A program made the position numbers and the translations under genes. This document shows, one piece after another, positions 1 through 64,000 of a stretch of DNA of 64,000 nucleotides. The stretch lies in IMG/VR virus record IMGVR_UViG_3300024255_001088; one strand, written 5' to 3'. The stretch's first letter is position 1. Each line of letters begins with the position of its first letter. The DNA comes from a virus. Below the pieces are notes generated by a model. The model was not told the origin of the DNA. It saw only the letters and a list, made by a program, of their open reading frames with translations, and made no database searches.

Positions 1-140
1 TCGAGGCTGCCGTACTGGAATTAATCTACCAAGGACATGATAGGGGTTTTTGGAAAATCGAGGAAAATCATAGACACCCACACAATAGTGATGGTGTAAA
101 TGATTTACACTCATTAAAAGGAGAAGAAGAAAATGAATAA
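1..140 (+). CDS. csgG: Curli secretion channel CsgG, C-terminal fragment (gene starts upstream of window)
   Basis: Frame from nt 3 reads EAAVLELIYQGHDRGFW..., resembling the CsgG C-terminal helix (AIETGVIFLINDGIDRGLW in E. coli); TAA at 138-140 overlaps the next gene; curlins follow. Confidence 0.75.
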   Translation, partial: EAAVLELIYQGHDRGFWKIEENHRHPHNSDGVNDLHSLKGEEENE

Positions 141-867
141 AATTTTAAGTATTTTATTACTAATGTCGACACCATTCGTTTTCGCAGCTGCAACTGATGA
201 TAATGAGATTATGATTACACAAGTTGGTGATACTCTAAAATTATATGTTGACCAAGTTGGTTTTGGTAACAAAGTAGGACTAAACGACTTTTCAAGTGGT
301 TCTGGTTCAAACATGACCATTACTGGTGTGACTTTGGATTTCAACATAGATATGATAGGTAACAAGAACTTGTTATTCGGACCTCTCGTTGCCGATACAT
401 CTAACTATACTTTATTGATGACTGGTGATTCTAACTCTATTGACTGGAACATAGGTTCTACAGGTAGTTCAGACGATTCAGATATCAATTTCAACATGAC
501 CGGCGATTCGAATACATTCGATATCGAACAAGGTGCTGTTGCAAGTGCAGAGAGATTAAATGCGGATTTAGTTCTTGTTGGTAGTAGTAATGTTTTTGAT
601 ATTGATTGGGAAGCAGATGATGTCACATGGAATTTCGATGTGACTGGTTCTAGTTCTAATTTCAACACATTGCAGAAAGATGGTTCACAAACACTTAATT
701 TTGATTTTACAGGAGACAGCGCTGATGTTGATATCACTCAGATATCAGGCACATGTGCAGCTTCTGGTAATGGGTGTGCAACACCTAATGCAAATGTCAA
801 TCTTAATGTAAACAGTGACAATGCGATTATTCAGATTACACAAAAAGATTCAGCTGGCGACAGTTAG
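133..867 (+). CDS. Secreted curlin-like beta-solenoid protein (CsgA/CsgB-like)
   Basis: Signal peptide; imperfect 22-26 aa repeats (xITQxG, MTGDSN, VGSSN); SD AAGGAG; follows csgG. Confidence 0.75.
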   Translation: MNKILSILLLMSTPFVFAAATDDNEIMITQVGDTLKLYVDQVGFGNKVGLNDFSSGSGSNMTITGVTLDFNIDMIGNKNLLFGPLVADTSNYTLLMTGDSNSIDWNIGSTGSSDDSDINFNMTGDSNTFDIEQGAVASAERLNADLVLVGSSNVFDIDWEADDVTWNFDVTGSSSNFNTLQKDGSQTLNFDFTGDSADVDITQISGTCAASGNGCATPNANVNLNVNSDNAIIQITQKDSAGDS

Positions 868-1972
868 TTTCTTTTTACTATTCGCTAGTGGGGTCAGTTC
901 TGCTGAACCCATTGGCGGTGTAATTGAATCTACAGGTGTCACATCTGTAAAAAGAGAGCAGGACAGAATTCTAACAGATGTCGGTACAGACATCAACATG
1001 TATGATGAAGCAGAGACTGCCAATGGTCGTATGCTCATACAATTTTTAGATAATGAAAAATTGAGTTTAACAGAAAACTCACTCGTTTACATAGACGAGG
1101 CATATTACGACCCCGACCCAAGTTTATCCAAAATGTCAATACGAATGGCACGAGGCACAGCACGATTCGCCTCGGGTGGTGGTTCAAGAATTAAAAAACA
1201 AAATGTAGATGTATCTACTCCTACAGCCAATATCACAATGAGAGGGACAGATTTTACAACCACCATTGATGAGTTGGGAAGGACTATGGTAATCTTACTT
1301 CCGGATGAAGAGACAGGTGAATCATCTGGAGAAATACTAGTTTATAATGACGGTGGTGAAACCGTTTTAAATCAACCATATCAGGCAACTACTGTTGCAT
1401 CGTATGATTCACCACCAACTACAGCAGTCACGGTTCAAGGTATTACGCCGAATCTGATTGACAATATGTTTATCGTAAATCCACCTTCGGAAATACGACA
1501 AGCGATGGAAGAATCCTATCAAGATGAAAATTATGATGACCAGGGTTTATTAGATGTAGACTTCTTAGAGTTCAATGAACTTGAGGGAGATGCTCTGGCC
1601 GATACGACTGAAGATTTATCATTTTCAGAGTTGGACATAGATTATTTGGATGTGGATTTTTTACAAGACTTATTAGATGTTATAGAAGAATTAGAGAAAA
1701 CCACGGTATCGTTAGATTCCAAAGGTGGTTCAAGTACTGAATTAGCTGGGTTTGCACTTAAAGGTGCATCACCAGGTTTCAACAAAGATTCTCAGTTTAA
1801 TGTTTTCGAACAAGACGGAGACCTAGTTTTCTTTCGTGATGTCCAAGGAGTCATAAATATAATTATAACAAGTGGTGGTTCGGGCATTGTAGATGCCGAA
1901 GTTCCAGGATACTCAGGTGTCATGACATTTGGAGATGGAGATGGAATTACAATTGTTATACGACAAGATTAA
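815..1972 (+). CDS. FecR-domain secreted protein
   Basis: Signal peptide; FecR motifs (IQFLDNEKLSLTENS, VSTPTANITMRGTDF); acidic linker; start may be 821. Confidence 0.8.
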   Translation: MTMRLFRLHKKIQLATVSFFLLFASGVSSAEPIGGVIESTGVTSVKREQDRILTDVGTDINMYDEAETANGRMLIQFLDNEKLSLTENSLVYIDEAYYDPDPSLSKMSIRMARGTARFASGGGSRIKKQNVDVSTPTANITMRGTDFTTTIDELGRTMVILLPDEETGESSGEILVYNDGGETVLNQPYQATTVASYDSPPTTAVTVQGITPNLIDNMFIVNPPSEIRQAMEESYQDENYDDQGLLDVDFLEFNELEGDALADTTEDLSFSELDIDYLDVDFLQDLLDVIEELEKTTVSLDSKGGSSTELAGFALKGASPGFNKDSQFNVFEQDGDLVFFRDVQGVINIIITSGGSGIVDAEVPGYSGVMTFGDGDGITIVIRQD

Positions 1973-1982
1973 GGAGAGATTT

Positions 1983-2138
1983 ATGAGCATAAATATTGAC
2001 TTTACTAAACTAAGACAATGGCATGAAAACCTAACATGGGAAGTTGCCGACTATTTTGGTTTAGATGAATATGAAATGTTATGGGTGTCATACACCGAGG
2101 GATTAATTTTAGGATTATTATTATGGTGGATTTTTTAA
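1983..2138 (+). CDS. Small membrane-anchored hypothetical protein
   Basis: SD AAGGAG before ATG 1983; hydrophobic C-terminus. Confidence 0.6.
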   Translation: MSINIDFTKLRQWHENLTWEVADYFGLDEYEMLWVSYTEGLILGLLLWWIF

Positions 2139-2785
2139 AAAGAACATTTATTGTAGGGGCATTTATTCTGATAAGTGGCCTTACTTTTGCTGACGACAAT
2201 CATGTCCATGTTGAACAAGTATCTAGTGGAGATAACTTAGATTTAAACATAACACAAATAGGTTATGATAACGAAGTAAACTTCACTGTATCTCATTCTG
2301 GTAATGTATTCAACTTAATTCAAAACGGTAATGGAAACTATATTGGTTGGGTATCCTTTTGGGGTTCAGGTAAAGCATGGGGTGGTGATATTGATGGAAC
2401 AGATAATACTGAAAACATAGAACAATGGAATGGTGCAACATATGGCCGTCACATATGGGGAAATAATAATGAAGTAGATGTCTATCAGAATGGTTCACAT
2501 ACTCATTGGTTAGATATACATATAGATGATGCTGACCATAATGCACATCAATCTGGAACAGGAAGTCATTACGCACATACATATTACTATGGTACTCAAG
2601 ACGGTTCTGTTGCTAGCATTATGCAGAAAGATACAGGAAGTCATAACGCACAAATAACACTTACAGGTAGTCAACCAACAACACTTAATTTATTACAACA
2701 AGGCGCAACCAATAAGTCTTACAATCTAACTCAAAATTGTATGACTGTTGGAGGGTGTACAGTATCGGTGACTCAAAGTGACTGA
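2123..2785 (+). CDS. Second curlin-like protein, His-rich
   Basis: Signal peptide from ATG 2123; repeats ITQIGYDN, LIQNGNGN, VYQNG, AHQSGTG; C-terminal Cys pair. Confidence 0.75.
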   Translation: MVDFLKRTFIVGAFILISGLTFADDNHVHVEQVSSGDNLDLNITQIGYDNEVNFTVSHSGNVFNLIQNGNGNYIGWVSFWGSGKAWGGDIDGTDNTENIEQWNGATYGRHIWGNNNEVDVYQNGSHTHWLDIHIDDADHNAHQSGTGSHYAHTYYYGTQDGSVASIMQKDTGSHNAQITLTGSQPTTLNLLQQGATNKSYNLTQNCMTVGGCTVSVTQSD

Positions 2786-3035
2786 ATGTCCACCAGAGTT
2801 TAATGAATGTCTCACCGAAGAAGAATACGATGAGATTTTAGACATCTTTGAAGAGAATGAAATCGCAATGCCTGAGGCACTAGGCGATGTAGAAGCTGCA
2901 TCTGATTTTGTCTGGCAAGTTCTTTTTCTCACACCAATAGAACTAGTTTACATAGGTTTTACAATGACTGTTCTCGCTACTTACGGACTGTCTATATACT
3001 ATATCTATAAAAAAATACAGAAGAAATTTTCATAA
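2778..3035 (+). CDS. Hypothetical membrane protein
   Basis: GTG start, acidic N-terminus, C-terminal TM segment; coupled to neighbours. Confidence 0.6.
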   Translation: MTECPPEFNECLTEEEYDEILDIFEENEIAMPEALGDVEAASDFVWQVLFLTPIELVYIGFTMTVLATYGLSIYYIYKKIQKKFS

Positions 3036-3217
3036 TGAACGAAGCGAATCCATTTTCAAAAAAATCAAGAGAAAGGACCATCGCAATGGTTAACGAATAT
3101 CGTAAAAAGAAAAAACAACAGTGGTGGTCAAGTTTCTGGTCAACAGTTCTTGCAATTGCACTCATTGGTGTTTGTCTATACATATTCTTTTTTGCGTGGC
3201 CTACAATTGAACAGTGA
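3035..3217 (+). CDS. Small single-TM protein
   Basis: TAATG coupling; basic N-terminus plus TM helix. Confidence 0.6.
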   Translation: MNEANPFSKKSRERTIAMVNEYRKKKKQQWWSSFWSTVLAIALIGVCLYIFFFAWPTIEQ

Positions 3218-3280
3218 TACTCAACAGATATCGAAAGTATCGACTTATCGAGTGGAAGAAAGGTAATCTCGTAGATATCT

Positions 3281-5119
3281 ATGTATAGTTGGAAAACAGT
3301 TTTAATAACCATAGTCGCCCTTGTGGGTATAAAGATATGGTCACCCTATCTAATAGATAATGTTAGATGGTCTTACTTCGATGTTCTACATCAACAAAAA
3401 GAAAATGTGATAGTAGATAACATACTACTGGTCAACATAGATGAAAAGGCAATAGAGAAGTACGGTCAGTATCCTTTTCCTAGAAATGTGTATGCAGATA
3501 CATTATGGGAAACACATCACTCAAACACTCATGTATTCAATATACTATTCGCAGAAGAAGATAGATTCGGTGGTGATGAAGTCTTTGCAGAGGCACTAGA
3601 AAACAGATTAACGATATTATCATCAGCACCAACAATTCAAAAAGAATCAGGCAACGCACCATTCGTAAACACCTCAGTATTTGGCGATGGTGATATACAA
3701 GACCATGTGTGGAATTTTCCAGGTTTAGTATCGCCAATCCCGGAACTACAAAACAGTGCTTGGGGTATGGGCGTGACAGTTGCCACACCACCTGTGGCGA
3801 ATACCCCAAATTTTGACGGAACAAACAGAGCGGTTCCGCTAGTCATCCAGGCAAATGGTCAATTATATCCAAGTTTAGGATTCGAAGTTCTCAGAGCATA
3901 CTATGACCAACCCAATTATCAAACTAGGGTAACTGCTGATGCAGGTATTGAATGGGTTAAAATGGGAAGAGACAAACCAATAGAGACCACATCAAGTGCA
4001 GACTTGATGATTTCGTATTGGAACGAATTCGAATCTATCTCATTTGCAGACTTGCAAGATTCTGATATAGAAGGAAAGATTCTAGTCTATGGACTAACCG
4101 CTGAGGGGTTATCTATTCCAGTTTCAACCCCAATGGGTGTAATGTATCCTCACGAAGTTCAAGCACACCTAATCCAAACCGTCTCGTCAGGAGTTCAAAT
4201 ACATGTATCCGAGACTCTTGAAATGCTCGAGACTTTTCTTCTTCTGTTAGTCCTTCTAGGAATACTGGTATCGGTCTACAAACTTCCCACAGCCTTCTCG
4301 GCGATAGTCTCTGTAGGGTTCGTTTTACTTCAGGTGGGGTTAAGTCACTATTTGTGGTTTTACAATCTCGTTCTTTTCGATATCTTCTGGTCATCGTTAA
4401 GCTCCGTTGTTGTTTTCGGACACGCTTCTTTTAACCAATACTATACTACTTACCAACTCAAAGAACAAATTAAGAAGCAGTTCCAAAAGTATTTATCTCC
4501 TGACATGATTGAAGAACTACAAAAAGACCCAAGTAAACTTAGACTTGGCGGAGATAGAAGAGAGATGACTTTCATGTTTATGGACATAATCGGATTCACT
4601 CCCATAAGCGAACACTATATGCAGAAAGATGATCCAGAAGGTTTAGTAGAACTCATTAATAAGTTTTTAGATATGCAAACTAAAATCATACTAAATAATA
4701 GTGGAACCATAGATAAGTATATGGGGGATTGCATAATGAGTTTTTGGAATGCACCACTTGATTGTGAAAACCACGCAGACCTTGCCGTAAAGTCAGCACT
4801 AGAAGTTTTAGATGCTACAAAGGAATTAAATGAAGAACTTAAACCTCTTAACCTGCCTCCTATTAATGTGGGCATCGGTATCAGTTCAGGCGAATGTATT
4901 GTCGGAAACATGGGTTCCGAACTTAGATTCGACTATTCCGTCATCGGAGATGCCGTCAACTTGGGCGCTAGACTCGAAGGACAAACAAGAAATTATAATG
5001 GGGTTGACTTGTTGTTATCGGAAAGAACTTATCAACTATGTCCAGACAGAGCATTCACTAGAGTTGATAGAATTACAGTTAAAGGAAAATCAGAACAGGT
5101 TACAATTTACACTTGTTGA
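3281..5119 (+). CDS. CHASE2-domain class III adenylate cyclase
   Basis: N-terminal TM, CHASE2 (NIDEKAIEKYGQYPFPR), 3 TM, catalytic FMDIIGFT, DKYMGD, IGDAVNLGARLE; Lys in DKY suggests ATP specificity. Confidence 0.9.
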   Translation: MYSWKTVLITIVALVGIKIWSPYLIDNVRWSYFDVLHQQKENVIVDNILLVNIDEKAIEKYGQYPFPRNVYADTLWETHHSNTHVFNILFAEEDRFGGDEVFAEALENRLTILSSAPTIQKESGNAPFVNTSVFGDGDIQDHVWNFPGLVSPIPELQNSAWGMGVTVATPPVANTPNFDGTNRAVPLVIQANGQLYPSLGFEVLRAYYDQPNYQTRVTADAGIEWVKMGRDKPIETTSSADLMISYWNEFESISFADLQDSDIEGKILVYGLTAEGLSIPVSTPMGVMYPHEVQAHLIQTVSSGVQIHVSETLEMLETFLLLLVLLGILVSVYKLPTAFSAIVSVGFVLLQVGLSHYLWFYNLVLFDIFWSSLSSVVVFGHASFNQYYTTYQLKEQIKKQFQKYLSPDMIEELQKDPSKLRLGGDRREMTFMFMDIIGFTPISEHYMQKDDPEGLVELINKFLDMQTKIILNNSGTIDKYMGDCIMSFWNAPLDCENHADLAVKSALEVLDATKELNEELKPLNLPPINVGIGISSGECIVGNMGSELRFDYSVIGDAVNLGARLEGQTRNYNGVDLLLSERTYQLCPDRAFTRVDRITVKGKSEQVTIYTC

Positions 5120-5423
5120 ACCAATCTCAACTAAGCAGTGGATTACATTTACCACACTACAACTTGCAGATATCTATACAACTTATCGTGGACTTAAATA
5201 CAATTGTGTTTATGAGATGAATCCAATTGTTGGTGAACAACCATCAGTACCACAAATGTTTCTTGTTAAAACACTTGTTCTCTTGCCTGCAATCGAATCC
5301 GATATGAAACGACAAACTCTCGAACCACAAACTATGGATAATATAAATCTTCTAATGGCATTAGTTGTAGGAAATAACTACAATGTATGGCACAGAGCAG
5401 AAAAAAACTGTGGAAGAAGATGA
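4830..5423 (+). CDS. Overlapping exported/membrane protein (DUF5658-like C-terminus)
   Basis: AAGGA before ATG 4830; signal-peptide-like N-terminus; C-terminal QLADIYTTYRGL...EMNP motif; 290-nt overlap with cyclase. Confidence 0.6.
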   Translation: MKNLNLLTCLLLMWASVSVQANVLSETWVPNLDSTIPSSEMPSTWALDSKDKQEIIMGLTCCYRKELINYVQTEHSLELIELQLKENQNRLQFTLVEPISTKQWITFTTLQLADIYTTYRGLKYNCVYEMNPIVGEQPSVPQMFLVKTLVLLPAIESDMKRQTLEPQTMDNINLLMALVVGNNYNVWHRAEKNCGRR

Positions 5424-6187
5424 TAATAATAACTGGTACAAAAAAAGATAACAGAGTATCTTTTCTTGTATACAATGATAATTTTGAACTACAATTGGTC
5501 AAACCCTACACTCCTGAATTAGATGACTTGTCAGTTGAAGGAATGAAATCAGGCAAAAAAACCAGACCAACCTTTAGACCCTTTGGCATAACTTATGATG
5601 AAGATAATATTTACATTGCAAATCATACTAAAATAGGTATCTATGATATCAATGATTACACATTCAAAGGTCTATTACCTATTACTAGTTTTTTTAACAC
5701 GCATCAAATATTAAAGAAAGACAATATCATGTATGTTGCGAATACACACGAAAACTCAATTGGTATACATAATTTAGATGACGGCAGTTCATTCTTTAAA
5801 GTTCTTCCTAAAAAATCTCATTGCAACAGTCTATTTTTTAAAGATGAGTTATACTATGTATTTCACAATAAAAATCTAAAACCATCTGAGTTTTATAGAG
5901 GAGATACTAAGATAAAGGAATTAGGAAGAAAATGTCATAACATAATTGTTGATGAACATTTCTATACTATTGATACAGGTGCCTATGAACTAGTCATTGA
6001 TGACGATAGATATTTCATTAATAAGGGTTTCTGTAGAGGTTTAGCAAAAAGAAATGGAAAACTTTTAGTTGGCAATAACGAAGGAGATGTTGCGTCTGTT
6101 TTTGTTTTTGATATAGAAAATAGAGTATTTAATAATCAAATAAATATAGAACACCTAGATAAAATTACAGATATAAAATGCATTTAG
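5420..6187 (+). CDS. Beta-propeller-like hypothetical protein
   Basis: ATGA coupling at 5420; blade-like motifs FRPFGITYD, HCNSL, CHNI, GFCRGLA. Confidence 0.6.
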   Translation: MIIITGTKKDNRVSFLVYNDNFELQLVKPYTPELDDLSVEGMKSGKKTRPTFRPFGITYDEDNIYIANHTKIGIYDINDYTFKGLLPITSFFNTHQILKKDNIMYVANTHENSIGIHNLDDGSSFFKVLPKKSHCNSLFFKDELYYVFHNKNLKPSEFYRGDTKIKELGRKCHNIIVDEHFYTIDTGAYELVIDDDRYFINKGFCRGLAKRNGKLLVGNNEGDVASVFVFDIENRVFNNQINIEHLDKITDIKCI

Positions 6188-6816
6188 ATAAAATATTTTA
6201 CACTCCTTTTCTGAGTCATAAATTTCCAGATAACACTGAGTTAAACAAAAACTTGATTGATGAAATTGAACAAGAAAAACTCCTTGCGCCAGATGGTGAC
6301 ACACGAAGTTTTGCTTCTACACCCAATAACACTTGGCAATCGAACACTAAGATGCAACATACTTATCATAGTTTTAGAGCTTTAACTCGTCAGATAGACG
6401 ATTTACTCCTAGAAGAAGAGATGCAAGTATCAACCTGTTGGGCTAATCTTATACATGGAGCTGGTGGATTTTCTTTTCCACATACTCATAACAGTAAAAA
6501 AAACGAAATAAGGGGTTCGGTTTCTACCAAAATGACTGCTGTATATTTTCCAAAGGGTCTAGTAGAAAAAGATAATTTCATGAAAAGTAGATATAGTAAA
6601 GACGAGGGAGATTTAATTCTCTTTTCTCCAAACTTTGCATATAAAAATTCTCATACTGATGTTTTAAGTATAAGTGTAGTAGAATCTTTATTGGTTGTAT
6701 TTCCCAATAATATAACACATATGGTTAAACCTATGCAGACAAATACAAAAAGATATTCTATAGTTTGTACATTTTCTACACCTAAACAAAAGGGAAAATA
6801 TGAATCGCTTTTCTAA
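6178..6816 (+). CDS. 2OG-Fe(II) oxygenase (TIGR02466-like)
   Basis: WAN...HTH...FPNNITHMV...RYSI. Confidence 0.75.
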   Translation: MHLDKIFYTPFLSHKFPDNTELNKNLIDEIEQEKLLAPDGDTRSFASTPNNTWQSNTKMQHTYHSFRALTRQIDDLLLEEEMQVSTCWANLIHGAGGFSFPHTHNSKKNEIRGSVSTKMTAVYFPKGLVEKDNFMKSRYSKDEGDLILFSPNFAYKNSHTDVLSISVVESLLVVFPNNITHMVKPMQTNTKRYSIVCTFSTPKQKGKYESLF

Positions 6817-7492
6817 AAATACTTCAGAAATAGATGCCGTTGTTGCATTTTCTGGCGGAGTGGAATCTACATCACTTCTACAATATCTTTGTGATAACAA
6901 ATTAAAAGTGGCTGCAATATACAGTCATTATCCTGCAAGAAAAAAAACAATTCAAGCTAATCGTCTTCCCAATCATTTAGAACTAATATGTAAACTACTT
7001 GATGTTGACTTTATAACACATACTCATGAACATTATACCAAATATCGTGATGTCGAAACTTCTTTTTATTCTACAAGACATTGGTTATTAGCAATGTGTA
7101 ATGCATCATTGAGATTTTCAAAAGTTAAAAATTTCTATTGGGGAGCAAATAGTGGTATGTTAGAGTTCAATGATGGATTAGGAGACTGTTCTATAGTCGA
7201 CCCTACAAAGTATCAGGTTCAAAATGTATTTGAGGCATTACAGAACATACCCCAAAAAGTAAAAGGATATCATGATGCAGATGCAAAACATCATGATGGA
7301 AGTTATAAACATTCTTTTGATTGGCCAATCAAACAAACAATATCAGCACCACTAATAGGTTGGACAAAAAAACAGCAATGGGATTATATAAGAGATGATA
7401 TAAAACCATTAGTTCAAAGTTGTATACATTTTACTAATTGTGGTAAATGTATGAAATGCGAAGAATTTGAATTATTAAATGTCACTAAATAA
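6800..7492 (+). CDS. QueC-like PP-loop ATPase
   Basis: AFSGGVES PP-loop; C-terminal C...CGKCMKC zinc motif. Confidence 0.7.
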   Translation: MNRFSKNTSEIDAVVAFSGGVESTSLLQYLCDNKLKVAAIYSHYPARKKTIQANRLPNHLELICKLLDVDFITHTHEHYTKYRDVETSFYSTRHWLLAMCNASLRFSKVKNFYWGANSGMLEFNDGLGDCSIVDPTKYQVQNVFEALQNIPQKVKGYHDADAKHHDGSYKHSFDWPIKQTISAPLIGWTKKQQWDYIRDDIKPLVQSCIHFTNCGKCMKCEEFELLNVTK

Positions 7493-7506
7493 TAAAAAAG
7501 GAGATT

Positions 7507-7716
7507 ATGATGCCAGTGAAATTCGGTAAAACTTCTATACAAATAGATAGAAATACAAAAAAGAAAACTATAGTTCATGACTATATGAAATGCAAATCTA
7601 ATGCAGAGTTGATAGATGCGTATAACAAACCAGTTATACCTAAACTCAGACAAAAGGTTAAAAATGAAATGGTCAGAAGAAACATAAAGGGTCTTGCAAA
7701 TATAACCTTTAGCTAG
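7507..7716 (+). CDS. Hypothetical phage protein
   Basis: SD AAGGAG; late-type CTAAATA upstream. Confidence 0.7.
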   Translation: MMPVKFGKTSIQIDRNTKKKTIVHDYMKCKSNAELIDAYNKPVIPKLRQKVKNEMVRRNIKGLANITFS

Positions 7717-7840
7717 TATAATTACTAAATACTATTGTGACACACAATTGTCACAAAACAGAAACAATTACGATACAAAGAGTAAGTAGCGAAAGCGAAG
7801 TCCAGTTGTCAGATAGTTTCTAACATAACAGGAGATAACA

Positions 7841-7951
7841 ATGCGATATTATGCATCATTGTCTGCCGAGTATCTAAAGACGCAAGCAGACAAACTACAC
7901 AACCTTATGAAATGCGGAAGATTACAGAATGTAATCAGAGACATTTATTAG
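7841..7951 (+). CDS. 36-aa peptide (not in ORF track)
   Basis: MRYYASLSAEYLKTQADKLHNLMKCGRLQNVIRDIY; SD CAGGAG. Confidence 0.55.
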   Translation: MRYYASLSAEYLKTQADKLHNLMKCGRLQNVIRDIY

Positions 7952-7964
7952 GTTTTTTTTAAAA

Positions 7965-8000
7965 ACCCCCTTGAAAAATCTGTAAAAAGACATATATAAT
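7965..8000 (+). promoter_or_regulatory. Promoter upstream of hsp20 (sigma70/sigma32-like)
   Basis: CCCCCCTTGAAA then TATAAT at 7995-8000 (18-nt spacer); CCCTTGAA resembles heat-shock -35. Confidence 0.6.
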
Positions 8001-8001
8001 A

Positions 8002-8102
8002 GTAGTACGAGAACTTCAAAAGAGCTCGGATTTGGAACTAGGATTGGCCAACGCCGACATCTAGTGACCCCAAGTCTTCAAAAGAGCTCGGTTCTCTACT
8101 AC
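8002..8102 (+). ncRNA. Candidate structured RNA with two-fold symmetric bulges (hsp20 leader)
   Basis: Direct repeat CTTCAAAAGAGCTCGG at 8014-8029 and 8076-8091 nested in a long hairpin. Confidence 0.6.
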
Positions 8103-8155
8103 CCTAATGCTCAATAGAGGTTAGGTAACATAACTTGCTTTAAATAGGAGAAAAT

Positions 8156-8563
8156 ATGACAGCAATAGATAACTTTGGTCAGTTCAGACCATTCACAATA
8201 GGATTCGATAAACTCTTTTCAGACATGGAGAGAATCTCGAATATTAACGATAACTTCCCACCTTACAATGTAATTAAGTCTTCTGAAGAGTCTTACATCA
8301 TTGAACTTGCAGTAGCAGGATTTAGTAAAGATGAATTATTCATTGAGTTTAAAGATTCAGTTCTTAAAGTCGATGGTAAGAAAGAGACTAGGGAGATTGA
8401 CTTTGCACATAAAGGTATTTCTGAGAGAAACTTTGCAAGAAGTTGGACTCTTGGTGAATATGTAAAAGTAAAGGGTGCAGAAGTTAAAGATGGTATGCTC
8501 ATCATCTCACTCTTAAAAGAGATTCCAGAAGAAGAGAAACCTCAAGTAATTAAAATTAAATAA
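8156..8563 (+). CDS. hsp20: Small heat-shock protein Hsp20 (IbpA-like)
   Basis: FPPYNV, IELAVAGF, HKGISERNF, DGML. Confidence 0.95.
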   Translation: MTAIDNFGQFRPFTIGFDKLFSDMERISNINDNFPPYNVIKSSEESYIIELAVAGFSKDELFIEFKDSVLKVDGKKETREIDFAHKGISERNFARSWTLGEYVKVKGAEVKDGMLIISLLKEIPEEEKPQVIKIK

Positions 8564-8614
8564 TTTTAAAAACCCCCTTGAAAAGTATGCAGTCTTTTAG
8601 TATACTGTATACAT

Positions 8615-8687
8615 GCGGAGTTAGTTTAAAGTAAAACACTTTACTTCCAGTTAAGAGATTCTAGTGCAATTCTAGAACTCCGCTCCA
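8615..8687 (+). tRNA. tRNA-Gly(TCC), non-canonical D/T loops
   Basis: Acceptor GCGGAGT/ACTCCGC, U73, encoded CCA, anticodon loop CT-TCC-AG, T loop TGCAATT; own promoter TTGAAA..TATACT. Confidence 0.85.
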
Positions 8688-8695
8688 ACTTTATT

Positions 8696-9253
8696 ATGGA
8701 GAACGATATGTCTTACCCTTATAACAACGGCATGCTTTGTGTCGGAGATGAATTTCCTTCCTTTGAATTACAAGGAGTTAATTCTAACAATGAGATTGTA
8801 CCGGTCTCAGTAGAAGAGAGTTATACACCACATAAACATGATTGGTCAGTAATTTACTTCTACCCTAAAGACTTTACATTTATTTGTCCTACCGAAATTT
8901 CTGCAATGGATATTTTGACAAGTGAGGCAAATGTGATAGGTATATCTGGCGATAATGAGTTTTGTAAACTTGCATGGAAACAAAGTAATGAGTTGATTGG
9001 AAACATTCAACATACATTAGCTGCAGACTGTGGTCTGTATCTTTCAGAATCTTTGGGCATTATCAACCAAGAAGAAGGAGTCTGTTATAGGGCAACTTTC
9101 ATTGTTGATAAACAAAGAGTCGTACAACATGTATCAGTAAATGCACTAGATACAGGTAGAAATGCAAACGAAGTTTTAAGAACCTTACAGGCACTTAAGG
9201 CGGGTGGTCTAACTGGATGTTCATGGCAACCAGAAGATGATTTTGTAGCATAA
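8696..9253 (+). CDS. ahpC: Peroxiredoxin (AhpC)
   Basis: YFYPKDFTFICPTE, RATFIVD, GRNANEVLR; start may be 8708. Confidence 0.92.
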   Translation: MENDMSYPYNNGMLCVGDEFPSFELQGVNSNNEIVPVSVEESYTPHKHDWSVIYFYPKDFTFICPTEISAMDILTSEANVIGISGDNEFCKLAWKQSNELIGNIQHTLAADCGLYLSESLGIINQEEGVCYRATFIVDKQRVVQHVSVNALDTGRNANEVLRTLQALKAGGLTGCSWQPEDDFVA

Positions 9254-9266
9254 CACAAAAACTCAC

Positions 9267-9310
9267 TAGACAGGAACCCAAGTTCATCGTATAATGGACT
9301 TGGGTTTTTT
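9267..9310 (+). terminator. Intrinsic terminator overlapping a sigma70-type promoter
   Basis: Stem AACCCAAGTTCAT/ATGGACTTGGGTT plus T-run; TAGACA-N17-TATAAT with -10 largely in the loop. Confidence 0.7.
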
Positions 9311-9313
9311 ATT

Positions 9314-10438
9314 ATGTTAATACTTTCAAAACAAGATGCTGAATATGTAGGTCAAATTTTTATTGACTACTATTCCAATTTCGATAGAATAGATGATTAT
9401 CTTCGCAAAGTCAAATTAGAAAAGATGGCAGAAAGACCTGCATCTTTATTTGGTATGGGACCAGAAGATGATATGTTTCAAGACTTTACTATGCACCCAA
9501 ATGATATGGAGTTTGTTTGCAGAGAGATGCCAATCTATGATGATTACATTGACATAGTTGCATCTCAAATGATACAAAAGTCTATACCAGGCAAAACTTT
9601 AAAGTGGGTAGTTTATGAAAAGAATACGAATAAGATTGTGGGATTTATTAGATTTGGCAGCCCTACTATTAATAGTAAACCTCGTAATGAGTTCTTAGGT
9701 AAACCTCTAAATACGACAGACAAAGATACGATGAAGAGATTCAATGATTCTACAATCATGGGTTTCAATATCATACCAACTCAACCTTTTGGTTTCAATT
9801 ATCTAGGTGGTAAACTTCTTGCCGCCATTTGCACTTCGCATTACGCCAGAAGAACATTGAACAAAAAGTATAATACAAAGTATTGTATGTTTGAGACTAC
9901 ATCATTATATGGTTCAAGTAAATCATCATCAATGTATGACGGCATGAAACCTTATCTAAGATTCATTGGTCTAACTGATTCAGACTTTGTACCAAGTATC
10001 AATGATGATAAGTATCATCATCTCAAAGAATGGTTTGAGAATAAAAACAATGGCGTACCTTTAGTAGATGCAGAGGCATCAAGTAGAAAGTTGAAGACAC
10101 AAGGTAAGATGATATCTATTATAAGAAACTCACTTGAGAAAAATGATAGTGAAATGCTAAGACCATTCAAACAATGTTTTGTAGATGCAAAGAATCTTAC
10201 AGAGAGAAAGAGACAATACTTGGGTACATATGGTTATAAGAATGTTAAAGAATACATGAACTCAGAAACAGATACCTTAGAGAAGAATGTAAACTTTGAT
10301 AGATTCGAATTAGAGAATGTAATCACATGGTGGAAAAAGATGGCAACAAAACGATATGAAAATCTACAGAGAGATGGTAGATTAAGAACTGAACTAGAAG
10401 TTTGGTCTAAGAATCAAAACATAGATATTATAAGATGA
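9314..10438 (+). CDS. DUF4338 / DruA-like protein, copy 1
   Basis: PTQPFGFNYLGGKLLA, ETTSLYG motifs. Confidence 0.7.
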   Translation: MLILSKQDAEYVGQIFIDYYSNFDRIDDYLRKVKLEKMAERPASLFGMGPEDDMFQDFTMHPNDMEFVCREMPIYDDYIDIVASQMIQKSIPGKTLKWVVYEKNTNKIVGFIRFGSPTINSKPRNEFLGKPLNTTDKDTMKRFNDSTIMGFNIIPTQPFGFNYLGGKLLAAICTSHYARRTLNKKYNTKYCMFETTSLYGSSKSSSMYDGMKPYLRFIGLTDSDFVPSINDDKYHHLKEWFENKNNGVPLVDAEASSRKLKTQGKMISIIRNSLEKNDSEMLRPFKQCFVDAKNLTERKRQYLGTYGYKNVKEYMNSETDTLEKNVNFDRFELENVITWWKKMATKRYENLQRDGRLRTELEVWSKNQNIDIIR

Positions 10439-10830
10439 AGACAAAAGGATTTACATGCGGATGTTTTGACTTGCTACATGCAGGCCATATCGTCATGTTA
10501 AAAGAGGCAAAAGAAAATTGCGAATATTTAATCGTGGGTTTACAAACAGACCCTAGTATTGATAGACAAGAAAAGAACAAACCTGTTCAATCAGTCTATG
10601 AGAGATTCGTTCAATTGCAGGCAGTAAAGTATGTTGATGAAATCATACCATATGATACTGAACAAAGTCTGATTGACTTACTAGAGTCAACAGATATACA
10701 TTTGAGATTCGTGGGAGAAGATTATACTGAAAGAGATTTCACAGGTAAAGGTATACACGAAATTTATTATACAAACAGACAACACTCTTTTAGTAGTAGT
10801 GGTCTAAGACAAAGGGTGACACAATCATGA
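10435..10830 (+). CDS. TagD-like cytidylyltransferase
   Basis: FDLLHAGH (HxGH), LIVGLQTD, VKYVDEIIPY. Confidence 0.9.
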   Translation: MKTKGFTCGCFDLLHAGHIVMLKEAKENCEYLIVGLQTDPSIDRQEKNKPVQSVYERFVQLQAVKYVDEIIPYDTEQSLIDLLESTDIHLRFVGEDYTERDFTGKGIHEIYYTNRQHSFSSSGLRQRVTQS

Positions 10831-11813
10831 ATATAACAATAGCAAGACTTCGTTCATTTGTAAAATACAATGGACCTTTAGAAACAGTATTAGATAGTTT
10901 CTTTGAAAACTATGTGAAGTGGATGAAATCAAATCCACAACATAATTACGATACTTATAATGTATCATTTGATAATGTCAGACCTAAAAGAACGCCTGAG
11001 ACTATAGAATGGGCAGACTGTATTGTAATACCAAGTGATTCAGAATTCAGATATCATGGTGAGTTGCAGATGAACCCTAAAGACCTTGCAAAGTCAAATG
11101 AACATATGGATGCAATTAGACCTTTCTTTGAGGGTAAACATGTTATCATGTTCTGTAGTGATAGGGCAGATACAGAAGAATTATATATCAATGAAGTATT
11201 CAAAGGTATCAATCTAAAATCATTCACTAAAATCGATGAGATAGATTTCAGTGGAAACATTCACGGCATGAAGTATCACTTTATAAATACTTTAAAAAAC
11301 CCATTGGCCGAAATGGTTGGGTCATCTAAGACTCACGACTTTGGATATTGGGGTCGTATGAAACACGGCCACGATAGAGAGAAGACCATTCGCCAAATTT
11401 ATCGTAGTGACCTTTCATGCCAACTTATTGGTGGTATGCCATCTGGTGTAGAGAGAAAGTCTAAATGGATAAAAGACTGGAAGAAACTCTATCCTTTGTT
11501 AGAAGGTTGTAGAGAAACATTGTGTTTCAATTGGTTAGATGAAACTGCAACCACCTCTAGATATGTTGAGGCACTTGCAATAGGTATTGTACCCTTTGTA
11601 TGGAGAAACTATGATTGCAACAATACATATAGAATTGATAAGTGGCAGAGATGTTATACTTTTGAAGAGTTCTTAGAGAAGTCTTTAGAGTTAAGAGATG
11701 ACTCATTTAGAGAAGCGAAACTAGAAGAGTATAGAAATAACTATGCAGAAGTGCATCTAACAGAAGAAGGTTATTACAAAGAATTCGCAAGGAGAATGGA
11801 CAATGCTTTTTAA
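10827..11813 (+). CDS. GT-B glycosyltransferase, T4 beta-glucosyltransferase-like
   Basis: DFGYWGRMKHGHDREK and TTSRYVEALA resemble T4 BGT DVIYGGSFRSGQRESK and ITLRVWETMA. Confidence 0.6.
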   Translation: MNITIARLRSFVKYNGPLETVLDSFFENYVKWMKSNPQHNYDTYNVSFDNVRPKRTPETIEWADCIVIPSDSEFRYHGELQMNPKDLAKSNEHMDAIRPFFEGKHVIMFCSDRADTEELYINEVFKGINLKSFTKIDEIDFSGNIHGMKYHFINTLKNPLAEMVGSSKTHDFGYWGRMKHGHDREKTIRQIYRSDLSCQLIGGMPSGVERKSKWIKDWKKLYPLLEGCRETLCFNWLDETATTSRYVEALAIGIVPFVWRNYDCNNTYRIDKWQRCYTFEEFLEKSLELRDDSFREAKLEEYRNNYAEVHLTEEGYYKEFARRMDNAF

Positions 11814-12117
11814 AGAAGTATATCAAGTTGTAGAAAGTCCACTTGAAAAAGATGCAGGTATCGAACTTGTAAGTGGTGAGTGGAAAGGTTTAGTATATCA
11901 ATATGGTGATGTACAGTTTGTCGATGGCGAACCTCAAATGAACTTCAAAAGAAATATAAGAAGAATGCCAGAAGGTGCCGAAGGTACAGAGGAGGCAATT
12001 CAGGAATTACTAAATAATAGTGAATTAAACAATCTCATGGGTGACATTCTAGTTGAACTAATCCAAGAGCAAATCAAAAGAGAAGAGGAATCAGAAAATG
12101 GCAAGAGACAATCTTAA
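11803..12117 (+). CDS. Hypothetical phage protein
   Basis: SD AAGGAG; coupled ORF. Confidence 0.7.
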   Translation: MLFKEVYQVVESPLEKDAGIELVSGEWKGLVYQYGDVQFVDGEPQMNFKRNIRRMPEGAEGTEEAIQELLNNSELNNLMGDILVELIQEQIKREEESENGKRQS

Positions 12118-12259
12118 GTTTACAAAAGTAGAAGATGGCGTAACCGTCGGATACTACTTCAATTGTGATGAAGACGACTATGATACATTCAAGGCTGCTA
12201 AAATTGCTGAGGGTTATACATTCGATTCGAATAAAACTCCAGAACCAATTTCAGAGTAA
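12098..12259 (+). CDS. 53-aa hypothetical protein (not in ORF track)
   Basis: MARDNLKFTKVEDG...; GAGGA upstream; fills the gap. Confidence 0.55.
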   Translation: MARDNLKFTKVEDGVTVGYYFNCDEDDYDTFKAAKIAEGYTFDSNKTPEPISE

Positions 12260-12276
12260 TTAATTAGGAATTAATA

Positions 12277-12735
12277 ATGAATAAAGATGTTTTAAAAGAA
12301 CAAATTAAGAGACATGAAGGCGAAGTCCTTGAAGTCTATGAAGATTCTCTAGGGTACTTAACCTTAGGGGTTGGTCATCTTATTAGAGAAGATGATGCAG
12401 AATTTGGAGAACCAGCAGGTACTCCAGTCAGTCAAGAAACTGTCGATAGATACTATGAGGCAGACTTTGACAAACATGTTGATGAAACTATACACCTATT
12501 TGAATCAAAAGGTGGAGAGAATTTCTATGACCTTCCCGAAGACATTCAACATGTACTAGTCAACATGACATTCAACTTAGGTGGAAGTCGTTTTGGTAAG
12601 TTCAACAACATGTGGAAAGGTGTTGTATCATGTGACTGGGAAAAGGTTGCAGTAGAAATGGAAGACTCTAAGTGGTTTGGACAAGTTGGAAGAAGGTCAG
12701 TAGAACTACAAGATATGGTTCGAAATTGTGAATAG
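12277..12735 (+). CDS. Phage lysozyme (GH24)
   Basis: RHEG..VYEDSLGYLTLGVGH (E-D-T triad); VNMTFNLG; SKWFGQVGRR. Confidence 0.92.
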   Translation: MNKDVLKEQIKRHEGEVLEVYEDSLGYLTLGVGHLIREDDAEFGEPAGTPVSQETVDRYYEADFDKHVDETIHLFESKGGENFYDLPEDIQHVLVNMTFNLGGSRFGKFNNMWKGVVSCDWEKVAVEMEDSKWFGQVGRRSVELQDMVRNCE

Positions 12736-13018
12736 TGTCAAGTGTATCAGACTAGATACAGGTGAAGTTCTGATTGGATTTGTAGAGAAGAAGTGGAATG
12801 GAGATTATATAATCTCAGAAGCTCAAGTATGTGTAATGGAGGTAAAAGATGGAACTATGGAAGTCAATTTGGCGCCGTGGATTCCCTTTGCCAAAGATTA
12901 CACCTTCACAATCAATAGCGGTCTCATACAGACGGTGTTTGAAGCAAAGCCCCAACTCGAAACTAATTTTAAAGTTGCGACAGGTAACAACCTCCAAAGA
13001 GGCAAAGTAAGAAAATAA
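12728..13018 (+). CDS. Hypothetical protein, Sm-like fold candidate
   Basis: VKCIRLDTGEVLIG...LAPWIPFA. Confidence 0.65.
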   Translation: MNSVKCIRLDTGEVLIGFVEKKWNGDYIISEAQVCVMEVKDGTMEVNLAPWIPFAKDYTFTINSGLIQTVFEAKPQLETNFKVATGNNLQRGKVRK

Positions 13019-13020
13019 TT

Positions 13021-13257
13021 ATGGTAGACTTTATGAATAGAGTTCTCGTTGCACAGGTCAAACAGGCCGATGCTCAGATTGAGAAACACAAAATAAATAT
13101 TGAAGTATTAACAAAGAACGCAGTTGGTGTCGCAGAACATCCTGACACAATGGAAACAGTAGAGAAAGAACTAGAAAAGATTTCATACTGGACAGATATT
13201 AAGTCAGCAGTTGTTAATAATTTCGACTTCGAATCTAAAAGAACATTGACAGAATAG
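13021..13257 (+). CDS. Hypothetical phage protein
   Basis: NAVGVAEHPD motif; helical. Confidence 0.7.
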   Translation: MVDFMNRVLVAQVKQADAQIEKHKINIEVLTKNAVGVAEHPDTMETVEKELEKISYWTDIKSAVVNNFDFESKRTLTE

Positions 13258-13274
13258 ACCTACTGTAGTATACT
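13246..13274 (+). promoter_or_regulatory. sigma70-type promoter of DNA polymerase
   Basis: TTGACA-N17-TATACT; ATG 6 nt downstream. Confidence 0.75.
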
Positions 13275-13280
13275 TACAGT

Positions 13281-15788
13281 ATGGATTTTTACACAAATGT
13301 ATGTCGCACTCGTGACAAAATATTAGCGATTGGTTATCAGAACGGAAAGAAACAAAAACTTTCCGTATCTTATCGTCCAAATCATTTCATTCCCTCAAAG
13401 AAAAGCGCTACGCCTTACAAGGCACTTGACGGCAGACCACTAGATGTAGTCAACTTAGACTCAATGGGTGGTGCAAGAAAGTTCAAAGAAAAGTATCAAG
13501 GCATAGACGGTTTCGAAGTTCATGGTTACGATAGATATGTATACACTTACATATCAGATAAGTTTCCTGGCAAGATAGACTTTGATGCAAGTGCAATCAA
13601 AATTGCCACACTTGATATTGAGTGTGAATCAGAAAATGGTTTTCCAGAACCAGGCGAAGCAATAGAAAAGGTCAACGCAATCTCAATCAAACCATTCGGT
13701 AAGTCTTGTGTTGTATTTGGTCTAGGTGAATGGGAAACAGAATCAGATGTAATTTATGTCAACTGTAAGAACGAAGCACAACTACTAACAGAGTTTATCA
13801 AGTATTGGCGCCAAGAGTGGTTCGACATCATTACTGGTTGGAATGTAGATGCATTTGACATGACTTATCTTTGCAATCGTATTGATAGATTGTTCGGTGA
13901 AGATGCACACAAAAAATTATCACCATGGAATATGTCTTCTAGTAGAGAGTTTTTACAGAATGGTTATCAGAAGACTCAGATATTTGACCTCTATGGCGTC
14001 AACATCGTAGACTACTTAGAACTATATCGTAGGTCTACTTTTCATAACCAAGAGTCATACAAACTAGATTACATCGCTCACTTTGAATTGGGTAAGAAGA
14101 AACTAGATTATTCAGAGTATGGTTCATTACATACCTTATACAAAAACAATTATGCAAAGTACTTAGAGTATAATGTTAAAGATGTTGTTCTCGTAGAAGA
14201 ACTAGAAGACAAACTAGGTTTCTTAGACTTGACACAGGCAATGGCATATGATGCCAAGTGTAATTACATTGACACATTCGGCATGGTCAAGTATTGGGAA
14301 ACAATCATCTACAACTTCTTAAAAGAACAAGGAGTTCAAACGCCACCTCAAAAACGAAATGAGAACAAGACGAATCAGATTGCAGGTGCCTATGTTAAAG
14401 AACCAATCACTGGTGGTCATAATTGGGTTATGTCATTTGACTTGAACTCTCTATATCCTCATTTGATTATGCAGTGGAATATTTCACCAGAGAAAATGAT
14501 TAAGGGTCATAGACAAGATACGAATGTAGAATTGATGTTGCACAAGAAAGTAGACTTATCTATTGCTAAGAAGATGAACGCTACAGTCGCACCCAATGGT
14601 GTAATGTTCACACGAGATAAACAAGGTTTCTTTCCTGAGATTATGGAAGTCATGTACGATGAGCGTAAGGCATGGAAGAAAAAGATGATTGAGTATCAGA
14701 AAGTTAAAGAGAAGACTTCTGACCCTAAAGAGATTAAGAAACTAGATACTCTTATTAAGAGGGCATACAACAACCAACAAGTAAGAAAGATTGCACTTAA
14801 CTCAGCATATGGTTCTATGGCAAATCAGTGGTTTGCTTTCTTTGACCCAAATCTTGCAGAGGCAATTACTTATTCTGGTCAGTTAGTTATCAAATGGTCA
14901 GAGAAGATAGTCAACGAATATCTAAACAAGATACTTAAAACAGACAATGAAGATTATGTCATTGCAATGGATACTGATTCAATTTATCTCACAATGGATA
15001 AATTTGTAGAAACAGTTATGCCTGGCGAAACAGACAAAGACAAGATATGTGATTTCTTATCTAAGGCAGAGTCTAAGATAGAAGATGTACTTGATGCAGG
15101 TTTCGAAGACCTTGCAGATTACACCAATGCATATCAACAGAAAATGGAAATGGGTCGTGAAGTAATTGCAGACAAAGGTATCTGGACTGCAAAGAAAAGA
15201 TATATTCTAAATGTATTTGACAATGAGGGTGTTAGACTAGAAACACCAAAACTCAAACTCATGGGTATTGAGACTGCAAAGTCATCAACGCCTTTGTGGG
15301 TAAGACGAAGATTAGAAGATGCAATTAAGATTGTGATGCGAGGTGATGAACAGCAACTATGGGACTTTGTAGAAACTGCAAGAAAAGAATTCAGAGAATT
15401 ACCTCCAGAAGATGTTGCATTCCCTAGAGGATGCAAAGGTATGATTCAGTATGCAGACCCTACTCACATCTATGGCAAGGGTACACCAATTCATGTCAGA
15501 GGTTCATTACTATTCAATCATAGACTTAAAGAAATGAATCTACTGAAGAGATATGAACCTATTCAAAACGGTGAGAAGATTCACTTTACATATCTCACTA
15601 TGCCTAACCCTATCAATGAGAATGTGATATCATTTACAAACTCATTGCCAAAAGAATTTGATTTACATAGATTTGTAGATTATGATTTGCAGTTTGATAA
15701 ATCATTTATCGAACCATTACGAAATATTATAGGACATATCAACTGGAATGTAGAACCAGTTGCTAGTTTAGACTCCTTTTTTGGATAA
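13281..15788 (+). CDS. 43: Family B DNA polymerase (T4 gp43)
   Basis: DIECE exonuclease, SFDLNSLYP, KIALNSAYG, MDTDS, KKRY, C-terminal clamp motif SLDSFF. Confidence 0.97.
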   Translation: MDFYTNVCRTRDKILAIGYQNGKKQKLSVSYRPNHFIPSKKSATPYKALDGRPLDVVNLDSMGGARKFKEKYQGIDGFEVHGYDRYVYTYISDKFPGKIDFDASAIKIATLDIECESENGFPEPGEAIEKVNAISIKPFGKSCVVFGLGEWETESDVIYVNCKNEAQLLTEFIKYWRQEWFDIITGWNVDAFDMTYLCNRIDRLFGEDAHKKLSPWNMSSSREFLQNGYQKTQIFDLYGVNIVDYLELYRRSTFHNQESYKLDYIAHFELGKKKLDYSEYGSLHTLYKNNYAKYLEYNVKDVVLVEELEDKLGFLDLTQAMAYDAKCNYIDTFGMVKYWETIIYNFLKEQGVQTPPQKRNENKTNQIAGAYVKEPITGGHNWVMSFDLNSLYPHLIMQWNISPEKMIKGHRQDTNVELMLHKKVDLSIAKKMNATVAPNGVMFTRDKQGFFPEIMEVMYDERKAWKKKMIEYQKVKEKTSDPKEIKKLDTLIKRAYNNQQVRKIALNSAYGSMANQWFAFFDPNLAEAITYSGQLVIKWSEKIVNEYLNKILKTDNEDYVIAMDTDSIYLTMDKFVETVMPGETDKDKICDFLSKAESKIEDVLDAGFEDLADYTNAYQQKMEMGREVIADKGIWTAKKRYILNVFDNEGVRLETPKLKLMGIETAKSSTPLWVRRRLEDAIKIVMRGDEQQLWDFVETARKEFRELPPEDVAFPRGCKGMIQYADPTHIYGKGTPIHVRGSLLFNHRLKEMNLLKRYEPIQNGEKIHFTYLTMPNPINENVISFTNSLPKEFDLHRFVDYDLQFDKSFIEPLRNIIGHINWNVEPVASLDSFFG

Positions 15789-15796
15789 ATAACTCT

Positions 15797-16219
15797 ATGG
15801 CATACTCAAAAAAAGTAGTCGATAGATTCGAAGAAGTCTTAAACAATCCATCAAAACATGGAGTCGGAAGATTCGACCCAAATGACCCAAATGTAGTTAC
15901 CGGTTTAGCTGGTGCACCTGCATGTGGTGATGTAATGAAATTAGATTTGAAAGTAAATCCTGATACTGAAGTTATTGAAGATGTTAAATTTAAAACATAT
16001 GGGTGTGGTTCTGCTATTGCAAGTTCATCTTTATTCGTAGAACTCTTAATGGGTAAAACCATGACTGAGGCACAACTGATTAAAGATAAAGAAATTGCAG
16101 ATGCATTAGAACTACCGCCAATCAAATTGCATTGTTCTGTTCTTGCAGAAGATTCTATAAGAAAAGCACTAAACGATTGGGCAGAAAAAACTGCACATAG
16201 AAAACATAATCAGGAATAA
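15797..16219 (+). CDS. iscU: Fe-S cluster scaffold IscU
   Basis: GAPACGDVM, FKTYGCGSAIASS, LPPIKLHC. Confidence 0.95.
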   Translation: MAYSKKVVDRFEEVLNNPSKHGVGRFDPNDPNVVTGLAGAPACGDVMKLDLKVNPDTEVIEDVKFKTYGCGSAIASSSLFVELLMGKTMTEAQLIKDKEIADALELPPIKLHCSVLAEDSIRKALNDWAEKTAHRKHNQE

Positions 16220-16222
16220 AAA

Positions 16223-16663
16223 ATGTATAGATATAAAGTAAACATAGTAAAGGTAGTCGATGGTGATACAGTAGATGTAGATATTGATTTAGGATTTGGC
16301 ATGGTGTATAAAAAACAGAGAGTAAGACTGTTAGGCATTGATACTCCTGAAAGCCGAACAAGAGACTTAGTAGAAAAGAAATTTGGTAAGGCATCTAAAA
16401 AACATCTTAAAACAATTTTAGAAGAAGCAGAGTCAATTGAACTAGTATCACATGATAAAGGTAAGTTTGGAAGAATCTTAGGAGATTTATTCATTGGTTC
16501 AAATGAAACATCTGTAAATCAACAGATGATAAATGACCACCATGCAGTCGCATATACAGGTGGCAATAAAGAAGAAACTGAAGCTGGTCACATGGCAAAC
16601 AGAGAAGTATTACTAGAACAAGGTGTTGTAGTTTTAGAGACACAATCAGAGTTAGAACTATGA
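16223..16663 (+). CDS. Thermonuclease (SNase-like)
   Basis: VVDGDT, RVRLLGIDTPE, GKFGRILG. Confidence 0.88.
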   Translation: MYRYKVNIVKVVDGDTVDVDIDLGFGMVYKKQRVRLLGIDTPESRTRDLVEKKFGKASKKHLKTILEEAESIELVSHDKGKFGRILGDLFIGSNETSVNQQMINDHHAVAYTGGNKEETEAGHMANREVLLEQGVVVLETQSELEL

Positions 16664-16836
16664 CAATCCATGAAATGGATATATTTTACATGATTATGAT
16701 TGCAATCATATTTGGTTTTATAATTCATTTAGAAACTCAATGTAAAATGATACTAGAAATTTTAGAACAACAATCTAAATACCAAAGTTGTCGTGAAGAC
16801 TTTCCAGAATTAGAAGAAAACCTACTAGACAAATAA
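16660..16836 (+). CDS. Small TM protein (not in ORF track)
   Basis: ATGA coupling; 58 aa with N-terminal TM. Confidence 0.55.
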   Translation: MTIHEMDIFYMIMIAIIFGFIIHLETQCKMILEILEQQSKYQSCREDFPELEENLLDK

Positions 16837-16887
16837 CACATCTTCTAGTATACTAGATTAGTATATTACATATTATGGAGAAGTGAA

Positions 16888-17943
16888 ATGTCATTTATAA
16901 AAGATTTAGTCAAAGCATCAGGCAATGAATACGCAGGAGTAGTTTCCGATGGCGTCAATGCTGGTGATGTAGATTCATTCGTAGATAGTGGGTCGTACAT
17001 ATTTAATGCTTTGCTGAGTGGGTCACTATATGGTGGTCTACCCAAAAACAAAATCACCGCAATCGCTGGTGAATCAGCAACAGGTAAAACTTTCTTTGCA
17101 TTGGGAATGGTAAAACAATTCCTTGCAGATAATCCTGAATCTGCTGTTATCTACTTTGAGTCAGAGTCCGCAATCAGTAAAGCAATGATTGAAGAAAGGG
17201 GCATAGACTCAGATAGAATTGTTATCGTGCCTGTGGTAACAGTACAAGAATTCAGAAATCAGGCAATCAATATTCTCGACAAGTACTTAGAGACACCAAA
17301 GGATGAAAGACCTCCGATGATGTTTTGTTTAGACTCACTTGGTATGTTATCAACTACCAAAGAGATACAAGATACTGCTGACGGAAAAGAAACCAAAGAC
17401 ATGACTCGTGCCCAAATTACTAAGGGTGCATTTAGAGTATTAACTTTAAAACTAGGTCGTGCAGGTGTTCCAATGATTGTGACTAATCATACATATGATG
17501 TGATTGGTTCTATGTTTCCTCAGAAAGAAATGGGTGGGGGTAGTGGTCTCAAGTATGCCGCTAGTTCAATCATTTATCTTTCAAAAAGAAAAGAAAAAGA
17601 GGGTACAGAAATCATTGGAAATATTATACACTGTAAGAACGCCAAATCAAGATTGACTGTAGAAAATAGAATGGTCGATGTAAGATTAACATATGACTCA
17701 GGCTTAGATAGATACTATGGTCTGCTAGACATGGCACTTGCAAGTGGTGTATTCCAGAAGTCAAGTACAAGGGTGTTATTACCAAATGGCAAAACAGAAT
17801 TTGGTAAAACAATTAACAACAATCCCGAAAAGTATTTCACTCCAGATGTAATGGAGAGATTAGAAAAAGTCGCAAACAATTATTTTAAGTATGGAAGCAA
17901 TGAGAATAGAACAGACAATCCTGAAGAACCTGATTCAGAGTGA
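16888..17943 (+). CDS. uvsX: RecA-like recombinase UvsX
   Basis: [27 protein letters not shown]. Confidence 0.95.
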
Positions 17944-19279
17944 ACAGTTTACACGAAAAGTAATTCCTTTTCTTAAACCTGAGTACTTTGCCGATTCATC
18001 TGAGCAGTTGGTGTATGACGAGATAAAATCTTATTTCGAAAAATACACCAAGAGCCCAACACTCGAAGCACTTCTCATAAACCTAGACAATGATACATCT
18101 CATTCAGAGAATATCATTACAGGTTGTAAAGAGTTGTTGGGCTCAATGCCAGAAGAAGAGACACCAATAGATTGGTTAGTAGATGAAACAGAGAAGTGGT
18201 GCAAAGATAGAGCAATCTATATTGCAGTCATGGATTCAATCGAAGTCATTGATAAGAAGTCGCAAAGGTCTACAGGTGAGATACCAGAACTATTGAAAGA
18301 TGCATTGTCAGTATCATTTGACCAACACATTGGTCATGATGTATTAGAAGATGCAGAAGAGAGGTGGGAGTTCTACAATACAGAAGAAGAGAAACTTCCG
18401 TTTGACTTAGAATACTTCAACAAGATTACCAAAGGTGGTTTACCCAATAAGACATTAAACATTTGTCTCGCAGGTACTGGTGTTGGTAAATCTTTATTCA
18501 TGTGTCACATGGCTGCAAGTGCATTGATGATGAACAAGAATGTACTTTATATTACACTTGAAATGTCAGAAGAAAGAATTGCAGAGAGAATCGATGCAAA
18601 CATCATGAATGTTCCTATGCAAGATTTACCAGAGATGTCTAAGAAAGAGTATGGCAAGAAGATTGGCAGACTCAAATCTAAGACTCAAGGTAGACTTATC
18701 GTAAAAGAATATCCTACTGCATCTGCTCATGCAGGTCACTTCAGACATCTATTACAAGAACTTGAAATCAAGAAAGACTTTAAACCAGATATCATATTCA
18801 TTGACTATCTAAACATATGTGCATCTCAGAGAATTAGACCAGGTGCTGGTGCAAACTCTTATACATTAGTTAAGAGTATTGCAGAAGAACTTAGGGGTGT
18901 TGCAGTTGAATACGATGTGCCTATCATGAGTGCAACTCAAACTACAAGAAGTGGTTTTGGTTCTACAGATGTTGGTCTAGAAGATACATCTGAATCATTT
19001 GGGTTACCTGCAACCGCTGACTTAATGTTTGCACTGATTACATCTGAAGAACTAGAAGAGTTAGACCAACTCGTAGTGAAACAGTTGAAGAACAGATACA
19101 ATGACCCAACAATCTTTAAGAGATTTGTTATTGGTGTCGATAGGGCAAGAATGAAACTCTATGATGTAGAACAAGAAGCACAAGAAGAATTAGTAGATGG
19201 CGAAATGTTAATCGATGATAGTATACCTGTCGCTGATAGGGCAAGACCTTCAACCAAGTTCAACGATTTTAATATGTAA
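17891..19279 (+). CDS. 41: Replicative helicase (T4 gp41)
   Basis: [31 protein letters not shown]. Confidence 0.96.
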
Positions 19280-19281
19280 TT

Positions 19282-20562
19282 ATGGAACCATTTGTACAAA
19301 AACAATTTGATGAATATCAGGCCAATAGGGTCGAGAAAGACATCGTATCAAAAGAAGAACTCAGAGAACTACTGATAAAAGATTTATCATTCGTATCTAA
19401 AATGGGTGTAGCAGAATACACCTTATATCAGAAGTACCAAGAGATACACATGAAGTATCCGACACAAACAGTTTCTACATTGTTTGGCGAAGAGACTAAC
19501 TTTGTTAATGAAGACCACTTAAAACTTATCAATGAGACTAAGAACAACATATGGTTTCCTAATTCATACGAAGACTTTGAGAAACTAGAACCAGAACTGA
19601 TTTATACAGACTCGAACAAAGATAGACAGTCTGCTGGTACTCTTACAGAGAAATGGAATTGTCTTAGAACAATGACACACTCACAAAAGAACTCATCAAA
19701 CATAGGTAGAAATCTACATTACATTGTTAGAGACAAAGTGACCGAGAAGTATCTTGGTGTTATCTGTATTACAGGTGACTTTATTGACTTAACACCTAGA
19801 GATGATTACATTGGGTGGGAAAGAATATACAAAACGAATAGTGGTAAACTAAACAACAGCGCCATAGGTTCAAGTATTCTACCAACACAACCACTAGGGT
19901 TCAATTACACTGGTGGTAAACTCATGGCATTGTTATGTACTGCCGATGTGATACAGAAACAATGGGAAGAAAACTACGGAGATAAACTAGTCGGTATGAC
20001 TACTACATCTCTCTATGGTAAATCTAAGACAGGTGGGTTATCACAATACGACAGACTCAAACATTGGAAGAAAATGGGATACAGTCAAGGTTCATTATCA
20101 TTTGAAATGACCAAAGAGACTGAAAGAAAGATGCTAGACTATGCAGAACACCATTTCAATGAGAGATACTTCTTATTGTATGTCGCAAAGAGAGAAAGTG
20201 GTCAGACTCTTAAGAGAGACCATAGAAATCGTATGAGACAATTCATGTACTCGCAACTTAAGATACCAAAAGAGTTGCAGAAGTCAGACCATCAAAGAGG
20301 TATCTACTATTCTTGTTTCTATGAAAACACTAGAGAATTTCTTAGAGGTGAGATAGAACAAGACCAATTGATAAGAAACAACAATGATGGTTCAGTCGAA
20401 ACACTTACTCAGTTATGGAAAGATAAGTATGCGGCTAAACGAATAAATAACCTCATGAACGCAGAGAGACAAAACTTAACAGAAACATTATTCTATGATG
20501 ATATTGTATCTATGTCATGGGATGAATGTAAACACAAATACTTAGGGGCAGTAGGAAGATGA
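19282..20562 (+). CDS. DUF4338 / DruA-like protein, copy 2
   Basis: PTQPLGFNYTGGKLMA, TTTSLYG, SQYDRL. Confidence 0.7.
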   Translation: MEPFVQKQFDEYQANRVEKDIVSKEELRELLIKDLSFVSKMGVAEYTLYQKYQEIHMKYPTQTVSTLFGEETNFVNEDHLKLINETKNNIWFPNSYEDFEKLEPELIYTDSNKDRQSAGTLTEKWNCLRTMTHSQKNSSNIGRNLHYIVRDKVTEKYLGVICITGDFIDLTPRDDYIGWERIYKTNSGKLNNSAIGSSILPTQPLGFNYTGGKLMALLCTADVIQKQWEENYGDKLVGMTTTSLYGKSKTGGLSQYDRLKHWKKMGYSQGSLSFEMTKETERKMLDYAEHHFNERYFLLYVAKRESGQTLKRDHRNRMRQFMYSQLKIPKELQKSDHQRGIYYSCFYENTREFLRGEIEQDQLIRNNNDGSVETLTQLWKDKYAAKRINNLMNAERQNLTETLFYDDIVSMSWDECKHKYLGAVGR

Positions 20563-20774
20563 ACATTATAGATATGATACCAGTGACAGCAAAGAAACAA
20601 GTTAAGGTCGATAGAGATACCTACAGAGAGTTTACAGAGGCAGTTGATAGATTGGCATCACAAGGTGTTGAATTGCCACACTCAGTAGAATTTTTAAGAG
20701 AGACCGATGAATTTAAGATTGAACTCTTAGATGCAAATAACATTGACTTAGAACATTTAGACACGCTACTGTAG
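20559..20774 (+). CDS. Hypothetical protein (3' end inside tRNA-Thr)
   Basis: ATGA coupling; stop TAG lies within the tRNA. Confidence 0.65.
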   Translation: MNIIDMIPVTAKKQVKVDRDTYREFTEAVDRLASQGVELPHSVEFLRETDEFKIELLDANNIDLEHLDTLL

Positions 20775-20840
20775 CTCACTCGGTAGAGCAGCTGATTTGT
20801 AATCAGCAGGTAGTCAGTTCGATTCTGACCAGTAGCTCCA
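20765..20840 (+). tRNA. tRNA-Thr(TGT)
   Basis: Acceptor GCTACTG/CAGTAGC, anticodon arm GCTGA-TTTGTAA-TCAGC, TTCGA T loop, CCA. Confidence 0.95.
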
Positions 20841-20853
20841 ATTAGGATATATT

Positions 20854-21363
20854 ATGAAATATGAAATTGATTTTATGCGACCAGAATATGCAGAAGGTTG
20901 TCATAGAGTACAACATTCAGGCATACATCATCACCATGCAGAACTATGGCACCTAGAGGCATGGAAATGGATTGGGATAAACATGAGAGATGCTTGGGTA
21001 ATCAAACACGAGAACGAAGTGATTGGTTATTTTGCAGGTATGGTGCAACTCGTAAATGAACCTGAAGACGAACATTACGGTGAAGGATTGGGTTACTTCG
21101 GTGCAGACATCTGTTTAGATATGGATCCTGAACGAAAGTATCCTGATGCTATGAATCAATTGTTCGCTCATATATGTGACATTCATCCTTACATAACTGG
21201 TTATTGTTCAGAGACTAATCAGGCACTAATAAATTTCACCGACAAATGGGGTTTCGACAGGTGGAAAACTAATCCAGATAGTAATCTTCTTTACTGTCGC
21301 AACTTCACTGATAACCCCAAATCACAAGCTCTGAGAGATAAACATAGAATCGATTACACCTAG
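20854..21363 (+). CDS. GNAT-like acetyltransferase
   Basis: WVIKHENEVIGY...NQALINFTDKWGF. Confidence 0.5.
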   Translation: MKYEIDFMRPEYAEGCHRVQHSGIHHHHAELWHLEAWKWIGINMRDAWVIKHENEVIGYFAGMVQLVNEPEDEHYGEGLGYFGADICLDMDPERKYPDAMNQLFAHICDIHPYITGYCSETNQALINFTDKWGFDRWKTNPDSNLLYCRNFTDNPKSQALRDKHRIDYT

Positions 21364-21396
21364 GGGTTGACAGCAGGCCTTACTTTTTAGTATCCT
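21363..21396 (+). promoter_or_regulatory. Early promoter family copy
   Basis: GGGGTTGACA-N18-TATCCT with ACTTTTT in spacer. Confidence 0.75.
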
Positions 21397-21423
21397 TATT
21401 CCATGATGAAGAAAGGAGATAAT

Positions 21424-21621
21424 ATGAGTAATCAAGTTAATGATAATATCAAAGAAGATATTATGGAAAACATCTTAGAGATGGCAGATAAAGATATCTG
21501 GAATGTAATCTTTGCAATAGAGAAAGAATTCGGTATTCAAAATGTACCAAGTCCAGTGGGTGGTGAACATGGGTTTATCGCAAAACTGTTCGAACTTAGA
21601 TTCGAGGAGGCATGTCAATGA
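21424..21621 (+). CDS. Early hypothetical protein
   Basis: SD AAAGGAG before ATG 21424 (alternative start 21403). Confidence 0.65.
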   Translation: MSNQVNDNIKEDIMENILEMADKDIWNVIFAIEKEFGIQNVPSPVGGEHGFIAKLFELRFEEACQ

Positions 21622-21923
21622 GTTTGTTTAACGATTACATAGAAGAGGGTTTAGATACCTGCAAATTTGTTAAAGACGGTATGGAATATACTGCAATCAT
21701 CGACAAGGTTAGTGATAATTCTTTACTAGTCAAACCAATTCAAAAGACTAACTGGAAAGATGTTTTTCAGAACAATCTACAAAATACATTTGAACACATG
21801 ATACTACACATCAAAGAGTTTGATGAGATTAAACTCGAACTCTGGATGGATGGTAGGGGTTGCGATAACTCCGCTATAGGTGTTTCAGGTTGTTATGAAC
21901 CTTACACATGTTTAACATGGTAG
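21612..21923 (+). CDS. Early hypothetical protein
   Basis: GAGGAGG SD; coupled ORF. Confidence 0.65.
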   Translation: MSMSLFNDYIEEGLDTCKFVKDGMEYTAIIDKVSDNSLLVKPIQKTNWKDVFQNNLQNTFEHMILHIKEFDEIKLELWMDGRGCDNSAIGVSGCYEPYTCLTW

Positions 21924-21955
21924 GGTTGACAATGACCTTCACTTTTTAGTATACT
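21923..21955 (+). promoter_or_regulatory. Early promoter family copy
   Basis: GGGTTGACAATGACCTTCACTTTTTAGTATACT. Confidence 0.8.
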
Positions 21956-21983
21956 AGTAGAGTAATAAAGAAAAGGAGATATT

Positions 21984-22340
21984 ATGAGAAACCAATATGT
22001 AATAACCACCCAAAATGTCGAAGAGTACGGCACTAACTTCCATAAGTTTAAGGGAGGTTCTGATTATGTTATTGGGTTCGATGTCGAAACCCTTGTGTAC
22101 GAGGAGAACGCATATGGTGAGGGTGAACACTCTTACTACCATTCACCTAGTTTGACTGAGGCAAGTGCAGCTGCACTGGTCATGAAACATGTCAACAGAT
22201 ACAATGGACTAAGTGGTTCATTTGACTACATCACTTCAATCGAAGTTGTAGATAGTCCTTTTGATACACCAGACCATCCTACATGGCAGGGTGATATCTC
22301 AGAGTTAATAGGGGAGTTAGAATTACATGAAGTATCTTAA
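21984..22340 (+). CDS. Early hypothetical protein
   Basis: SD AAGGAG; KFKGGSDY motif. Confidence 0.7.
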   Translation: MRNQYVITTQNVEEYGTNFHKFKGGSDYVIGFDVETLVYEENAYGEGEHSYYHSPSLTEASAAALVMKHVNRYNGLSGSFDYITSIEVVDSPFDTPDHPTWQGDISELIGELELHEVS

Positions 22341-22521
22341 AGAGATTACTGATTGGTCAGACGCCAAATGTCCTGTACCAAATCACACCTACATTGTTAA
22401 TGATGCACTGCATCTCGTAGGTTATATCAAGACTGGAACTAAAGAAGAGATAATCTTTAAGTCTCCAATGAAACAGTTTAGTAAATCTAGGAGGAAGTTT
22501 GTTGACCTTAAAAGGGGTTGA
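22327..22521 (+). CDS. Hypothetical protein
   Basis: LKEITDW..PNHTY..FSKSRRKF. Confidence 0.7.
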   Translation: MKYLKEITDWSDAKCPVPNHTYIVNDALHLVGYIKTGTKEEIIFKSPMKQFSKSRRKFVDLKRG

Positions 22522-22547
22522 CGGTGACCTTCATTTAATGCAATAAT
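22514..22547 (+). promoter_or_regulatory. Early promoter family copy
   Basis: GGGGTTGACGGTGACCTTCA...AATAAT; ATG 6 nt downstream. Confidence 0.6.
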
Positions 22548-22553
22548 GGACAC

Positions 22554-23000
22554 ATGATAAAGAAACAAACAATAATTTTCGATGTTGACGGCACTATCGC
22601 TGATGTCGAACATAGAAGGCATTTTGTCAATGGTAATAACGATTGGCAGTCTTTTAGAACAGAAACAGTAAACGATACTCCAGTTCAGTGGGTATGTGAC
22701 ATTGCAAAGAGATTCATTGCACAAGGTGACCAAGTTGCCTTCTTTAGTGCAAGAAATGAGTCAGAGAGGGAGATTACAGAGAAACAAATTGCAGAATGGA
22801 TTGGTGACAATCACCAAGGTTTGTTCTTAAGACCAGATGGCGATTTCAGAAAAGATGATGAATTCAAATCTGAACTTGCAGATAAGTTTGAAGAATTGGG
22901 TGGCAAGATTGATTTAGTCTTTGACGACAGAAATCAAGTTGTCGAAATGTGGAGAAAAAGAGGCACTACATGTGTCCAAGTTGCAGAAGGAGATTTTTAA
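22554..23000 (+). CDS. HAD phosphatase, PNK 3'-phosphatase-like (PseT C-terminal domain)
   Basis: FDVDGT, FSAR, LRPDGDFRKD, FDDRNQVVEMW. Confidence 0.88.
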   Translation: MIKKQTIIFDVDGTIADVEHRRHFVNGNNDWQSFRTETVNDTPVQWVCDIAKRFIAQGDQVAFFSARNESEREITEKQIAEWIGDNHQGLFLRPDGDFRKDDEFKSELADKFEELGGKIDLVFDDRNQVVEMWRKRGTTCVQVAEGDF

Positions 23001-23001
23001 T

Positions 23002-24279
23002 ATGAGTTATCCATTCGGAGAAATTGATATTGCAGACCCAGGTGAGTTAATACCTGAGGCATTTATTTACAAGTTTACACACAAACCTTCTGGCATGTGG
23101 TATTTGGGTATGCATGGGTTAAAAGAACATGAGGCATTTAATGATGGTGCATATTGGAATTCATCCACTTCTGCCACATTCAACAAGTTATTAGAAGAGA
23201 AACCAGAAGAGTTTATATACGAGATTTCACACTTTGGTTCTATGAAAGAAATGTTCAAAAAAGAATTTGAACTCTTATCTAAGATGAGGGCGACCGCCAA
23301 ACAGAGAGAGATGTCTTGGAACAAGTGGAATGGGTTCGCACCTGAGTCTGTAGAATTACCAGACTTAGACTTAATCAATAAGTTGGCAGAAGATGCCTAC
23401 AATCCTGATTCAGATTTAGAGAGATGTGTGGTCAAGATTTCAGATTTAGATAATGTTATCAGATTACAAGTTAGATTTGATACTAACATGTCGCACAAGA
23501 AGATTTCAGAATACAAGAATGAGATGAACGCCAATAACTCTACTAAGGGTTTCACTATTACTATTGTAAGATTTGATGGTAGGGAAGTTATTGTTGGCGG
23601 TAATCACACCTTAGAGTCTGCTAGAAAGTCAAGATGTTCTAGTATTGAAGTTGTTTACATCGATGCAGAAATGACAATGGCAGATTTGCAGGCATTAGGT
23701 AATGCACTTAACAGAAAGGTTGAAGTGCAAAGAATGACCACTTCAATTACTGATTGTGCTGGCGACTTGGTCAATTTCTACAACGAAGGCAAGATTACTT
23801 CTTTGAAAGATAAGTATGTTGCTGAATACATCAAAGTGACTGGTGGGTTTAAGGGTGCAGACATTTCAAAAGTTAGAAGAGAAGCTCAAGCTCTTATTGA
23901 TGAAAAAGATTCTTGGAAGAAAGGTAAGACCTGGATTAACTGGAAGTTAAAGAAGAGAGAGAAAGAGAGAAATGATAAATGTTCTGCTTTTACTAGTGAT
24001 ACCACATTCTATATTACACAATCTGCTACATTTAGGGCAGATAGGGTGATTGAGAAGTGGATGCAAGATGCTGACTTCAGAAAGAATAATGGTTTGACAC
24101 CAAGAAGTATTGTAAAGATACTCATGCATTACGAGACAAAGAAAACTTACGATGATTACAATGACAAGAACCCACAAGGTGGTCATAGAAGAATCATAGA
24201 ATCATTCATGAAAGGTGAAGGTATCGATACACCGAGTGTTGTATTTGAGAACTTGGAACTATATGAAGATTCAATATAA
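23002..24279 (+). CDS. GIY-YIG(Seg)-like N-terminus fused to ParB/Srx-like domain
   Basis: FIYKFT..MWYLGMH..YWNSS; IVGGNHTLES; SD AAGGAG before ATG 23002. Confidence 0.55.
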   Translation: MSYPFGEIDIADPGELIPEAFIYKFTHKPSGMWYLGMHGLKEHEAFNDGAYWNSSTSATFNKLLEEKPEEFIYEISHFGSMKEMFKKEFELLSKMRATAKQREMSWNKWNGFAPESVELPDLDLINKLAEDAYNPDSDLERCVVKISDLDNVIRLQVRFDTNMSHKKISEYKNEMNANNSTKGFTITIVRFDGREVIVGGNHTLESARKSRCSSIEVVYIDAEMTMADLQALGNALNRKVEVQRMTTSITDCAGDLVNFYNEGKITSLKDKYVAEYIKVTGGFKGADISKVRREAQALIDEKDSWKKGKTWINWKLKKREKERNDKCSAFTSDTTFYITQSATFRADRVIEKWMQDADFRKNNGLTPRSIVKILMHYETKKTYDDYNDKNPQGGHRRIIESFMKGEGIDTPSVVFENLELYEDSI

Positions 24280-24288
24280 AAGAATGTT

Positions 24289-24365
24289 CGGCCTGTAGCT
24301 CAGTTGGATAGAGCATCGGTCTTCTAAACCGAGGGTCAGAGGTTCGAATCCTCTCAGGTCGGCCA
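24289..24365 (+). tRNA. tRNA-Arg(TCT)
   Basis: Acceptor CGGCCTG/CAGGTCG, anticodon loop CT-TCT-AA, GGTTCGAATCC, CCA. Confidence 0.95.
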
Positions 24366-24390
24366 AAAATTGTGATATAAATAATAGATT

Positions 24391-24567
24391 ATGACGAAGA
24401 ACTTAAAACCTAAAGAAGTATTGTCAGTACTTCAAAAGAAGGTGCAACTAAAGAGAGACATTAAAGAACTCAAGTCTGTTGGTGAAACCAAAAAGGCAGA
24501 GATATTAATGAAAAAAGTTTCTCAATTAGAAGAAAAATTGCACTCTAGACCGCTATCAAAAAACTAA
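24391..24567 (+). CDS. 58-aa basic protein (not in ORF track)
   Basis: TATAAATA late promoter at 24376-24383. Confidence 0.6.
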   Translation: MTKNLKPKEVLSVLQKKVQLKRDIKELKSVGETKKAEILMKKVSQLEEKLHSRPLSKN

Positions 24568-24600
24568 ATAGTAGTATAGAAATTTAACACGGAGATATAA

Positions 24601-25053
24601 ATGGCAACAATCAGATATGATGCATACTTAGCAGATATGCAATCAAAATTAATCGAATGGCAACAAAGGTACGATTTGATGGGTGGAGATGCAGGAACTT
24701 CCAGAACATTTTATTTCTATTCTAAAGATGCAGATGAAACAGATGATACTATAATCGTGAATTTATCTGAAGCTTCAGACTTAACTGTAGATGGTGTTGC
24801 ACACCCACATAAGATATTTGAATGGACAGGCACTGGAGACATTATAGAAGCTCTTAATGCATGGAGAACTGCAAATCCAGACGCCACATCAGGTGGAATG
24901 TATGCACATTGGAATCAAGATAAAAAGAGTGAATCAGAAATCGCTGATGAAAAGATTGACGCCTATAATGCAGTACAATCAATTGCCGCTAATATATCTT
25001 TTGCTACAACGCTGTTAGAAGGCGATGCAGACGCCACTTTCGAAACACCATAG
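24601..25053 (+). CDS. Late hypothetical acidic protein
   Basis: CTAAATA promoter plus SD GGAG. Confidence 0.7.
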   Translation: MATIRYDAYLADMQSKLIEWQQRYDLMGGDAGTSRTFYFYSKDADETDDTIIVNLSEASDLTVDGVAHPHKIFEWTGTGDIIEALNAWRTANPDATSGGMYAHWNQDKKSESEIADEKIDAYNAVQSIAANISFATTLLEGDADATFETP

Positions 25054-25103
25054 CTTTCAAAATACATAAATAGTAGTTATACACAACAATGTGATAACTA
25101 CTT

Positions 25104-26309
25104 ATGGCCGTTAAAAATCTACATTTAGAACATTTAGAAGATGAAATCATCAATAACGGTATTGATGGTGGTCGTGCTTCTATAACCTTTCTACTCGCAC
25201 TCAGAGACATGATGAAAGGAAATGCCAAGAAAAAATTCAACATGACTGTCAAATGGGATGGTGCACCTGCAATCTTTTGTGGAAAACATCCAGAAGACGG
25301 CAGATTCTTTGTCGCAAAGAAATCATTATTCAATAAAGAACCTAAGTTCTATTGTTCAGTATCAGAAATTAAGAACGCATCTGAACTATCTGGAGACTTA
25401 GAGAAGAAGTTCATAGACTCATTCGAGTATCTATCTAAACTATCCTGGAATAAAGTAATGCAAGGTGACTTGATGTTTACTCAGGCAGATAAGAAGATGA
25501 AGAAAATAAATGATATAGAACACATTACATTTCAACCTAACACAATCATGTATGCTGTACCAGTTCAATCAGAATTGGGTAAACAGATTGCAAATGCCAA
25601 GTATGGTATAGTATTTCATACGACATACGAAGGTTCAAGTATAGATGATTTAGGTGCATCATTCGGTGCAGATATATCTTCTTTGGGTCATAACAATGAT
25701 GTATGGATTGATGATGCAACCTTTAAGAATGTTGCAGGTAATTCTACACTCACAGGAAAAGAAACACTTAAGTTATCTACTCTACTTACTAAAACAGGTA
25801 AGTCATTTCACAAAATCAAAAGACCTTCACTGATTAAGTTCATGAAGATACAAGACACCATTGCATCTAAAGGTGCAGGTGCAACATACAAAACATATAT
25901 GAACGCCCAAATAAGAAAGGGTAAGTTCAATCTAAACTATAATGATTATCTCAAACACTTTGAGAACTATTGGAAAACAAAAGTAGTTGGTGCAGTAAAG
26001 ATGCAGAAGACAAAAGATATCAAAGAACAAATAGGTAAAGACCTTGTCAGAGATATCAGAAGTCTTAAACCATTCATAACTGCATTGACAGAGTTTCAAG
26101 TAGGCATGGTTGAGGCGAAACAGATTATCATAGATGGTTTAAACAAAGCAAAATCAATCGGCACATTCGTAAGAACACCCACAGGTTTAAAAGTAGTAAA
26201 TCCTGAGGGATATGTTGCAATCGATGATGACGGTAAGGCAGTGAAGTTAGTAGACCGTATGGAGTTCTCACTAAATAACTTTACAGCTGCAAAGGCATGG
26301 GACAAATAA
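25104..26309 (+). CDS. DUF6267-like protein with ATP-dependent ligase motifs
   Basis: TVKWDG (KxDG), MQGDLMF, PEGYVA, VKLVDR. Confidence 0.7.
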   Translation: MAVKNLHLEHLEDEIINNGIDGGRASITFLLALRDMMKGNAKKKFNMTVKWDGAPAIFCGKHPEDGRFFVAKKSLFNKEPKFYCSVSEIKNASELSGDLEKKFIDSFEYLSKLSWNKVMQGDLMFTQADKKMKKINDIEHITFQPNTIMYAVPVQSELGKQIANAKYGIVFHTTYEGSSIDDLGASFGADISSLGHNNDVWIDDATFKNVAGNSTLTGKETLKLSTLLTKTGKSFHKIKRPSLIKFMKIQDTIASKGAGATYKTYMNAQIRKGKFNLNYNDYLKHFENYWKTKVVGAVKMQKTKDIKEQIGKDLVRDIRSLKPFITALTEFQVGMVEAKQIIIDGLNKAKSIGTFVRTPTGLKVVNPEGYVAIDDDGKAVKLVDRMEFSLNNFTAAKAWDK

Positions 26310-27610
26310 TGAAAACATTACAATCATTCATATCAGAGGCGAAACAAAGACCCGCTGTTTTTTCATTCGGAAGGTTCAACCCACCCACAATTGGGCATGG
26401 TAAACTTGTCGATAAACTAAACAAGGTATCAAAGTCAGTGAACGGCGACCCAATGATATTTACTTCTCATTCAAATGATAAGAGAAAAAATCCACTGAAT
26501 CACAAAACAAAGATTCAGTATCTAAGAAAGTTCTTTTCTAAGAAGGTTGGTGTACCAGATGCGAACGCCAGAACAGTATTCGATGTCGCAAACGCATTAC
26601 ATAAACAAGGTTATACTAGTATCACTATGGTTGTTGGTTCAGATAGAATCAGAGAATTCGAAACACTACTTAAGAAATACAATGGTGTAAAGGCAAGACA
26701 CGGTTTCTATAAGTTCGATGATATAAACATAGTTAGTGCTGGTGAAAGGGATCCAGATGCTGATGATGTATCAGGTATGAGTGCATCTAAGATGAGGGCA
26801 GCCGCAGAACAAGATGACTTTGATTCATTCAAAGGTGGCGTGCCAGATAAAAAACTCGCAGACAAACTATACAAAGATGTGCGTAGAGGTATGGGAATCG
26901 CAGAGGAGTCGTTCTCCACTCTACCAGACTACATGATTGAAGACTTACTTAGAGAAGGTGTATATGACCCAGGTATCTTTAAGGCAGTATTCTTTATGGG
27001 TGGCCCAGGTTCTGGTAAGTCAACTGTAGTAGATGGTTTGGGTTTGAAGGCATTAGGGTTGAAACTAGTCAATACAGATAAGTCATTTGAGAATGGTCTA
27101 AAGAAGGCGGGTCAAACCTTAGACTTAAATGCAGTACCTGCCGATATCAGAGACCCAATTAGAAAGAAGGCGAAGAGACAAACTACTCGATTGATGGACA
27201 GATACATTGACAATAGACTTGGTCTTATCTTCGATACTACAAGTGCAAACGACACTAAGATTAAAGCGTATAAGAACATGTTAGATAAACTTGGTTACGA
27301 ATCTAAAATGGTGTATGTCAGTACATCACTTCCAAACGCATTGACAAGAAACAGTTCAAGACCAAGACAATTACCAGATGCGATTGTTAAGAAAGATTGG
27401 AACAATTCACAAAAGAATATTGCATCTATGCAGAAACTATTCAAAAGAGACTTCATGCAAGTATCAAATGATGATGATTTAGATTCTTTAAAAAGAAAAA
27501 CTAACTCAGTCTTTGGTAAATTGATGGCATGGTCTACATCATTTCCTGGAAACACCAGAGCAACACTCTGGAAACAAAGACAACTATTAACAAAGAAATT
27601 ACATAAATAG
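26309..27610 (+). CDS. HxGH nucleotidyltransferase fused to zeta/PNK-like P-loop kinase
   Basis: FGRFNPPTIGH, VGSDR, MSASKMR; GGPGSGKST, LIFDTT; N-terminus MKTLQSFISE. Confidence 0.85.
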   Translation: MKTLQSFISEAKQRPAVFSFGRFNPPTIGHGKLVDKLNKVSKSVNGDPMIFTSHSNDKRKNPLNHKTKIQYLRKFFSKKVGVPDANARTVFDVANALHKQGYTSITMVVGSDRIREFETLLKKYNGVKARHGFYKFDDINIVSAGERDPDADDVSGMSASKMRAAAEQDDFDSFKGGVPDKKLADKLYKDVRRGMGIAEESFSTLPDYMIEDLLREGVYDPGIFKAVFFMGGPGSGKSTVVDGLGLKALGLKLVNTDKSFENGLKKAGQTLDLNAVPADIRDPIRKKAKRQTTRLMDRYIDNRLGLIFDTTSANDTKIKAYKNMLDKLGYESKMVYVSTSLPNALTRNSSRPRQLPDAIVKKDWNNSQKNIASMQKLFKRDFMQVSNDDDLDSLKRKTNSVFGKLMAWSTSFPGNTRATLWKQRQLLTKKLHK

Positions 27611-27614
27611 AAGT

Positions 27615-28334
27615 ATGACTACATTATTTAAAAGAATCTTAGAACAAAGAGTTAAACAAAAAAAACAGTTTGGCGAAGAAACCGTGATAGTAGAAGCATG
27701 TTGGGATGGTTACAAACAAGTTGGTACAAAAAAGAAAGGTGGAAAAGTAGTTCCTAATTGTGTGCCAGAAGAGACCGAGATAGAAGAGAACGCAAAAGTC
27801 AAAGCAATGTTAAGTAAGATGAAAGGTGTTTCATCTGCTCAGGCACAATTAATTGCACAAATACCAATACCTGTATTAACTCAAATATCACAGGCATTGG
27901 GTCAGTTAGTAATGGGTGAAGAGTTAGAAGAACGACATTCAGATGTAATGAGAAAGAGAAACCAATCTCAACAGAAAGCACATCAAAAGGCAATGATGAA
28001 GTCTGCTAGAAAATCTATCAAAGACTATGATGCAAAGAATAAGAACAAGAACGAAGAGTCTGAAGTAGAAGAAGATAGAGATTACAAAAAAGAGTATGAG
28101 AACTATCAAGGCAAACCAGAACAAATCAAAAGACGAGCTGCAAGAAATTCAGCTAGAAATCAGTTAAAAGACAACAAAGACATAAAGGGTAAAGATGTTC
28201 ATCATAAAGATAACAACCCAATGAATAATGATAAATCAAATCTATCAATAGTATCTAAAAACTATAATAGAAAAGAACCTAGACTTAGAGAAAGACTAGT
28301 AAAACAGGGGATAATTAAAAATGGCAAAAGGTAA
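27615..28334 (+). CDS. Modular internal-virion-like protein with CWxGY..PNC module and HNH module
   Basis: CWDGYKQVG..PNCVP; DVHHKDNNPMNN..SNL..NR; acidic xEE linkers. Confidence 0.7.
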   Translation: MTTLFKRILEQRVKQKKQFGEETVIVEACWDGYKQVGTKKKGGKVVPNCVPEETEIEENAKVKAMLSKMKGVSSAQAQLIAQIPIPVLTQISQALGQLVMGEELEERHSDVMRKRNQSQQKAHQKAMMKSARKSIKDYDAKNKNKNEESEVEEDRDYKKEYENYQGKPEQIKRRAARNSARNQLKDNKDIKGKDVHHKDNNPMNNDKSNLSIVSKNYNRKEPRLRERLVKQGIIKNGKR

Positions 28335-29202
28335 TAAAACAGACAATGGTGTTCATCTAATGGGTACAGATGAAATGCTTGCCGCTTACAAGGCAGATAC
28401 ACCAGGTGAATTAGAAACATCTTATACTGAAAATGTAGACAAGATGATTAAGATTCAAGGTAAGAAGAACAAAGAAGGCAAGAAGAATCATATGTCTATG
28501 TTGTTTGATAATCCTTTAAAGGGATATCCTTACAATGAGTCAGTAGAACTAAAAGAACTTGAAGAAGAAATCGATGCACTGATTCTATCTGAAGCATTAT
28601 CCAAAAAAATGAATATTCAAAAGTACGCAAAGAAAGTAGGATTTAATTCAGACGAAGTTCAATGGATTATGGACAACGAAGATGAAGACCATTACGAAAA
28701 TAATAGTGCCATGAAAAATGAGTGGAGTGCATTATCATATCCTATCAGAACAGGTGATTACTACTTTGCCTTCATTGGTGACCGTATGACTGATACCGCT
28801 ATCACCAAAGCAAATAACAAAATGAATGATGCCATGAGAAAGTATTTTCAAATGGGTCAAAAGAAACTAGAAACATTCTATGATGATGATGCAAAATACA
28901 GTAAAAAAGATATGCTTGCATCATATATGTGGAATGAAATGTCTCAGATATTTGAAAAACTACCTGCTGGTTTAGGCGCTGACGATACAATGACACGAGA
29001 ATGTCTATACACTGCAATTAAACATATGACAGACGATGGTGAGATTGTATTCGAACATACTACTATGGCAGATGCCATAATCAACGAAGGTATGTTTAAG
29101 AATCTTGCAAAGGGTATCATGGGTAGAATTAGAAATAAACTTAGAAAAGTTAAAAAGAAAATCAAATTAGGCAAAAGAGCCAAAGATTTAATGGTGAAGT
29201 AA
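28321..29202 (+). CDS. Modular hypothetical late protein
   Basis: Coupled ORF; ILSE/IINE junctions; basic tail. Confidence 0.7.
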   Translation: MAKGNKTDNGVHLMGTDEMLAAYKADTPGELETSYTENVDKMIKIQGKKNKEGKKNHMSMLFDNPLKGYPYNESVELKELEEEIDALILSEALSKKMNIQKYAKKVGFNSDEVQWIMDNEDEDHYENNSAMKNEWSALSYPIRTGDYYFAFIGDRMTDTAITKANNKMNDAMRKYFQMGQKKLETFYDDDAKYSKKDMLASYMWNEMSQIFEKLPAGLGADDTMTRECLYTAIKHMTDDGEIVFEHTTMADAIINEGMFKNLAKGIMGRIRNKLRKVKKKIKLGKRAKDLMVK

Positions 29203-29609
29203 TGATTAAGGATTTCAAGTCTTTATTCGAAGAAGAATCTACACCAGAAGTCATTTCTGAGGTAGACTCTATACAAACTAGAATGAAGAAACGCAGAGCA
29301 ATGCGTAAGAACAAAGCGAAGATTGCCTTTGCACGAAAGAAGGCAATGAAGAGAAAGATTCTAGACCCAAAGAAACTTATGAAGAGGGCACAAAAACAAG
29401 CTCGAAGTAAGATTGCCTCTAGAATTCTTAAAGGTAAAAACAAAGCAGAATTGGGTATGGGTCAAAAAAGGGCTTTAGAAAAGATACTCGACAAGAAAAC
29501 AAAAGCAATATCTAAACTTGCCAAGAAGATGTTGAAAGTCGTAAGACAAAAAGAAATGAACAAAGGCAAAAAGACATTAAAAGATGTTGCACCAGGTAAC
29601 ACCAAATGA
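29202..29609 (+). CDS. Highly basic late protein with acidic leader
   Basis: MIKDFKSLFEE..VISE then Lys/Arg-rich body. Confidence 0.7.
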   Translation: MIKDFKSLFEEESTPEVISEVDSIQTRMKKRRAMRKNKAKIAFARKKAMKRKILDPKKLMKRAQKQARSKIASRILKGKNKAELGMGQKRALEKILDKKTKAISKLAKKMLKVVRQKEMNKGKKTLKDVAPGNTK

Positions 29610-30151
29610 AGATAAACACATTCAAGGGCATGGCAATCGATGACACATTGAGAGACTTGCAGATGACAGAAACAAATCTATTGGATAATCCATTCAGACT
29701 AGGTTCAATGATGTACTTTGAAGTAATCAAAGAGGCAAGAAAACTAGTTGCAGAGGGAAGATACAATCTTACAGAGATAGATAAACAAGTCTTAGAAACA
29801 AACTTAGGTGAGTATGATATCTATGAGAATGAACTTGTACCTCTAGATTGTCCTATGATGGAGATGACTGAAGAAGAAGATAAAGATGTTGCAATAGGTA
29901 AACCAAAATCAGGCGGGCCTAAGAAGTTCTATGTCTATGTTAAAGACGGTGACAAGACAAAGAAAGTCACATTCGGAGATACATCAGGTCTATCAGTAAA
30001 ATTTAAAGACCCTAAGGCAAGAGCATCATATGTCGCAAGACATAATTGTGATACTGCAAATGATAAAACCACACCAGGATATTGGTCATGTAGACTACCA
30101 AGATACGCAAAACAACTTGGTCTGAGTGGTGGTGGTTCATTTTTCTGGTAA
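29606..30151 (+). CDS. DUF6321-like protein
   Basis: KKFYVYV..KVTFGD..ARHNCD..GYWSC. Confidence 0.65.
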   Translation: MKINTFKGMAIDDTLRDLQMTETNLLDNPFRLGSMMYFEVIKEARKLVAEGRYNLTEIDKQVLETNLGEYDIYENELVPLDCPMMEMTEEEDKDVAIGKPKSGGPKKFYVYVKDGDKTKKVTFGDTSGLSVKFKDPKARASYVARHNCDTANDKTTPGYWSCRLPRYAKQLGLSGGGSFFW

Positions 30152-30173
30152 AAAATAACACCTAAATATTTGT

Positions 30174-30455
30174 ATGAAACCATACAGAGAACGAATAGAA
30201 GAACAACATGGTACAGGTCGAGAGTTCATATATCGAACATTCGAACCAAATATACTAGATGACGAACTCGTTTGGCACAGAGATAAAAAGAATCGATGTG
30301 TACATGTATTAAGTGGAAGTGGTTGGCAATTACAATTAGATGACAAATTGCCTAAAGATTTAACAATAGGATTAGATTACTACATACCCAAGATGACTTA
30401 TCATAGAGTCATTAAAGGTACTAGTGACCTAGTCGTAAGGATTGAGAACATATAA
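30174..30455 (+). CDS. Cupin-like protein
   Basis: ELVWHRD..GWQLQLD..YHRVIKG. Confidence 0.65.
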   Translation: MKPYRERIEEQHGTGREFIYRTFEPNILDDELVWHRDKKNRCVHVLSGSGWQLQLDDKLPKDLTIGLDYYIPKMTYHRVIKGTSDLVVRIENI

Positions 30456-30466
30456 ATAACTATATC

Positions 30467-30832
30467 ATGGAAAACAAAACTTGGAAAGATAAACTAGAAG
30501 AAGTAAGAGGTTTTAACAAGACCGAAACTTCTCCAGCAATTATAGATGAGAAATTAACATCTGATGAAATCGAGGAAATGCTTAAAGAAGAGTTCAAAGA
30601 ACTTGCAGAGGGCGAAAAGACGGCAGTGGAGTCACTCGAAGAAAAACGAGACAGACTCAAAGAAGAACTCGCACACATAGAAGAAGAGATTGCTACATCT
30701 AATGAGTCAGTTGAAAAAACCATAGAAAAATTAACAGAAAGAAATATGCTTGGCAGACTTGCTAAGTCTTTAAAACTTAATGAAACTGGTAAACAGAAGA
30801 TGTTTGACTATTTCGAACAAGGGGAACTATAA
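30467..30832 (+). CDS. Acidic coiled-coil late protein
   Basis: TATAAATA at 30451-30458. Confidence 0.7.
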   Translation: MENKTWKDKLEEVRGFNKTETSPAIIDEKLTSDEIEEMLKEEFKELAEGEKTAVESLEEKRDRLKEELAHIEEEIATSNESVEKTIEKLTERNMLGRLAKSLKLNETGKQKMFDYFEQGEL

Positions 30833-31596
30833 TGAAATTAACAGATAAGGGTGTATCAGACCAATTAGTTGCTGATATGAGAACCATGTTAGAGGGTCAT
30901 CTATCAGAAGAGCCGTTTAATGCAAATGCAGCTCTAAAGAAACAAAGAATCAAGAGTATGCAAGACAAACTCGAAAATCTAAGAACACAAAGACAACGAG
31001 CTGATGATTCTGCTAGACAGGCAAGAGACCAAGGTAGAGATGACGCCGCTGATGAACACGAACATAAGGGCGATAGAATTAACAGCAATATCAGAGACCT
31101 TAAGGCAAAGATAAGAGATGAGATGAATGAAGACAACACCAATGACAAGTCAGACGATGGTGAAGGTCTAGATAAAGTTAAAAAAGATGCAGTTAAGAAG
31201 AAGTTTGCAGACCGTAAAGACAAAGACATTGACAATGATGGCGACACTGATTCTTCAGACGAATATCTTCATAAGAAAAGACAGGCAATCTCCAAGAAAA
31301 TGGATGAGGGCGAATTACCACCTGCATTGAAAAAGGCAATCGATAAGAAGAAAGGTGAAGACGATGAAGAAGAAGTCGAAGAAGGAAAATTACCACCTGC
31401 TCTTCAGAAAGCAATAGACAAGAAGAAAGGTAAAGATACAGACGATGATGAGAAAGAAGTCGAAGAGGGCAAAGACAAAATCAAATATCGTGGTAATCTA
31501 AAAGATTTGAAGGCAATGAAAGAAGACTTCATGATAATCATAGAGAAGTACGGATTAGACCAAGTTAAGACTATTATCAATTCAATCGAGAAATAA
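30832..31596 (+). CDS. Highly charged prohead-core-like protein with internal repeat
   Basis: DIDNDGDTD loop; EG(E/K)LPPAL(K/Q)KAIDKKKG x2. Confidence 0.7.
   Translation: MKLTDKGVSDQLVADMRTMLEGHLSEEPFNANAALKKQRIKSMQDKLENLRTQRQRADDSARQARDQGRDDAADEHEHKGDRINSNIRDLKAKIRDEMNEDNTNDKSDDGEGLDKVKKDAVKKKFADRKDKDIDNDGDTDSSDEYLHKKRQAISKKMDEGELPPALKKAIDKKKGEDDEEEVEEGKLPPALQKAIDKKKGKDTDDDEKEVEEGKDKIKYRGNLKDLKAMKEDFMIIIEKYGLDQVKTIINSIEK
31306..31431 (+). repeat. Intragenic tandem duplication, 75-nt period
   Basis: 31306-31356 and 31381-31431 encode near-identical 17-aa units. Confidence 0.8.
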
Positions 31597-31597
31597 C

Positions 31598-33076
31598 ATG
31601 AATCTATTTCAAGAGGCAAAGTCAGTTTTAGACAAGGACGGTAAAGTAAATCCTTTAGGTCCTTACGGCAAACAAAAACTCACAGGTAGAGAAACATCTG
31701 CCTATTTTCGTAGAAACAAAGTAAAACCAGGCGATATCAAGAAAGCAGTAGAAGTTGCACTTGACCTTGGTGGTGCAGATACTATTGCAAGACAAGAAAT
31801 TAAAAAGTTCTTTGGTGATAAAATTCTTAAATCAAAAGAAGTTCAAAACGCATTACAATACGCAAACGAAGAGACATTCAGAGATGACCTTAACAATTTA
31901 GATGAGGGTTCATTCTATGGTAGAGATGACTTAGTTAAACAATTTGCTACACCCAAAAATAAAAGACACCTCTTTGTAAAATTAAGAAAGACTGATTCTA
32001 AAGGCACACATGGTGTCAGTATGGCAAAAAAGGGCAACGAGAAGAAGATTGCTGATTATAAAAGACAAGGGTACAAAGAAGTACCAGTAGAATCTGTAGA
32101 AGAGGGTTTCAAACCTTACAATGACAACCAGTATCCTAGATGTGTAGACTTCTACATTCAGTTTAGAGGTGGTAAAGGAGACAGAATCACTTCACCAGAA
32201 AATAAGAAAGATTTTGAAACTGCAAAGAAGATGATTGATACATATTGCAGAACAAACAAAATCAAACAGAAACCAGTTTACTCAACACCTGAAGAGGGTT
32301 CAAGTGCATACAAAGTCGGTCTTATGATTGACAGTACTTACAGTAAAACATCTGATTATAAAGACGGCAAAGACTTGCAACCTTTATATGTATCATTAAG
32401 TAAACTAAAGACCGCAGAAGACCACGGTGGTGGTTGGAGTCAAGCAGTAGTTAAAGAAGAAACAGATTTAACAGAGAACTACAGAAAACTCGCACAACAT
32501 GGTATGGGTGCAGAGGGTAAGAAAGATATCAAAACTGGTACAGGTGTAGATTTCTATGAACCTAAACAAGGTAATAAGAGACAAGGTAAAGTCACTAAGA
32601 TGACTGCTACTGGTTACTCAGTTAAAGATGAGAAAGATGGTAAAACATATACATTTATGTACCACGACAGAATGAAGGCAAAGAAACTTCTTCAGAAGAA
32701 AGATAAACTATCTAACATCATTAAGAAGAACACCATCCAGAAAGGTAAGTTCGCTGGATACATGACTGATTCAGTAGAAGAGGCACAACAAGGTGCAAGA
32801 CAGTCTATTATGGACACATATAGAAATATATGGGAAGAAGACTTACAAGAAGAGATGATTACTTACAGAGTTAAGAAAATGCATCCTGCTGAAAAGAAAA
32901 AGTTCGAACAGTCAGGAAAGTTGATGGGTCTAAAAGTCACCATGAATACTAACAAACAAGATACATTAGTTGTTATGAGTGGCACTAAGAAGAAACTCAG
33001 AGACTTCGACTCAGTTGCAAGAGGTAAATCATCATATGGTGATCCTTCAACAGTATCACACTTTGACGAGAAGTAA
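31598..33076 (+). CDS. Large modular Lys-rich late protein
   Basis: Basic modules separated by NLDE, SVEE, DLTE, SVEE, LQEE. Confidence 0.75.
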   Translation: MNLFQEAKSVLDKDGKVNPLGPYGKQKLTGRETSAYFRRNKVKPGDIKKAVEVALDLGGADTIARQEIKKFFGDKILKSKEVQNALQYANEETFRDDLNNLDEGSFYGRDDLVKQFATPKNKRHLFVKLRKTDSKGTHGVSMAKKGNEKKIADYKRQGYKEVPVESVEEGFKPYNDNQYPRCVDFYIQFRGGKGDRITSPENKKDFETAKKMIDTYCRTNKIKQKPVYSTPEEGSSAYKVGLMIDSTYSKTSDYKDGKDLQPLYVSLSKLKTAEDHGGGWSQAVVKEETDLTENYRKLAQHGMGAEGKKDIKTGTGVDFYEPKQGNKRQGKVTKMTATGYSVKDEKDGKTYTFMYHDRMKAKKLLQKKDKLSNIIKKNTIQKGKFAGYMTDSVEEAQQGARQSIMDTYRNIWEEDLQEEMITYRVKKMHPAEKKKFEQSGKLMGLKVTMNTNKQDTLVVMSGTKKKLRDFDSVARGKSSYGDPSTVSHFDEK

Positions 33077-33077
33077 T

Positions 33078-33404
33078 ATGACATATAAAAGTCTAGTACA
33101 AGTAATTAAAGAACACAATGATGGCAAAGAAGAACTCATTGAAAGAATAAACTTTCATGGGAAAAGTCCTGCTGAGAAAAAGGGTTCAGAGTTCGATAGA
33201 AAATCAGAAATCAATGGTTATAAAAAGATTTTAAAGGCTATTGAAAAGATTAACAAAGACCACGAGAAGTTTCAATGGAACAATCGTGCAGAAGGCCCAT
33301 CTAAAATATTTAAAGGTCTACTACTAGTTGAAAAAACATGTTATGATATGATTCGAGAAATTGAACAAGGTAAATGGGATGGTAAAGTGGACTTAGAAGA
33401 GTAA
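33078..33404 (+). CDS. Hypothetical late protein
   Basis: ATG 33078 just after previous stop; MTYKSLVQVIKE. Confidence 0.65.
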   Translation: MTYKSLVQVIKEHNDGKEELIERINFHGKSPAEKKGSEFDRKSEINGYKKILKAIEKINKDHEKFQWNNRAEGPSKIFKGLLLVEKTCYDMIREIEQGKWDGKVDLEE

Positions 33405-33964
33405 TGGAAAAAGTAGACGCCAGAACAAAAATGTTTAAAGAAAAGTTAAAGAGACTTAACTACAAAAAACATATTACAGATGCAATTGAGGCATCATCAA
33501 ATGTCAAACAAGTAATGGAAAAGATTGCTGACTTTGGTATGATGTCAGATGCAGGTAATAAAAAAATTGCTCGTGCTGTTGCACAATCTAAGAATGAGAA
33601 AGATTTAAGAGCAAAGTTGTTGAAGATATCAACAATGGCAAAAGGCAAGTATGCAGAGGCAGAAGAGGATGAAGTCTTCAATCGTGCCATGGATGCAATG
33701 CAATCAAAGGCAACTGGTGTACAGAATAGACCAGATGCAACGATGTTAATACAACTTCGTAAATTCAAAGATGGAACCAAAGATGGTGAAGTTAGAACAG
33801 ATGATATGAAAAAAATTAAGGTCAAAAATGCAGATGCAGTCAAAGTTCATGACACTTTAATGAAGGTTCGAGCACCAATTCGAACTAAATACTTACAACT
33901 ATTACAAAAAGACAAAAATACTTTTAGTAAAACATTTAATGCAATCTTAAAGGTTGCGAAATAG
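33404..33964 (+). CDS. Hypothetical late protein
   Basis: TAATG coupling; VDART motif. Confidence 0.7.
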   Translation: MEKVDARTKMFKEKLKRLNYKKHITDAIEASSNVKQVMEKIADFGMMSDAGNKKIARAVAQSKNEKDLRAKLLKISTMAKGKYAEAEEDEVFNRAMDAMQSKATGVQNRPDATMLIQLRKFKDGTKDGEVRTDDMKKIKVKNADAVKVHDTLMKVRAPIRTKYLQLLQKDKNTFSKTFNAILKVAK

Positions 33965-33973
33965 GAGAATAAA

Positions 33974-34519
33974 ATGGCATTATGGGGAATTTCAGATGCA
34001 GACGAATCGAAACCTAAGTGGTTAACCGATGCAGATAAGAAAAAAGTTTACGCTGACGCTAGTGGTTGGAGATTTGAAAACCCTAAAAGTGGCGCAACAG
34101 ATGAAGTCTTATGTGCAGTAAGTGGACTTGCAGTTTCAATTGGTTCTGCTGATATTACAGATATAGAGTTTATTTCAACAGCATTTGATAAATCAGAGGG
34201 TGGTACATTATCTGTACGAGTCAGATTTAACGAGGCAGTTGCAGTCACAGGCACACCACAACTTACAGTTGTAAATGACCAAAGAACAAATCACACATTA
34301 TCATACGCAAGTGGTACAGGTTCTAACGAACTAGTATTCAGTCTTGTAATTGGTGCTGCTAACGCTGCTACAAATGCAGGTGATGTTCTAAGTATTGGTG
34401 CAAATGCGATGGCTCTAAACAGTGGTACTGTAAAAGATAACGGTACTTCTACAAACTCAACTATTACCAATGTCGCAGGAATTGGTACTGCTGCTGGTAC
34501 AATTACAGTAGCTGCATAA
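33974..34519 (+). CDS. Ig-like virion structural protein
   Basis: VRFNEAVAVTGTPQL..YASGTGSNELVF; SD AGGAG. Confidence 0.7.
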   Translation: MALWGISDADESKPKWLTDADKKKVYADASGWRFENPKSGATDEVLCAVSGLAVSIGSADITDIEFISTAFDKSEGGTLSVRVRFNEAVAVTGTPQLTVVNDQRTNHTLSYASGTGSNELVFSLVIGAANAATNAGDVLSIGANAMALNSGTVKDNGTSTNSTITNVAGIGTAAGTITVAA

Positions 34520-34529
34520 GAGAATAATT

Positions 34530-34793
34530 ATGAAAATTAAAGTATTAGGAACAGAGACCGCATGTGGAACTTCCACATCTAATGGGTCAAATTTTGGCAG
34601 TACAACTGCCGTAAGATTAGTCAACACAGGCGCAACAGATAGGTTAGTGTCAATCGAGACTAGTGCTAATGCTTTAATTGGAACATTCACTTTAAAAGCA
34701 AATACATCAGAGGTCGTATCAAAAGACGCCTCTGATGAAATCTTTGCCGCCAACGCCGAAGTTAAAGGTGTTGGTGTTGCAATACAAGGATAA
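34530..34793 (+). CDS. Small beta-rich structural protein candidate
   Basis: Ser/Thr/Gly-rich; AVRLVN motif. Confidence 0.65.
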   Translation: MKIKVLGTETACGTSTSNGSNFGSTTAVRLVNTGATDRLVSIETSANALIGTFTLKANTSEVVSKDASDEIFAANAEVKGVGVAIQG

Positions 34794-34797
34794 AATT

Positions 34798-35217
34798 ATG
34801 AAATCATTTAACGAATATTTAATTGAAAATTTAGGTGGGGACTTTGGTTTAGACTCAACAGTACCTTATGACATAGATTCACAGGCAGTTAAGAACAAAC
34901 TTAATGCAGTTTTGGGTCATGTTGCAGTGTCAGAGTTTATGAATCCTCTCGCCGCTATTCAACAAATGGAATCAAAACTCTCTCAAATGGGTCTACATAA
35001 GAAAGTTCAAGTAGAAGGACATGGCGTAGTACAAGATGAAGAGTTCTCAGGTTCAGGCGAATTAAACTTAGAGTTTACTCAATTTGGTGGGGTGTATGGT
35101 AAATCAGTAGATACACCTTTTGACGAAGTTGAGAAAGAAGAAAGAAACATTTCTCTCAAAGTTAAATATGAACAGTTAGAAACTGGTTCATTCAAAGTTT
35201 ACGGTTCAATCGTTTAA
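34798..35217 (+). CDS. Hypothetical protein with capsid-targeting-like N-terminus
   Basis: MKSFNEYLIE from ATG 34798. Confidence 0.7.
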   Translation: MKSFNEYLIENLGGDFGLDSTVPYDIDSQAVKNKLNAVLGHVAVSEFMNPLAAIQQMESKLSQMGLHKKVQVEGHGVVQDEEFSGSGELNLEFTQFGGVYGKSVDTPFDEVEKEERNISLKVKYEQLETGSFKVYGSIV

Positions 35218-35274
35218 ACTTCTTTAGTTGAGTCTACTAAATACTAGTAGACACAACAACTAAACAATTATATT

Positions 35275-35646
35275 ATGGGTCTATTTGACAAAATCACAGC
35301 AAAAAACTTTAACGCATACGCACATAAGCATTATGATGACCCCCAATGTGAAGACATTGAGGACTTTAATGAAGACTTGCGTAGGTTTAGATATCTAAAA
35401 CGACTACTTCATCGTTACCATGAGAATGGTGAATTAAGAGAACGCCTCATGTTGAATCATATGATATGTTTATTCAATGTGTTTGGATTTGAGGCATGTA
35501 TGAGAATGTTGCAGTTTAAGATTAAAGAAGAAGAACATTGGTCATCTATAAAGACTATGTTGTTATATCTTGAACTCATACAAGAGGGTTGGTTGATAAA
35601 CTACCCTATAGATGACAAACTTGCAGATAGATTAAGAGAATTGTAG
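35275..35646 (+). CDS. Conserved T4-like hypothetical protein
   Basis: YDDPQC..FNEDLRRFRYLKRL..ERLMLNH. Confidence 0.75.
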   Translation: MGLFDKITAKNFNAYAHKHYDDPQCEDIEDFNEDLRRFRYLKRLLHRYHENGELRERLMLNHMICLFNVFGFEACMRMLQFKIKEEEHWSSIKTMLLYLELIQEGWLINYPIDDKLADRLREL

Positions 35647-35671
35647 TCATTCAGATTGCATAAATAGATAT

Positions 35672-36301
35672 ATGGTCGGAAGAGTAATAGACAGTTTAAT
35701 CGTATTCAGGGTTCTTAAGATGTTGACAACACCTTTTGAGAAGACACCTGCCTATAAGTTTGGGTTCATTGACCAGAACGGCGTAAGAATCAAGTTCATA
35801 ACAGACCCAGAAAATAAGAATCAAAAACTTGCGAACAATCCAAAAACAAAAGAAGAGAAGAACTCTCTCACACCTTTACATAGACTTGTATTCAATCTAA
35901 AGAAACTAATTAGAAAAGTGCCTGGTGGTAAGTCACAATTGGCATCATATGCAGTCGCACTTGGTTTACTCAAAGAACATACTAACTTAGATTCAGAACA
36001 GGCAGACCAGTTGTATGAAGACTTCTATAGATTACTGAAAGACGAAGATGCATTTCAACCAGAGATGATTGAAGAGGCACAAGACATTGGTAAACTATGT
36101 TCTCTAAAAATGCATGGTTCTGATTATCATCTAAGAACTCAAATCAAACAGAACTTTGATGAGAATGAAGAAATCAAAATATATCCAGAAAAATCAACAG
36201 TCACCAATGTTGCAGAACATAGTATAGGTTATGGTGTACTAATATATGAGGGGTACATAGGGGAAGATAGAGTCCTGTTTACCGCAGAAGATGTATATTA
36301 A
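35672..36301 (+). CDS. Conserved T4-like hypothetical protein
   Basis: LTTPFEKTPAYKFG..HRLVFNLKK..ASYAVAL. Confidence 0.75.
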   Translation: MVGRVIDSLIVFRVLKMLTTPFEKTPAYKFGFIDQNGVRIKFITDPENKNQKLANNPKTKEEKNSLTPLHRLVFNLKKLIRKVPGGKSQLASYAVALGLLKEHTNLDSEQADQLYEDFYRLLKDEDAFQPEMIEEAQDIGKLCSLKMHGSDYHLRTQIKQNFDENEEIKIYPEKSTVTNVAEHSIGYGVLIYEGYIGEDRVLFTAEDVY

Positions 36302-38096
36302 CGAAGTACTATATCATATTGATGAAGACTACAAACAATATTGTGATGCAATAGACTCCATATGTGAAGAACTTCTAGTTGAAGAAGACAAGAAGAAAGA
36401 TGCATGGTTCTTCGACATGTCTACAGATAAACAACAAGACTATCTCAAGTCACATCCAGATTCAGACAAGGCAAAAGAACTCAAAAGAAAACTACAATCA
36501 ATGCCCAAAAGGGGCGACCAAGGTGATACGAGACCGGCACCGGATAAAAAATCTCCGAAGGGGAATGTAGCGAAGACAAATCCCGACAAGGACGCCACAC
36601 CTTCTGAGAAACCTAAGAACGATGTTGGTGGTTCATTACCAACTCAAGTTGCAGACTTAAAACAACACATTGGTGAATTAAAAGATGCAATAGGTTTAGA
36701 TATCGCAACGATTGGTAAGGCATTTAAAGAACCTTCAGTATACAATACAGTCAAGGCGATTGGTGGTTCAATAACTGCAACATCTAAGACCATAATGGGT
36801 TCACTTAGAACGGTGGGTAAGACTCTTACAGTAGGGGGTGCCGCTATACATGACACTAAGGCATTCCAACAGTTAGAAAAGGGTCTAATTAAAACAGATG
36901 AGTTCATGCAGAAAAACAAAGTACTCGCAACTATGAGTGCTGTTGGTGTATCTAGTCTCGCAATTGCACAATGGTTAAGAATGTCATTCTCGGGTGATAT
37001 AGAATCTGATTTTGACTTGACTATTATACCTGCCGCCTTTGCAGGTAACGCTGGGTTCGCAGACTTGATTGCAACGCCAGATGGTATCAAAGGTATTGGT
37101 TTATTGAGTGCTGGTATGGCAACAGGTGGTCTACCTATATGGATGGGTGGTCCTGTTGGTCTTGCAATGGCATTAACATATTCAGGTTTAGTCAGTGCAG
37201 GTGATACAAAGAAAGGCGCTGAGATTAAAAAGAAAATGGTCGATTGGGCAGATAAGATGAGGTCATCAACTGGTGATGTACTGAGAAAAGTTGACAAGAA
37301 ACTTGGTCTAACAACAGAGTCATTGATGAATCCATCGAACATAGATAAACTTCAATTCAATGTATTTGAGAAACTAAAGAAACCCAAATATCACAAAGTA
37401 GAGATATTTGAAGATGGTTGGTCAGAAATAGAAATGATGCCCCCACCCACAAATAGTTCTAAAACAACTAAGTCAGAATTAGAAACAGTCATCAAAGAGT
37501 CGAACAACGCAACAGATGAAATCAAAAAGAAGTACATCAATTGTGCCGATGACCCATGTTATTACATCAAAGAATACATGGAAGACTCAGACTTAGAGTT
37601 TGATGAAGAGTATATGGATTACATCGTAGACCAATGTACACCAGTAATCAGACACTTTAAAAATTCATTCAACAGACCTAGACCATATCAAGTTGCAGAA
37701 GCACTTAATATGAAACTTAAAAAATGGAAAACAGGAACTGCAAACTCTCCTTCATATCCATCAGGTCATTCAATGCAACCATATCTGGTTGCAAACTTCT
37801 ATGCAGAGAAATATCCAGAACATGAGGGTAATCTTAGAGATGCCGCTGATATATGTGCATATGGAAGAGTTCGAGCTGGGTTGCATTACCCAACAGATTA
37901 TAACGCAGGTATACAACTTGCAGATGAAATGGCAAAGTATCTTAAAGATGACTTAAAAGAAGATGCGCCAGTGAACGCTACAGGTAGTGCTGTATCAACA
38001 GACACACCTTTAGTAAGAAGTAGAAACAAGTATCTCAAAAAGAACAAAGAAGATTCTAAGAAGATTTTCGGTCTTTTAAAAAGATACTCTAAGTAA
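36291..38096 (+). CDS. Multidomain protein: hydrophobic domain + PAP2 phosphatase + EDAPVN tail
   Basis: KNSFNRPRP, SYPSGH, GRVRAGLHYPTD; Gly/Ala-rich hydrophobic helices. Confidence 0.8.
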   Translation: MYINEVLYHIDEDYKQYCDAIDSICEELLVEEDKKKDAWFFDMSTDKQQDYLKSHPDSDKAKELKRKLQSMPKRGDQGDTRPAPDKKSPKGNVAKTNPDKDATPSEKPKNDVGGSLPTQVADLKQHIGELKDAIGLDIATIGKAFKEPSVYNTVKAIGGSITATSKTIMGSLRTVGKTLTVGGAAIHDTKAFQQLEKGLIKTDEFMQKNKVLATMSAVGVSSLAIAQWLRMSFSGDIESDFDLTIIPAAFAGNAGFADLIATPDGIKGIGLLSAGMATGGLPIWMGGPVGLAMALTYSGLVSAGDTKKGAEIKKKMVDWADKMRSSTGDVLRKVDKKLGLTTESLMNPSNIDKLQFNVFEKLKKPKYHKVEIFEDGWSEIEMMPPPTNSSKTTKSELETVIKESNNATDEIKKKYINCADDPCYYIKEYMEDSDLEFDEEYMDYIVDQCTPVIRHFKNSFNRPRPYQVAEALNMKLKKWKTGTANSPSYPSGHSMQPYLVANFYAEKYPEHEGNLRDAADICAYGRVRAGLHYPTDYNAGIQLADEMAKYLKDDLKEDAPVNATGSAVSTDTPLVRSRNKYLKKNKEDSKKIFGLLKRYSK

Positions 38097-38099
38097 ATT

Positions 38100-38918
38100 A
38101 TGGAAAAATTCTTAAACTATTTGGCTCTAGGTACCTCTCTTGTAATTGCAGGTATCGCCGCCTATTTCTCAGTTCTTGGTCTTGCAACTATATTTGCAGG
38201 TGCATGGTTATCAGTTGTCATTATGACTGGTGTATTAGAGTTTGGTAAAATAGTCACTGCCGCCTATCTACATCTATTTTGGGAAAGACTCAATTACATG
38301 AAGTATTATCTAACCCTATCAGTTTTCATATTGATGTTAATTACATCATTGGGTATCTTTGGGTTCTTATCAAAGGCGAACATAGAACAGACACTTAAGG
38401 GTGATTCGTTTTCACTTGAGATGTCAATCATAGAGAAGAGAATAGAGGGTGAAGAGGGTAAACTAGAGAGACTAGAAACACGACTAGAGGGATTAGATTT
38501 AGTTATTAGTACTGCACAACCCAAAGACCGTAACTACATTGACCGTAGACAAAAAGAAGAAAGGGACTTGATTGCACAAGATATGAATGTTATAATTGAA
38601 CAAGTAGTCAAGTACAATGAAGAATTGATGCCTCTCAAAAGGGAACAACTCATGCAAGAGGGTGAGATTGGTCCGATTAAGTATGTTGCAGAAGTGATAT
38701 ATGGTCAGGAAGAGAGTGTCAAGTACCTTGACAACGCTGTTAGGTGGGTGATTTTTGCACTCATCTTTGTGTTTGACCCACTTGCGATTTTACTATTGAT
38801 AACATCAACAAGTCTTATTGCAAGAAAGATTGAGAAAGATAAACCAAAGGTAGTTGAGAACAGATATGTCATTCAAGTACCCAAAAAGAAAGTTCCCAAA
38901 ATCAATAAAACCGACTAG
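38100..38918 (+). CDS. Membrane protein with coiled coil
   Basis: 3 N-terminal TMs, EIGPIKYVAE, IFVFDPLAILL. Confidence 0.75.
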   Translation: MEKFLNYLALGTSLVIAGIAAYFSVLGLATIFAGAWLSVVIMTGVLEFGKIVTAAYLHLFWERLNYMKYYLTLSVFILMLITSLGIFGFLSKANIEQTLKGDSFSLEMSIIEKRIEGEEGKLERLETRLEGLDLVISTAQPKDRNYIDRRQKEERDLIAQDMNVIIEQVVKYNEELMPLKREQLMQEGEIGPIKYVAEVIYGQEESVKYLDNAVRWVIFALIFVFDPLAILLLITSTSLIARKIEKDKPKVVENRYVIQVPKKKVPKINKTD

Positions 38919-38952
38919 TATTTTGACCATAATTACTGTATAATAAGTAGTA

Positions 38953-39987
38953 ATGTTATGGTTAGAGCGAAAATACTTGTCGATGGTCATGGTCTACTTA
39001 GACCGTGCCAAATGGACAAACGAGAATACGATGAATCACAGGTGCAATTACTGTGGTGATTCGCAAAAGAATGTATATAAGGCACGAGGGTTTCACTTCG
39101 TCAAAGAACAATCATTCATCTTCAAATGCCATAATTGTGGTAAGTCAACATCTTCGATAAACTTTATCAAAGACCATTGGCCATCAGTTCACAAAGAATA
39201 TCTGAAAGAATTTCTATCAGAAAAAGGTATGAAACCTAAAAGAAAAATGCCATCGGCGAACGCTTTTAAGTTCACCCCACGAACAGATAATCTAAATAAA
39301 ACTGTGGTTGAAAAAGAAAACAGTCTCAAGGCAATCGCCTTTCCTGTTCTCGAAAAGGCAATCGCAAAGAACTATCTCTTAGATAGAAAAATACCAGAAT
39401 CTTCAATGACTGATTTATGGTTCGTATCATCGGCACAAACTCTTAGTATGTTGTCAGATAAGTATAGAGATAGAGTATTGGGTAAAGACCCAAGAATAAT
39501 ATTGCCATTCTATGACGAGAGTGGTGAATTGATTGGTGTATCAGGTCGTGCTATTAACGACTCACCATTGAGATACATGACCATGAGATTCAGAGATGAT
39601 GTGCCGCTCATCTTCAATCTTAATAAAGTGGACAAGACTAAGACAATCTATGTCACAGAGGGACCCATAGATAGTCTATTCCTACCGAATAGTATCGCAG
39701 TAGCGGGTAGTGATTTTAAAAAGATACAAGATGATATAAAAGATAACGCAATACTAATATATGATAACGAACCAAGAAACGCCGAGATAATCAAAAAGAT
39801 AGAAGAGGTCATTGACCTCGGGTATAAGGTGTGTATCTGGAACGATAGAAGAATAGAAGATTGCAAAGACATAAATGATATGATTATTAAAGGTTTGAGT
39901 GAAAGTGAGATTATCGAAATCATCAATCGTAATACAGTTTACGGTCTCTCAGCAAAATTACAATTGATGGAGTATAAGAAAATATGA
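38953..39987 (+). CDS. 61: DNA primase (T4 gp61)
   Basis: RCNYCGDS, FKCHNCG, VTEGPIDS, DNEPRN, KDINDM. Confidence 0.95.
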   Translation: MLWLERKYLSMVMVYLDRAKWTNENTMNHRCNYCGDSQKNVYKARGFHFVKEQSFIFKCHNCGKSTSSINFIKDHWPSVHKEYLKEFLSEKGMKPKRKMPSANAFKFTPRTDNLNKTVVEKENSLKAIAFPVLEKAIAKNYLLDRKIPESSMTDLWFVSSAQTLSMLSDKYRDRVLGKDPRIILPFYDESGELIGVSGRAINDSPLRYMTMRFRDDVPLIFNLNKVDKTKTIYVTEGPIDSLFLPNSIAVAGSDFKKIQDDIKDNAILIYDNEPRNAEIIKKIEEVIDLGYKVCIWNDRRIEDCKDINDMIIKGLSESEIIEIINRNTVYGLSAKLQLMEYKKI

Positions 39988-42275
39988 ACGCAGAAATAAA
40001 TGTTATAAAGAGTGACGGCACAAAATCAATTATTGATTTAGATAAGATACATGTAATGGTAGAGAAGTCTTGCAGAGGCATCAATGGTGTTTCTGAATCT
40101 TCAGTAGAGATGAATAGTGGTCTACAATTCTTTGATGGTATCACCACAAAAGAGATTCAAAAGATTCTAGTGAAGAGTGCAAGTGATTTGATATCACTAG
40201 AGAATCCTAACTACCAATTCGTTGCTGCCAGACTGTTATTGTTTGGTATTCAGAAACAAGTATTCAATACTAAGTGGAAAGACTCAGAGATTTATCCACC
40301 CCTACAAGACTTGATTGAGAGAAACATAGACAAAGGTCTATACACGAAAGACCTAGTAGCGAAATACTCAGACAAAGAACTAAAGAAACTCAATTCATAT
40401 CTAAGACATAGTAGAGACTTTGACTTTACATATGCAGGTCTACAACAAGTCGTAGATAAGTATTTGGTTCAAGATAGGTCAACAGGTACACTATTTGAAA
40501 CGCCTCAGTTCATGTACATGTTGATTGCAATGACATTGTTTCAAGACTATGAATCAGACGATAGATTACTATATGTTCGTAGATACTATGATGCAGTGAG
40601 TATGTTTAAGATTAATATACCAACGCCAGTCATGGCAGGTGTTAGAACACCATTGAAACAGTTTGCATCATGTGTTCTGGTCGATACAGATGATTCACTA
40701 GACTCATTATTTGCATCTGATATGGCGATTGGTCGATATGTTGCACAAAGGGCAGGTATTGGTATCAATGCAGGTCGTATCAGAGGTTTAGGTGCAAAGA
40801 TAAGAGGGGGTGAAGTACAACATACTGGTGTCATTCCATTCTTAAAGAAATTCGAATCAACAGTAAGATGTTGTACTCAGAATGGTGTAAGAGGGGGTTC
40901 TGCTACAGTTCATTTCCCTATCTGGCACCAAGAGATAGAAGACATTATAGTCTTAAAGAACAACAAGGGTACAGAAGATAACAGAGTAAGAAAGTTAGAT
41001 TACTCTATTCAGTTATCAGAAATCTTTTATAAAAGATTCCTTGCAAATGAAGATATTACATTATTTTCCCCACATGATGTGCCAGGTTTATATGAGGCAT
41101 TTGGTACACCAGAGTTTGATGAACTCTATGAGAAGTATGAGAGAGCGACTTCAGTACCTAAAAGAAAAGTTGGTGCAAGAGAATTGATTACAGATTTATT
41201 AAAAGAAAGAGCGGAGACTGGCAGAATCTATATTATGAACATTGACCACTGTAATACTCATAGTTCATTTACTGATAAAATAAACATGAGTAATCTATGT
41301 CAAGAAATAACATTACCAACAGACCCAATAGACCACATTGATGACCATGGGGGTGAGATTGCACTTTGTATATTGAGTGCTGTCAATGTGGGTGTAGTTA
41401 AAGATGATGAACTACAAGACATATGTGAACTTGCAGTGAGGGGTTTAGAAGAACTGATTGATTACCAAGAGTATCCTGTAAAGGCGGCAGAGATGTCGAC
41501 ACTCGCAAGAAGAAGTCTTGGTATAGGGTACATTGGTCTTGCACATTATCTTGCAAAACATAGAGTCAAGTATTCGGATCCAGAGGCATGGCAACTAGTT
41601 CATGACTTGACTGAGAGATTTCAATACTACTTACTAAGGGCATCAAATCAACTTGCAAAAGAAAAGGGTAAATGTGACTACTTCGACAGAACTAAGTATG
41701 CACAAGGTTTATTACCAATTGACACATACAAAAAAGATGTTGACTCAATTGTGAAACCAGTATATACTAGAGATTGGGAATATTTAAGGGCAGAGATATT
41801 GACTCATGGTTTAAGACACTCAACACTTACAGCACAAATGCCAAGTGAATCGTCTTCAGTTGTATGTAATGCAACTAATGGTATTGAACCACCTAGAGAC
41901 CATCTCTCAGTTAAGAAGAGTAAGAAAGGTACATTGAAACAGATAGTGCCTCAGTATTCTACTCTCAAGAGTGCATACACATTGCTATGGGATATGCCAG
42001 ACAACACTGGTTATATCAATGTAGTTGCAGTGATGCAGAAGTTCTTTGACCAAGGTATTAGTGGTAACTGGTCATATAATCCAGAACAATACCCTAACAA
42101 TGAAGTACCTGTGTCAGTAATGGCGAAAGACTTATTGAACACCTATAAATATGGATGGAAGACTTCTTACTACCAGAATACTATGGATGGTAAAGTCGAA
42201 GATGTTGTACAAGATGAACTTGCACCATCACAAATTGAAGAAGGAGATGACGCCTGCGATGCCTGTGCCATTTGA
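39984..42275 (+). CDS. nrdA: Class Ia ribonucleotide reductase alpha
   Basis: ATP cone, FASCVL, SNLCQEI, MPSESSS, C-terminal CDAC. Confidence 0.97.
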   Translation: MNAEINVIKSDGTKSIIDLDKIHVMVEKSCRGINGVSESSVEMNSGLQFFDGITTKEIQKILVKSASDLISLENPNYQFVAARLLLFGIQKQVFNTKWKDSEIYPPLQDLIERNIDKGLYTKDLVAKYSDKELKKLNSYLRHSRDFDFTYAGLQQVVDKYLVQDRSTGTLFETPQFMYMLIAMTLFQDYESDDRLLYVRRYYDAVSMFKINIPTPVMAGVRTPLKQFASCVLVDTDDSLDSLFASDMAIGRYVAQRAGIGINAGRIRGLGAKIRGGEVQHTGVIPFLKKFESTVRCCTQNGVRGGSATVHFPIWHQEIEDIIVLKNNKGTEDNRVRKLDYSIQLSEIFYKRFLANEDITLFSPHDVPGLYEAFGTPEFDELYEKYERATSVPKRKVGARELITDLLKERAETGRIYIMNIDHCNTHSSFTDKINMSNLCQEITLPTDPIDHIDDHGGEIALCILSAVNVGVVKDDELQDICELAVRGLEELIDYQEYPVKAAEMSTLARRSLGIGYIGLAHYLAKHRVKYSDPEAWQLVHDLTERFQYYLLRASNQLAKEKGKCDYFDRTKYAQGLLPIDTYKKDVDSIVKPVYTRDWEYLRAEILTHGLRHSTLTAQMPSESSSVVCNATNGIEPPRDHLSVKKSKKGTLKQIVPQYSTLKSAYTLLWDMPDNTGYINVVAVMQKFFDQGISGNWSYNPEQYPNNEVPVSVMAKDLLNTYKYGWKTSYYQNTMDGKVEDVVQDELAPSQIEEGDDACDACAI

Positions 42276-43194
42276 TGAAAAAACTATAGAATATAAGTGT
42301 GTAGACGAGAATATCGCTAGGTGGAAAGACCAACAATCTGCTACACTTAGGGGTAAAACAAACCCAATGACATGGCAGTTTATGAAGAACAAATATGTTG
42401 TTGTCAGAGACTTCTTACCACAACACATGATTACCTTTGCGATGGATGTGTGGAAATCAGCAGAATACACCGATACTGCAACCACATTAGAAACACATGA
42501 CATTACATATAAGAACCCCCAATCATCTAGGGGAACGAGTTCTGGAAAGTATTGTTCGCCATGGGGTAATGCATTGTCTCATTACATACATGAGAAACTA
42601 AAAGACTGTTTTGACATGAATTTAGAAGAGACATATTCATTCACCAGAAAGTATGTTAGAGGTGCCTATCTTGGTTCGCACACTGATAGACCTTCATGCG
42701 AGGTCAGTGCAACATTATGTTTAGATTACAAAACAGATGACAACACACCATGGACAATATGGTTAAGAAATGATAATAACTATGCAGGTGTAGATGCAGA
42801 ACAAGTTAAGAATGAATCACAAGATTTTAATCATAGAGACAGACTAAAGAATAATTGTATTGCAGTTGACTTAGAACCTGGTGATATATTATTGTATCAA
42901 GGTCCTAACATACCACATTGGAGAGATGAATTCTTAGGTGATTATAGTTATCATGTGTTTTCTCATTTTGTGAATTCAAATTCTATGATGCAACTTATAC
43001 CAGACTTTCATCATGGCGATGAAAGACACCCTAAGACATCATTAGACCTAGATGGTAGAGAACATAGATGGTCAAATGACAATGACACATATGGTGAACA
43101 ATCAAAAATCTTTAATGATAAATACTATGCCACAGATTATGGGCAATTCGTAAATTACTATGATGATTTAGAAGAAATAGAGAGTAAGAAATAA
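42259..43194 (+). CDS. 2OG-Fe(II) oxygenase between nrdA and nrdB
   Basis: HTDRPSCEVSATL, PGDILLYQG, HWR; start 42259 or 42247. Confidence 0.8.
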   Translation: MPVPFDEKTIEYKCVDENIARWKDQQSATLRGKTNPMTWQFMKNKYVVVRDFLPQHMITFAMDVWKSAEYTDTATTLETHDITYKNPQSSRGTSSGKYCSPWGNALSHYIHEKLKDCFDMNLEETYSFTRKYVRGAYLGSHTDRPSCEVSATLCLDYKTDDNTPWTIWLRNDNNYAGVDAEQVKNESQDFNHRDRLKNNCIAVDLEPGDILLYQGPNIPHWRDEFLGDYSYHVFSHFVNSNSMMQLIPDFHHGDERHPKTSLDLDGREHRWSNDNDTYGEQSKIFNDKYYATDYGQFVNYYDDLEEIESKK

Positions 43195-44291
43195 TGACAG
43201 TTTTTAATAAGAAAAACATTGACTTCACAAAGAACAAGATATTCTTTGGCGAAGAATTAAACACACAAAGATTCGATGAGTTCAAGTATCCGATATTTGA
43301 TAAACTCACTCAGACACAATTAGGATTCTTCTGGAGACCAGAAGAAGTATCACTACAGAAAGATAGAAGTGATTACCAACAACTAACAGATGCACAAAAA
43401 CATATATTCACATCTAACTTAAGATATCAAACTTTACTTGACTCAGTTCAAGGCAGAGCGCCATCCATAGCATTTTTACCGTTTGTCACTATACCTGAAC
43501 TTGAGTCGTGTATTATCACATGGGACTTCATGGAGACTATTCATAGTAGAAGTTATACTCACATTATAAAGAACATCTATAGTGACCCTAGTGATATATT
43601 TGATACGATTATAGATGAACCTGCAATCGTTAAGAGGGCAGAGATGGTAACAGAGAAGTATGACCACTTCATTGAACTTGGTCGTAGAAGATTGTTAGGT
43701 CTAAAAGTAGATGACTATGACCTGTATAAGGCATTGTATCTCGCATTGATATCAGTCAACATACTAGAGGGTGTAAGATTCTTTGTATCATTCGCCTGTA
43801 GTTTTGCATTTGGTGAACTCAAACTCATGGAAGGCAGTGCAAAGATTATCTCATTCATTTCCAGAGATGAAGCACAACACCTTGCAATTACTCAACACAT
43901 ACTTAAATGTTATAAGAATCAAGAAAACGACACACTCATGCATAAAGTTATGAAAGATTGTGAATCAGAAGTGTACACAATGTATGAAGATGCAGTCGCC
44001 CAAGAGAAAGAATGGGCAGAGTTCTTGTTCAGAGAGGGTTCTATGATTGGTTTATCAATACCATTACTTGGTAATTACATAGAATACATTTGTAATAAGA
44101 GACTTAGAGCGATTGGTTTAGACCCAATATTCAATGTCTCTTCAACTAACAACCCTTTACCATGGACACAACATTGGTTTAACAGTAGAGGATTACAAAA
44201 CGCACCCCAAGAGACAGAGATTGAATCTTATGTCATTGGTGGTATTAAACAAGATGTCGATGATAACACATTTGACAATTTTACATTATAA
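43194..44291 (+). CDS. nrdB: Class Ia ribonucleotide reductase beta
   Basis: FWRPEEV, LLDSVQGR, ETIHSRSY, EGVRF, RDEAQH, APQETE. Confidence 0.97.
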   Translation: MTVFNKKNIDFTKNKIFFGEELNTQRFDEFKYPIFDKLTQTQLGFFWRPEEVSLQKDRSDYQQLTDAQKHIFTSNLRYQTLLDSVQGRAPSIAFLPFVTIPELESCIITWDFMETIHSRSYTHIIKNIYSDPSDIFDTIIDEPAIVKRAEMVTEKYDHFIELGRRRLLGLKVDDYDLYKALYLALISVNILEGVRFFVSFACSFAFGELKLMEGSAKIISFISRDEAQHLAITQHILKCYKNQENDTLMHKVMKDCESEVYTMYEDAVAQEKEWAEFLFREGSMIGLSIPLLGNYIEYICNKRLRAIGLDPIFNVSSTNNPLPWTQHWFNSRGLQNAPQETEIESYVIGGIKQDVDDNTFDNFTL

Positions 44292-44458
44292 TGGATGCAG
44301 TAATAATAATCATGATAATATGGTTCGCCCTAGTATCACTAGTCACATTTATATTCTTTGATGAAGGCACCAAGGGTGTAGAGAAAGAACCTTACTATGG
44401 TAGAAAGACTGGTAAGATGTACACTGCAAAGTCAACAAGAAAGGATTATATACTATGA
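44291..44458 (+). CDS. 55-aa TM protein (not in ORF track)
   Basis: TAATG and ATGA coupling on both sides. Confidence 0.6.
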   Translation: MDAVIIIMIIWFALVSLVTFIFFDEGTKGVEKEPYYGRKTGKMYTAKSTRKDYIL

Positions 44459-44679
44459 TAGAAATATATGGAAAAACACAATGCCCATATTGTGATATGG
44501 CGAAAAAATTATGTGAACAACAAGGGTATGACTTTGTATACAAATCACTAGGTACAGATTTTGACAGAGAAGAGATGATGAATACATTTCCAACTGCAAG
44601 AACATTTCCTCAGATTAAAGTGAACGAAGAATCTATTGGTGGGTATACAGAACTACTTGAGTGGCATAACAACAAATGA
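44455..44679 (+). CDS. nrdC: Glutaredoxin
   Basis: CPYC, TFPQI, IGGY. Confidence 0.93.
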   Translation: MIEIYGKTQCPYCDMAKKLCEQQGYDFVYKSLGTDFDREEMMNTFPTARTFPQIKVNEESIGGYTELLEWHNNK

Positions 44680-44930
44680 GAACTGTACACCTTTATCTAC
44701 AGAGAGAACGAGATTGGAATGCAATGGATTTGAGATTGAAACATATCTGTAATTCATTGAACCGAGAAGAGTTCGAGGTGAGGGTGTATGTATTGGGGTT
44801 AGACTTCTATAAGACCGATAAGACTTTACCCCATGTAGAACTAGATGGTAAGAAAAAGTCAATAGACAACTTTTGGAATGAAACAATAGGCGAAAGAAAA
44901 CTAGATAATGGAGATTTACTGCAAGAATAA
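44676..44930 (+). CDS. Hypothetical protein
   Basis: ATGA coupling. Confidence 0.6.
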   Translation: MRTVHLYLQRERDWNAMDLRLKHICNSLNREEFEVRVYVLGLDFYKTDKTLPHVELDGKKKSIDNFWNETIGERKLDNGDLLQE

Positions 44931-45231
44931 TCTATTGTTAAACAAGGCAGTAGAGTATGCGAACACGCTGGGTATCAGTGATATGCCAGCGATTATCAAT
45001 ATAAAACGATTACCACCATCATTCACGCAACAGGGGTTAATCGAACACCCACGAGAACTAGACAATCACACCTACATAAACATATTTGTTAAACTCAACA
45101 AAGAGAGATATATCACACTCGCACACGAAATGGTGCATGTCAGACAGGTACTAAAGGGTGAAGAAATAGACGAAAATGAGGCGTATTTACTTGAGAAAAC
45201 ACTTGACAATGACCACAGGAAACGGTTATAA
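44908..45231 (+). CDS. Minimal zincin metallopeptidase-like protein
   Basis: TLAHEMVHVRQ..ENEAY. Confidence 0.7.
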   Translation: MEIYCKNNLLLNKAVEYANTLGISDMPAIINIKRLPPSFTQQGLIEHPRELDNHTYINIFVKLNKERYITLAHEMVHVRQVLKGEEIDENEAYLLEKTLDNDHRKRL

Positions 45232-45238
45232 TCCTACC

Positions 45239-45748
45239 ATGATGAAAGGAAAAGTAAAAAGAGTTTTTATTGATATGGACGGAGTTCTTGCAGACTTCTT
45301 GAGAGGTGTAGAAATGCCTCAGTATTTGGGTGAACCACTTACGAATGATGCAGAAGGACATTCTACATATGACGATAGAAAAGAAGAACTAACAAACAAA
45401 AGATTATTCGCAAACTTACCCCCAATGGTCGATATGTACGACTTACTCGCATATGTTAGACATTGTGAAGTACCGTGGGAGATATTGACTGCCGCCGGTG
45501 AGGTAAACAGACATCTAGTAGTGCATGACAAGAACGAATGGATTAAGAGATATGTTGACCCTACAGTGCCAGTCACTTGTACCTTCACTGGTACTCAGAA
45601 GGCGGCATACGCCTATGAGGGTAGTGTGTTGATTGACGACAGACAGAAGAACATTGATGCATGGAAGGATGCAGGTGGTATTGGTATTGTTCATGTCAGT
45701 GCAAGAGATACCATACAACAGTTAAAGTTGTTAAGAAATAACGACTAA
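45239..45748 (+). CDS. HAD 5'(3')-deoxyribonucleotidase
   Basis: DMDGVLADF, ILTA, LIDD..WKDAGGIGI; TTGACA-N18-TATAAT upstream. Confidence 0.88.
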   Translation: MMKGKVKRVFIDMDGVLADFLRGVEMPQYLGEPLTNDAEGHSTYDDRKEELTNKRLFANLPPMVDMYDLLAYVRHCEVPWEILTAAGEVNRHLVVHDKNEWIKRYVDPTVPVTCTFTGTQKAAYAYEGSVLIDDRQKNIDAWKDAGGIGIVHVSARDTIQQLKLLRNND

Positions 45749-45756
45749 ATACTGGT

Positions 45757-46044
45757 ATGAACAGATTAAAGAAAGTTTTAAGAGTTATTGCACAAGGTTG
45801 TAAATTTATCTATGAACGCATCAAGTCGATGTTTGTCACTAGATATCTAATTACAGTCTCATTCAATAGTGTGTATGGTGATTCAGACGATAGACAATTT
45901 ATCGCTAAGAAAATTATCGTACAGAAAGAAAAACATCTCAAGTTTAGAGATGAAGAAGGAAAAGTAATTGAATACAGAAGTTCAGGTGGGCTGAATTTTA
46001 TAATCGAAGATTACGAATATGAGTATGTACAAGAGACCGAGTAG
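45757..46044 (+). CDS. Hypothetical late protein
   Basis: CTAAATA-N5-ATG. Confidence 0.7.
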   Translation: MNRLKKVLRVIAQGCKFIYERIKSMFVTRYLITVSFNSVYGDSDDRQFIAKKIIVQKEKHLKFRDEEGKVIEYRSSGGLNFIIEDYEYEYVQETE

Positions 46045-46269
46045 CGAAGACTTATTGTTTTTGTTCTTGTTGTTAGGTGCATTACTCATAGTTATACTAT
46101 AGGGAGAAAAATATGAAAATAGGAATAGTTTTGCTTTTAGCAAGAGGAGAGATACTATAATGAGAAACATTAAGAACAGAAACCTTCGAGATATGTTCTA
46201 TTTACTAATGGGTTCTATGTTAGGCGCAACCCTCTTTATGTCTTTAGCACCTTGAATTAGGGGAAAAAT

Positions 46270-46653
46270 ATGAATCAGTTATTTATTGGTATTATACTCG
46301 TACTTGGTCTTGGTGGTTATTATCTCTACAATGAGAATATCACACTGAAAGACAATAACGCTAAGTTAGAGTATGCAGTAGAAGAACAGAAGGCGGCAAT
46401 GACCGCAATGAAAGAGTCTTACGAGAAACAAGGTAAGGCATTGTTAAACATGTCAAGACAAAATGCAGAGATAGAGAAAGAGAAGGCAGAGTATCTATCA
46501 ATATTTGCACGACATAACCTAGATGTACTCGCACTAAAGAAACCTGGCATGATTGAACTAAGATTCAATAATGCAAGTGAACAAGTTATGGAGGGACTAG
46601 AAGATGATACAGAGAAACTTTACAATATCGGCGCTGATAATACTCCTGAGTAG
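46270..46653 (+). CDS. Inner-membrane spanin (Rz-like)
   Basis: N-terminal TM, coiled coil, LKKPGMIE. Confidence 0.7.
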   Translation: MNQLFIGIILVLGLGGYYLYNENITLKDNNAKLEYAVEEQKAAMTAMKESYEKQGKALLNMSRQNAEIEKEKAEYLSIFARHNLDVLALKKPGMIELRFNNASEQVMEGLEDDTEKLYNIGADNTPE

Positions 46654-47125
46654 TTGTTCACTACTACCTGAACGAAAGGTAGAGATAGTCAGTAAACCCC
46701 TAGAGATAGAAATCATGCAACCTGATTTACCACGACCAGTAGAATTGACTGCACCCAAATGGTTTGTAGTATCTGAGGCACGAATAGTAAATCCATGTAA
46801 AAGAACATTATCATTTGAACCTAAGAGGTTTGATGATAAAGGTGTAGAACAACTTAAACGACCAAAAACATGTGAGTTGTCGCAAAGAGACAATCCAGAC
46901 TGGCCAGAGGGATATACATATCTCGACAGATTCTTAGATGAGATGAAAGACCAGAACAATGGTGAGGTGTTATTTGTCGCAACATCAGTTGGCGATTACA
47001 AGGTCATGGCAGAAGACATGCAAGAACTAAAACGATACATCAAACAAATTGGTGAAGTCGTAATATATTATAGAGAAGTCACTACAAAGACTGAAGCGAA
47101 AGTTAATGAGACCAATAAAGACTAA
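46604..47125 (+). CDS. Outer-membrane lipoprotein spanin (Rz1-like)
   Basis: Lipobox LSSC; Pro-rich; overlaps i-spanin. Confidence 0.7.
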   Translation: MIQRNFTISALIILLSSCSLLPERKVEIVSKPLEIEIMQPDLPRPVELTAPKWFVVSEARIVNPCKRTLSFEPKRFDDKGVEQLKRPKTCELSQRDNPDWPEGYTYLDRFLDEMKDQNNGEVLFVATSVGDYKVMAEDMQELKRYIKQIGEVVIYYREVTTKTEAKVNETNKD

Positions 47126-47873
47126 TACATTAAAGAACACATATGGACCGTGTAGAGGAGAGTATAAACAGACTTTCTCTACACCCATGTTTCAAGGTAA
47201 GGCAAACCTCAATCATGAAATTGTCGCAGAACACTGTAGAGATGTAGTAGGTAGAATACCAAAGGGTAATACAGAAACAGAATACACAACCTACTTCGAG
47301 AACGATTTGAGAGAAGAGACACATAACCAACCATGGTACAACGACTTCGCAAATCAGATGAAAGATACTTACATCGAATTCATCCGTAAAATGTGGCATT
47401 TCGATGTGACTGGAATATCTCGACATGACATACACCTATTTGCATGGGTGAATGTATATAATGAACCACACTCCCATTCAGTTCATAATCATGTCAAGTC
47501 CAGACTATCTGGTACTTACTATGTCTCTACAGATTCTAATTCAGAACCAATTACCTTTTATAATCCTAACATGAGTTCTCTTTTTGGTCATGGCGCCAGT
47601 GATGGTCAACACGAAGATGGTCAATATACATTTCAAGGTACGCCAGGTGGTCAGACAGAAATGGCATTTTATGCTGAAACTGGTGACTTCTTACTATGGC
47701 CCTCGTACTTGACCCATGCAGTACCACAGGGTAGGTCACGAGGAAAAGGATTAATAGGTGAGATTAAAGATTACGAAAGAATATCAATCTCTTTCAATTT
47801 ACAACATGCAGAAGATTTAGGGTCATATCATCATGGTGACCCATTTGATTATGGAGTTTTAACTAATGAGTAA
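47106..47873 (+). CDS. 2OG-Fe(II) oxygenase (TIGR02466-like)
   Basis: WVN..HNH..SGTYY..WPSYLTHAV..RISISFN. Confidence 0.85.
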   Translation: MRPIKTNTLKNTYGPCRGEYKQTFSTPMFQGKANLNHEIVAEHCRDVVGRIPKGNTETEYTTYFENDLREETHNQPWYNDFANQMKDTYIEFIRKMWHFDVTGISRHDIHLFAWVNVYNEPHSHSVHNHVKSRLSGTYYVSTDSNSEPITFYNPNMSSLFGHGASDGQHEDGQYTFQGTPGGQTEMAFYAETGDFLLWPSYLTHAVPQGRSRGKGLIGEIKDYERISISFNLQHAEDLGSYHHGDPFDYGVLTNE

Positions 47874-48546
47874 ACCAATTATACTAGATGAACTATACAA
47901 AATGAAAGGTTCATTTGCAGATGCAAAGTTTGATGGTTTTTGTTTGACCATAGACGACTTCTATGAGAACGCCGAAGATTTGTATCAACACTTGATTAAC
48001 AGAGATTACCCAATGTGGAAATATAATCCTGAATCACCAACACGAAATGGTGTAGACTATTACGACTGTAGAATAGTTGACAAGGTCGGTCACCCTACAA
48101 GAATTTATGAAACAGAACATCAAAGAATATTAGATGTATGTCGTAGATACTGGCACAAAGGTGACTACAACTGGTCACGACTATATGAGTTCAACTGTTT
48201 TAAAACTGGTGACATTACCAATTCAAGATTTCAACACTATCCACATATCGATAGTAAATTAGATATACCAGACAATTGTGCTACACTCAACATGTTAGTC
48301 TATCTTGACAAAGAAGAAGATGGTGGTACAGCAGTTTATGATGGCGAATGGATTACTAATGACGAGAACATGAATGTGTTATATCCTGTAGAAGAGAGAT
48401 TCAACATTCGAACTATGATTAAGGCGAAGTTCAATAGATGTGTTATATTTCCAGGTAATTATATGCACGGTGCTTGGATTGACAATTATGATAAATACAT
48501 CGACAACTGGAGATTCACACAAGTGACTTTCTTCCACCCAAATTAG
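47866..48546 (+). CDS. 2OG-Fe(II) oxygenase (DUF6445-like)
   Basis: IDDFY, PHID, GGTAVY, KFNRCVIF..HG..RFTQV. Confidence 0.8.
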   Translation: MSKPIILDELYKMKGSFADAKFDGFCLTIDDFYENAEDLYQHLINRDYPMWKYNPESPTRNGVDYYDCRIVDKVGHPTRIYETEHQRILDVCRRYWHKGDYNWSRLYEFNCFKTGDITNSRFQHYPHIDSKLDIPDNCATLNMLVYLDKEEDGGTAVYDGEWITNDENMNVLYPVEERFNIRTMIKAKFNRCVIFPGNYMHGAWIDNYDKYIDNWRFTQVTFFHPN

Positions 48547-48555
48547 GAGATAACA

Positions 48556-49344
48556 ATGGCAATTAACATGGGTTCATATACCGACACCAACTTAGGTGAT
48601 TCAGATGAACAGAACAACAAAGAAATAGTAGAAGACAAGTACACTGGTGAACAGTTCGAAATAGAACGCAATACAGACTTTATTACAATTCTACCAAACA
48701 TAATCAATCCATTAGGGTGCGAACACATAATGAATGTGTTTCATAGTACTCCTCTTGATGATGGTGCAGAATACAATCCAGATTCTAGTGAGATAATTCC
48801 TAGTCAGAAAGTACAAGACCACAATCTATCTTACAAGTATGTTGCAGACATGAACAAGACACACTTGACATGTTCACCAGGTACAAGAGAGTTTGATGCA
48901 TGTTTAGAAGTGTTCGAACATTTAATACCAGACCATCCAGACTTCGACACAATAACATATATGCAAATTGTACACTATGCTCAAGATGCGATGTTCCCAT
49001 TTCACAAAGATGTTGCAGAAGACACCGACTTTGGTACTATGATACTACAATTGAATGATGGATATAAGGGCGGTAGATTAATCGTAGATGGAAACTATAT
49101 TGCAAAGAACGAGGGTACTGCTACATTCTTTAACAACTCAACACAAATGTGGCATGGTGTAGAACCAATCTATGAGGGTGACAGATATGTTCTACTTGTA
49201 TGGTTCGGAAGAGATGAAGACTCTATGAGAGGAGAGGAAGAGAACAATGAATCAGAGAACAACGACAGTACCGACAGCGAAATGCAGTCAGTGTCAGAAA
49301 CTACTGAAACTACAGGAAGTGAAGTACCACTCACCGATGAATAA
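48556..49344 (+). CDS. 2OG-Fe(II) oxygenase (prolyl-hydroxylase-like)
   Basis: FHKD, LNDGYKGG, WHGVEPI..RYVLLVW. Confidence 0.85.
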   Translation: MAINMGSYTDTNLGDSDEQNNKEIVEDKYTGEQFEIERNTDFITILPNIINPLGCEHIMNVFHSTPLDDGAEYNPDSSEIIPSQKVQDHNLSYKYVADMNKTHLTCSPGTREFDACLEVFEHLIPDHPDFDTITYMQIVHYAQDAMFPFHKDVAEDTDFGTMILQLNDGYKGGRLIVDGNYIAKNEGTATFFNNSTQMWHGVEPIYEGDRYVLLVWFGRDEDSMRGEEENNESENNDSTDSEMQSVSETTETTGSEVPLTDE

Positions 49345-49429
49345 CGGTCATGTTGAACATGTCTGGTGTGATGCATATTGCAGTCATGACTGGCATTGTG
49401 AGAATAGACCAAGAAACGAAGGATTTTAA
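49247..49429 (+). CDS. Small Cys/His zinc-binding protein
   Basis: CSQC..WCDAYC; GGAGAGG upstream; overlaps previous gene. Confidence 0.6.
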   Translation: MNQRTTTVPTAKCSQCQKLLKLQEVKYHSPMNNGHVEHVWCDAYCSHDWHCENRPRNEGF

Positions 49430-50050
49430 GTGACCGAACAGAAATATAATGAAAGTGGTTGGAAAGACCATGGCGACCATATCAAAACAATCGATGACTG
49501 TTTTGACCCAACTTTGATAGATGACCTAATTAAGGTGTTCGATAATGCAGAAGAACATGGTCTAACAAAGACTAGAGTCGCTGATGGTGCTAGAAATGCA
49601 AGTAAATGGACAGGTGAAGACACTTCAGTATACTGGAGTATGATGGACACAATGATTAATCCACCCCTTAGAGAGTTGGGTGATGTGGTGCAACATGAAA
49701 TCATACCCAAATGGGGTGAAGAGTATCCACTCATTGGTTCGGGAATGGTTAAAGATTTATTTGTCAGTCAGTTGAAGATGCAGAAGACAAGACCAACAGA
49801 AGGTTATCATTCATGGCATTGTGAGTATAACAATCAACTAGAGAATATAAGAACAGCACTTGCATTTATGGTGTATCTCAATGATGTAGATGAGGGCGGT
49901 GAGACAGAGTTTTTGTATCAGTCAAAGAGAATCGCCCCAAAGTTTAATAGATTTGTGTGTTGGCCCGCTGGGTGGACACATATACATAGAGGTAATCCAC
50001 CTCTATCGAATGTGAAGTATGTAATCACAGGTTGGGTAAGTATTATATAA
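49430..50050 (+). CDS. 2OG-Fe(II) oxygenase
   Basis: GYHSWHCE, YLNDVDEGGETEF, HIHRGNPP..KYVITGW. Confidence 0.9.
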   Translation: MTEQKYNESGWKDHGDHIKTIDDCFDPTLIDDLIKVFDNAEEHGLTKTRVADGARNASKWTGEDTSVYWSMMDTMINPPLRELGDVVQHEIIPKWGEEYPLIGSGMVKDLFVSQLKMQKTRPTEGYHSWHCEYNNQLENIRTALAFMVYLNDVDEGGETEFLYQSKRIAPKFNRFVCWPAGWTHIHRGNPPLSNVKYVITGWVSII

Positions 50051-50093
50051 AACCACTTGTGCATTGATGCATAATATATTATAATGGTTGTAC

Positions 50094-50438
50094 ATGGCAG
50101 TTTTGAATTTAGGTAATAGTATTAAGTATGGTCCTCACGGTAAACGCCGTAAGACTAAAGCATTTAGTACCAAATACAAAACTACTAAATACAATGAGTT
50201 AATCGCAAGACAACAAGTTCAATATGACCAAGTGATGTCTGAAGTGATTAAACAAGAATATCCTTCGTATGTAAGTGACAATCTATGTGTCGGTAATCCA
50301 ACACCACGCAGAGAGAATCCTATATACTCGGGTGAAAGGAAACTAATTGGTATTGGTGTTATGCATAAGTCTAACCTAGTACCAGTTTTTGAAGAAGATA
50401 AACAATACGCCAAAGATTTGGCACGAATGAGGAGATAG
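50094..50438 (+). CDS. Conserved T4-like hypothetical protein
   Basis: YSGERKLIGIGVMHKSNLVPVF. Confidence 0.7.
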   Translation: MAVLNLGNSIKYGPHGKRRKTKAFSTKYKTTKYNELIARQQVQYDQVMSEVIKQEYPSYVSDNLCVGNPTPRRENPIYSGERKLIGIGVMHKSNLVPVFEEDKQYAKDLARMRR

Positions 50439-50442
50439 AAAA

Positions 50443-51345
50443 ATGGCATTTAATGTTGCTACAGTATGTTTGAAAGACGACCCTACTACCACACCAGAGG
50501 ATGTTATCAAACTAAAATTATCAATGGACGCAAACCGTCTACTAGTACATGAGGGTATGCAGATTAGTGTACTGAATGTGTTCACCGACTATGAGAAATC
50601 AGATTTTCTTGCAGTTCAACCAAGGTGGGCGAGTGAAGAAACTGACCCAAATGTACCATCAAGCATGAGACTCACTACTATTGAGAGTACAGATAATCCA
50701 AGTCATGCAATTAAAAATCTGTTTAGAAACGATAGATTTGGTGAACATGACAAAATCATGTACATGCATCCAAGAGTGAAGTGGAGAAATCTAGGTCATA
50801 GTATCATCTTCTCTACATTACCAGACAAAGGTAATCCTAACCACTCATCATACACAATCAATGAAGAAGACAGAAAGTCAATCATTGAGAACAATTGGGC
50901 GACACTCAATCTTGCAATAGATTGGACAGAATCAGAAGATACTCAATTCATGCCTCAGTTCTTTCAGTTCAACTATGCAGAACATCCAGACTTAACTGAT
51001 AAGATGTTCGATGGTACACTAGACAAGTATGAGTCATTCATGCATTTCGTAGAGGGTGAGTACACCGAGTTTGTATTACCTATGATGCCTGCAACTCTTG
51101 GTAAGTACTATTCATGTAATCATGACAAGAACAAAGAACTCAATGAGATGTATGAGAAGAATGTTAGAGTACTATTTCCAGAACTATGGCGTGGTACAGG
51201 CGGTGACGAAGATGCGAAGTACTTATCATTCGGTCACGATTGGAGAGATATGACTAAACAATGTTCATTGTTATTCTTTGATGAGACAGATGGTCCTATC
51301 AGTGACGATTACTTTGCACAAATGTACCTAGTGTCTAATCCGTAA
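50443..51345 (+). CDS. Hypothetical protein, possibly degenerate glycosyltransferase
   Basis: SD GAGGAG; N-terminus VCLK..VIKL..NVFTD loosely GT-like. Confidence 0.55.
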   Translation: MAFNVATVCLKDDPTTTPEDVIKLKLSMDANRLLVHEGMQISVLNVFTDYEKSDFLAVQPRWASEETDPNVPSSMRLTTIESTDNPSHAIKNLFRNDRFGEHDKIMYMHPRVKWRNLGHSIIFSTLPDKGNPNHSSYTINEEDRKSIIENNWATLNLAIDWTESEDTQFMPQFFQFNYAEHPDLTDKMFDGTLDKYESFMHFVEGEYTEFVLPMMPATLGKYYSCNHDKNKELNEMYEKNVRVLFPELWRGTGGDEDAKYLSFGHDWRDMTKQCSLLFFDETDGPISDDYFAQMYLVSNP

Positions 51346-51363
51346 GTCATTGATTTGATTGAG

Positions 51364-51390
51364 AAAAGGGACGATATGTCCCTTTTTTTT
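51364..51390. terminator. Bidirectional intrinsic terminator
   Basis: AAAAGGGAC-GATAT-GTCCCTTTTTTTT between convergent genes. Confidence 0.85.
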
Positions 51391-51393
51391 GGT

Positions 51394-52485
51394 TTACTTA
51401 TATTTGAAGTCGCACATCATACGAGTAGGTTTACCATCTTTACCTTGCGTATCACGAATATTTAAACTGAACTTGTAAGTGGGTGATTCACATTCCATGT
51501 TGATTCTTCTACCATCACCAGTCTTACCACCATAGAACAACTTCATTCTTCCTGTTCTTGCTGCCTTTTGCATTGACACTTTGTCCATTTTCTTTGATAA
51601 GACTCTACCATTAGTGAACTTATGTATGATATGATACCCATGACCAATGCCTGATTCAAGTAGTTTGTTGAGAGCGCTCTTGTCATATGATACTACCTCT
51701 TTCTTACTATAACCTGGTGCGGTGTTCTTATCGCCTTGGAAGACTAAACAAAACTTATCTTGTTTAATACCGAACATCTTTAAGAGTTTGAGTCCATTCT
51801 TGTCGTTGATACCACCTGACTCTATTTCGTCTGGTGTGAGTACCTTTCTTACACCCACATTGAAGAAGGTTGTAGTAGGACCGAACTTCAACGATAAGTA
51901 TACCTCTTTACCGTCATCTTTCGTCAGAGTAATATCAGTGACATTTTTGCCGACATCTGTACCAGTACCTTTTTTGTTTTCAAGGATAATACTAGAACCA
52001 TACTTGATAGGTCTAGGTGTATTCTCACCACCGACTACTTCTATTCTCAATGTAGACGAACTCTTTAAATCGTATGTCTTGTTCAAGTCTTCTATCGCAA
52101 GGAGATGGTTCTTATCACCGACCTTCTCACCTGCCCACCATGACTCTAAGTCCTTTGCGAACTCTTCTTCAAACGCATTACCTTGATTCTTAGCACCCCT
52201 ATTACCACTACTCCCATTACCGAACTTTAACTTAAGATTATCAATACCACCTAGACTAAGTATCTGTTTAATACTGATAGCGCCTTCTAATGCACGAGTG
52301 ACATTGACCTCTGTTTTACTTTGATTCTTTTTACCCAAGTCGATATTGATAGGTGCATCAACCTTAGGGTACTTCTTAGTGAGTGCCTCATGGAGTTTAA
52401 TCATATCTGCTACATTACCAGGTGGAAACTTGTCGCACTTAGTAAGTATCTCTTTGGATTGTTTTGGGAAGAAGTCGTATGCCAT
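51394..52485 (-). CDS. PD-(D/E)xK nuclease-like protein
   Basis: GNAFEEE..VTDITL..VYLSLK; CCTAAATA-N5-ATG. Confidence 0.65.
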   Translation of the reverse strand: MAYDFFPKQSKEILTKCDKFPPGNVADMIKLHEALTKKYPKVDAPINIDLGKKNQSKTEVNVTRALEGAISIKQILSLGGIDNLKLKFGNGSSGNRGAKNQGNAFEEEFAKDLESWWAGEKVGDKNHLLAIEDLNKTYDLKSSSTLRIEVVGGENTPRPIKYGSSIILENKKGTGTDVGKNVTDITLTKDDGKEVYLSLKFGPTTTFFNVGVRKVLTPDEIESGGINDKNGLKLLKMFGIKQDKFCLVFQGDKNTAPGYSKKEVVSYDKSALNKLLESGIGHGYHIIHKFTNGRVLSKKMDKVSMQKAARTGRMKLFYGGKTGDGRRINMECESPTYKFSLNIRDTQGKDGKPTRMMCDFKYK

Positions 52486-52489
52486 GGTA

Positions 52490-53182
52490 CTATTTAGGCG
52501 GTTCGTTGCGTTTATACCAATTGTTGAAGAAATTTATATTCATAATAAACCTATCTGTATCACCTCCGACATATGAATGATAACTATAATCACTTGCACG
52601 AAAGAGGTAAGCAGTATTAATATCCCATGATATCATAGTACCACCATCAATGTCTACCTTATTATTACCATGAAAGATGGTACTATTATTCACATCGGGA
52701 TAGATAGGGACAAGTATCGTCATAAGTTTACCACCATCATTGTGTATAGGGTAATGAGGCATATTCTTAGGTGATGCCTGCATATGATGATTACAATACG
52801 CAGGGACATTGTTCGCTCTCTTCTCTAAGTCTAAAGTATCAAAGACATACTGAGTATTAGGTCTTTCCAAAGACACTGAAAACGCTTCCCAATTTGACCA
52901 TAACCAATCAATCTTATCAGTCACCACACCGTTCATCATCTCAACCTTAGAAGAATCTTCCGAAGACACTAAGTGCTGAGGAGGGTATTCGTCAAACTTA
53001 CTAATCCGTCTATTAGGGTAGACTTCCGAAGACACTTCACCGACCTCCACCGCCATAGTCCGTAGATACTCAAGCTCGCTATCCGAATAGAAGTTAGGTA
53101 TCATCATCAGACGACCCATTACAGACTCATCCCAGTCCATATAGTAGTTATCCCAAGGGAATAAAGTATTAGTGTTTTTCAT
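52490..53182 (-). CDS. 2OG-Fe(II) oxygenase
   Basis: YPIHND..TIF..SYHSY..DRFIMNIN. Confidence 0.7.
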   Translation of the reverse strand: MKNTNTLFPWDNYYMDWDESVMGRLMMIPNFYSDSELEYLRTMAVEVGEVSSEVYPNRRISKFDEYPPQHLVSSEDSSKVEMMNGVVTDKIDWLWSNWEAFSVSLERPNTQYVFDTLDLEKRANNVPAYCNHHMQASPKNMPHYPIHNDGGKLMTILVPIYPDVNNSTIFHGNNKVDIDGGTMISWDINTAYLFRASDYSYHSYVGGDTDRFIMNINFFNNWYKRNEPPK

Positions 53183-53456
53183 GTCTCTCCTCTATGTCAT
53201 CGTACCTACCACTGAAGTACATACGAGTGTAGTATAAACGAATGTATGATATCACCGTCATAGATGATATGTTAACCATACTGAGTACCCACCAATCGGT
53301 TACATTGAATACCTCACGCATACAATACATGATGAATACGATGATAGGTGCTTGTGTAATGAGTCCACTTATAATGGTAAACGATGTCTCTCTATGCGCT
53401 AACGCCTGTTTCTTAGTGGGTTTGAATATTTTATTGAGTAGTGTCAGAAGGTTCAT
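53169..53456 (-). CDS. Two-TM membrane protein
   Basis: Hydrophobic helices; SYIRLYYTR. Confidence 0.7.
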   Translation of the reverse strand: MNLLTLLNKIFKPTKKQALAHRETSFTIISGLITQAPIIVFIMYCMREVFNVTDWWVLSMVNISSMTVISYIRLYYTRMYFSGRYDDIEERHEKH

Positions 53457-53647
53457 AATATAATGTGTGCAGTAGTGTGTTAAAGTGTGTAATTATATTG
53501 TTATTTATGTGTCTGGAAGAAGTAGCGAATAAACTCGCTTACCGTGAAGTGGTAGAGAGAAGCAGGACTACTTATAACCTGAGAGAACCTAAGAGAGGAC
53601 ACGAGAGAGGATAGTGCCCACTACCGCTGTGTTGCACCATGCAGACA

Positions 53648-53681
53648 GGGGTTGACAATGACCCCCACTTTTTGATAGGAT
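53648..53681 (+). promoter_or_regulatory. Early promoter family copy
   Basis: GGGGTTGACAATGACCCCCACTTTTTGATAGGAT. Confidence 0.7.
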
Positions 53682-53850
53682 GTATCCATGATGAATTGAC
53701 GAAGGTAACAGGCGAAGGACCCCATGTCTGTAAGGTCCATGTGTTAATGGTACTCCTGATATGTAGTAGAGTACCATGCATAGCAACTCCACTCCATGTG
53801 TTTCTAATGGTATACAATGTATATTGGAGTATACATTGGAGTATATACTA

Positions 53851-53884
53851 GGGGTTGACAATGGGTCTCACTTTTTGTTATGGT
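53851..53884 (+). promoter_or_regulatory. Early promoter family copy
   Basis: GGGGTTGACAATGGGTCTCACTTTTTGTTATGGT. Confidence 0.7.
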
Positions 53885-53890
53885 ATCCAT

Positions 53891-54022
53891 ATGATGACAA
53901 ACAACCAAAGAAGACTAAGAAGATTCGACATATGGTTTTGCAACAGTTCGTTCTGTGCCTTCCTATGCATGTTCGGAGTACCATTTGGGTTAATAGGAGC
54001 AGTATCATGGTTAATGGGTTAA
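53891..54022 (+). CDS. 43-aa TM peptide (not in ORF track)
   Basis: ATG 6 nt after -10; basic N-terminus plus TM. Confidence 0.5.
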   Translation: MMTNNQRRLRRFDIWFCNSSFCAFLCMFGVPFGLIGAVSWLMG

Positions 54023-54225
54023 AAGGAGTACACATTGCAACAGGTATGGGAGTGGAGATACCACTGAATAGTAAAGAGATGCAACTGGCCATGTCCAAGG
54101 TGGCAGTGAATGACTGTTGGGATGACATGTGTGCGAGTGTCCTATCTAGGGGTGGTGAAGACATCATCGGACAGATAGCGATAGATTTTATAGTTATTGG
54201 GGGAGTCGACAGAGTTTTCCACTAG
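54007..54225 (+). CDS. Hypothetical protein
   Basis: AGGAG before ATG 54007 (3' part of track ORF 53776..54225). Confidence 0.55.
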   Translation: MVNGLKGVHIATGMGVEIPLNSKEMQLAMSKVAVNDCWDDMCASVLSRGGEDIIGQIAIDFIVIGGVDRVFH

Positions 54226-54542
54226 ACATAGACTGCATCCTGTAGTATAATGGTTATATATTAAAGGGTTCATCTGAGAGTTACCTATAATATATCATGC
54301 ATATGTGAAAGTCTCAGAGGGTAATGTCCGAACATTCGTGGAGGGGATGAGAACGCCCCTCCCACTTACTGCACTAGATAGGGTGTAGAGATGTCTTAGA
54401 GCGTCTTAGAATGTCTCTGAGTGAGCGTGGCAAACAGTACCAGTGAAATCCTCTGCGTTGGTCCACTAGTGTTAAGGCATCGGGATGACCTTGACGCCGT
54501 ACTAAAAAATTTTTTTGGATATTATAAAGAAGGAAAACCAAA

Positions 54543-54803
54543 ATGAGATATGTAGGATATAAAATGGAAGTAAGTGGTGACATGATTCTCTTTGACGATG
54601 AGATTCGTGCCGATGATTTCTTTGCACGGCATCCTGATATAGAAGAAGACACTCTTATGTGTATTCGCAATATCAATGGTCGCATTGAGTTGCATGTCGA
54701 ATACGAAGACGAACCTAACCCAGGTGATATAGATGATTCTGTCTACACACCTGAAGAGAATATACTTGACTTTGTTAAGTTTAGAAAGTGGAATATTGCA
54801 TAG
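54543..54803 (+). CDS. Hypothetical acidic protein
   Basis: AAGGA SD. Confidence 0.65.
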   Translation: MRYVGYKMEVSGDMILFDDEIRADDFFARHPDIEEDTLMCIRNINGRIELHVEYEDEPNPGDIDDSVYTPEENILDFVKFRKWNIA

Positions 54804-54808
54804 GAGCA

Positions 54809-54949
54809 ATGATTATGGAAACAGAAGTAGCACAAATTAGTAGTATCGCAGGTTTTGTCCTGTGTGTGATAATGGCAACACTCGTGTATGTAGGGTTGCA
54901 CATCAACAAACCATTCCCTTGGGAGAAGAGAGATGAGGATAACTTATAA
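54809..54949 (+). CDS. Small TM protein (not in ORF track)
   Basis: AGGAG SD; one TM. Confidence 0.55.
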   Translation: MIMETEVAQISSIAGFVLCVIMATLVYVGLHINKPFPWEKRDEDNL

Positions 54950-55109
54950 AGTAATTAAACATGCACTTGGTTCATTTGGTGAACAGGATGGGTATGATAA
55001 GCGTAGAGAGGATGATATCGCACTGGTTCGTATGTTCATAGTGGGTACTAATCTATTCTGTGGTTGGCTTATTATCATTAATATGCTCATGGGGTGGTTT
55101 AGTGGATAA
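54933..55109 (+). CDS. Small membrane protein (not in ORF track)
   Basis: KHALGSF..DDIALVR plus TM. Confidence 0.55.
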   Translation: MRITYKVIKHALGSFGEQDGYDKRREDDIALVRMFIVGTNLFCGWLIIINMLMGWFSG

Positions 55110-55350
55110 GAAACTTCGAGCTGACCTTGCGTGGTACATCAAGTGGTGTTCTTCGTTTATACTGATTACCTCTATGGCAATGCGTGCTACAGGTTCGGAA
55201 GCGTATAGTCTCTTCGACTTGTATCTTAGCACCTTAGGGGTCTTCGGATGGTTATGTGTGGGTGTTCTTTGGAAAGATAGGGCACTCATTATGCTTAACG
55301 CTGTGGGGTTTGTGATACTCCTCATAGGAGTCTTTAAATCTTTCGTTTAA
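55102..55350 (+). CDS. DUF6552-like membrane protein
   Basis: WYIKW..GWLCVGVLWKDRALIMLN; GTG start inferred. Confidence 0.65.
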   Translation: MDKKLRADLAWYIKWCSSFILITSMAMRATGSEAYSLFDLYLSTLGVFGWLCVGVLWKDRALIMLNAVGFVILLIGVFKSFV

Positions 55351-55362
55351 TATATACAGTTT

Positions 55363-55806
55363 ATGAATAAAATACAAATAGCAATGCAGAAGAAAGTCAA
55401 TGGCGCTCTAGGTGAGATAGAGTATCAGATTGATTGTTTCATGGATAACGGTTATAAGACTAAGTTTGATATGGTTAAGTATCTTACAAGTCTTGAGTAT
55501 AAGCGTAAACTGGTCGAACTCATGCGAAACGAGTGGGATGGTTTGATTGCAGAACTAGAATCTACTGAGGAAGACTTCATTGAGGCGTACAGTCATATGA
55601 CTACAACAGAGAAGAAGCGTTTTCTTAAGTTTCTTCGTGGTCTAGGTAAAGGGTGTGATGATTATATTGCACTGAATGAGAACGAATGGGCTCAAGACAC
55701 GGCAGCCAAGCGATTACGCAACAAATCTCGTAAGGCAAATCAAAAAAGAATCGAAGAAATCAGTCAAGGCACTGGGTATGCAAAGAAAAAGTCTAAAAGG
55801 GCCTAG
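55363..55806 (+). CDS. Hypothetical protein
   Basis: FIEAYSHM motif; basic tail. Confidence 0.7.
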   Translation: MNKIQIAMQKKVNGALGEIEYQIDCFMDNGYKTKFDMVKYLTSLEYKRKLVELMRNEWDGLIAELESTEEDFIEAYSHMTTTEKKRFLKFLRGLGKGCDDYIALNENEWAQDTAAKRLRNKSRKANQKRIEEISQGTGYAKKKSKRA

Positions 55807-55991
55807 TAAAACTCTGCTTATCAGTGTATACTGTATCTATAGTTTAGTTTTAATAGGGGTAACACTTAGAATTATGAGTGTTTTACTCGGGTAAGGGGCA
55901 GGGAAACGAACATCACCAAGTCCACAATTTATTCACGACATGCGTGAGAGAGTTTTCCCACCCCTCCAGTTTAATTTTAAAGGAAAAAGTT

Positions 55992-56195
55992 ATGTTAGAC
56001 CTTATTTTATTACCATGGATACTCTTTAAGTATGCATTTTCACTCGGATTATGGTTTGCTTTGTTCATGACACTACATTATCAATGGAAAAAAAGATGTC
56101 TGACAGAGAAAATCACCACCTTTGGCGATAAAATCTTTCGTAAGAATCAAAAGTCGGTCAATGACGACCTAGATGACCATTATAATAATCTATAA
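55992..56195 (+). CDS. Small membrane protein
   Basis: AAGGA SD before ATG 55992. Confidence 0.6.
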   Translation: MLDLILLPWILFKYAFSLGLWFALFMTLHYQWKKRCLTEKITTFGDKIFRKNQKSVNDDLDDHYNNL

Positions 56196-56203
56196 ATAAA
56201 CAT

Positions 56204-56377
56204 ATGGATTTATACATAACCCATTTTATCTTTATTACTCTTTGTGCAACCGGTTCTTATCTCTACGGAGAGCATCAAGGACGCAAGATTGGCCATCAGG
56301 AGATGGTAATAGACATGCTTGACCGCAAGCTTGTCACACAAGACAGTTTAAATAAAGAATATAACATAACAAAATAA
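56204..56377 (+). CDS. 57-aa TM protein (not in ORF track)
   Basis: TATAAATA-N5-ATG. Confidence 0.6.
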   Translation: MDLYITHFIFITLCATGSYLYGEHQGRKIGHQEMVIDMLDRKLVTQDSLNKEYNITK

Positions 56378-56398
56378 TCTCATAACAGGAAATATATT

Positions 56399-57598
56399 AT
56401 GACGAAAGAAAAAGAAGTGATTCTTGGTGTGAACACCAGTCACGATACTGCTGTTGCAGTCATTGAAGACGGCAAAGTCAAGCATGTATACGAAGAGGAA
56501 CGCTCTCGTAGAAGTAAATATTGGTCACCAAGTGAAGACAATGGTGGCAATGAGGCATATGAAGAACTCGGACTTGTATGCATAGAACATAAACAACTAC
56601 ACGAACCTGACCATGTGGCGTTCGCCTCCTTCGATAGGAGACAGTTTAATGTAAACTTTACAGATAAGGCAATACAAGACAGAGAATTGCAACAGGCAAT
56701 CATCCGTGACTTCACAGCACAACAATTATCTCGTAAAAGACTCTCAGAGATTCAACAAGAACATGGCACCTCAGTATTTAATAAGTCTGAAGTTCAAGAC
56801 GGTGAAGATAATTTAATTAATACATCACTTCTTGACCAAATTAATCCTAAAGATAAAGTAGACTTCAAACATGAACATCATTATTTTCATGCAGTATGTG
56901 GCGCTCACTTATCTCCTTATGACGAAGCATTATGCATCACCTGGGATGGTGGGGGTTGGATGACTCACTTTGATGAGTGGCCAGGTTACCAAGAGATTGA
57001 ATGTATCTGGCATTACAAAGACAGTAAAGTAAAACCTTTATATAAAAGATATTCTAATCATCGTATGTTAAGTGACATTCGTAATAGTATGAACGCTGGT
57101 GGTTGGGGTGAAGACCCTCTCATGTGTTTAACAGATGAGACATATGACTATGATGGTGTCGAGTCTGTATTTACTTCTTATCCTAGTATGGGTATGAACT
57201 TTAGTAATATGTCTTATGCATTAGGTTGCGATGAACAAGGTCGTGCCGCTGGTAAAGTTATGGGTATGGCATCTTATGGTGCATTACAAGAAGATGGTGG
57301 TATGGGTAATATTTGGAATAAACATACGGCTGCAAATAAATTAGAACATGATTCACTTGAACATGCACAAACAGTTATACAGAAAGCATTAGATTTAGTT
57401 CCTGATTGTAAGAACATTGTTCTCTCAGGTGGGTTTAGTTTAAACTGTACTAATAATGCAAAATATTTAAAACTATTTCCAGATGTACAGTTCTTTGTAG
57501 ACCCTATCCCTCATGATGGTGGTACTGCTGTTGGGGCTGCAATTGATATGTATAATGATTTAAACGGAGAAGAGAATGTTATTGACACAAATTCATAG
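56399..57598 (+). CDS. Carbamoyltransferase (NodU/CmcH) N-terminal Kae1-like domain
   Basis: SHDTAVA, EEERSRRSK, HHYFHA, DGGG, GKVMGMASYG, SGGFSLNC, DGGTAVG. Confidence 0.9.
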   Translation: MTKEKEVILGVNTSHDTAVAVIEDGKVKHVYEEERSRRSKYWSPSEDNGGNEAYEELGLVCIEHKQLHEPDHVAFASFDRRQFNVNFTDKAIQDRELQQAIIRDFTAQQLSRKRLSEIQQEHGTSVFNKSEVQDGEDNLINTSLLDQINPKDKVDFKHEHHYFHAVCGAHLSPYDEALCITWDGGGWMTHFDEWPGYQEIECIWHYKDSKVKPLYKRYSNHRMLSDIRNSMNAGGWGEDPLMCLTDETYDYDGVESVFTSYPSMGMNFSNMSYALGCDEQGRAAGKVMGMASYGALQEDGGMGNIWNKHTAANKLEHDSLEHAQTVIQKALDLVPDCKNIVLSGGFSLNCTNNAKYLKLFPDVQFFVDPIPHDGGTAVGAAIDMYNDLNGEENVIDTNS

Positions 57599-58190
57599 AG
57601 AACTCGATGTAGTACTAGACGAACTTATTGACAACCAACAGATTGTTGGTATGTTTCAGAATGAGTCTGAATGGGGTCCTCGTGCTCTAGGCAATCGTTC
57701 TATTATCTTTGACCCTAGACATAGAAACGCTAAATCAATAATGAATACAGTAAAGAAGAGAGAGTCCTATAGACCTTTTGCTTGTACAGTTATGTTAGAA
57801 CATGCAGAAGAATATTTTGACATGTTGCAATTACCAGAATCACCGTGGATGTCTTTTGCACTACAATGTAAACCTCGTGCATTAAGAGATATACCTACAC
57901 TGGTTCACTCAGATAATACTTGTCGTATTCAAACAGTGACCGAAGAACAGAACCCAAACTATTATAATTTAATTAAAGGGTTCTATGAAAGAACAGGCGT
58001 ACCGATTATATTCAACACATCATTTAATTTAGGTGGTGAGTCAATCGTAGAAACAGTTTACGATGCAATCGATACATGTAATCGTTCAATGATTAATCAT
58101 TTATATATTCCAGAAGACCAAGAAGTACATATACCTTATGACTCAATAAAAGATAAGACTGAGTTTTTACCACAGGATGATGATGAGTAG
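57576..58190 (+). CDS. Carbamoyltransferase C-terminal YrdC-like domain
   Basis: EWGPRALGNRS, KKRESYRPFA, HSDNTCRIQT, NTSFN. Confidence 0.9.
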   Translation: MLLTQIHRELDVVLDELIDNQQIVGMFQNESEWGPRALGNRSIIFDPRHRNAKSIMNTVKKRESYRPFACTVMLEHAEEYFDMLQLPESPWMSFALQCKPRALRDIPTLVHSDNTCRIQTVTEEQNPNYYNLIKGFYERTGVPIIFNTSFNLGGESIVETVYDAIDTCNRSMINHLYIPEDQEVHIPYDSIKDKTEFLPQDDDE

Positions 58191-58440
58191 GCAGAGTTAT
58201 CATATGTACCGTCACGAGAACAGAAGTGCTGAAGTCTGGAAATCAGAAAATGGTTTTGAAGTAGACTTAATGGAAGATGGCAAACTGATAGAGTGTAGAC
58301 AATTACATACTCATTCAGAATCATATGCAGAGGACTGTGCCGACAATTGGTGTCAAGGTATGTTTAATGTAGAGAAAGACGGAAGTTTTTATGGGTACAA
58401 AGAACGAAATGACAACTTTTATCCTGGCCTAGATGACTAA
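58177..58440 (+). CDS. Hypothetical phage protein
   Basis: HSESYAEDCADNW. Confidence 0.7.
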   Translation: MMMSRQSYHMYRHENRSAEVWKSENGFEVDLMEDGKLIECRQLHTHSESYAEDCADNWCQGMFNVEKDGSFYGYKERNDNFYPGLDD

Positions 58441-58448
58441 ATAATTAT

Positions 58449-58775
58449 ATGATAGAAGTCACTGATATCGCAATTCAAAAACTAGTAGAACGCAATGTAC
58501 CTAAAGTCAGACTTGGTGTGACAGGTGGTGGGTGTGCAGGATATGAATATGTATTTGCAGAAGATATTCTAAGAGAAGGAGACGAAGTATTAGATTACGG
58601 TAAGTTTTCTTTTCTCATAGATGCAAACAGTCAACCATTTCTAAATGGTATGACTTTAGATTATGTTAAAGAAGGATTAAATGAATTTTTTAAATTCTTA
58701 AATCCAAATGAACAGTCCGCATGTGGCTGTGGAGTGAGTGTGCAATTTAATGAAAACAAAATCCGCAAAGGCTAA
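58449..58775 (+). CDS. iscA: A-type Fe-S carrier IscA/HesB
   Basis: GGGCAGYEY, NPN..ACGCGVS. Confidence 0.93.
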   Translation: MIEVTDIAIQKLVERNVPKVRLGVTGGGCAGYEYVFAEDILREGDEVLDYGKFSFLIDANSQPFLNGMTLDYVKEGLNEFFKFLNPNEQSACGCGVSVQFNENKIRKG

Positions 58776-59088
58776 AGGTAGAAATCTACAGAAGTGGGTT
58801 GTCACTAAACTAGTCGAACACCTAAAATTAAATCCAGAAGATATGGAATCAAGACCTATGGGTTCATCTGGCGAAGATGTTATCATGGGTGTGCAATCAA
58901 GGGAGTTCTTCCCATACTCAGTAGAGTGCAAGAATCAAGAGAAGGTTAATATATGGTCTGCCTATGAACAGTCAGAGGCAAACTGTGGTAAGTATGAACC
59001 ACTCGTGGTATTTAAAAAGAATAGAAAGAAACCTTTAATATGTGTTGATGCAGAATACTTTATTAAATTACATGAGGAAAAGGAATGA
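58750..59088 (+). CDS. Holliday junction resolvase-like nuclease
   Basis: SAKAKGRNLQ, GEDV, SVECKNQE. Confidence 0.8.
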   Translation: MKTKSAKAKGRNLQKWVVTKLVEHLKLNPEDMESRPMGSSGEDVIMGVQSREFFPYSVECKNQEKVNIWSAYEQSEANCGKYEPLVVFKKNRKKPLICVDAEYFIKLHEEKE

Positions 59089-59780
59089 AAGTTGTAAAAA
59101 CAAATCCACCAGAACAAGAATATGAATTTAAAAATGAACAACCGGTATTCATGCCGTTTGGTCCTCCTGTATATGTAGACCAAGTATCAGATGAAGCAGT
59201 AGATGAACTAGATAAACTCATAGAAGAACTTAGTGGTAAGATTGAGTTTGATGCATCTAATAGACTTGCAGGTAGAATTAAAAAACAAACAGATTTAACT
59301 GAGTCAATATCATCTGAATTAGCTAATGAACTTATGATGCATTGTGATAGATACTCATATTACGCAACAAATAAAAGCGGAGACTCACTAAGTCTAGATG
59401 GTATATGGTCAAACATACAAGAGGCAAGAGAATATAATCCACCTCACTCACATACAGGTAATTATTCTTTTGTGGTATATTGTAGAAATGATTTAGAGAA
59501 GTTTAAACTAGAAGAACTACAAGACAATGAATATGATTCAGTACATGAAAATGCCGACTATTTTGCTTTGCAGAATCGTAAACTTGCAGGCCTGATAGAA
59601 CTTCAATACGGTGAAGGCAATTTTATGAATCATGATAGATATTGTCATGTGCCTAGTCGTAAAGATATTATTATATTTCCTTCATGGTTGAGACATACAG
59701 TCTATGCACATTACGAAGAGAACGCTGTTAGAATTAGTGTCGCTGGTAATGTTTCAATTATGCAACCAGAACCTGCTTGA
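59085..59780 (+). CDS. 2OG-Fe(II) oxygenase (TIGR02466-like)
   Basis: WSN..EYNPPHSH..FPSWLRHTV..RISVAGN. Confidence 0.85.
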   Translation: MKVVKTNPPEQEYEFKNEQPVFMPFGPPVYVDQVSDEAVDELDKLIEELSGKIEFDASNRLAGRIKKQTDLTESISSELANELMMHCDRYSYYATNKSGDSLSLDGIWSNIQEAREYNPPHSHTGNYSFVVYCRNDLEKFKLEELQDNEYDSVHENADYFALQNRKLAGLIELQYGEGNFMNHDRYCHVPSRKDIIIFPSWLRHTVYAHYEENAVRISVAGNVSIMQPEPA

Positions 59781-59813
59781 CAATTAACCCACTATTAGAG
59801 TATACTAGTATCT

Positions 59814-60656
59814 ATGATATTAATTGATTTTACACAAACTATTATCGCAGGCCTTATGGCCCAACTGAAAAGTAATGATAATGAAATAAACGAATCTATG
59901 CTTAGACATATGATACTCAATTCACTTAGAACTTATCAGAGAAGATATGGTCCTGATTATGGGCAGATAGTACTTTGTACAGATGCAGGTAATACATGGC
60001 GTAAAGATTACTTTCCTTTATACAAGGCGAATCGTAAGAAGTCTCGTGAGGCAGATGATAGAGATTGGACATTAATCTTTGATACACTACAACAAGTTAA
60101 AGAAGAAATAAGAGATAACTTTCCGTACAAGTATTTGTATGTTGAGAAGTGTGAGGCAGACGATATCATTGCTGTCATAGTTAAGAAGTATCACATGGAC
60201 GAAAACATTATGATTGTATCTGGTGATAAAGACTTCCAACAGTTGCACAAATATTGGGGTGTGAGACAATGGTCTCCTAATTTAAACAAAGAGATTGATT
60301 GTCCAGATGCAGACATGTTTTTAAAAGAACATATATTAAAGGGAGACAAGTCAGACGGCATACCAAATATATTATCTAACGATGATTGTTTAGATGCAGG
60401 CATTAGACAAACGCCTTTAAGAAAACCCATACTTGAGAAATATCTCAGGATTAGTATTGAAAATGATGATAAATACTACCGTAATTATTTAAGAAATCAA
60501 ACATTAATTGATTTCGATATGATACCAGAAAAAATAGAAGATGCAATTCTTAGTGAATATTCTAAAGTAGAACCAGTCAAGGGCAAAGTCTTTGACTATT
60601 TACGAACACAAAGATTGAATCAATTAATAGATAATATTGGAGATTTTTCGTTATGA
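59814..60656 (+). CDS. rnh: RNase H / 5'-3' exonuclease (T4 rnh)
   Basis: ILID, YKANR, EADDII, SGDKDF, GDKSDGIPN. Confidence 0.95.
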   Translation: MILIDFTQTIIAGLMAQLKSNDNEINESMLRHMILNSLRTYQRRYGPDYGQIVLCTDAGNTWRKDYFPLYKANRKKSREADDRDWTLIFDTLQQVKEEIRDNFPYKYLYVEKCEADDIIAVIVKKYHMDENIMIVSGDKDFQQLHKYWGVRQWSPNLNKEIDCPDADMFLKEHILKGDKSDGIPNILSNDDCLDAGIRQTPLRKPILEKYLRISIENDDKYYRNYLRNQTLIDFDMIPEKIEDAILSEYSKVEPVKGKVFDYLRTQRLNQLIDNIGDFSL

Positions 60657-61168
60657 CCGAGAAGAAAAGAGGAAGAGGGAGACCTAAGGGTGCCCCAAAC
60701 AAACCAAAGTTAGAACTTATTACAAAAAGGGAAACTTTACAAAAGAATGCTGATGTATTTGAAATACTATGTCAAGCAGAGTTAGTCGCAAAAGACAATG
60801 TAGACAATGCAATAAATGGTCTTCAAGTCTTTGGTTCATCCAATGGTGCAGTACAACCTGTATTGCAGTGGGCATTTAATGACAACATTGTAAGTAAATT
60901 GCCAGAAGGTAAGACACCGTACAAACCAAACGATGCACCAGATAGTGATTTAACTGAATCATCATTAAGATTTGAGTTTAGAAAATTCAAATACTTTTGC
61001 ACCGATGAAATCAAAGGACTTAGAAGAGAGTCTATGTGGATTGAATTGATGGAAAGTATACCTGCCAAAGAGGCAGAACTAATGGAACTAGTCAAAGATA
61101 AGATTTGGCCGTTCAAAAACATAACAAAAGAAATTGCTGAAAAAGCATTTCCTAACGCTAATTTTTAA
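60653..61168 (+). CDS. Conserved T4-like protein with AT-hook-like N-terminus
   Basis: KRGRGRPKG; LPEGKTPY; RRESMWIELME. Confidence 0.75.
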   Translation: MTEKKRGRGRPKGAPNKPKLELITKRETLQKNADVFEILCQAELVAKDNVDNAINGLQVFGSSNGAVQPVLQWAFNDNIVSKLPEGKTPYKPNDAPDSDLTESSLRFEFRKFKYFCTDEIKGLRRESMWIELMESIPAKEAELMELVKDKIWPFKNITKEIAEKAFPNANF

Positions 61169-61180
61169 ATAAATATTAAT

Positions 61181-61258
61181 GTCCGCAGAGACTATACATA
61201 GAATTCTAGGGAAAGTTATAACACTTTCCGATGTATAAACTTTCTAGTCGAGTCGGAC
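61181..61258 (+). ncRNA. Candidate structured 5' leader RNA
   Basis: Nested stems GTCCG/CGGAC, GACT/AGTC, ATACAT/ATGTAT, GGAAAGT/ACTTTCC; starts 5 nt after ATAAATA. Confidence 0.55.
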
Positions 61259-61277
61259 TCCATGGAGTTAAATTATA

Positions 61278-62606
61278 ATGGTAGAACAAACATTCGCACA
61301 ACAACAGGTGACAGAGGAACTTACAGAGTCCGATAGAATTCGTAAAAGAATTACCGAATTCAAATCATCCCTTAACCCAAATGTCTTGGGTGTAATCTCA
61401 TTAATGATTGACAATCAGTTAAAGTCTGGTATGCTTAAGCCTGCTGACTTAGATGCTATTGTTGTTCTTAGAAATGAAATCAACGCTGCTCAAATTGAGT
61501 ACAATACACAAATTCAAAATGCTCAGAAGAGATTAACAGACTTGGCAGAAATGGACCAGGCAGAACAAATCGCAAAACAAGAAGCTGCTATTCAGGCAAT
61601 CAAAGATGGCGAAACTGCTGAGAGACAAAGAAGAAAGGATGCAGAACTAAAACTTGCAAATATGGAAGCAGTTCTATTGTCTCATGGCATTTCAATGGAC
61701 TTAAATGCAGATGGTAAGATTGGTCTTCAATCAGGACAAACTGCAACACAACTTACTGCTGAAGAACAGGCACAAGTTGATGCAATGGTACAAGTAGAGA
61801 AAGACAACATTGCTACTGCACCAGTTCAACCTTCAGAACCTAAAGAACCTTCTCGTGCATTTCAAATGGCAAGAATGGTAAATCCTGTAGTAGAAGAAAC
61901 ACCATTCTCAAACGATGAAGACTTCGTAGAGAAAGTAGAAGAAACTAAGAAGGCATTTAAAGACTTTGTTGCAGAAGAAACAACAACTGAATTCACGCCA
62001 AGTGGAACAACAACAGAATCATTCTTAGACGAAGTAGAAAGAGTAAATGAAGTTGCAGAGGCAGTTGAGGATGAACCGCAAGAAAGTGTAGAAATTGCAC
62101 AAGAAGACGTACAAGAAAGTGTACCAGTAAGACAAGAACTTGCTGATGGTGTTTACATCGAAGAAAGAGAAACACCAGAACCTGCACCATCACCGTCAGC
62201 ACCAGTTATCAGTAATTCACAAAGACCAGATGAACCTAGTTTAGATATTGGTTATGAAGAACCTAAAGAAAGTATTCCTACTTACGACACCGAAGAAGAT
62301 ATGCTTGCAGCTGTTCAAGAAAAACTTGACAATGCAAAAGTCGAAGAAGAAGAAGAATACGAAGAGGTCACTATACCTTCAGAGTCAGAACTTAAGGCAA
62401 TGACTAAGACAGGCATTCTTGCACAAGGCACTATGTTAGATTTTAATTTAGATATTAAAGATACTAAGGCAGTAATGATTGCAAGTTTCTTAACACAAGT
62501 AGATGAGTTTATTGCATCTCTCCAAGAGAGTGGTGAGTTTGTATCTGCTGAAGATGATGAAGGCGAAAATGATAACCCCAATATACAAGACGGCGGTTAC
62601 TTCTAA
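61278..62606 (+). CDS. Acidic coiled-coil / low-complexity protein
   Basis: SD GGAG; Glu-rich; DLNADGKI loop. Confidence 0.75.
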   Translation: MVEQTFAQQQVTEELTESDRIRKRITEFKSSLNPNVLGVISLMIDNQLKSGMLKPADLDAIVVLRNEINAAQIEYNTQIQNAQKRLTDLAEMDQAEQIAKQEAAIQAIKDGETAERQRRKDAELKLANMEAVLLSHGISMDLNADGKIGLQSGQTATQLTAEEQAQVDAMVQVEKDNIATAPVQPSEPKEPSRAFQMARMVNPVVEETPFSNDEDFVEKVEETKKAFKDFVAEETTTEFTPSGTTTESFLDEVERVNEVAEAVEDEPQESVEIAQEDVQESVPVRQELADGVYIEERETPEPAPSPSAPVISNSQRPDEPSLDIGYEEPKESIPTYDTEEDMLAAVQEKLDNAKVEEEEEYEEVTIPSESELKAMTKTGILAQGTMLDFNLDIKDTKAVMIASFLTQVDEFIASLQESGEFVSAEDDEGENDNPNIQDGGYF

Positions 62607-63009
62607 GATAACCATACGAGAAATCGTAAACGCCGAATTATGTCAATCATACGAAGAGACTCTTAATACAAAGAATCTCTTTCGTATTGATTTACCAACA
62701 GAAGTATCAACCATTCTAGGTTGTAGATATCTTGATGACCAATTGTATGATGTTATGAACATCTACAGAAGATATGATAAATTTATTATGTCATTTGAAC
62801 CCCTGCCTTTTGATGCGGCTTCTTATCAATCAGAAATATTCTTTAGACAAATAAACAGTAATCCTAAGTCAGACAATTTTAATGAGGATGATTGTGGACA
62901 GTTTATAGTTGTGCCAAAAGATATGTTCAATGAAGGAGAATATGAAACAGAAATATTCAATGATACTGAAGAAACACCTAGACATATGGTGTGTTCTAAG
63001 ATACAATAA
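62569..63009 (+). CDS. Hypothetical protein
   Basis: Open frame filling the gap; start uncertain. Confidence 0.55.
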   Translation: MITPIYKTAVTSKITIREIVNAELCQSYEETLNTKNLFRIDLPTEVSTILGCRYLDDQLYDVMNIYRRYDKFIMSFEPLPFDAASYQSEIFFRQINSNPKSDNFNEDDCGQFIVVPKDMFNEGEYETEIFNDTEETPRHMVCSKIQ

Positions 63010-63017
63010 ATAAACGA

Positions 63018-63191
63018 ATGGCAATATGGTACTTAAACATGATTAACGAAACTAAAGAATTTAAAAACGAAAGTAGACTTTACAATGAATCTACTACACC
63101 TCAGTCCGAACAGAAAAATACTGGTTGGTACTGGCACTCAGAAAAACGAGAGTTTTTTCGTTGGGACAATCAACCACCCTACTCAAAGTAG
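63018..63191 (+). CDS. 57-aa aromatic-rich peptide (not in ORF track)
   Basis: ATAAATA-N5-ATG; GWYWHSEKREFFRWDN. Confidence 0.55.
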   Translation: MAIWYLNMINETKEFKNESRLYNESTTPQSEQKNTGWYWHSEKREFFRWDNQPPYSK

Positions 63192-63196
63192 TTGAT

Positions 63197-64000
63197 GTGG
63201 AAGATAATAGAAACATTCCAATTACAGCAGTTGACCAATACGATTTCTTAGAACATCGTAGAGAACAAGAAAAGAAACATTGGGAAAGAAACAAGGGTTA
63301 CAAACCTCTCGACTCTATTCTTACAGTAGAAATCAATAGTACCGAACTCTGTAATAGAACATGTGTGTTTTGTCCTCGACACGACCCCAAAGTATTCCCT
63401 AATAGAAATCTACACATGACGGTCAAGGGTGCAACAACGATTGCAGAAGAGTTAGGTGAAAACGGATTTAAAGGTAAGATATCATTCAGTGGGTTTGGTG
63501 AGAATCTACTCAACCCAAACTTCATTGACATTGTACGAGAGTTTCATAATGCATTGCCATATGCCACACTTGAGTGCAACACCAACGGTGATAAACTAAC
63601 AGAAGACTATGCACATAGATTGTATCGTGCAGGTTTAGATTTACTCTACATCAATCTGTACGATGGCATAGAACAAATGGAACACTTCGAGAAGATGATG
63701 TCGAATGTGAGAGAAGACCAATACAAGTATCGTATGCATTGGGGAGACTTTGAGAAACACGGACTCATATTAAACAATCGTAGTGGTGTTGTAGATTGGG
63801 TAGGCATCGAAGATGATAGTATAGAGAATTTAAAAGGTAAGCCTTGTCATTACCCTTTCTACAAAATGTTTGTTGACTGGAACGGTGATGTGTTGTTCTG
63901 TTCTAACGATTGGGGTAGAGAACATGTTGTTGGTAATCTATTACAAGATAGTTTACACGATGTATGGTTCAGTAAACCCATGACAAAGATTCGTAAGAAA
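63197..64000 (+). CDS. Radical SAM enzyme with SPASM/twitch domain (3' truncated by window)
   Basis: Manual translation: CNRTCVFC, SGFGENLL, NTNG, PCHYPF..VDWNGDVLFCSND; GTG start inferred. Confidence 0.9.
   Translation, partial: MEDNRNIPITAVDQYDFLEHRREQEKKHWERNKGYKPLDSILTVEINSTELCNRTCVFCPRHDPKVFPNRNLHMTVKGATTIAEELGENGFKGKISFSGFGENLLNPNFIDIVREFHNALPYATLECNTNGDKLTEDYAHRLYRAGLDLLYINLYDGIEQMEHFEKMMSNVREDQYKYRMHWGDFEKHGLILNNRSGVVDWVGIEDDSIENLKGKPCHYPFYKMFVDWNGDVLFCSNDWGREHVVGNLLQDSLHDVWFSKPMTKIRKK

Follow-up and report, generated by a model that had tools for sequence, protein, structure and literature searches.

Genes of the island

The window, that is the whole 64,000-nucleotide stretch of DNA analysed (IMG/VR record IMGVR_UViG_3300024255_001088), comes from an uncultured ocean T4-like phage whose host is probably SAR11. 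Between its replication genes and primase/nrdA, outside the structural module, lies an island of genes encoding strongly basic proteins (Lys+Arg 16–33%); all features described below are on the + strand. We collected 80 related loci using as the anchor g15 (35275..35646), a conserved island gene for a DUF7207 protein (T4-GC198; PF23837, 2.7e-39). The module repertoire turns over fast, even between 98%-identical genomes (the window phage and its relative G001). Domain searches revealed no enzymatic signature in most island modules, and domain and profile searches found no peptidase domain in the island proteins.

Two genes, g14 and g01, start with a canonical N-terminal tag (marine consensus MKTFKEFIxE; general form M-K-[TSK]-F-x-[ED]-[FY]-[IL]-x-E), and this decapeptide is kept across dozens of their orthologues, with downstream sequence diverging freely. 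The start of g14 (34798..35217; 139 aa, no known domain) lies 4 nt past the g13 stop, with AAGGA upstream. Its tag is MKSFNEYLIE (34798..34827), with a predicted cut after Glu10. An orthologue is present in 80 of the 80 loci, with M1, K2, F4 and E10 invariant, an aromatic residue at 7 and I/L at 8; the same four residues are invariant in 33 diverse orthologues, where a hypervariable spacer of 0–20 residues follows the tag. Conservation at residues 1–10 is 4.3, 4.3, 2.6, 4.3, 2.7, 2.5, 3.4, 2.9, 1.0 and 4.2 bits, and falls to about 1–2 bits per position thereafter. None of 387 metagenomic cluster representatives of g14 is named or has a Pfam domain. Its AlphaFold2 model is of low confidence (mean pLDDT 60), matches only uncharacterised phage proteins and points to no function. 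Of the island proteins, g14 is the one we consider most likely to be an internal head protein of the T4 type.

The product of g01 (26309..27610; 433 aa) begins MKTLQSFISE (26309..26338), with a predicted cut after Glu10 (I-S-E|A). N-termini of its orthologues follow MK[TSK][FL]xxF[LI]xE|AK, those from cyanophages beginning MKKFSAFLNE, MKKFSAFLTE or MKNFSSFLTE. The tag is followed by a cytidylyltransferase-like nucleotidyltransferase (residues ~12–203) and a P-loop kinase (~212–389), the motifs of both being retained; profile matches are phrog_3041 (1.7e-62), phrog_395 (2e-50), AAA_33 (1e-09) and Zeta_toxin (2.6e-08). Of the domain labels in the original prediction, which was made from the letters alone, kinase and PAP2 (see below) passed Pfam cut-offs; the nucleotidyltransferase label has strong PHROG matches but narrowly misses its Pfam cut-off (CTP_transf_like, 20.4 bits versus 21).

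Variant tags occur in the families of g04, g05 and g10. The leader of g04 (29202..29609; 135 aa, 33% Lys+Arg), MIKDFKSLFE (29202–29231), is a tag variant shifted by one residue; orthologues start canonically (MKSFRDFLEE, MKSFREYLEE, MKTFREFLED), and the basic module forms the C-terminus of a tag-led 475-aa protein at locus L070. In g05 (29606..30151; 181 aa, conserved C-terminal module phrog_7595) the leader is MKINTFKGMAIDD, degenerate in the window phage. Its orthologues begin MKTFKExAIxET, and where g05 is fused behind the N-terminal module of g03 the leader is kept internally as KKTFSQIAINE. The predicted DUF6321 was not found by domain searches in g05 or elsewhere in the island. The 22-residue leader of g10 (33078..33404; 108 aa) spans 33078–33143, ends E-L-I-E and precedes a conserved module, RINFHGKSPAE... 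Four unrelated leaders occur in this family, one of them the canonical MKSFKEYNQLNE; each ends in [IL]-x-E right before RI[ND]FH, so that the proposal that this leader is a tag is confirmed in part, the leader as a whole being variable.

The remaining proteins, g02, g03, g08, g09 and g17, are built of several modules. In g02 (27615..28334; 239 aa), CWxGY..PNC, helical, basic and HNH-like C-terminal modules are accompanied by linkers TVIVE (27681–27695), TEIEE (27774–27788), GEELEE (27915–27932) and SEVEE (28059–28073); internal parts of five different PHROG families matched, and the HNH label fell narrowly short (24.6 bits versus a cut-off of 24.8). The g03 protein (28321..29202; 293 aa) has a conserved N-terminal module, GNKxDNGVHExGTDE..TPG, and a variable body, orthologues ranging from 73 to 659 aa; in L070 a canonical tag precedes the N-terminal module, and in L035 and L044 the module is fused ahead of g05. 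The g08 protein (30832..31596; 254 aa) combines a module DNDGD-SSDEYLHKKR with repeated GKLPPALQKAIDKKKG, has linkers EEVEE (31369–31383) and EKEVEE (31450–31467), and matches phrog_22379 and phrog_4359 internally. A beads-on-a-string protein of 492 aa is encoded by g09 (31598..33076), with folded modules at residues about 30–91, 120–164, 183–240, 290–366 and 416–480 and linkers YANEE (31859–31873), NNLDE (31892–31906), ESVEE (32090–32104), VVKEETDLTE (32444–32476), TDSVEE (32765–32782) and EEDLQEE (32834–32854). Finally, g17 (36291..38096; 601 aa) comprises a disordered basic N-part, a Gly/Ala-rich hydrophobic middle, a PAP2 phosphatase (residues 456–542, 37656–37916; 3.8e-08, 33.6 bits versus a cut-off of 27.2) and a tail module, DAPVNATG.., behind D-L-K-E (37947–37961).

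The tag, T4 capsid targeting and cyanophage virions

The six reading frames of the window contain 1926 10-mers that begin with an ATG codon, and we scored each against the T4 sequence MKTYQEFIAE (BLOSUM62). The best three are gene starts within the island, at 26309 (score 35), 34798 (28) and 30174 (27); the fourth scores 21. The 30174 start, MKPYRERIEE, absent from the original prediction, was rejected as a tag because it belongs to a conserved fold. The prediction had likened six N-termini to the T4 sequence, and every string it quoted is present where it placed it. Those at 26309, 34798 and 29202 stood, having canonical orthologues, and 33078 stood in part. Two were rejected: MNLFQE (31598) lies inside a 90-residue conserved N-terminal module and does not have the 7/8/10 pattern, and MTTLFKRILE (27615) is seen only in near-identical relatives.

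A matrix built from marine N-termini alone, with no T4 sequences, was used to rank the 380 candidate starts found in a 50-kb portion of T4. Its top three were ipI (11.7), ipIII (9.0) and ipII (9.0), the next scoring 0.0. The positions conserved in marine tags, 4, 7, 8 and 10, are those that in T4 genetics govern targeting (4 and 7) and processing (8 and 10) (PMC9026906). G001 encodes a gp21-type protease (PF03420, 1.9e-38), has a putative gp21-type site in its scaffold N-terminus (..QAIAE|A), and has in its major capsid protein ..TLSE|A, which aligns to T4 FLTE|A. Because the matrix cross-detects the T4 internal proteins, the key residues are conserved and the protease is present in G001, sequence comparison supports the predicted match of the tag to the T4 capsid targeting sequence. 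Within the 80 loci, proteins of at least 9 unrelated families begin with the tag, and of the IMG/VR stretches listed with the exact MKTFKEFIxE start, the first 120 carry it on at least 43 families; Peptidase_S77 is encoded in 5/5 complete and 3/5 partial long records having it. The nucleotidyltransferase of HTVC008M begins MKTLKELLRK, without Glu10, which counts against the mechanism proposed below.

Alternatively, the motif could be unrelated to the capsid, arising from a bias in translation initiation in A/T-rich DNA or forming a generic amphipathic helix. On that view the island proteins would be ordinary early or middle products for host takeover, and their detection in cyanophage virions would be carry-over. 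Indeed, MK starts are frequent in A/T-rich genomes, and the island sits among replication genes. However, the T4 ip genes likewise lie among early genes, no codon bias would hold Phe4, an aromatic residue at 7, I/L at 8 and Glu10 constant in unrelated families, the marine matrix singles out exactly the three T4 internal proteins, and the motif co-occurs with S77 proteases.

The virion data bear on the same question. Orthologues of g01, g08, g02 (at the module level) and g12 have been detected by mass spectrometry in purified cyanophage virions. The g01 protein matches SSM1_190 (3.7e-52), PSSM7_191 (4.4e-51) and S-CREM2 gp154 (1.6e-34). The g12 protein (33974..34519; 181 aa, no tag) is an orthologue of the 'S-layer domain protein' T4-GC425 (phrog_11617, 9.7e-57; SSM1_195, BLASTP 1e-22). 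The DNDGD module of g08 recurs in the S-SM1 virion protein SSM1_191 (GC1454; 58% identity over 33 aa), and the CWxGY module of g02 in the S-CREM2 virion protein gp160. In the part of the S-SM1 study drawn on here (PMC3037559), virion peptide counts are 25 for GC190, the orthologue of g01, 13 for GC119 and 17 each for GC425 and GC426, GC1453–1455 are also present, and the portal has 18 counts, below GC190; that part of its Table S8 has no peptide row for GC198, the family of g15, which has no tag. S-CREM2 virions hold gp154, gp155, gp156 and gp160 (PMC10665884), although the authors caution, in favour of carry-over, that non-structural proteins present in abundance may come through virion purification. 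Against carry-over stand the six neighbouring island proteins in S-SM1 virions, one of them outnumbering the portal. We regard an origin of the motif unrelated to the capsid as very improbable. The two virion papers link the island proteins to no targeting tag and propose no cleavage grammar.

Linkers at module junctions

The original prediction also gave meaning to [ILV]-x-E linkers. Their density says little about this, at only 1.44x the shuffled expectation in island proteins versus 1.17x elsewhere; the motif is short and common in all proteins, and its mere presence means little. Their position does: [ILV]xE is found at 98 of 131 distinct indel junctions (75%) versus 15% of random windows, so that module breakpoints in aligned homologs coincide with the linkers, as had been predicted. 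Given the Glu, I/L/V stands at −2 in 38.6% versus 19.4% (p 7e-14, a value that overstates independence, the junction events being phylogenetically related).

Module gain and loss in g02, g03, g08 and g09 occurs at E-x-[ILV]-x-E linkers. In G001, g02 has an extra 85-aa module placed precisely where VIVE meets ACWDGY, and DTVEE stands in place of a 51-aa basic module; orthologues of g09 range from 252 to 765 aa through gain and loss. The tag-led protein of L070 combines modules of g03, g02 and g04, and L035 has the g03–g05 fusion with the g05 leader internal. These alignments support the predicted shuffling of modules between proteins. The module starts NYRxLA (18 contexts), DAPVN (14) and RI[ND]FH (4) always come after [ILVM]-x-E; eight amino acids occur at the middle residue, with P3 and P1 fixed. 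DAPVN is preceded either by the DLKE linker or, in an unrelated IMG/VR phage, directly by the tag MKTFKEFIKE. Not every kind of module start conforms: Q-N-E or A-Q-E precedes some, the HNH-like one included. The AlphaFold2 model of g09 (pTM 0.24) has confident domains separated by segments of pLDDT<50, and 7/7 [ILV]xE sites and every mapped indel breakpoint lie in or at these segments.

These linkers could instead be flexible spacers and recombination joints rather than protease sites. The tag would still be real and tagged proteins packaged, but the multi-module proteins would work intact, packaged or not. As expected for exchange mediated by linker DNA, near-repeats often flank inserted modules (EETVSE...EETVSE, VEE...VEE); the hydrophobic residue at −2 is missing at some junctions, and the canonical tag is absent from g02, g03, g08, g09 and g17 of the window, which also counts against their packaging in general. 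However, recombination joints would keep DNA, not the pattern 'hydrophobic, free, Glu', the same module start follows a linker or an N-terminal tag with like endings, and all g09 sites are solvent-exposed in the model. We find the spacer explanation unlikely.

Proposed mechanism and related systems

We propose, with a probability of roughly 0.62, that the island is a marine counterpart of the T4 internal-protein system. Very likely, the ten-residue tag would bind the prohead scaffolding core and bring g14, g01 (the nucleotidyltransferase-kinase) and the very basic g04 into the head, as well as g05 and g10 by way of their variant leaders. The gp21-type serine protease of the prohead would probably then remove the tag, cutting after the Glu of [IL]-x-E. 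At about even odds, the same protease may also cut the E-x-[ILV]-x-E linkers of g02, g03, g08, g09 and g17, freeing modules within the head that are small and mostly basic. We infer cleavage at both places from the motif that tags and linkers share: since both end in it, a module can switch between a tagged gene of its own and a bead of a polyprotein, and this interchange would make the island a cassette system. By further inference, the pieces may remain alongside the packaged DNA and accompany it into the host, where the enzymes among them (nucleotidyltransferase-kinase, PAP2 phosphatase, HNH-like module) might act before phage gene expression.

The small modules could equally be DNA-condensing or core proteins rather than 'effectors'. 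Packaged products would then be structural or physical parts of the inside of the head (accessories of the core or scaffold, or basic DNA-condensing peptides like T4 IPII/IPIII and internal peptides), with few enzymatic domains and no ejected effectors. The high Lys+Arg content, the lack of enzymatic signatures in most modules and the universal, architecturally invariant g14 fit such a role, as do T4 IPIII, which influences head assembly, and the lack of an assigned function for IPII/IPIII. The motifs retained in g01 and the PAP2 match of g17 argue against it, and quick module turnover between 98%-identical genomes is more in keeping with an arms race than with a structural role. We see a purely structural role as somewhat unlikely; it is compatible with loading and both cleavages, departing from the internal-protein reading only at entry into the host.

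Among the closest known systems is that of T4 IPI/IPII/IPIII (Mullaney and Black; PMC9026906, PMC3012670). It has the same ten-residue tag with the same key positions, ending I-x-E (ipI starts MKTFKEF, as in the marine consensus, and ipII/III MKTYQEFIAE), unrelated mature parts with only the tag in common, genes outside the structural module and a gp21-type protease in the genome. In contrast, the window phage belongs to a Kyanoviridae-like marine group, not the T-evens; its cargo includes a 433-aa two-enzyme fusion, its mature parts have no sequence similarity to IPI–III, its tag occurs beside multi-module proteins whose linkers repeat the cleavage motif, and the marine system is known from sequence. 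T4 Alt (ADP-ribosyltransferase) is likewise a head-carried enzyme with ends cut by gp21 and injected with DNA, but has no CTS-type decapeptide, and no Alt homology was found in the island. In phiKZ, 201phi2-1 and SPN3US, many head-internal proteins (inner-body and ejection proteins) are cut after Glu, some multiply, at a very short motif by a gp175-type homologue of gp21. There, however, the motif is S/A-x-E, the phages are giants with an inner body, there is no common N-terminal decapeptide, and no homology to island proteins was seen.

Iyer et al. 2017 (PMC5512222) described polyvalent proteins, found in phages and conjugative elements, that are also strings of unrelated small domains, kinase, nucleotidyltransferase and HNH-type among them, with proposed DNA co-delivery and processing into separate units. 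That processing was proposed to be in cis, by an embedded Zn-metallopeptidase (MPTase), whereas in the island the prohead protease would act in trans; that paper leaves Pelagibacter phages and cyanophages unmentioned. T4-GC190, a cytidylyltransferase detected in virions, and its neighbours in T4-like cyanophages (Sullivan et al. 2010; S-CREM2 paper 2023) include direct orthologues of g01 and g12, also lie between replication genes and gp61/nrdA and are virion-detected by mass spectrometry, although the cyanophage enzyme has no fused kinase. In those papers their presence in virions is left unexplained or put down to possible contamination. If true, our proposal would account for the occurrence of enzymes inside marine phage particles.

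Gene content of the island

The phage is a T4-like marine myophage. The window encodes DNA polymerase, clamp loader, uvsX, a gp41-type helicase, a gp61-type primase (38953) and nrdA/nrdB (39984 onward), nearly all on the plus strand. The closest named relative is Pelagibacter phage HTVC008M (Kyanoviridae), which has the same gene order and ~43% identity in g01, the first gene of the island; no named phage matched the region in megablast. A near-identical relative from IMG/VR, G001 (114 kb, 63% complete), matches positions 3-48848 in nine blocks (large blocks 96.5-98.7% identical, two short ones 84% and 92%) and extends into the head module.

The island (26309-38096) consists of 17 tightly packed plus-strand genes, g01 to g17, whose proteins are unusually basic (16-33% Lys+Arg). 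Recognisable domains are few: a nucleotidyltransferase and a P-loop kinase in g01 (26309), an HNH-like end in g02 (27615), DUF7207 in g15 (35275) and PAP2 in g17 (36291). The nucleotidyltransferase matched PHROG 'cytidyltransferase' families at 1.7e-62 and 2e-50 and PF01467 at 20.4 bits (cut-off 21), and has, by eye, the motifs GRFNPPTIGH and SASKMR. The PAP2 label of the original prediction was recovered (g17 residues 456-542; PF01569, 33.6 bits versus a cut-off of 27.2). The HNH module, tested as the isolated C-terminal part of g02, came to 24.6 bits against PF13392 HNH_3, marginally short of the cut-off (24.8), and matched the second half of the profile only. The DUF6321 label was not borne out: g05 (29606) had no Pfam match at E<=0.01, and its C-terminal module at E<=1 matched only DUF5754 (0.018). 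No credible family emerged when single modules were scanned against Pfam at E<=1.

Scans for sigma-70 promoters and terminators found nothing exceeding shuffles. The late-promoter-like words HATAAATA and CTAAATA are overall no more frequent in the window than by chance; of 33 (C/T)ATAAATA and CTAAATA words, 30 are on the coding strand, and in many the last base is 5-15 nt ahead of a start codon (examples are at 24376, 25065, 27602, 30162, 30451, 35237, 35659, 45745, 56191 and 58437). They look like T4-type late promoters, so near the starts that the messages would be nearly leaderless. Directly 5' of g01, its stop codon overlapping the start codon of g01 (TAATG), lies a gene for an untagged DUF6267 protein (25104-26309). 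The protein contains VKWDGAP, a motif of the KxDG type as in covalent nucleotidyltransferases (ligases), and in phrog_455 a DUF6267-type protein is fused to a g01-type nucleotidyltransferase. Together, the ligase-like protein, the nucleotidyltransferase and the kinase look like a set for the repair of RNA or nucleotides. In G001, which is otherwise 98% identical, only one whole island gene has given way to DNA that cannot be aligned: g13 (34530-34793; 87 aa; phrog_19805), with 231 bp there in place of 263 bp (window 34524-34787). This comparison suggests that g13 is a small hypervariable cassette adjoining the virion protein g12 (33974).

An N-terminal tag of the T4 type

T4 and its close relatives are known to have a capsid targeting sequence, which has become a tool for engineering. 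When all 1926 ATG-started 10-mers of the window were compared with the sequence of the T4 internal proteins, MKTYQEFIAE, the best three were gene starts in the island, at 26309, 34798 and 30174. The start at 34798 is that of g14. We collected orthologues from 80 related IMG/VR loci, fetched around the DUF7207 anchor, and found g14 in every one of them. Four residues, M1, K2, F4 and E10, never vary among these orthologues; position 7 has an aromatic residue (F or Y), position 8 takes I, L or F, and position 9 is unconstrained (1.0 bit). Directly past residue 10 conservation drops from ~3-4 bits to 1-2 bits, and a spacer of variable length (0-20 residues) separates the tag from the conserved domain. 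The Met is the real start, because in most loci there are few in-frame codons upstream of it; in the window it lies 4 nt past the g13 stop, with AAGGA upstream.

As a positive control, a scoring matrix made from the marine N-termini alone was applied to T4 bases 50001-100000. It ranked ipI, ipIII and ipII first to third of 380 candidate starts (11.7, 9.0 and 9.0, versus 0.0 for the next), and the ipI start, MKTFKEF, is the marine consensus. In T4, the first ten residues of IPIII are enough for packaging, residues 4 and 7 of the tag serve targeting and residues 8 and 10 processing, and the prohead protease gp21 cleaves after L/I-x-E (PMC9026906). The same four positions are conserved in the marine tags. 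AlphaFold2 modelled the g14 tag as an N-terminal helix, at low confidence for the protein (mean pLDDT 60). A fold search of g14 in BFVD returned only uncharacterised phage proteins and no named relative, HTVC008M was the only tblastn match among named phages, and none of the 387 representatives of the family in public metagenomes is annotated.

Several unrelated island proteins carry, by these alignments, a tag of this type. For g01 the originally predicted MKTLQSFISE holds up: its orthologues read MK[TSK][FL]xxF[LI]xE/AK (slash, predicted cut), with F/L4 and F7 kept, the exception being that of HTVC008M, MKTLKELLRK, which is without Glu10. Orthologues of g05 begin MKTFKExAIxET. The predicted leader of g04 (29202) is supported by its orthologues, which begin MKSFRDFLEE or similar; the window copy is shifted by one residue and keeps L8 and E10. 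That of g10 (33078) is tag-like in some orthologues only, which read MKSFKEYNQLNE. Two further candidates fell away. MNLFQE of g09 (31598) belongs to an N-terminus, MNLFxEAK, with which a conserved module of 90 residues begins and which lacks the form of a canonical tag, and MTTLFKRILE of g02 is present only in near-identical genomes. The start with the third-best score, MKPYRERIEE of g06 (30174), was rejected, as the conserved fold of its orthologues runs on into QHGT in variable register. The N-termini of g11, g12, g13, g16, g17 and g18 orthologues showed nothing comparable to the tag, which also occurs on several small ORFs of the related loci that are absent from the window.

Two other starts were noted. 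A 103-aa ORF outside the island (21612-21923) starts MSMSLFNDYIEE and from its second Met has a tag score of 10.5, the second best in the window; its G001 counterpart reads MSLFNGYIEE, and it may encode another packaged protein. In the HTVC008M orthologue of g05 (L013 16450-16851; KC465899 109011-109412) an internal Met gives the tag-like MVKSFKEVEE, and the annotated start is probably too far upstream.

In the 80 loci the tag stands on at least nine families of unrelated mature proteins, and DNA encoding exactly MKTFKEFIxE occurs in at least 120 IMG/VR stretches, where we estimate fewer than one match by chance. Among the matches listed (120 stretches), these starts lead 43 unrelated families, whose proteins are 43-570 aa long; the median number of open codons ahead of the start is 6. 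In the ten longest exact-tag records of the matches listed, Peptidase_S77 was present in five of five records that are at least 95% complete and in three of five partial ones. By eye, some of the 43 families (loci L099-L218) look enzymatic, and one 138-aa protein has a pattern, R..YHGT..STS, that recalls ADP-ribosyltransferases such as T4 Alt.

G001 encodes, as aligned with T4, a gp21-type protease together with conserved forms of its classic substrates. The protease (Peptidase_S77; PF03420, 1.9e-38, 127.9 bits) lies outside the span of the window, and its gene has those for portal, scaffold and major capsid protein as neighbours. The start of the scaffold reads QAIAE/A, and TLSE/A in the capsid propeptide aligns to the T4 site FLTE/A; these two sites suggest that the L/I-x-E specificity of the protease has very probably been retained.

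Shuffled modules and their linkers

The module shuffling put forward in the original prediction is real, as judged by comparison of homologues. Pieces of g02, g05 and g08 (30832) sit at differing places in different PHROG families, and g02 differs by whole modules between the window and G001. Relative to the window, G001 has 56 additional aa behind EQRVKQ, an insert of 85 aa precisely at the boundary of VIVE and ACWDGY (the insert itself ends in TMDE), and DTVEE in place of a basic module of 51 aa with MGE and EVEE at its borders. When all family members were aligned in pairs, 102 long indels emerged, or 89 after a first de-duplication, which were collapsed to 131 distinct junctions. [ILV]xE was found in 98 of these (75%), compared with 15% of random 12-residue windows from the same proteins, in agreement with the predicted coincidence of breakpoints and Glu linkers. 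Given Glu, I/L/V stood at -2 in 38.6% of junction cases versus 19.4% overall (p 7e-14), and in 53 of 120 cases Glu stood at -4 as well, which gives the linker consensus E-x-[ILV]-x-E.

Modules with a fixed start in many contexts provide the clearest evidence for the linker pattern. [ILVM]-x-E, with the middle residue free, precedes the NYRxLA module of g09 in all 18 distinct contexts and the DAPVN module (the g17 tail) in all 14, and [IL]-x-E precedes the RI[ND]FH module of g10 in all four. Before the CWxGY module of g02, Glu is found in six of six contexts, with a hydrophobic residue at -2 in five. The HNH-like module is less regular (hydrophobic at -2 in 6 of 14 contexts), and the start of the mature g14 domain, behind its spacer, has no [ILV]-x-E pattern and served as an internal negative control. 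As aligned, breakpoints and module starts alike follow the rule [ILV]-x-Glu, in which the middle residue may vary. Counts of [ILV]xE motifs in each protein were set aside as uninformative, at 1.44 times the shuffled expectation in the island versus 1.17 times in other genes. For g09, AlphaFold2 (36 orthologues) predicted five confident small domains with no mutual contacts (pTM 0.24), parted by segments with pLDDT below 50; all seven [ILV]xE sites and all mappable indel breakpoints lie inside these segments or at most four residues away.

At the sequence level, tag and linker are interchangeable. A 475-aa protein in a 153-kb record (L070) has the canonical tag MNTFKNLFLE, followed by the N-module of g03 (28321), four g02 modules and the basic module of g04. 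In two other loci (L035 and L044) the g03 N-module is fused ahead of g05, the leader of which is kept internally as KKTFSQIAINE. The tail module of g17 stands behind D-L-K-E in the window and directly behind MKTFKEFIKE in an unrelated IMG/VR phage.

Orthologues in cyanophage virions and the proposed packaging

Orthologues of island proteins are present in virions. In cyanophages P-SSM7, S-SM1 and S-CREM2 the same island is located between the gp41-side genes and gp61/nrdA, and the cytidylyltransferases of these three start MKKFSAFLTE, MKKFSAFLNE and MKNFSSFLTE; P-SSM7 gene 194 (T4-GC119; GC numbers denote protein clusters of T4-like cyanophages) begins MKTYSQFIEE. According to the main text and Table S8 of Sullivan et al. 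2010, purified S-SM1 virions contain GC190 (the cytidylyltransferase; 25 peptide counts, where the portal gave 18), GC119 (13), GC425 (17), GC426 (17), GC1453 (12), GC1454 (10) and GC1455 (7) (PMC3037559). Among the rows of the S-SM1 virion table that were covered, none is for GC71, the cyanophage counterpart of the DUF6267 protein. GC425 is the g12 orthologue (1e-22), the GC119 gene varies from 276 to 2985 nt in cyanophages, a length plasticity as in g09, and a DNDGD module is common to SSM1_191 (GC1454) and g08.

S-CREM2 virions contain gp154 (cytidylyltransferase), gp155, gp156 and gp160, and the authors noted 'frequent detection' of cytidyltransferases and kinases in cyanophage virions, leaving its reality open and proposing no targeting signal (PMC10665884). 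gp160 shares the CWxGY module with g02. gp156 (L097 5013-5726), a virion-detected 'hypothetical protein', has a GG..DIDLH pattern that by eye is like that of polymerase-beta-type nucleotidyltransferases; if so, it would add to the island a packaged nucleotidyltransferase of another kind. The GC426 proteins (P-SSM7 gene 198, L096 15713-16294; S-SM1 gene 197, L098 6306-6854) are basic, 182-193 aa long, and share with gp160 an N-terminal Gly-rich motif, AGTGGF..GP.AG[FY]DP. In GenBank they are annotated as 'major head protein', a name that seemingly stems from their detection in virions, because the actual major capsid protein is gp23. BLASTP of GC426 against every window protein (E<=1e-3) found no similarity, including to g16, though both follow DUF7207. 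In full-text searching, the T4 review was the only paper to mention both capsid targeting and cyanophage, and the pelagimyophage genomics paper does not treat the island.

We propose, at a probability somewhat short of even (about 0.45), that in marine T4-like phages (pelagimyophages and cyanomyophages) a single [ILV]-x-Glu grammar both ends a portable head-loading tag and separates the beads of polyproteins. The prohead protease would dice strings of mini-proteins and enzymes in the capsid, and modules would switch between being a tagged gene of their own and being a bead by simple recombination. The tag would load proteins into the head and then be removed, the linkers would be cut, and the cargo would be ejected and might act as effectors. 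The untagged polyproteins g02, g03, g08, g09 and g17 could be loaded via the conserved N-modules of g03 and g09, or via association with tagged partners.

Among known systems, that of the T4 internal proteins with their targeting sequence comes closest; the polyprotein layer recalls the inner-body proteins of phiKZ-like phages, which are cut at multiple sites. Its likeness to polyvalent proteins (Iyer et al. 2017) is in concept only: g02, g09 and the 475-aa L070 protein similarly combine several unrelated domains in one polypeptide, but polyvalent proteins are proposed to be processed in cis by an embedded MPTase-type peptidase, whereas no island protein has a peptidase match in Pfam or PHROGs.

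This reading would extend T4 capsid targeting to abundant ocean myophages of SAR11 and picocyanobacteria, and gives a reason for the presence in cyanophage virions of a cytidylyltransferase and 'hypothetical structural proteins' from a non-structural island. The N-terminal matrix and the E-x-[ILV]-x-E linkers could be used to predict packaged cargo in metagenomic phages. As candidate pre-made cargo, the nucleotidyltransferase-kinase and the PAP2 phosphatase point to host processes altered in the first seconds of infection. If the proposal is true, some of the ocean's most abundant phages possess a natural, evolvable cassette system for cargo delivery.
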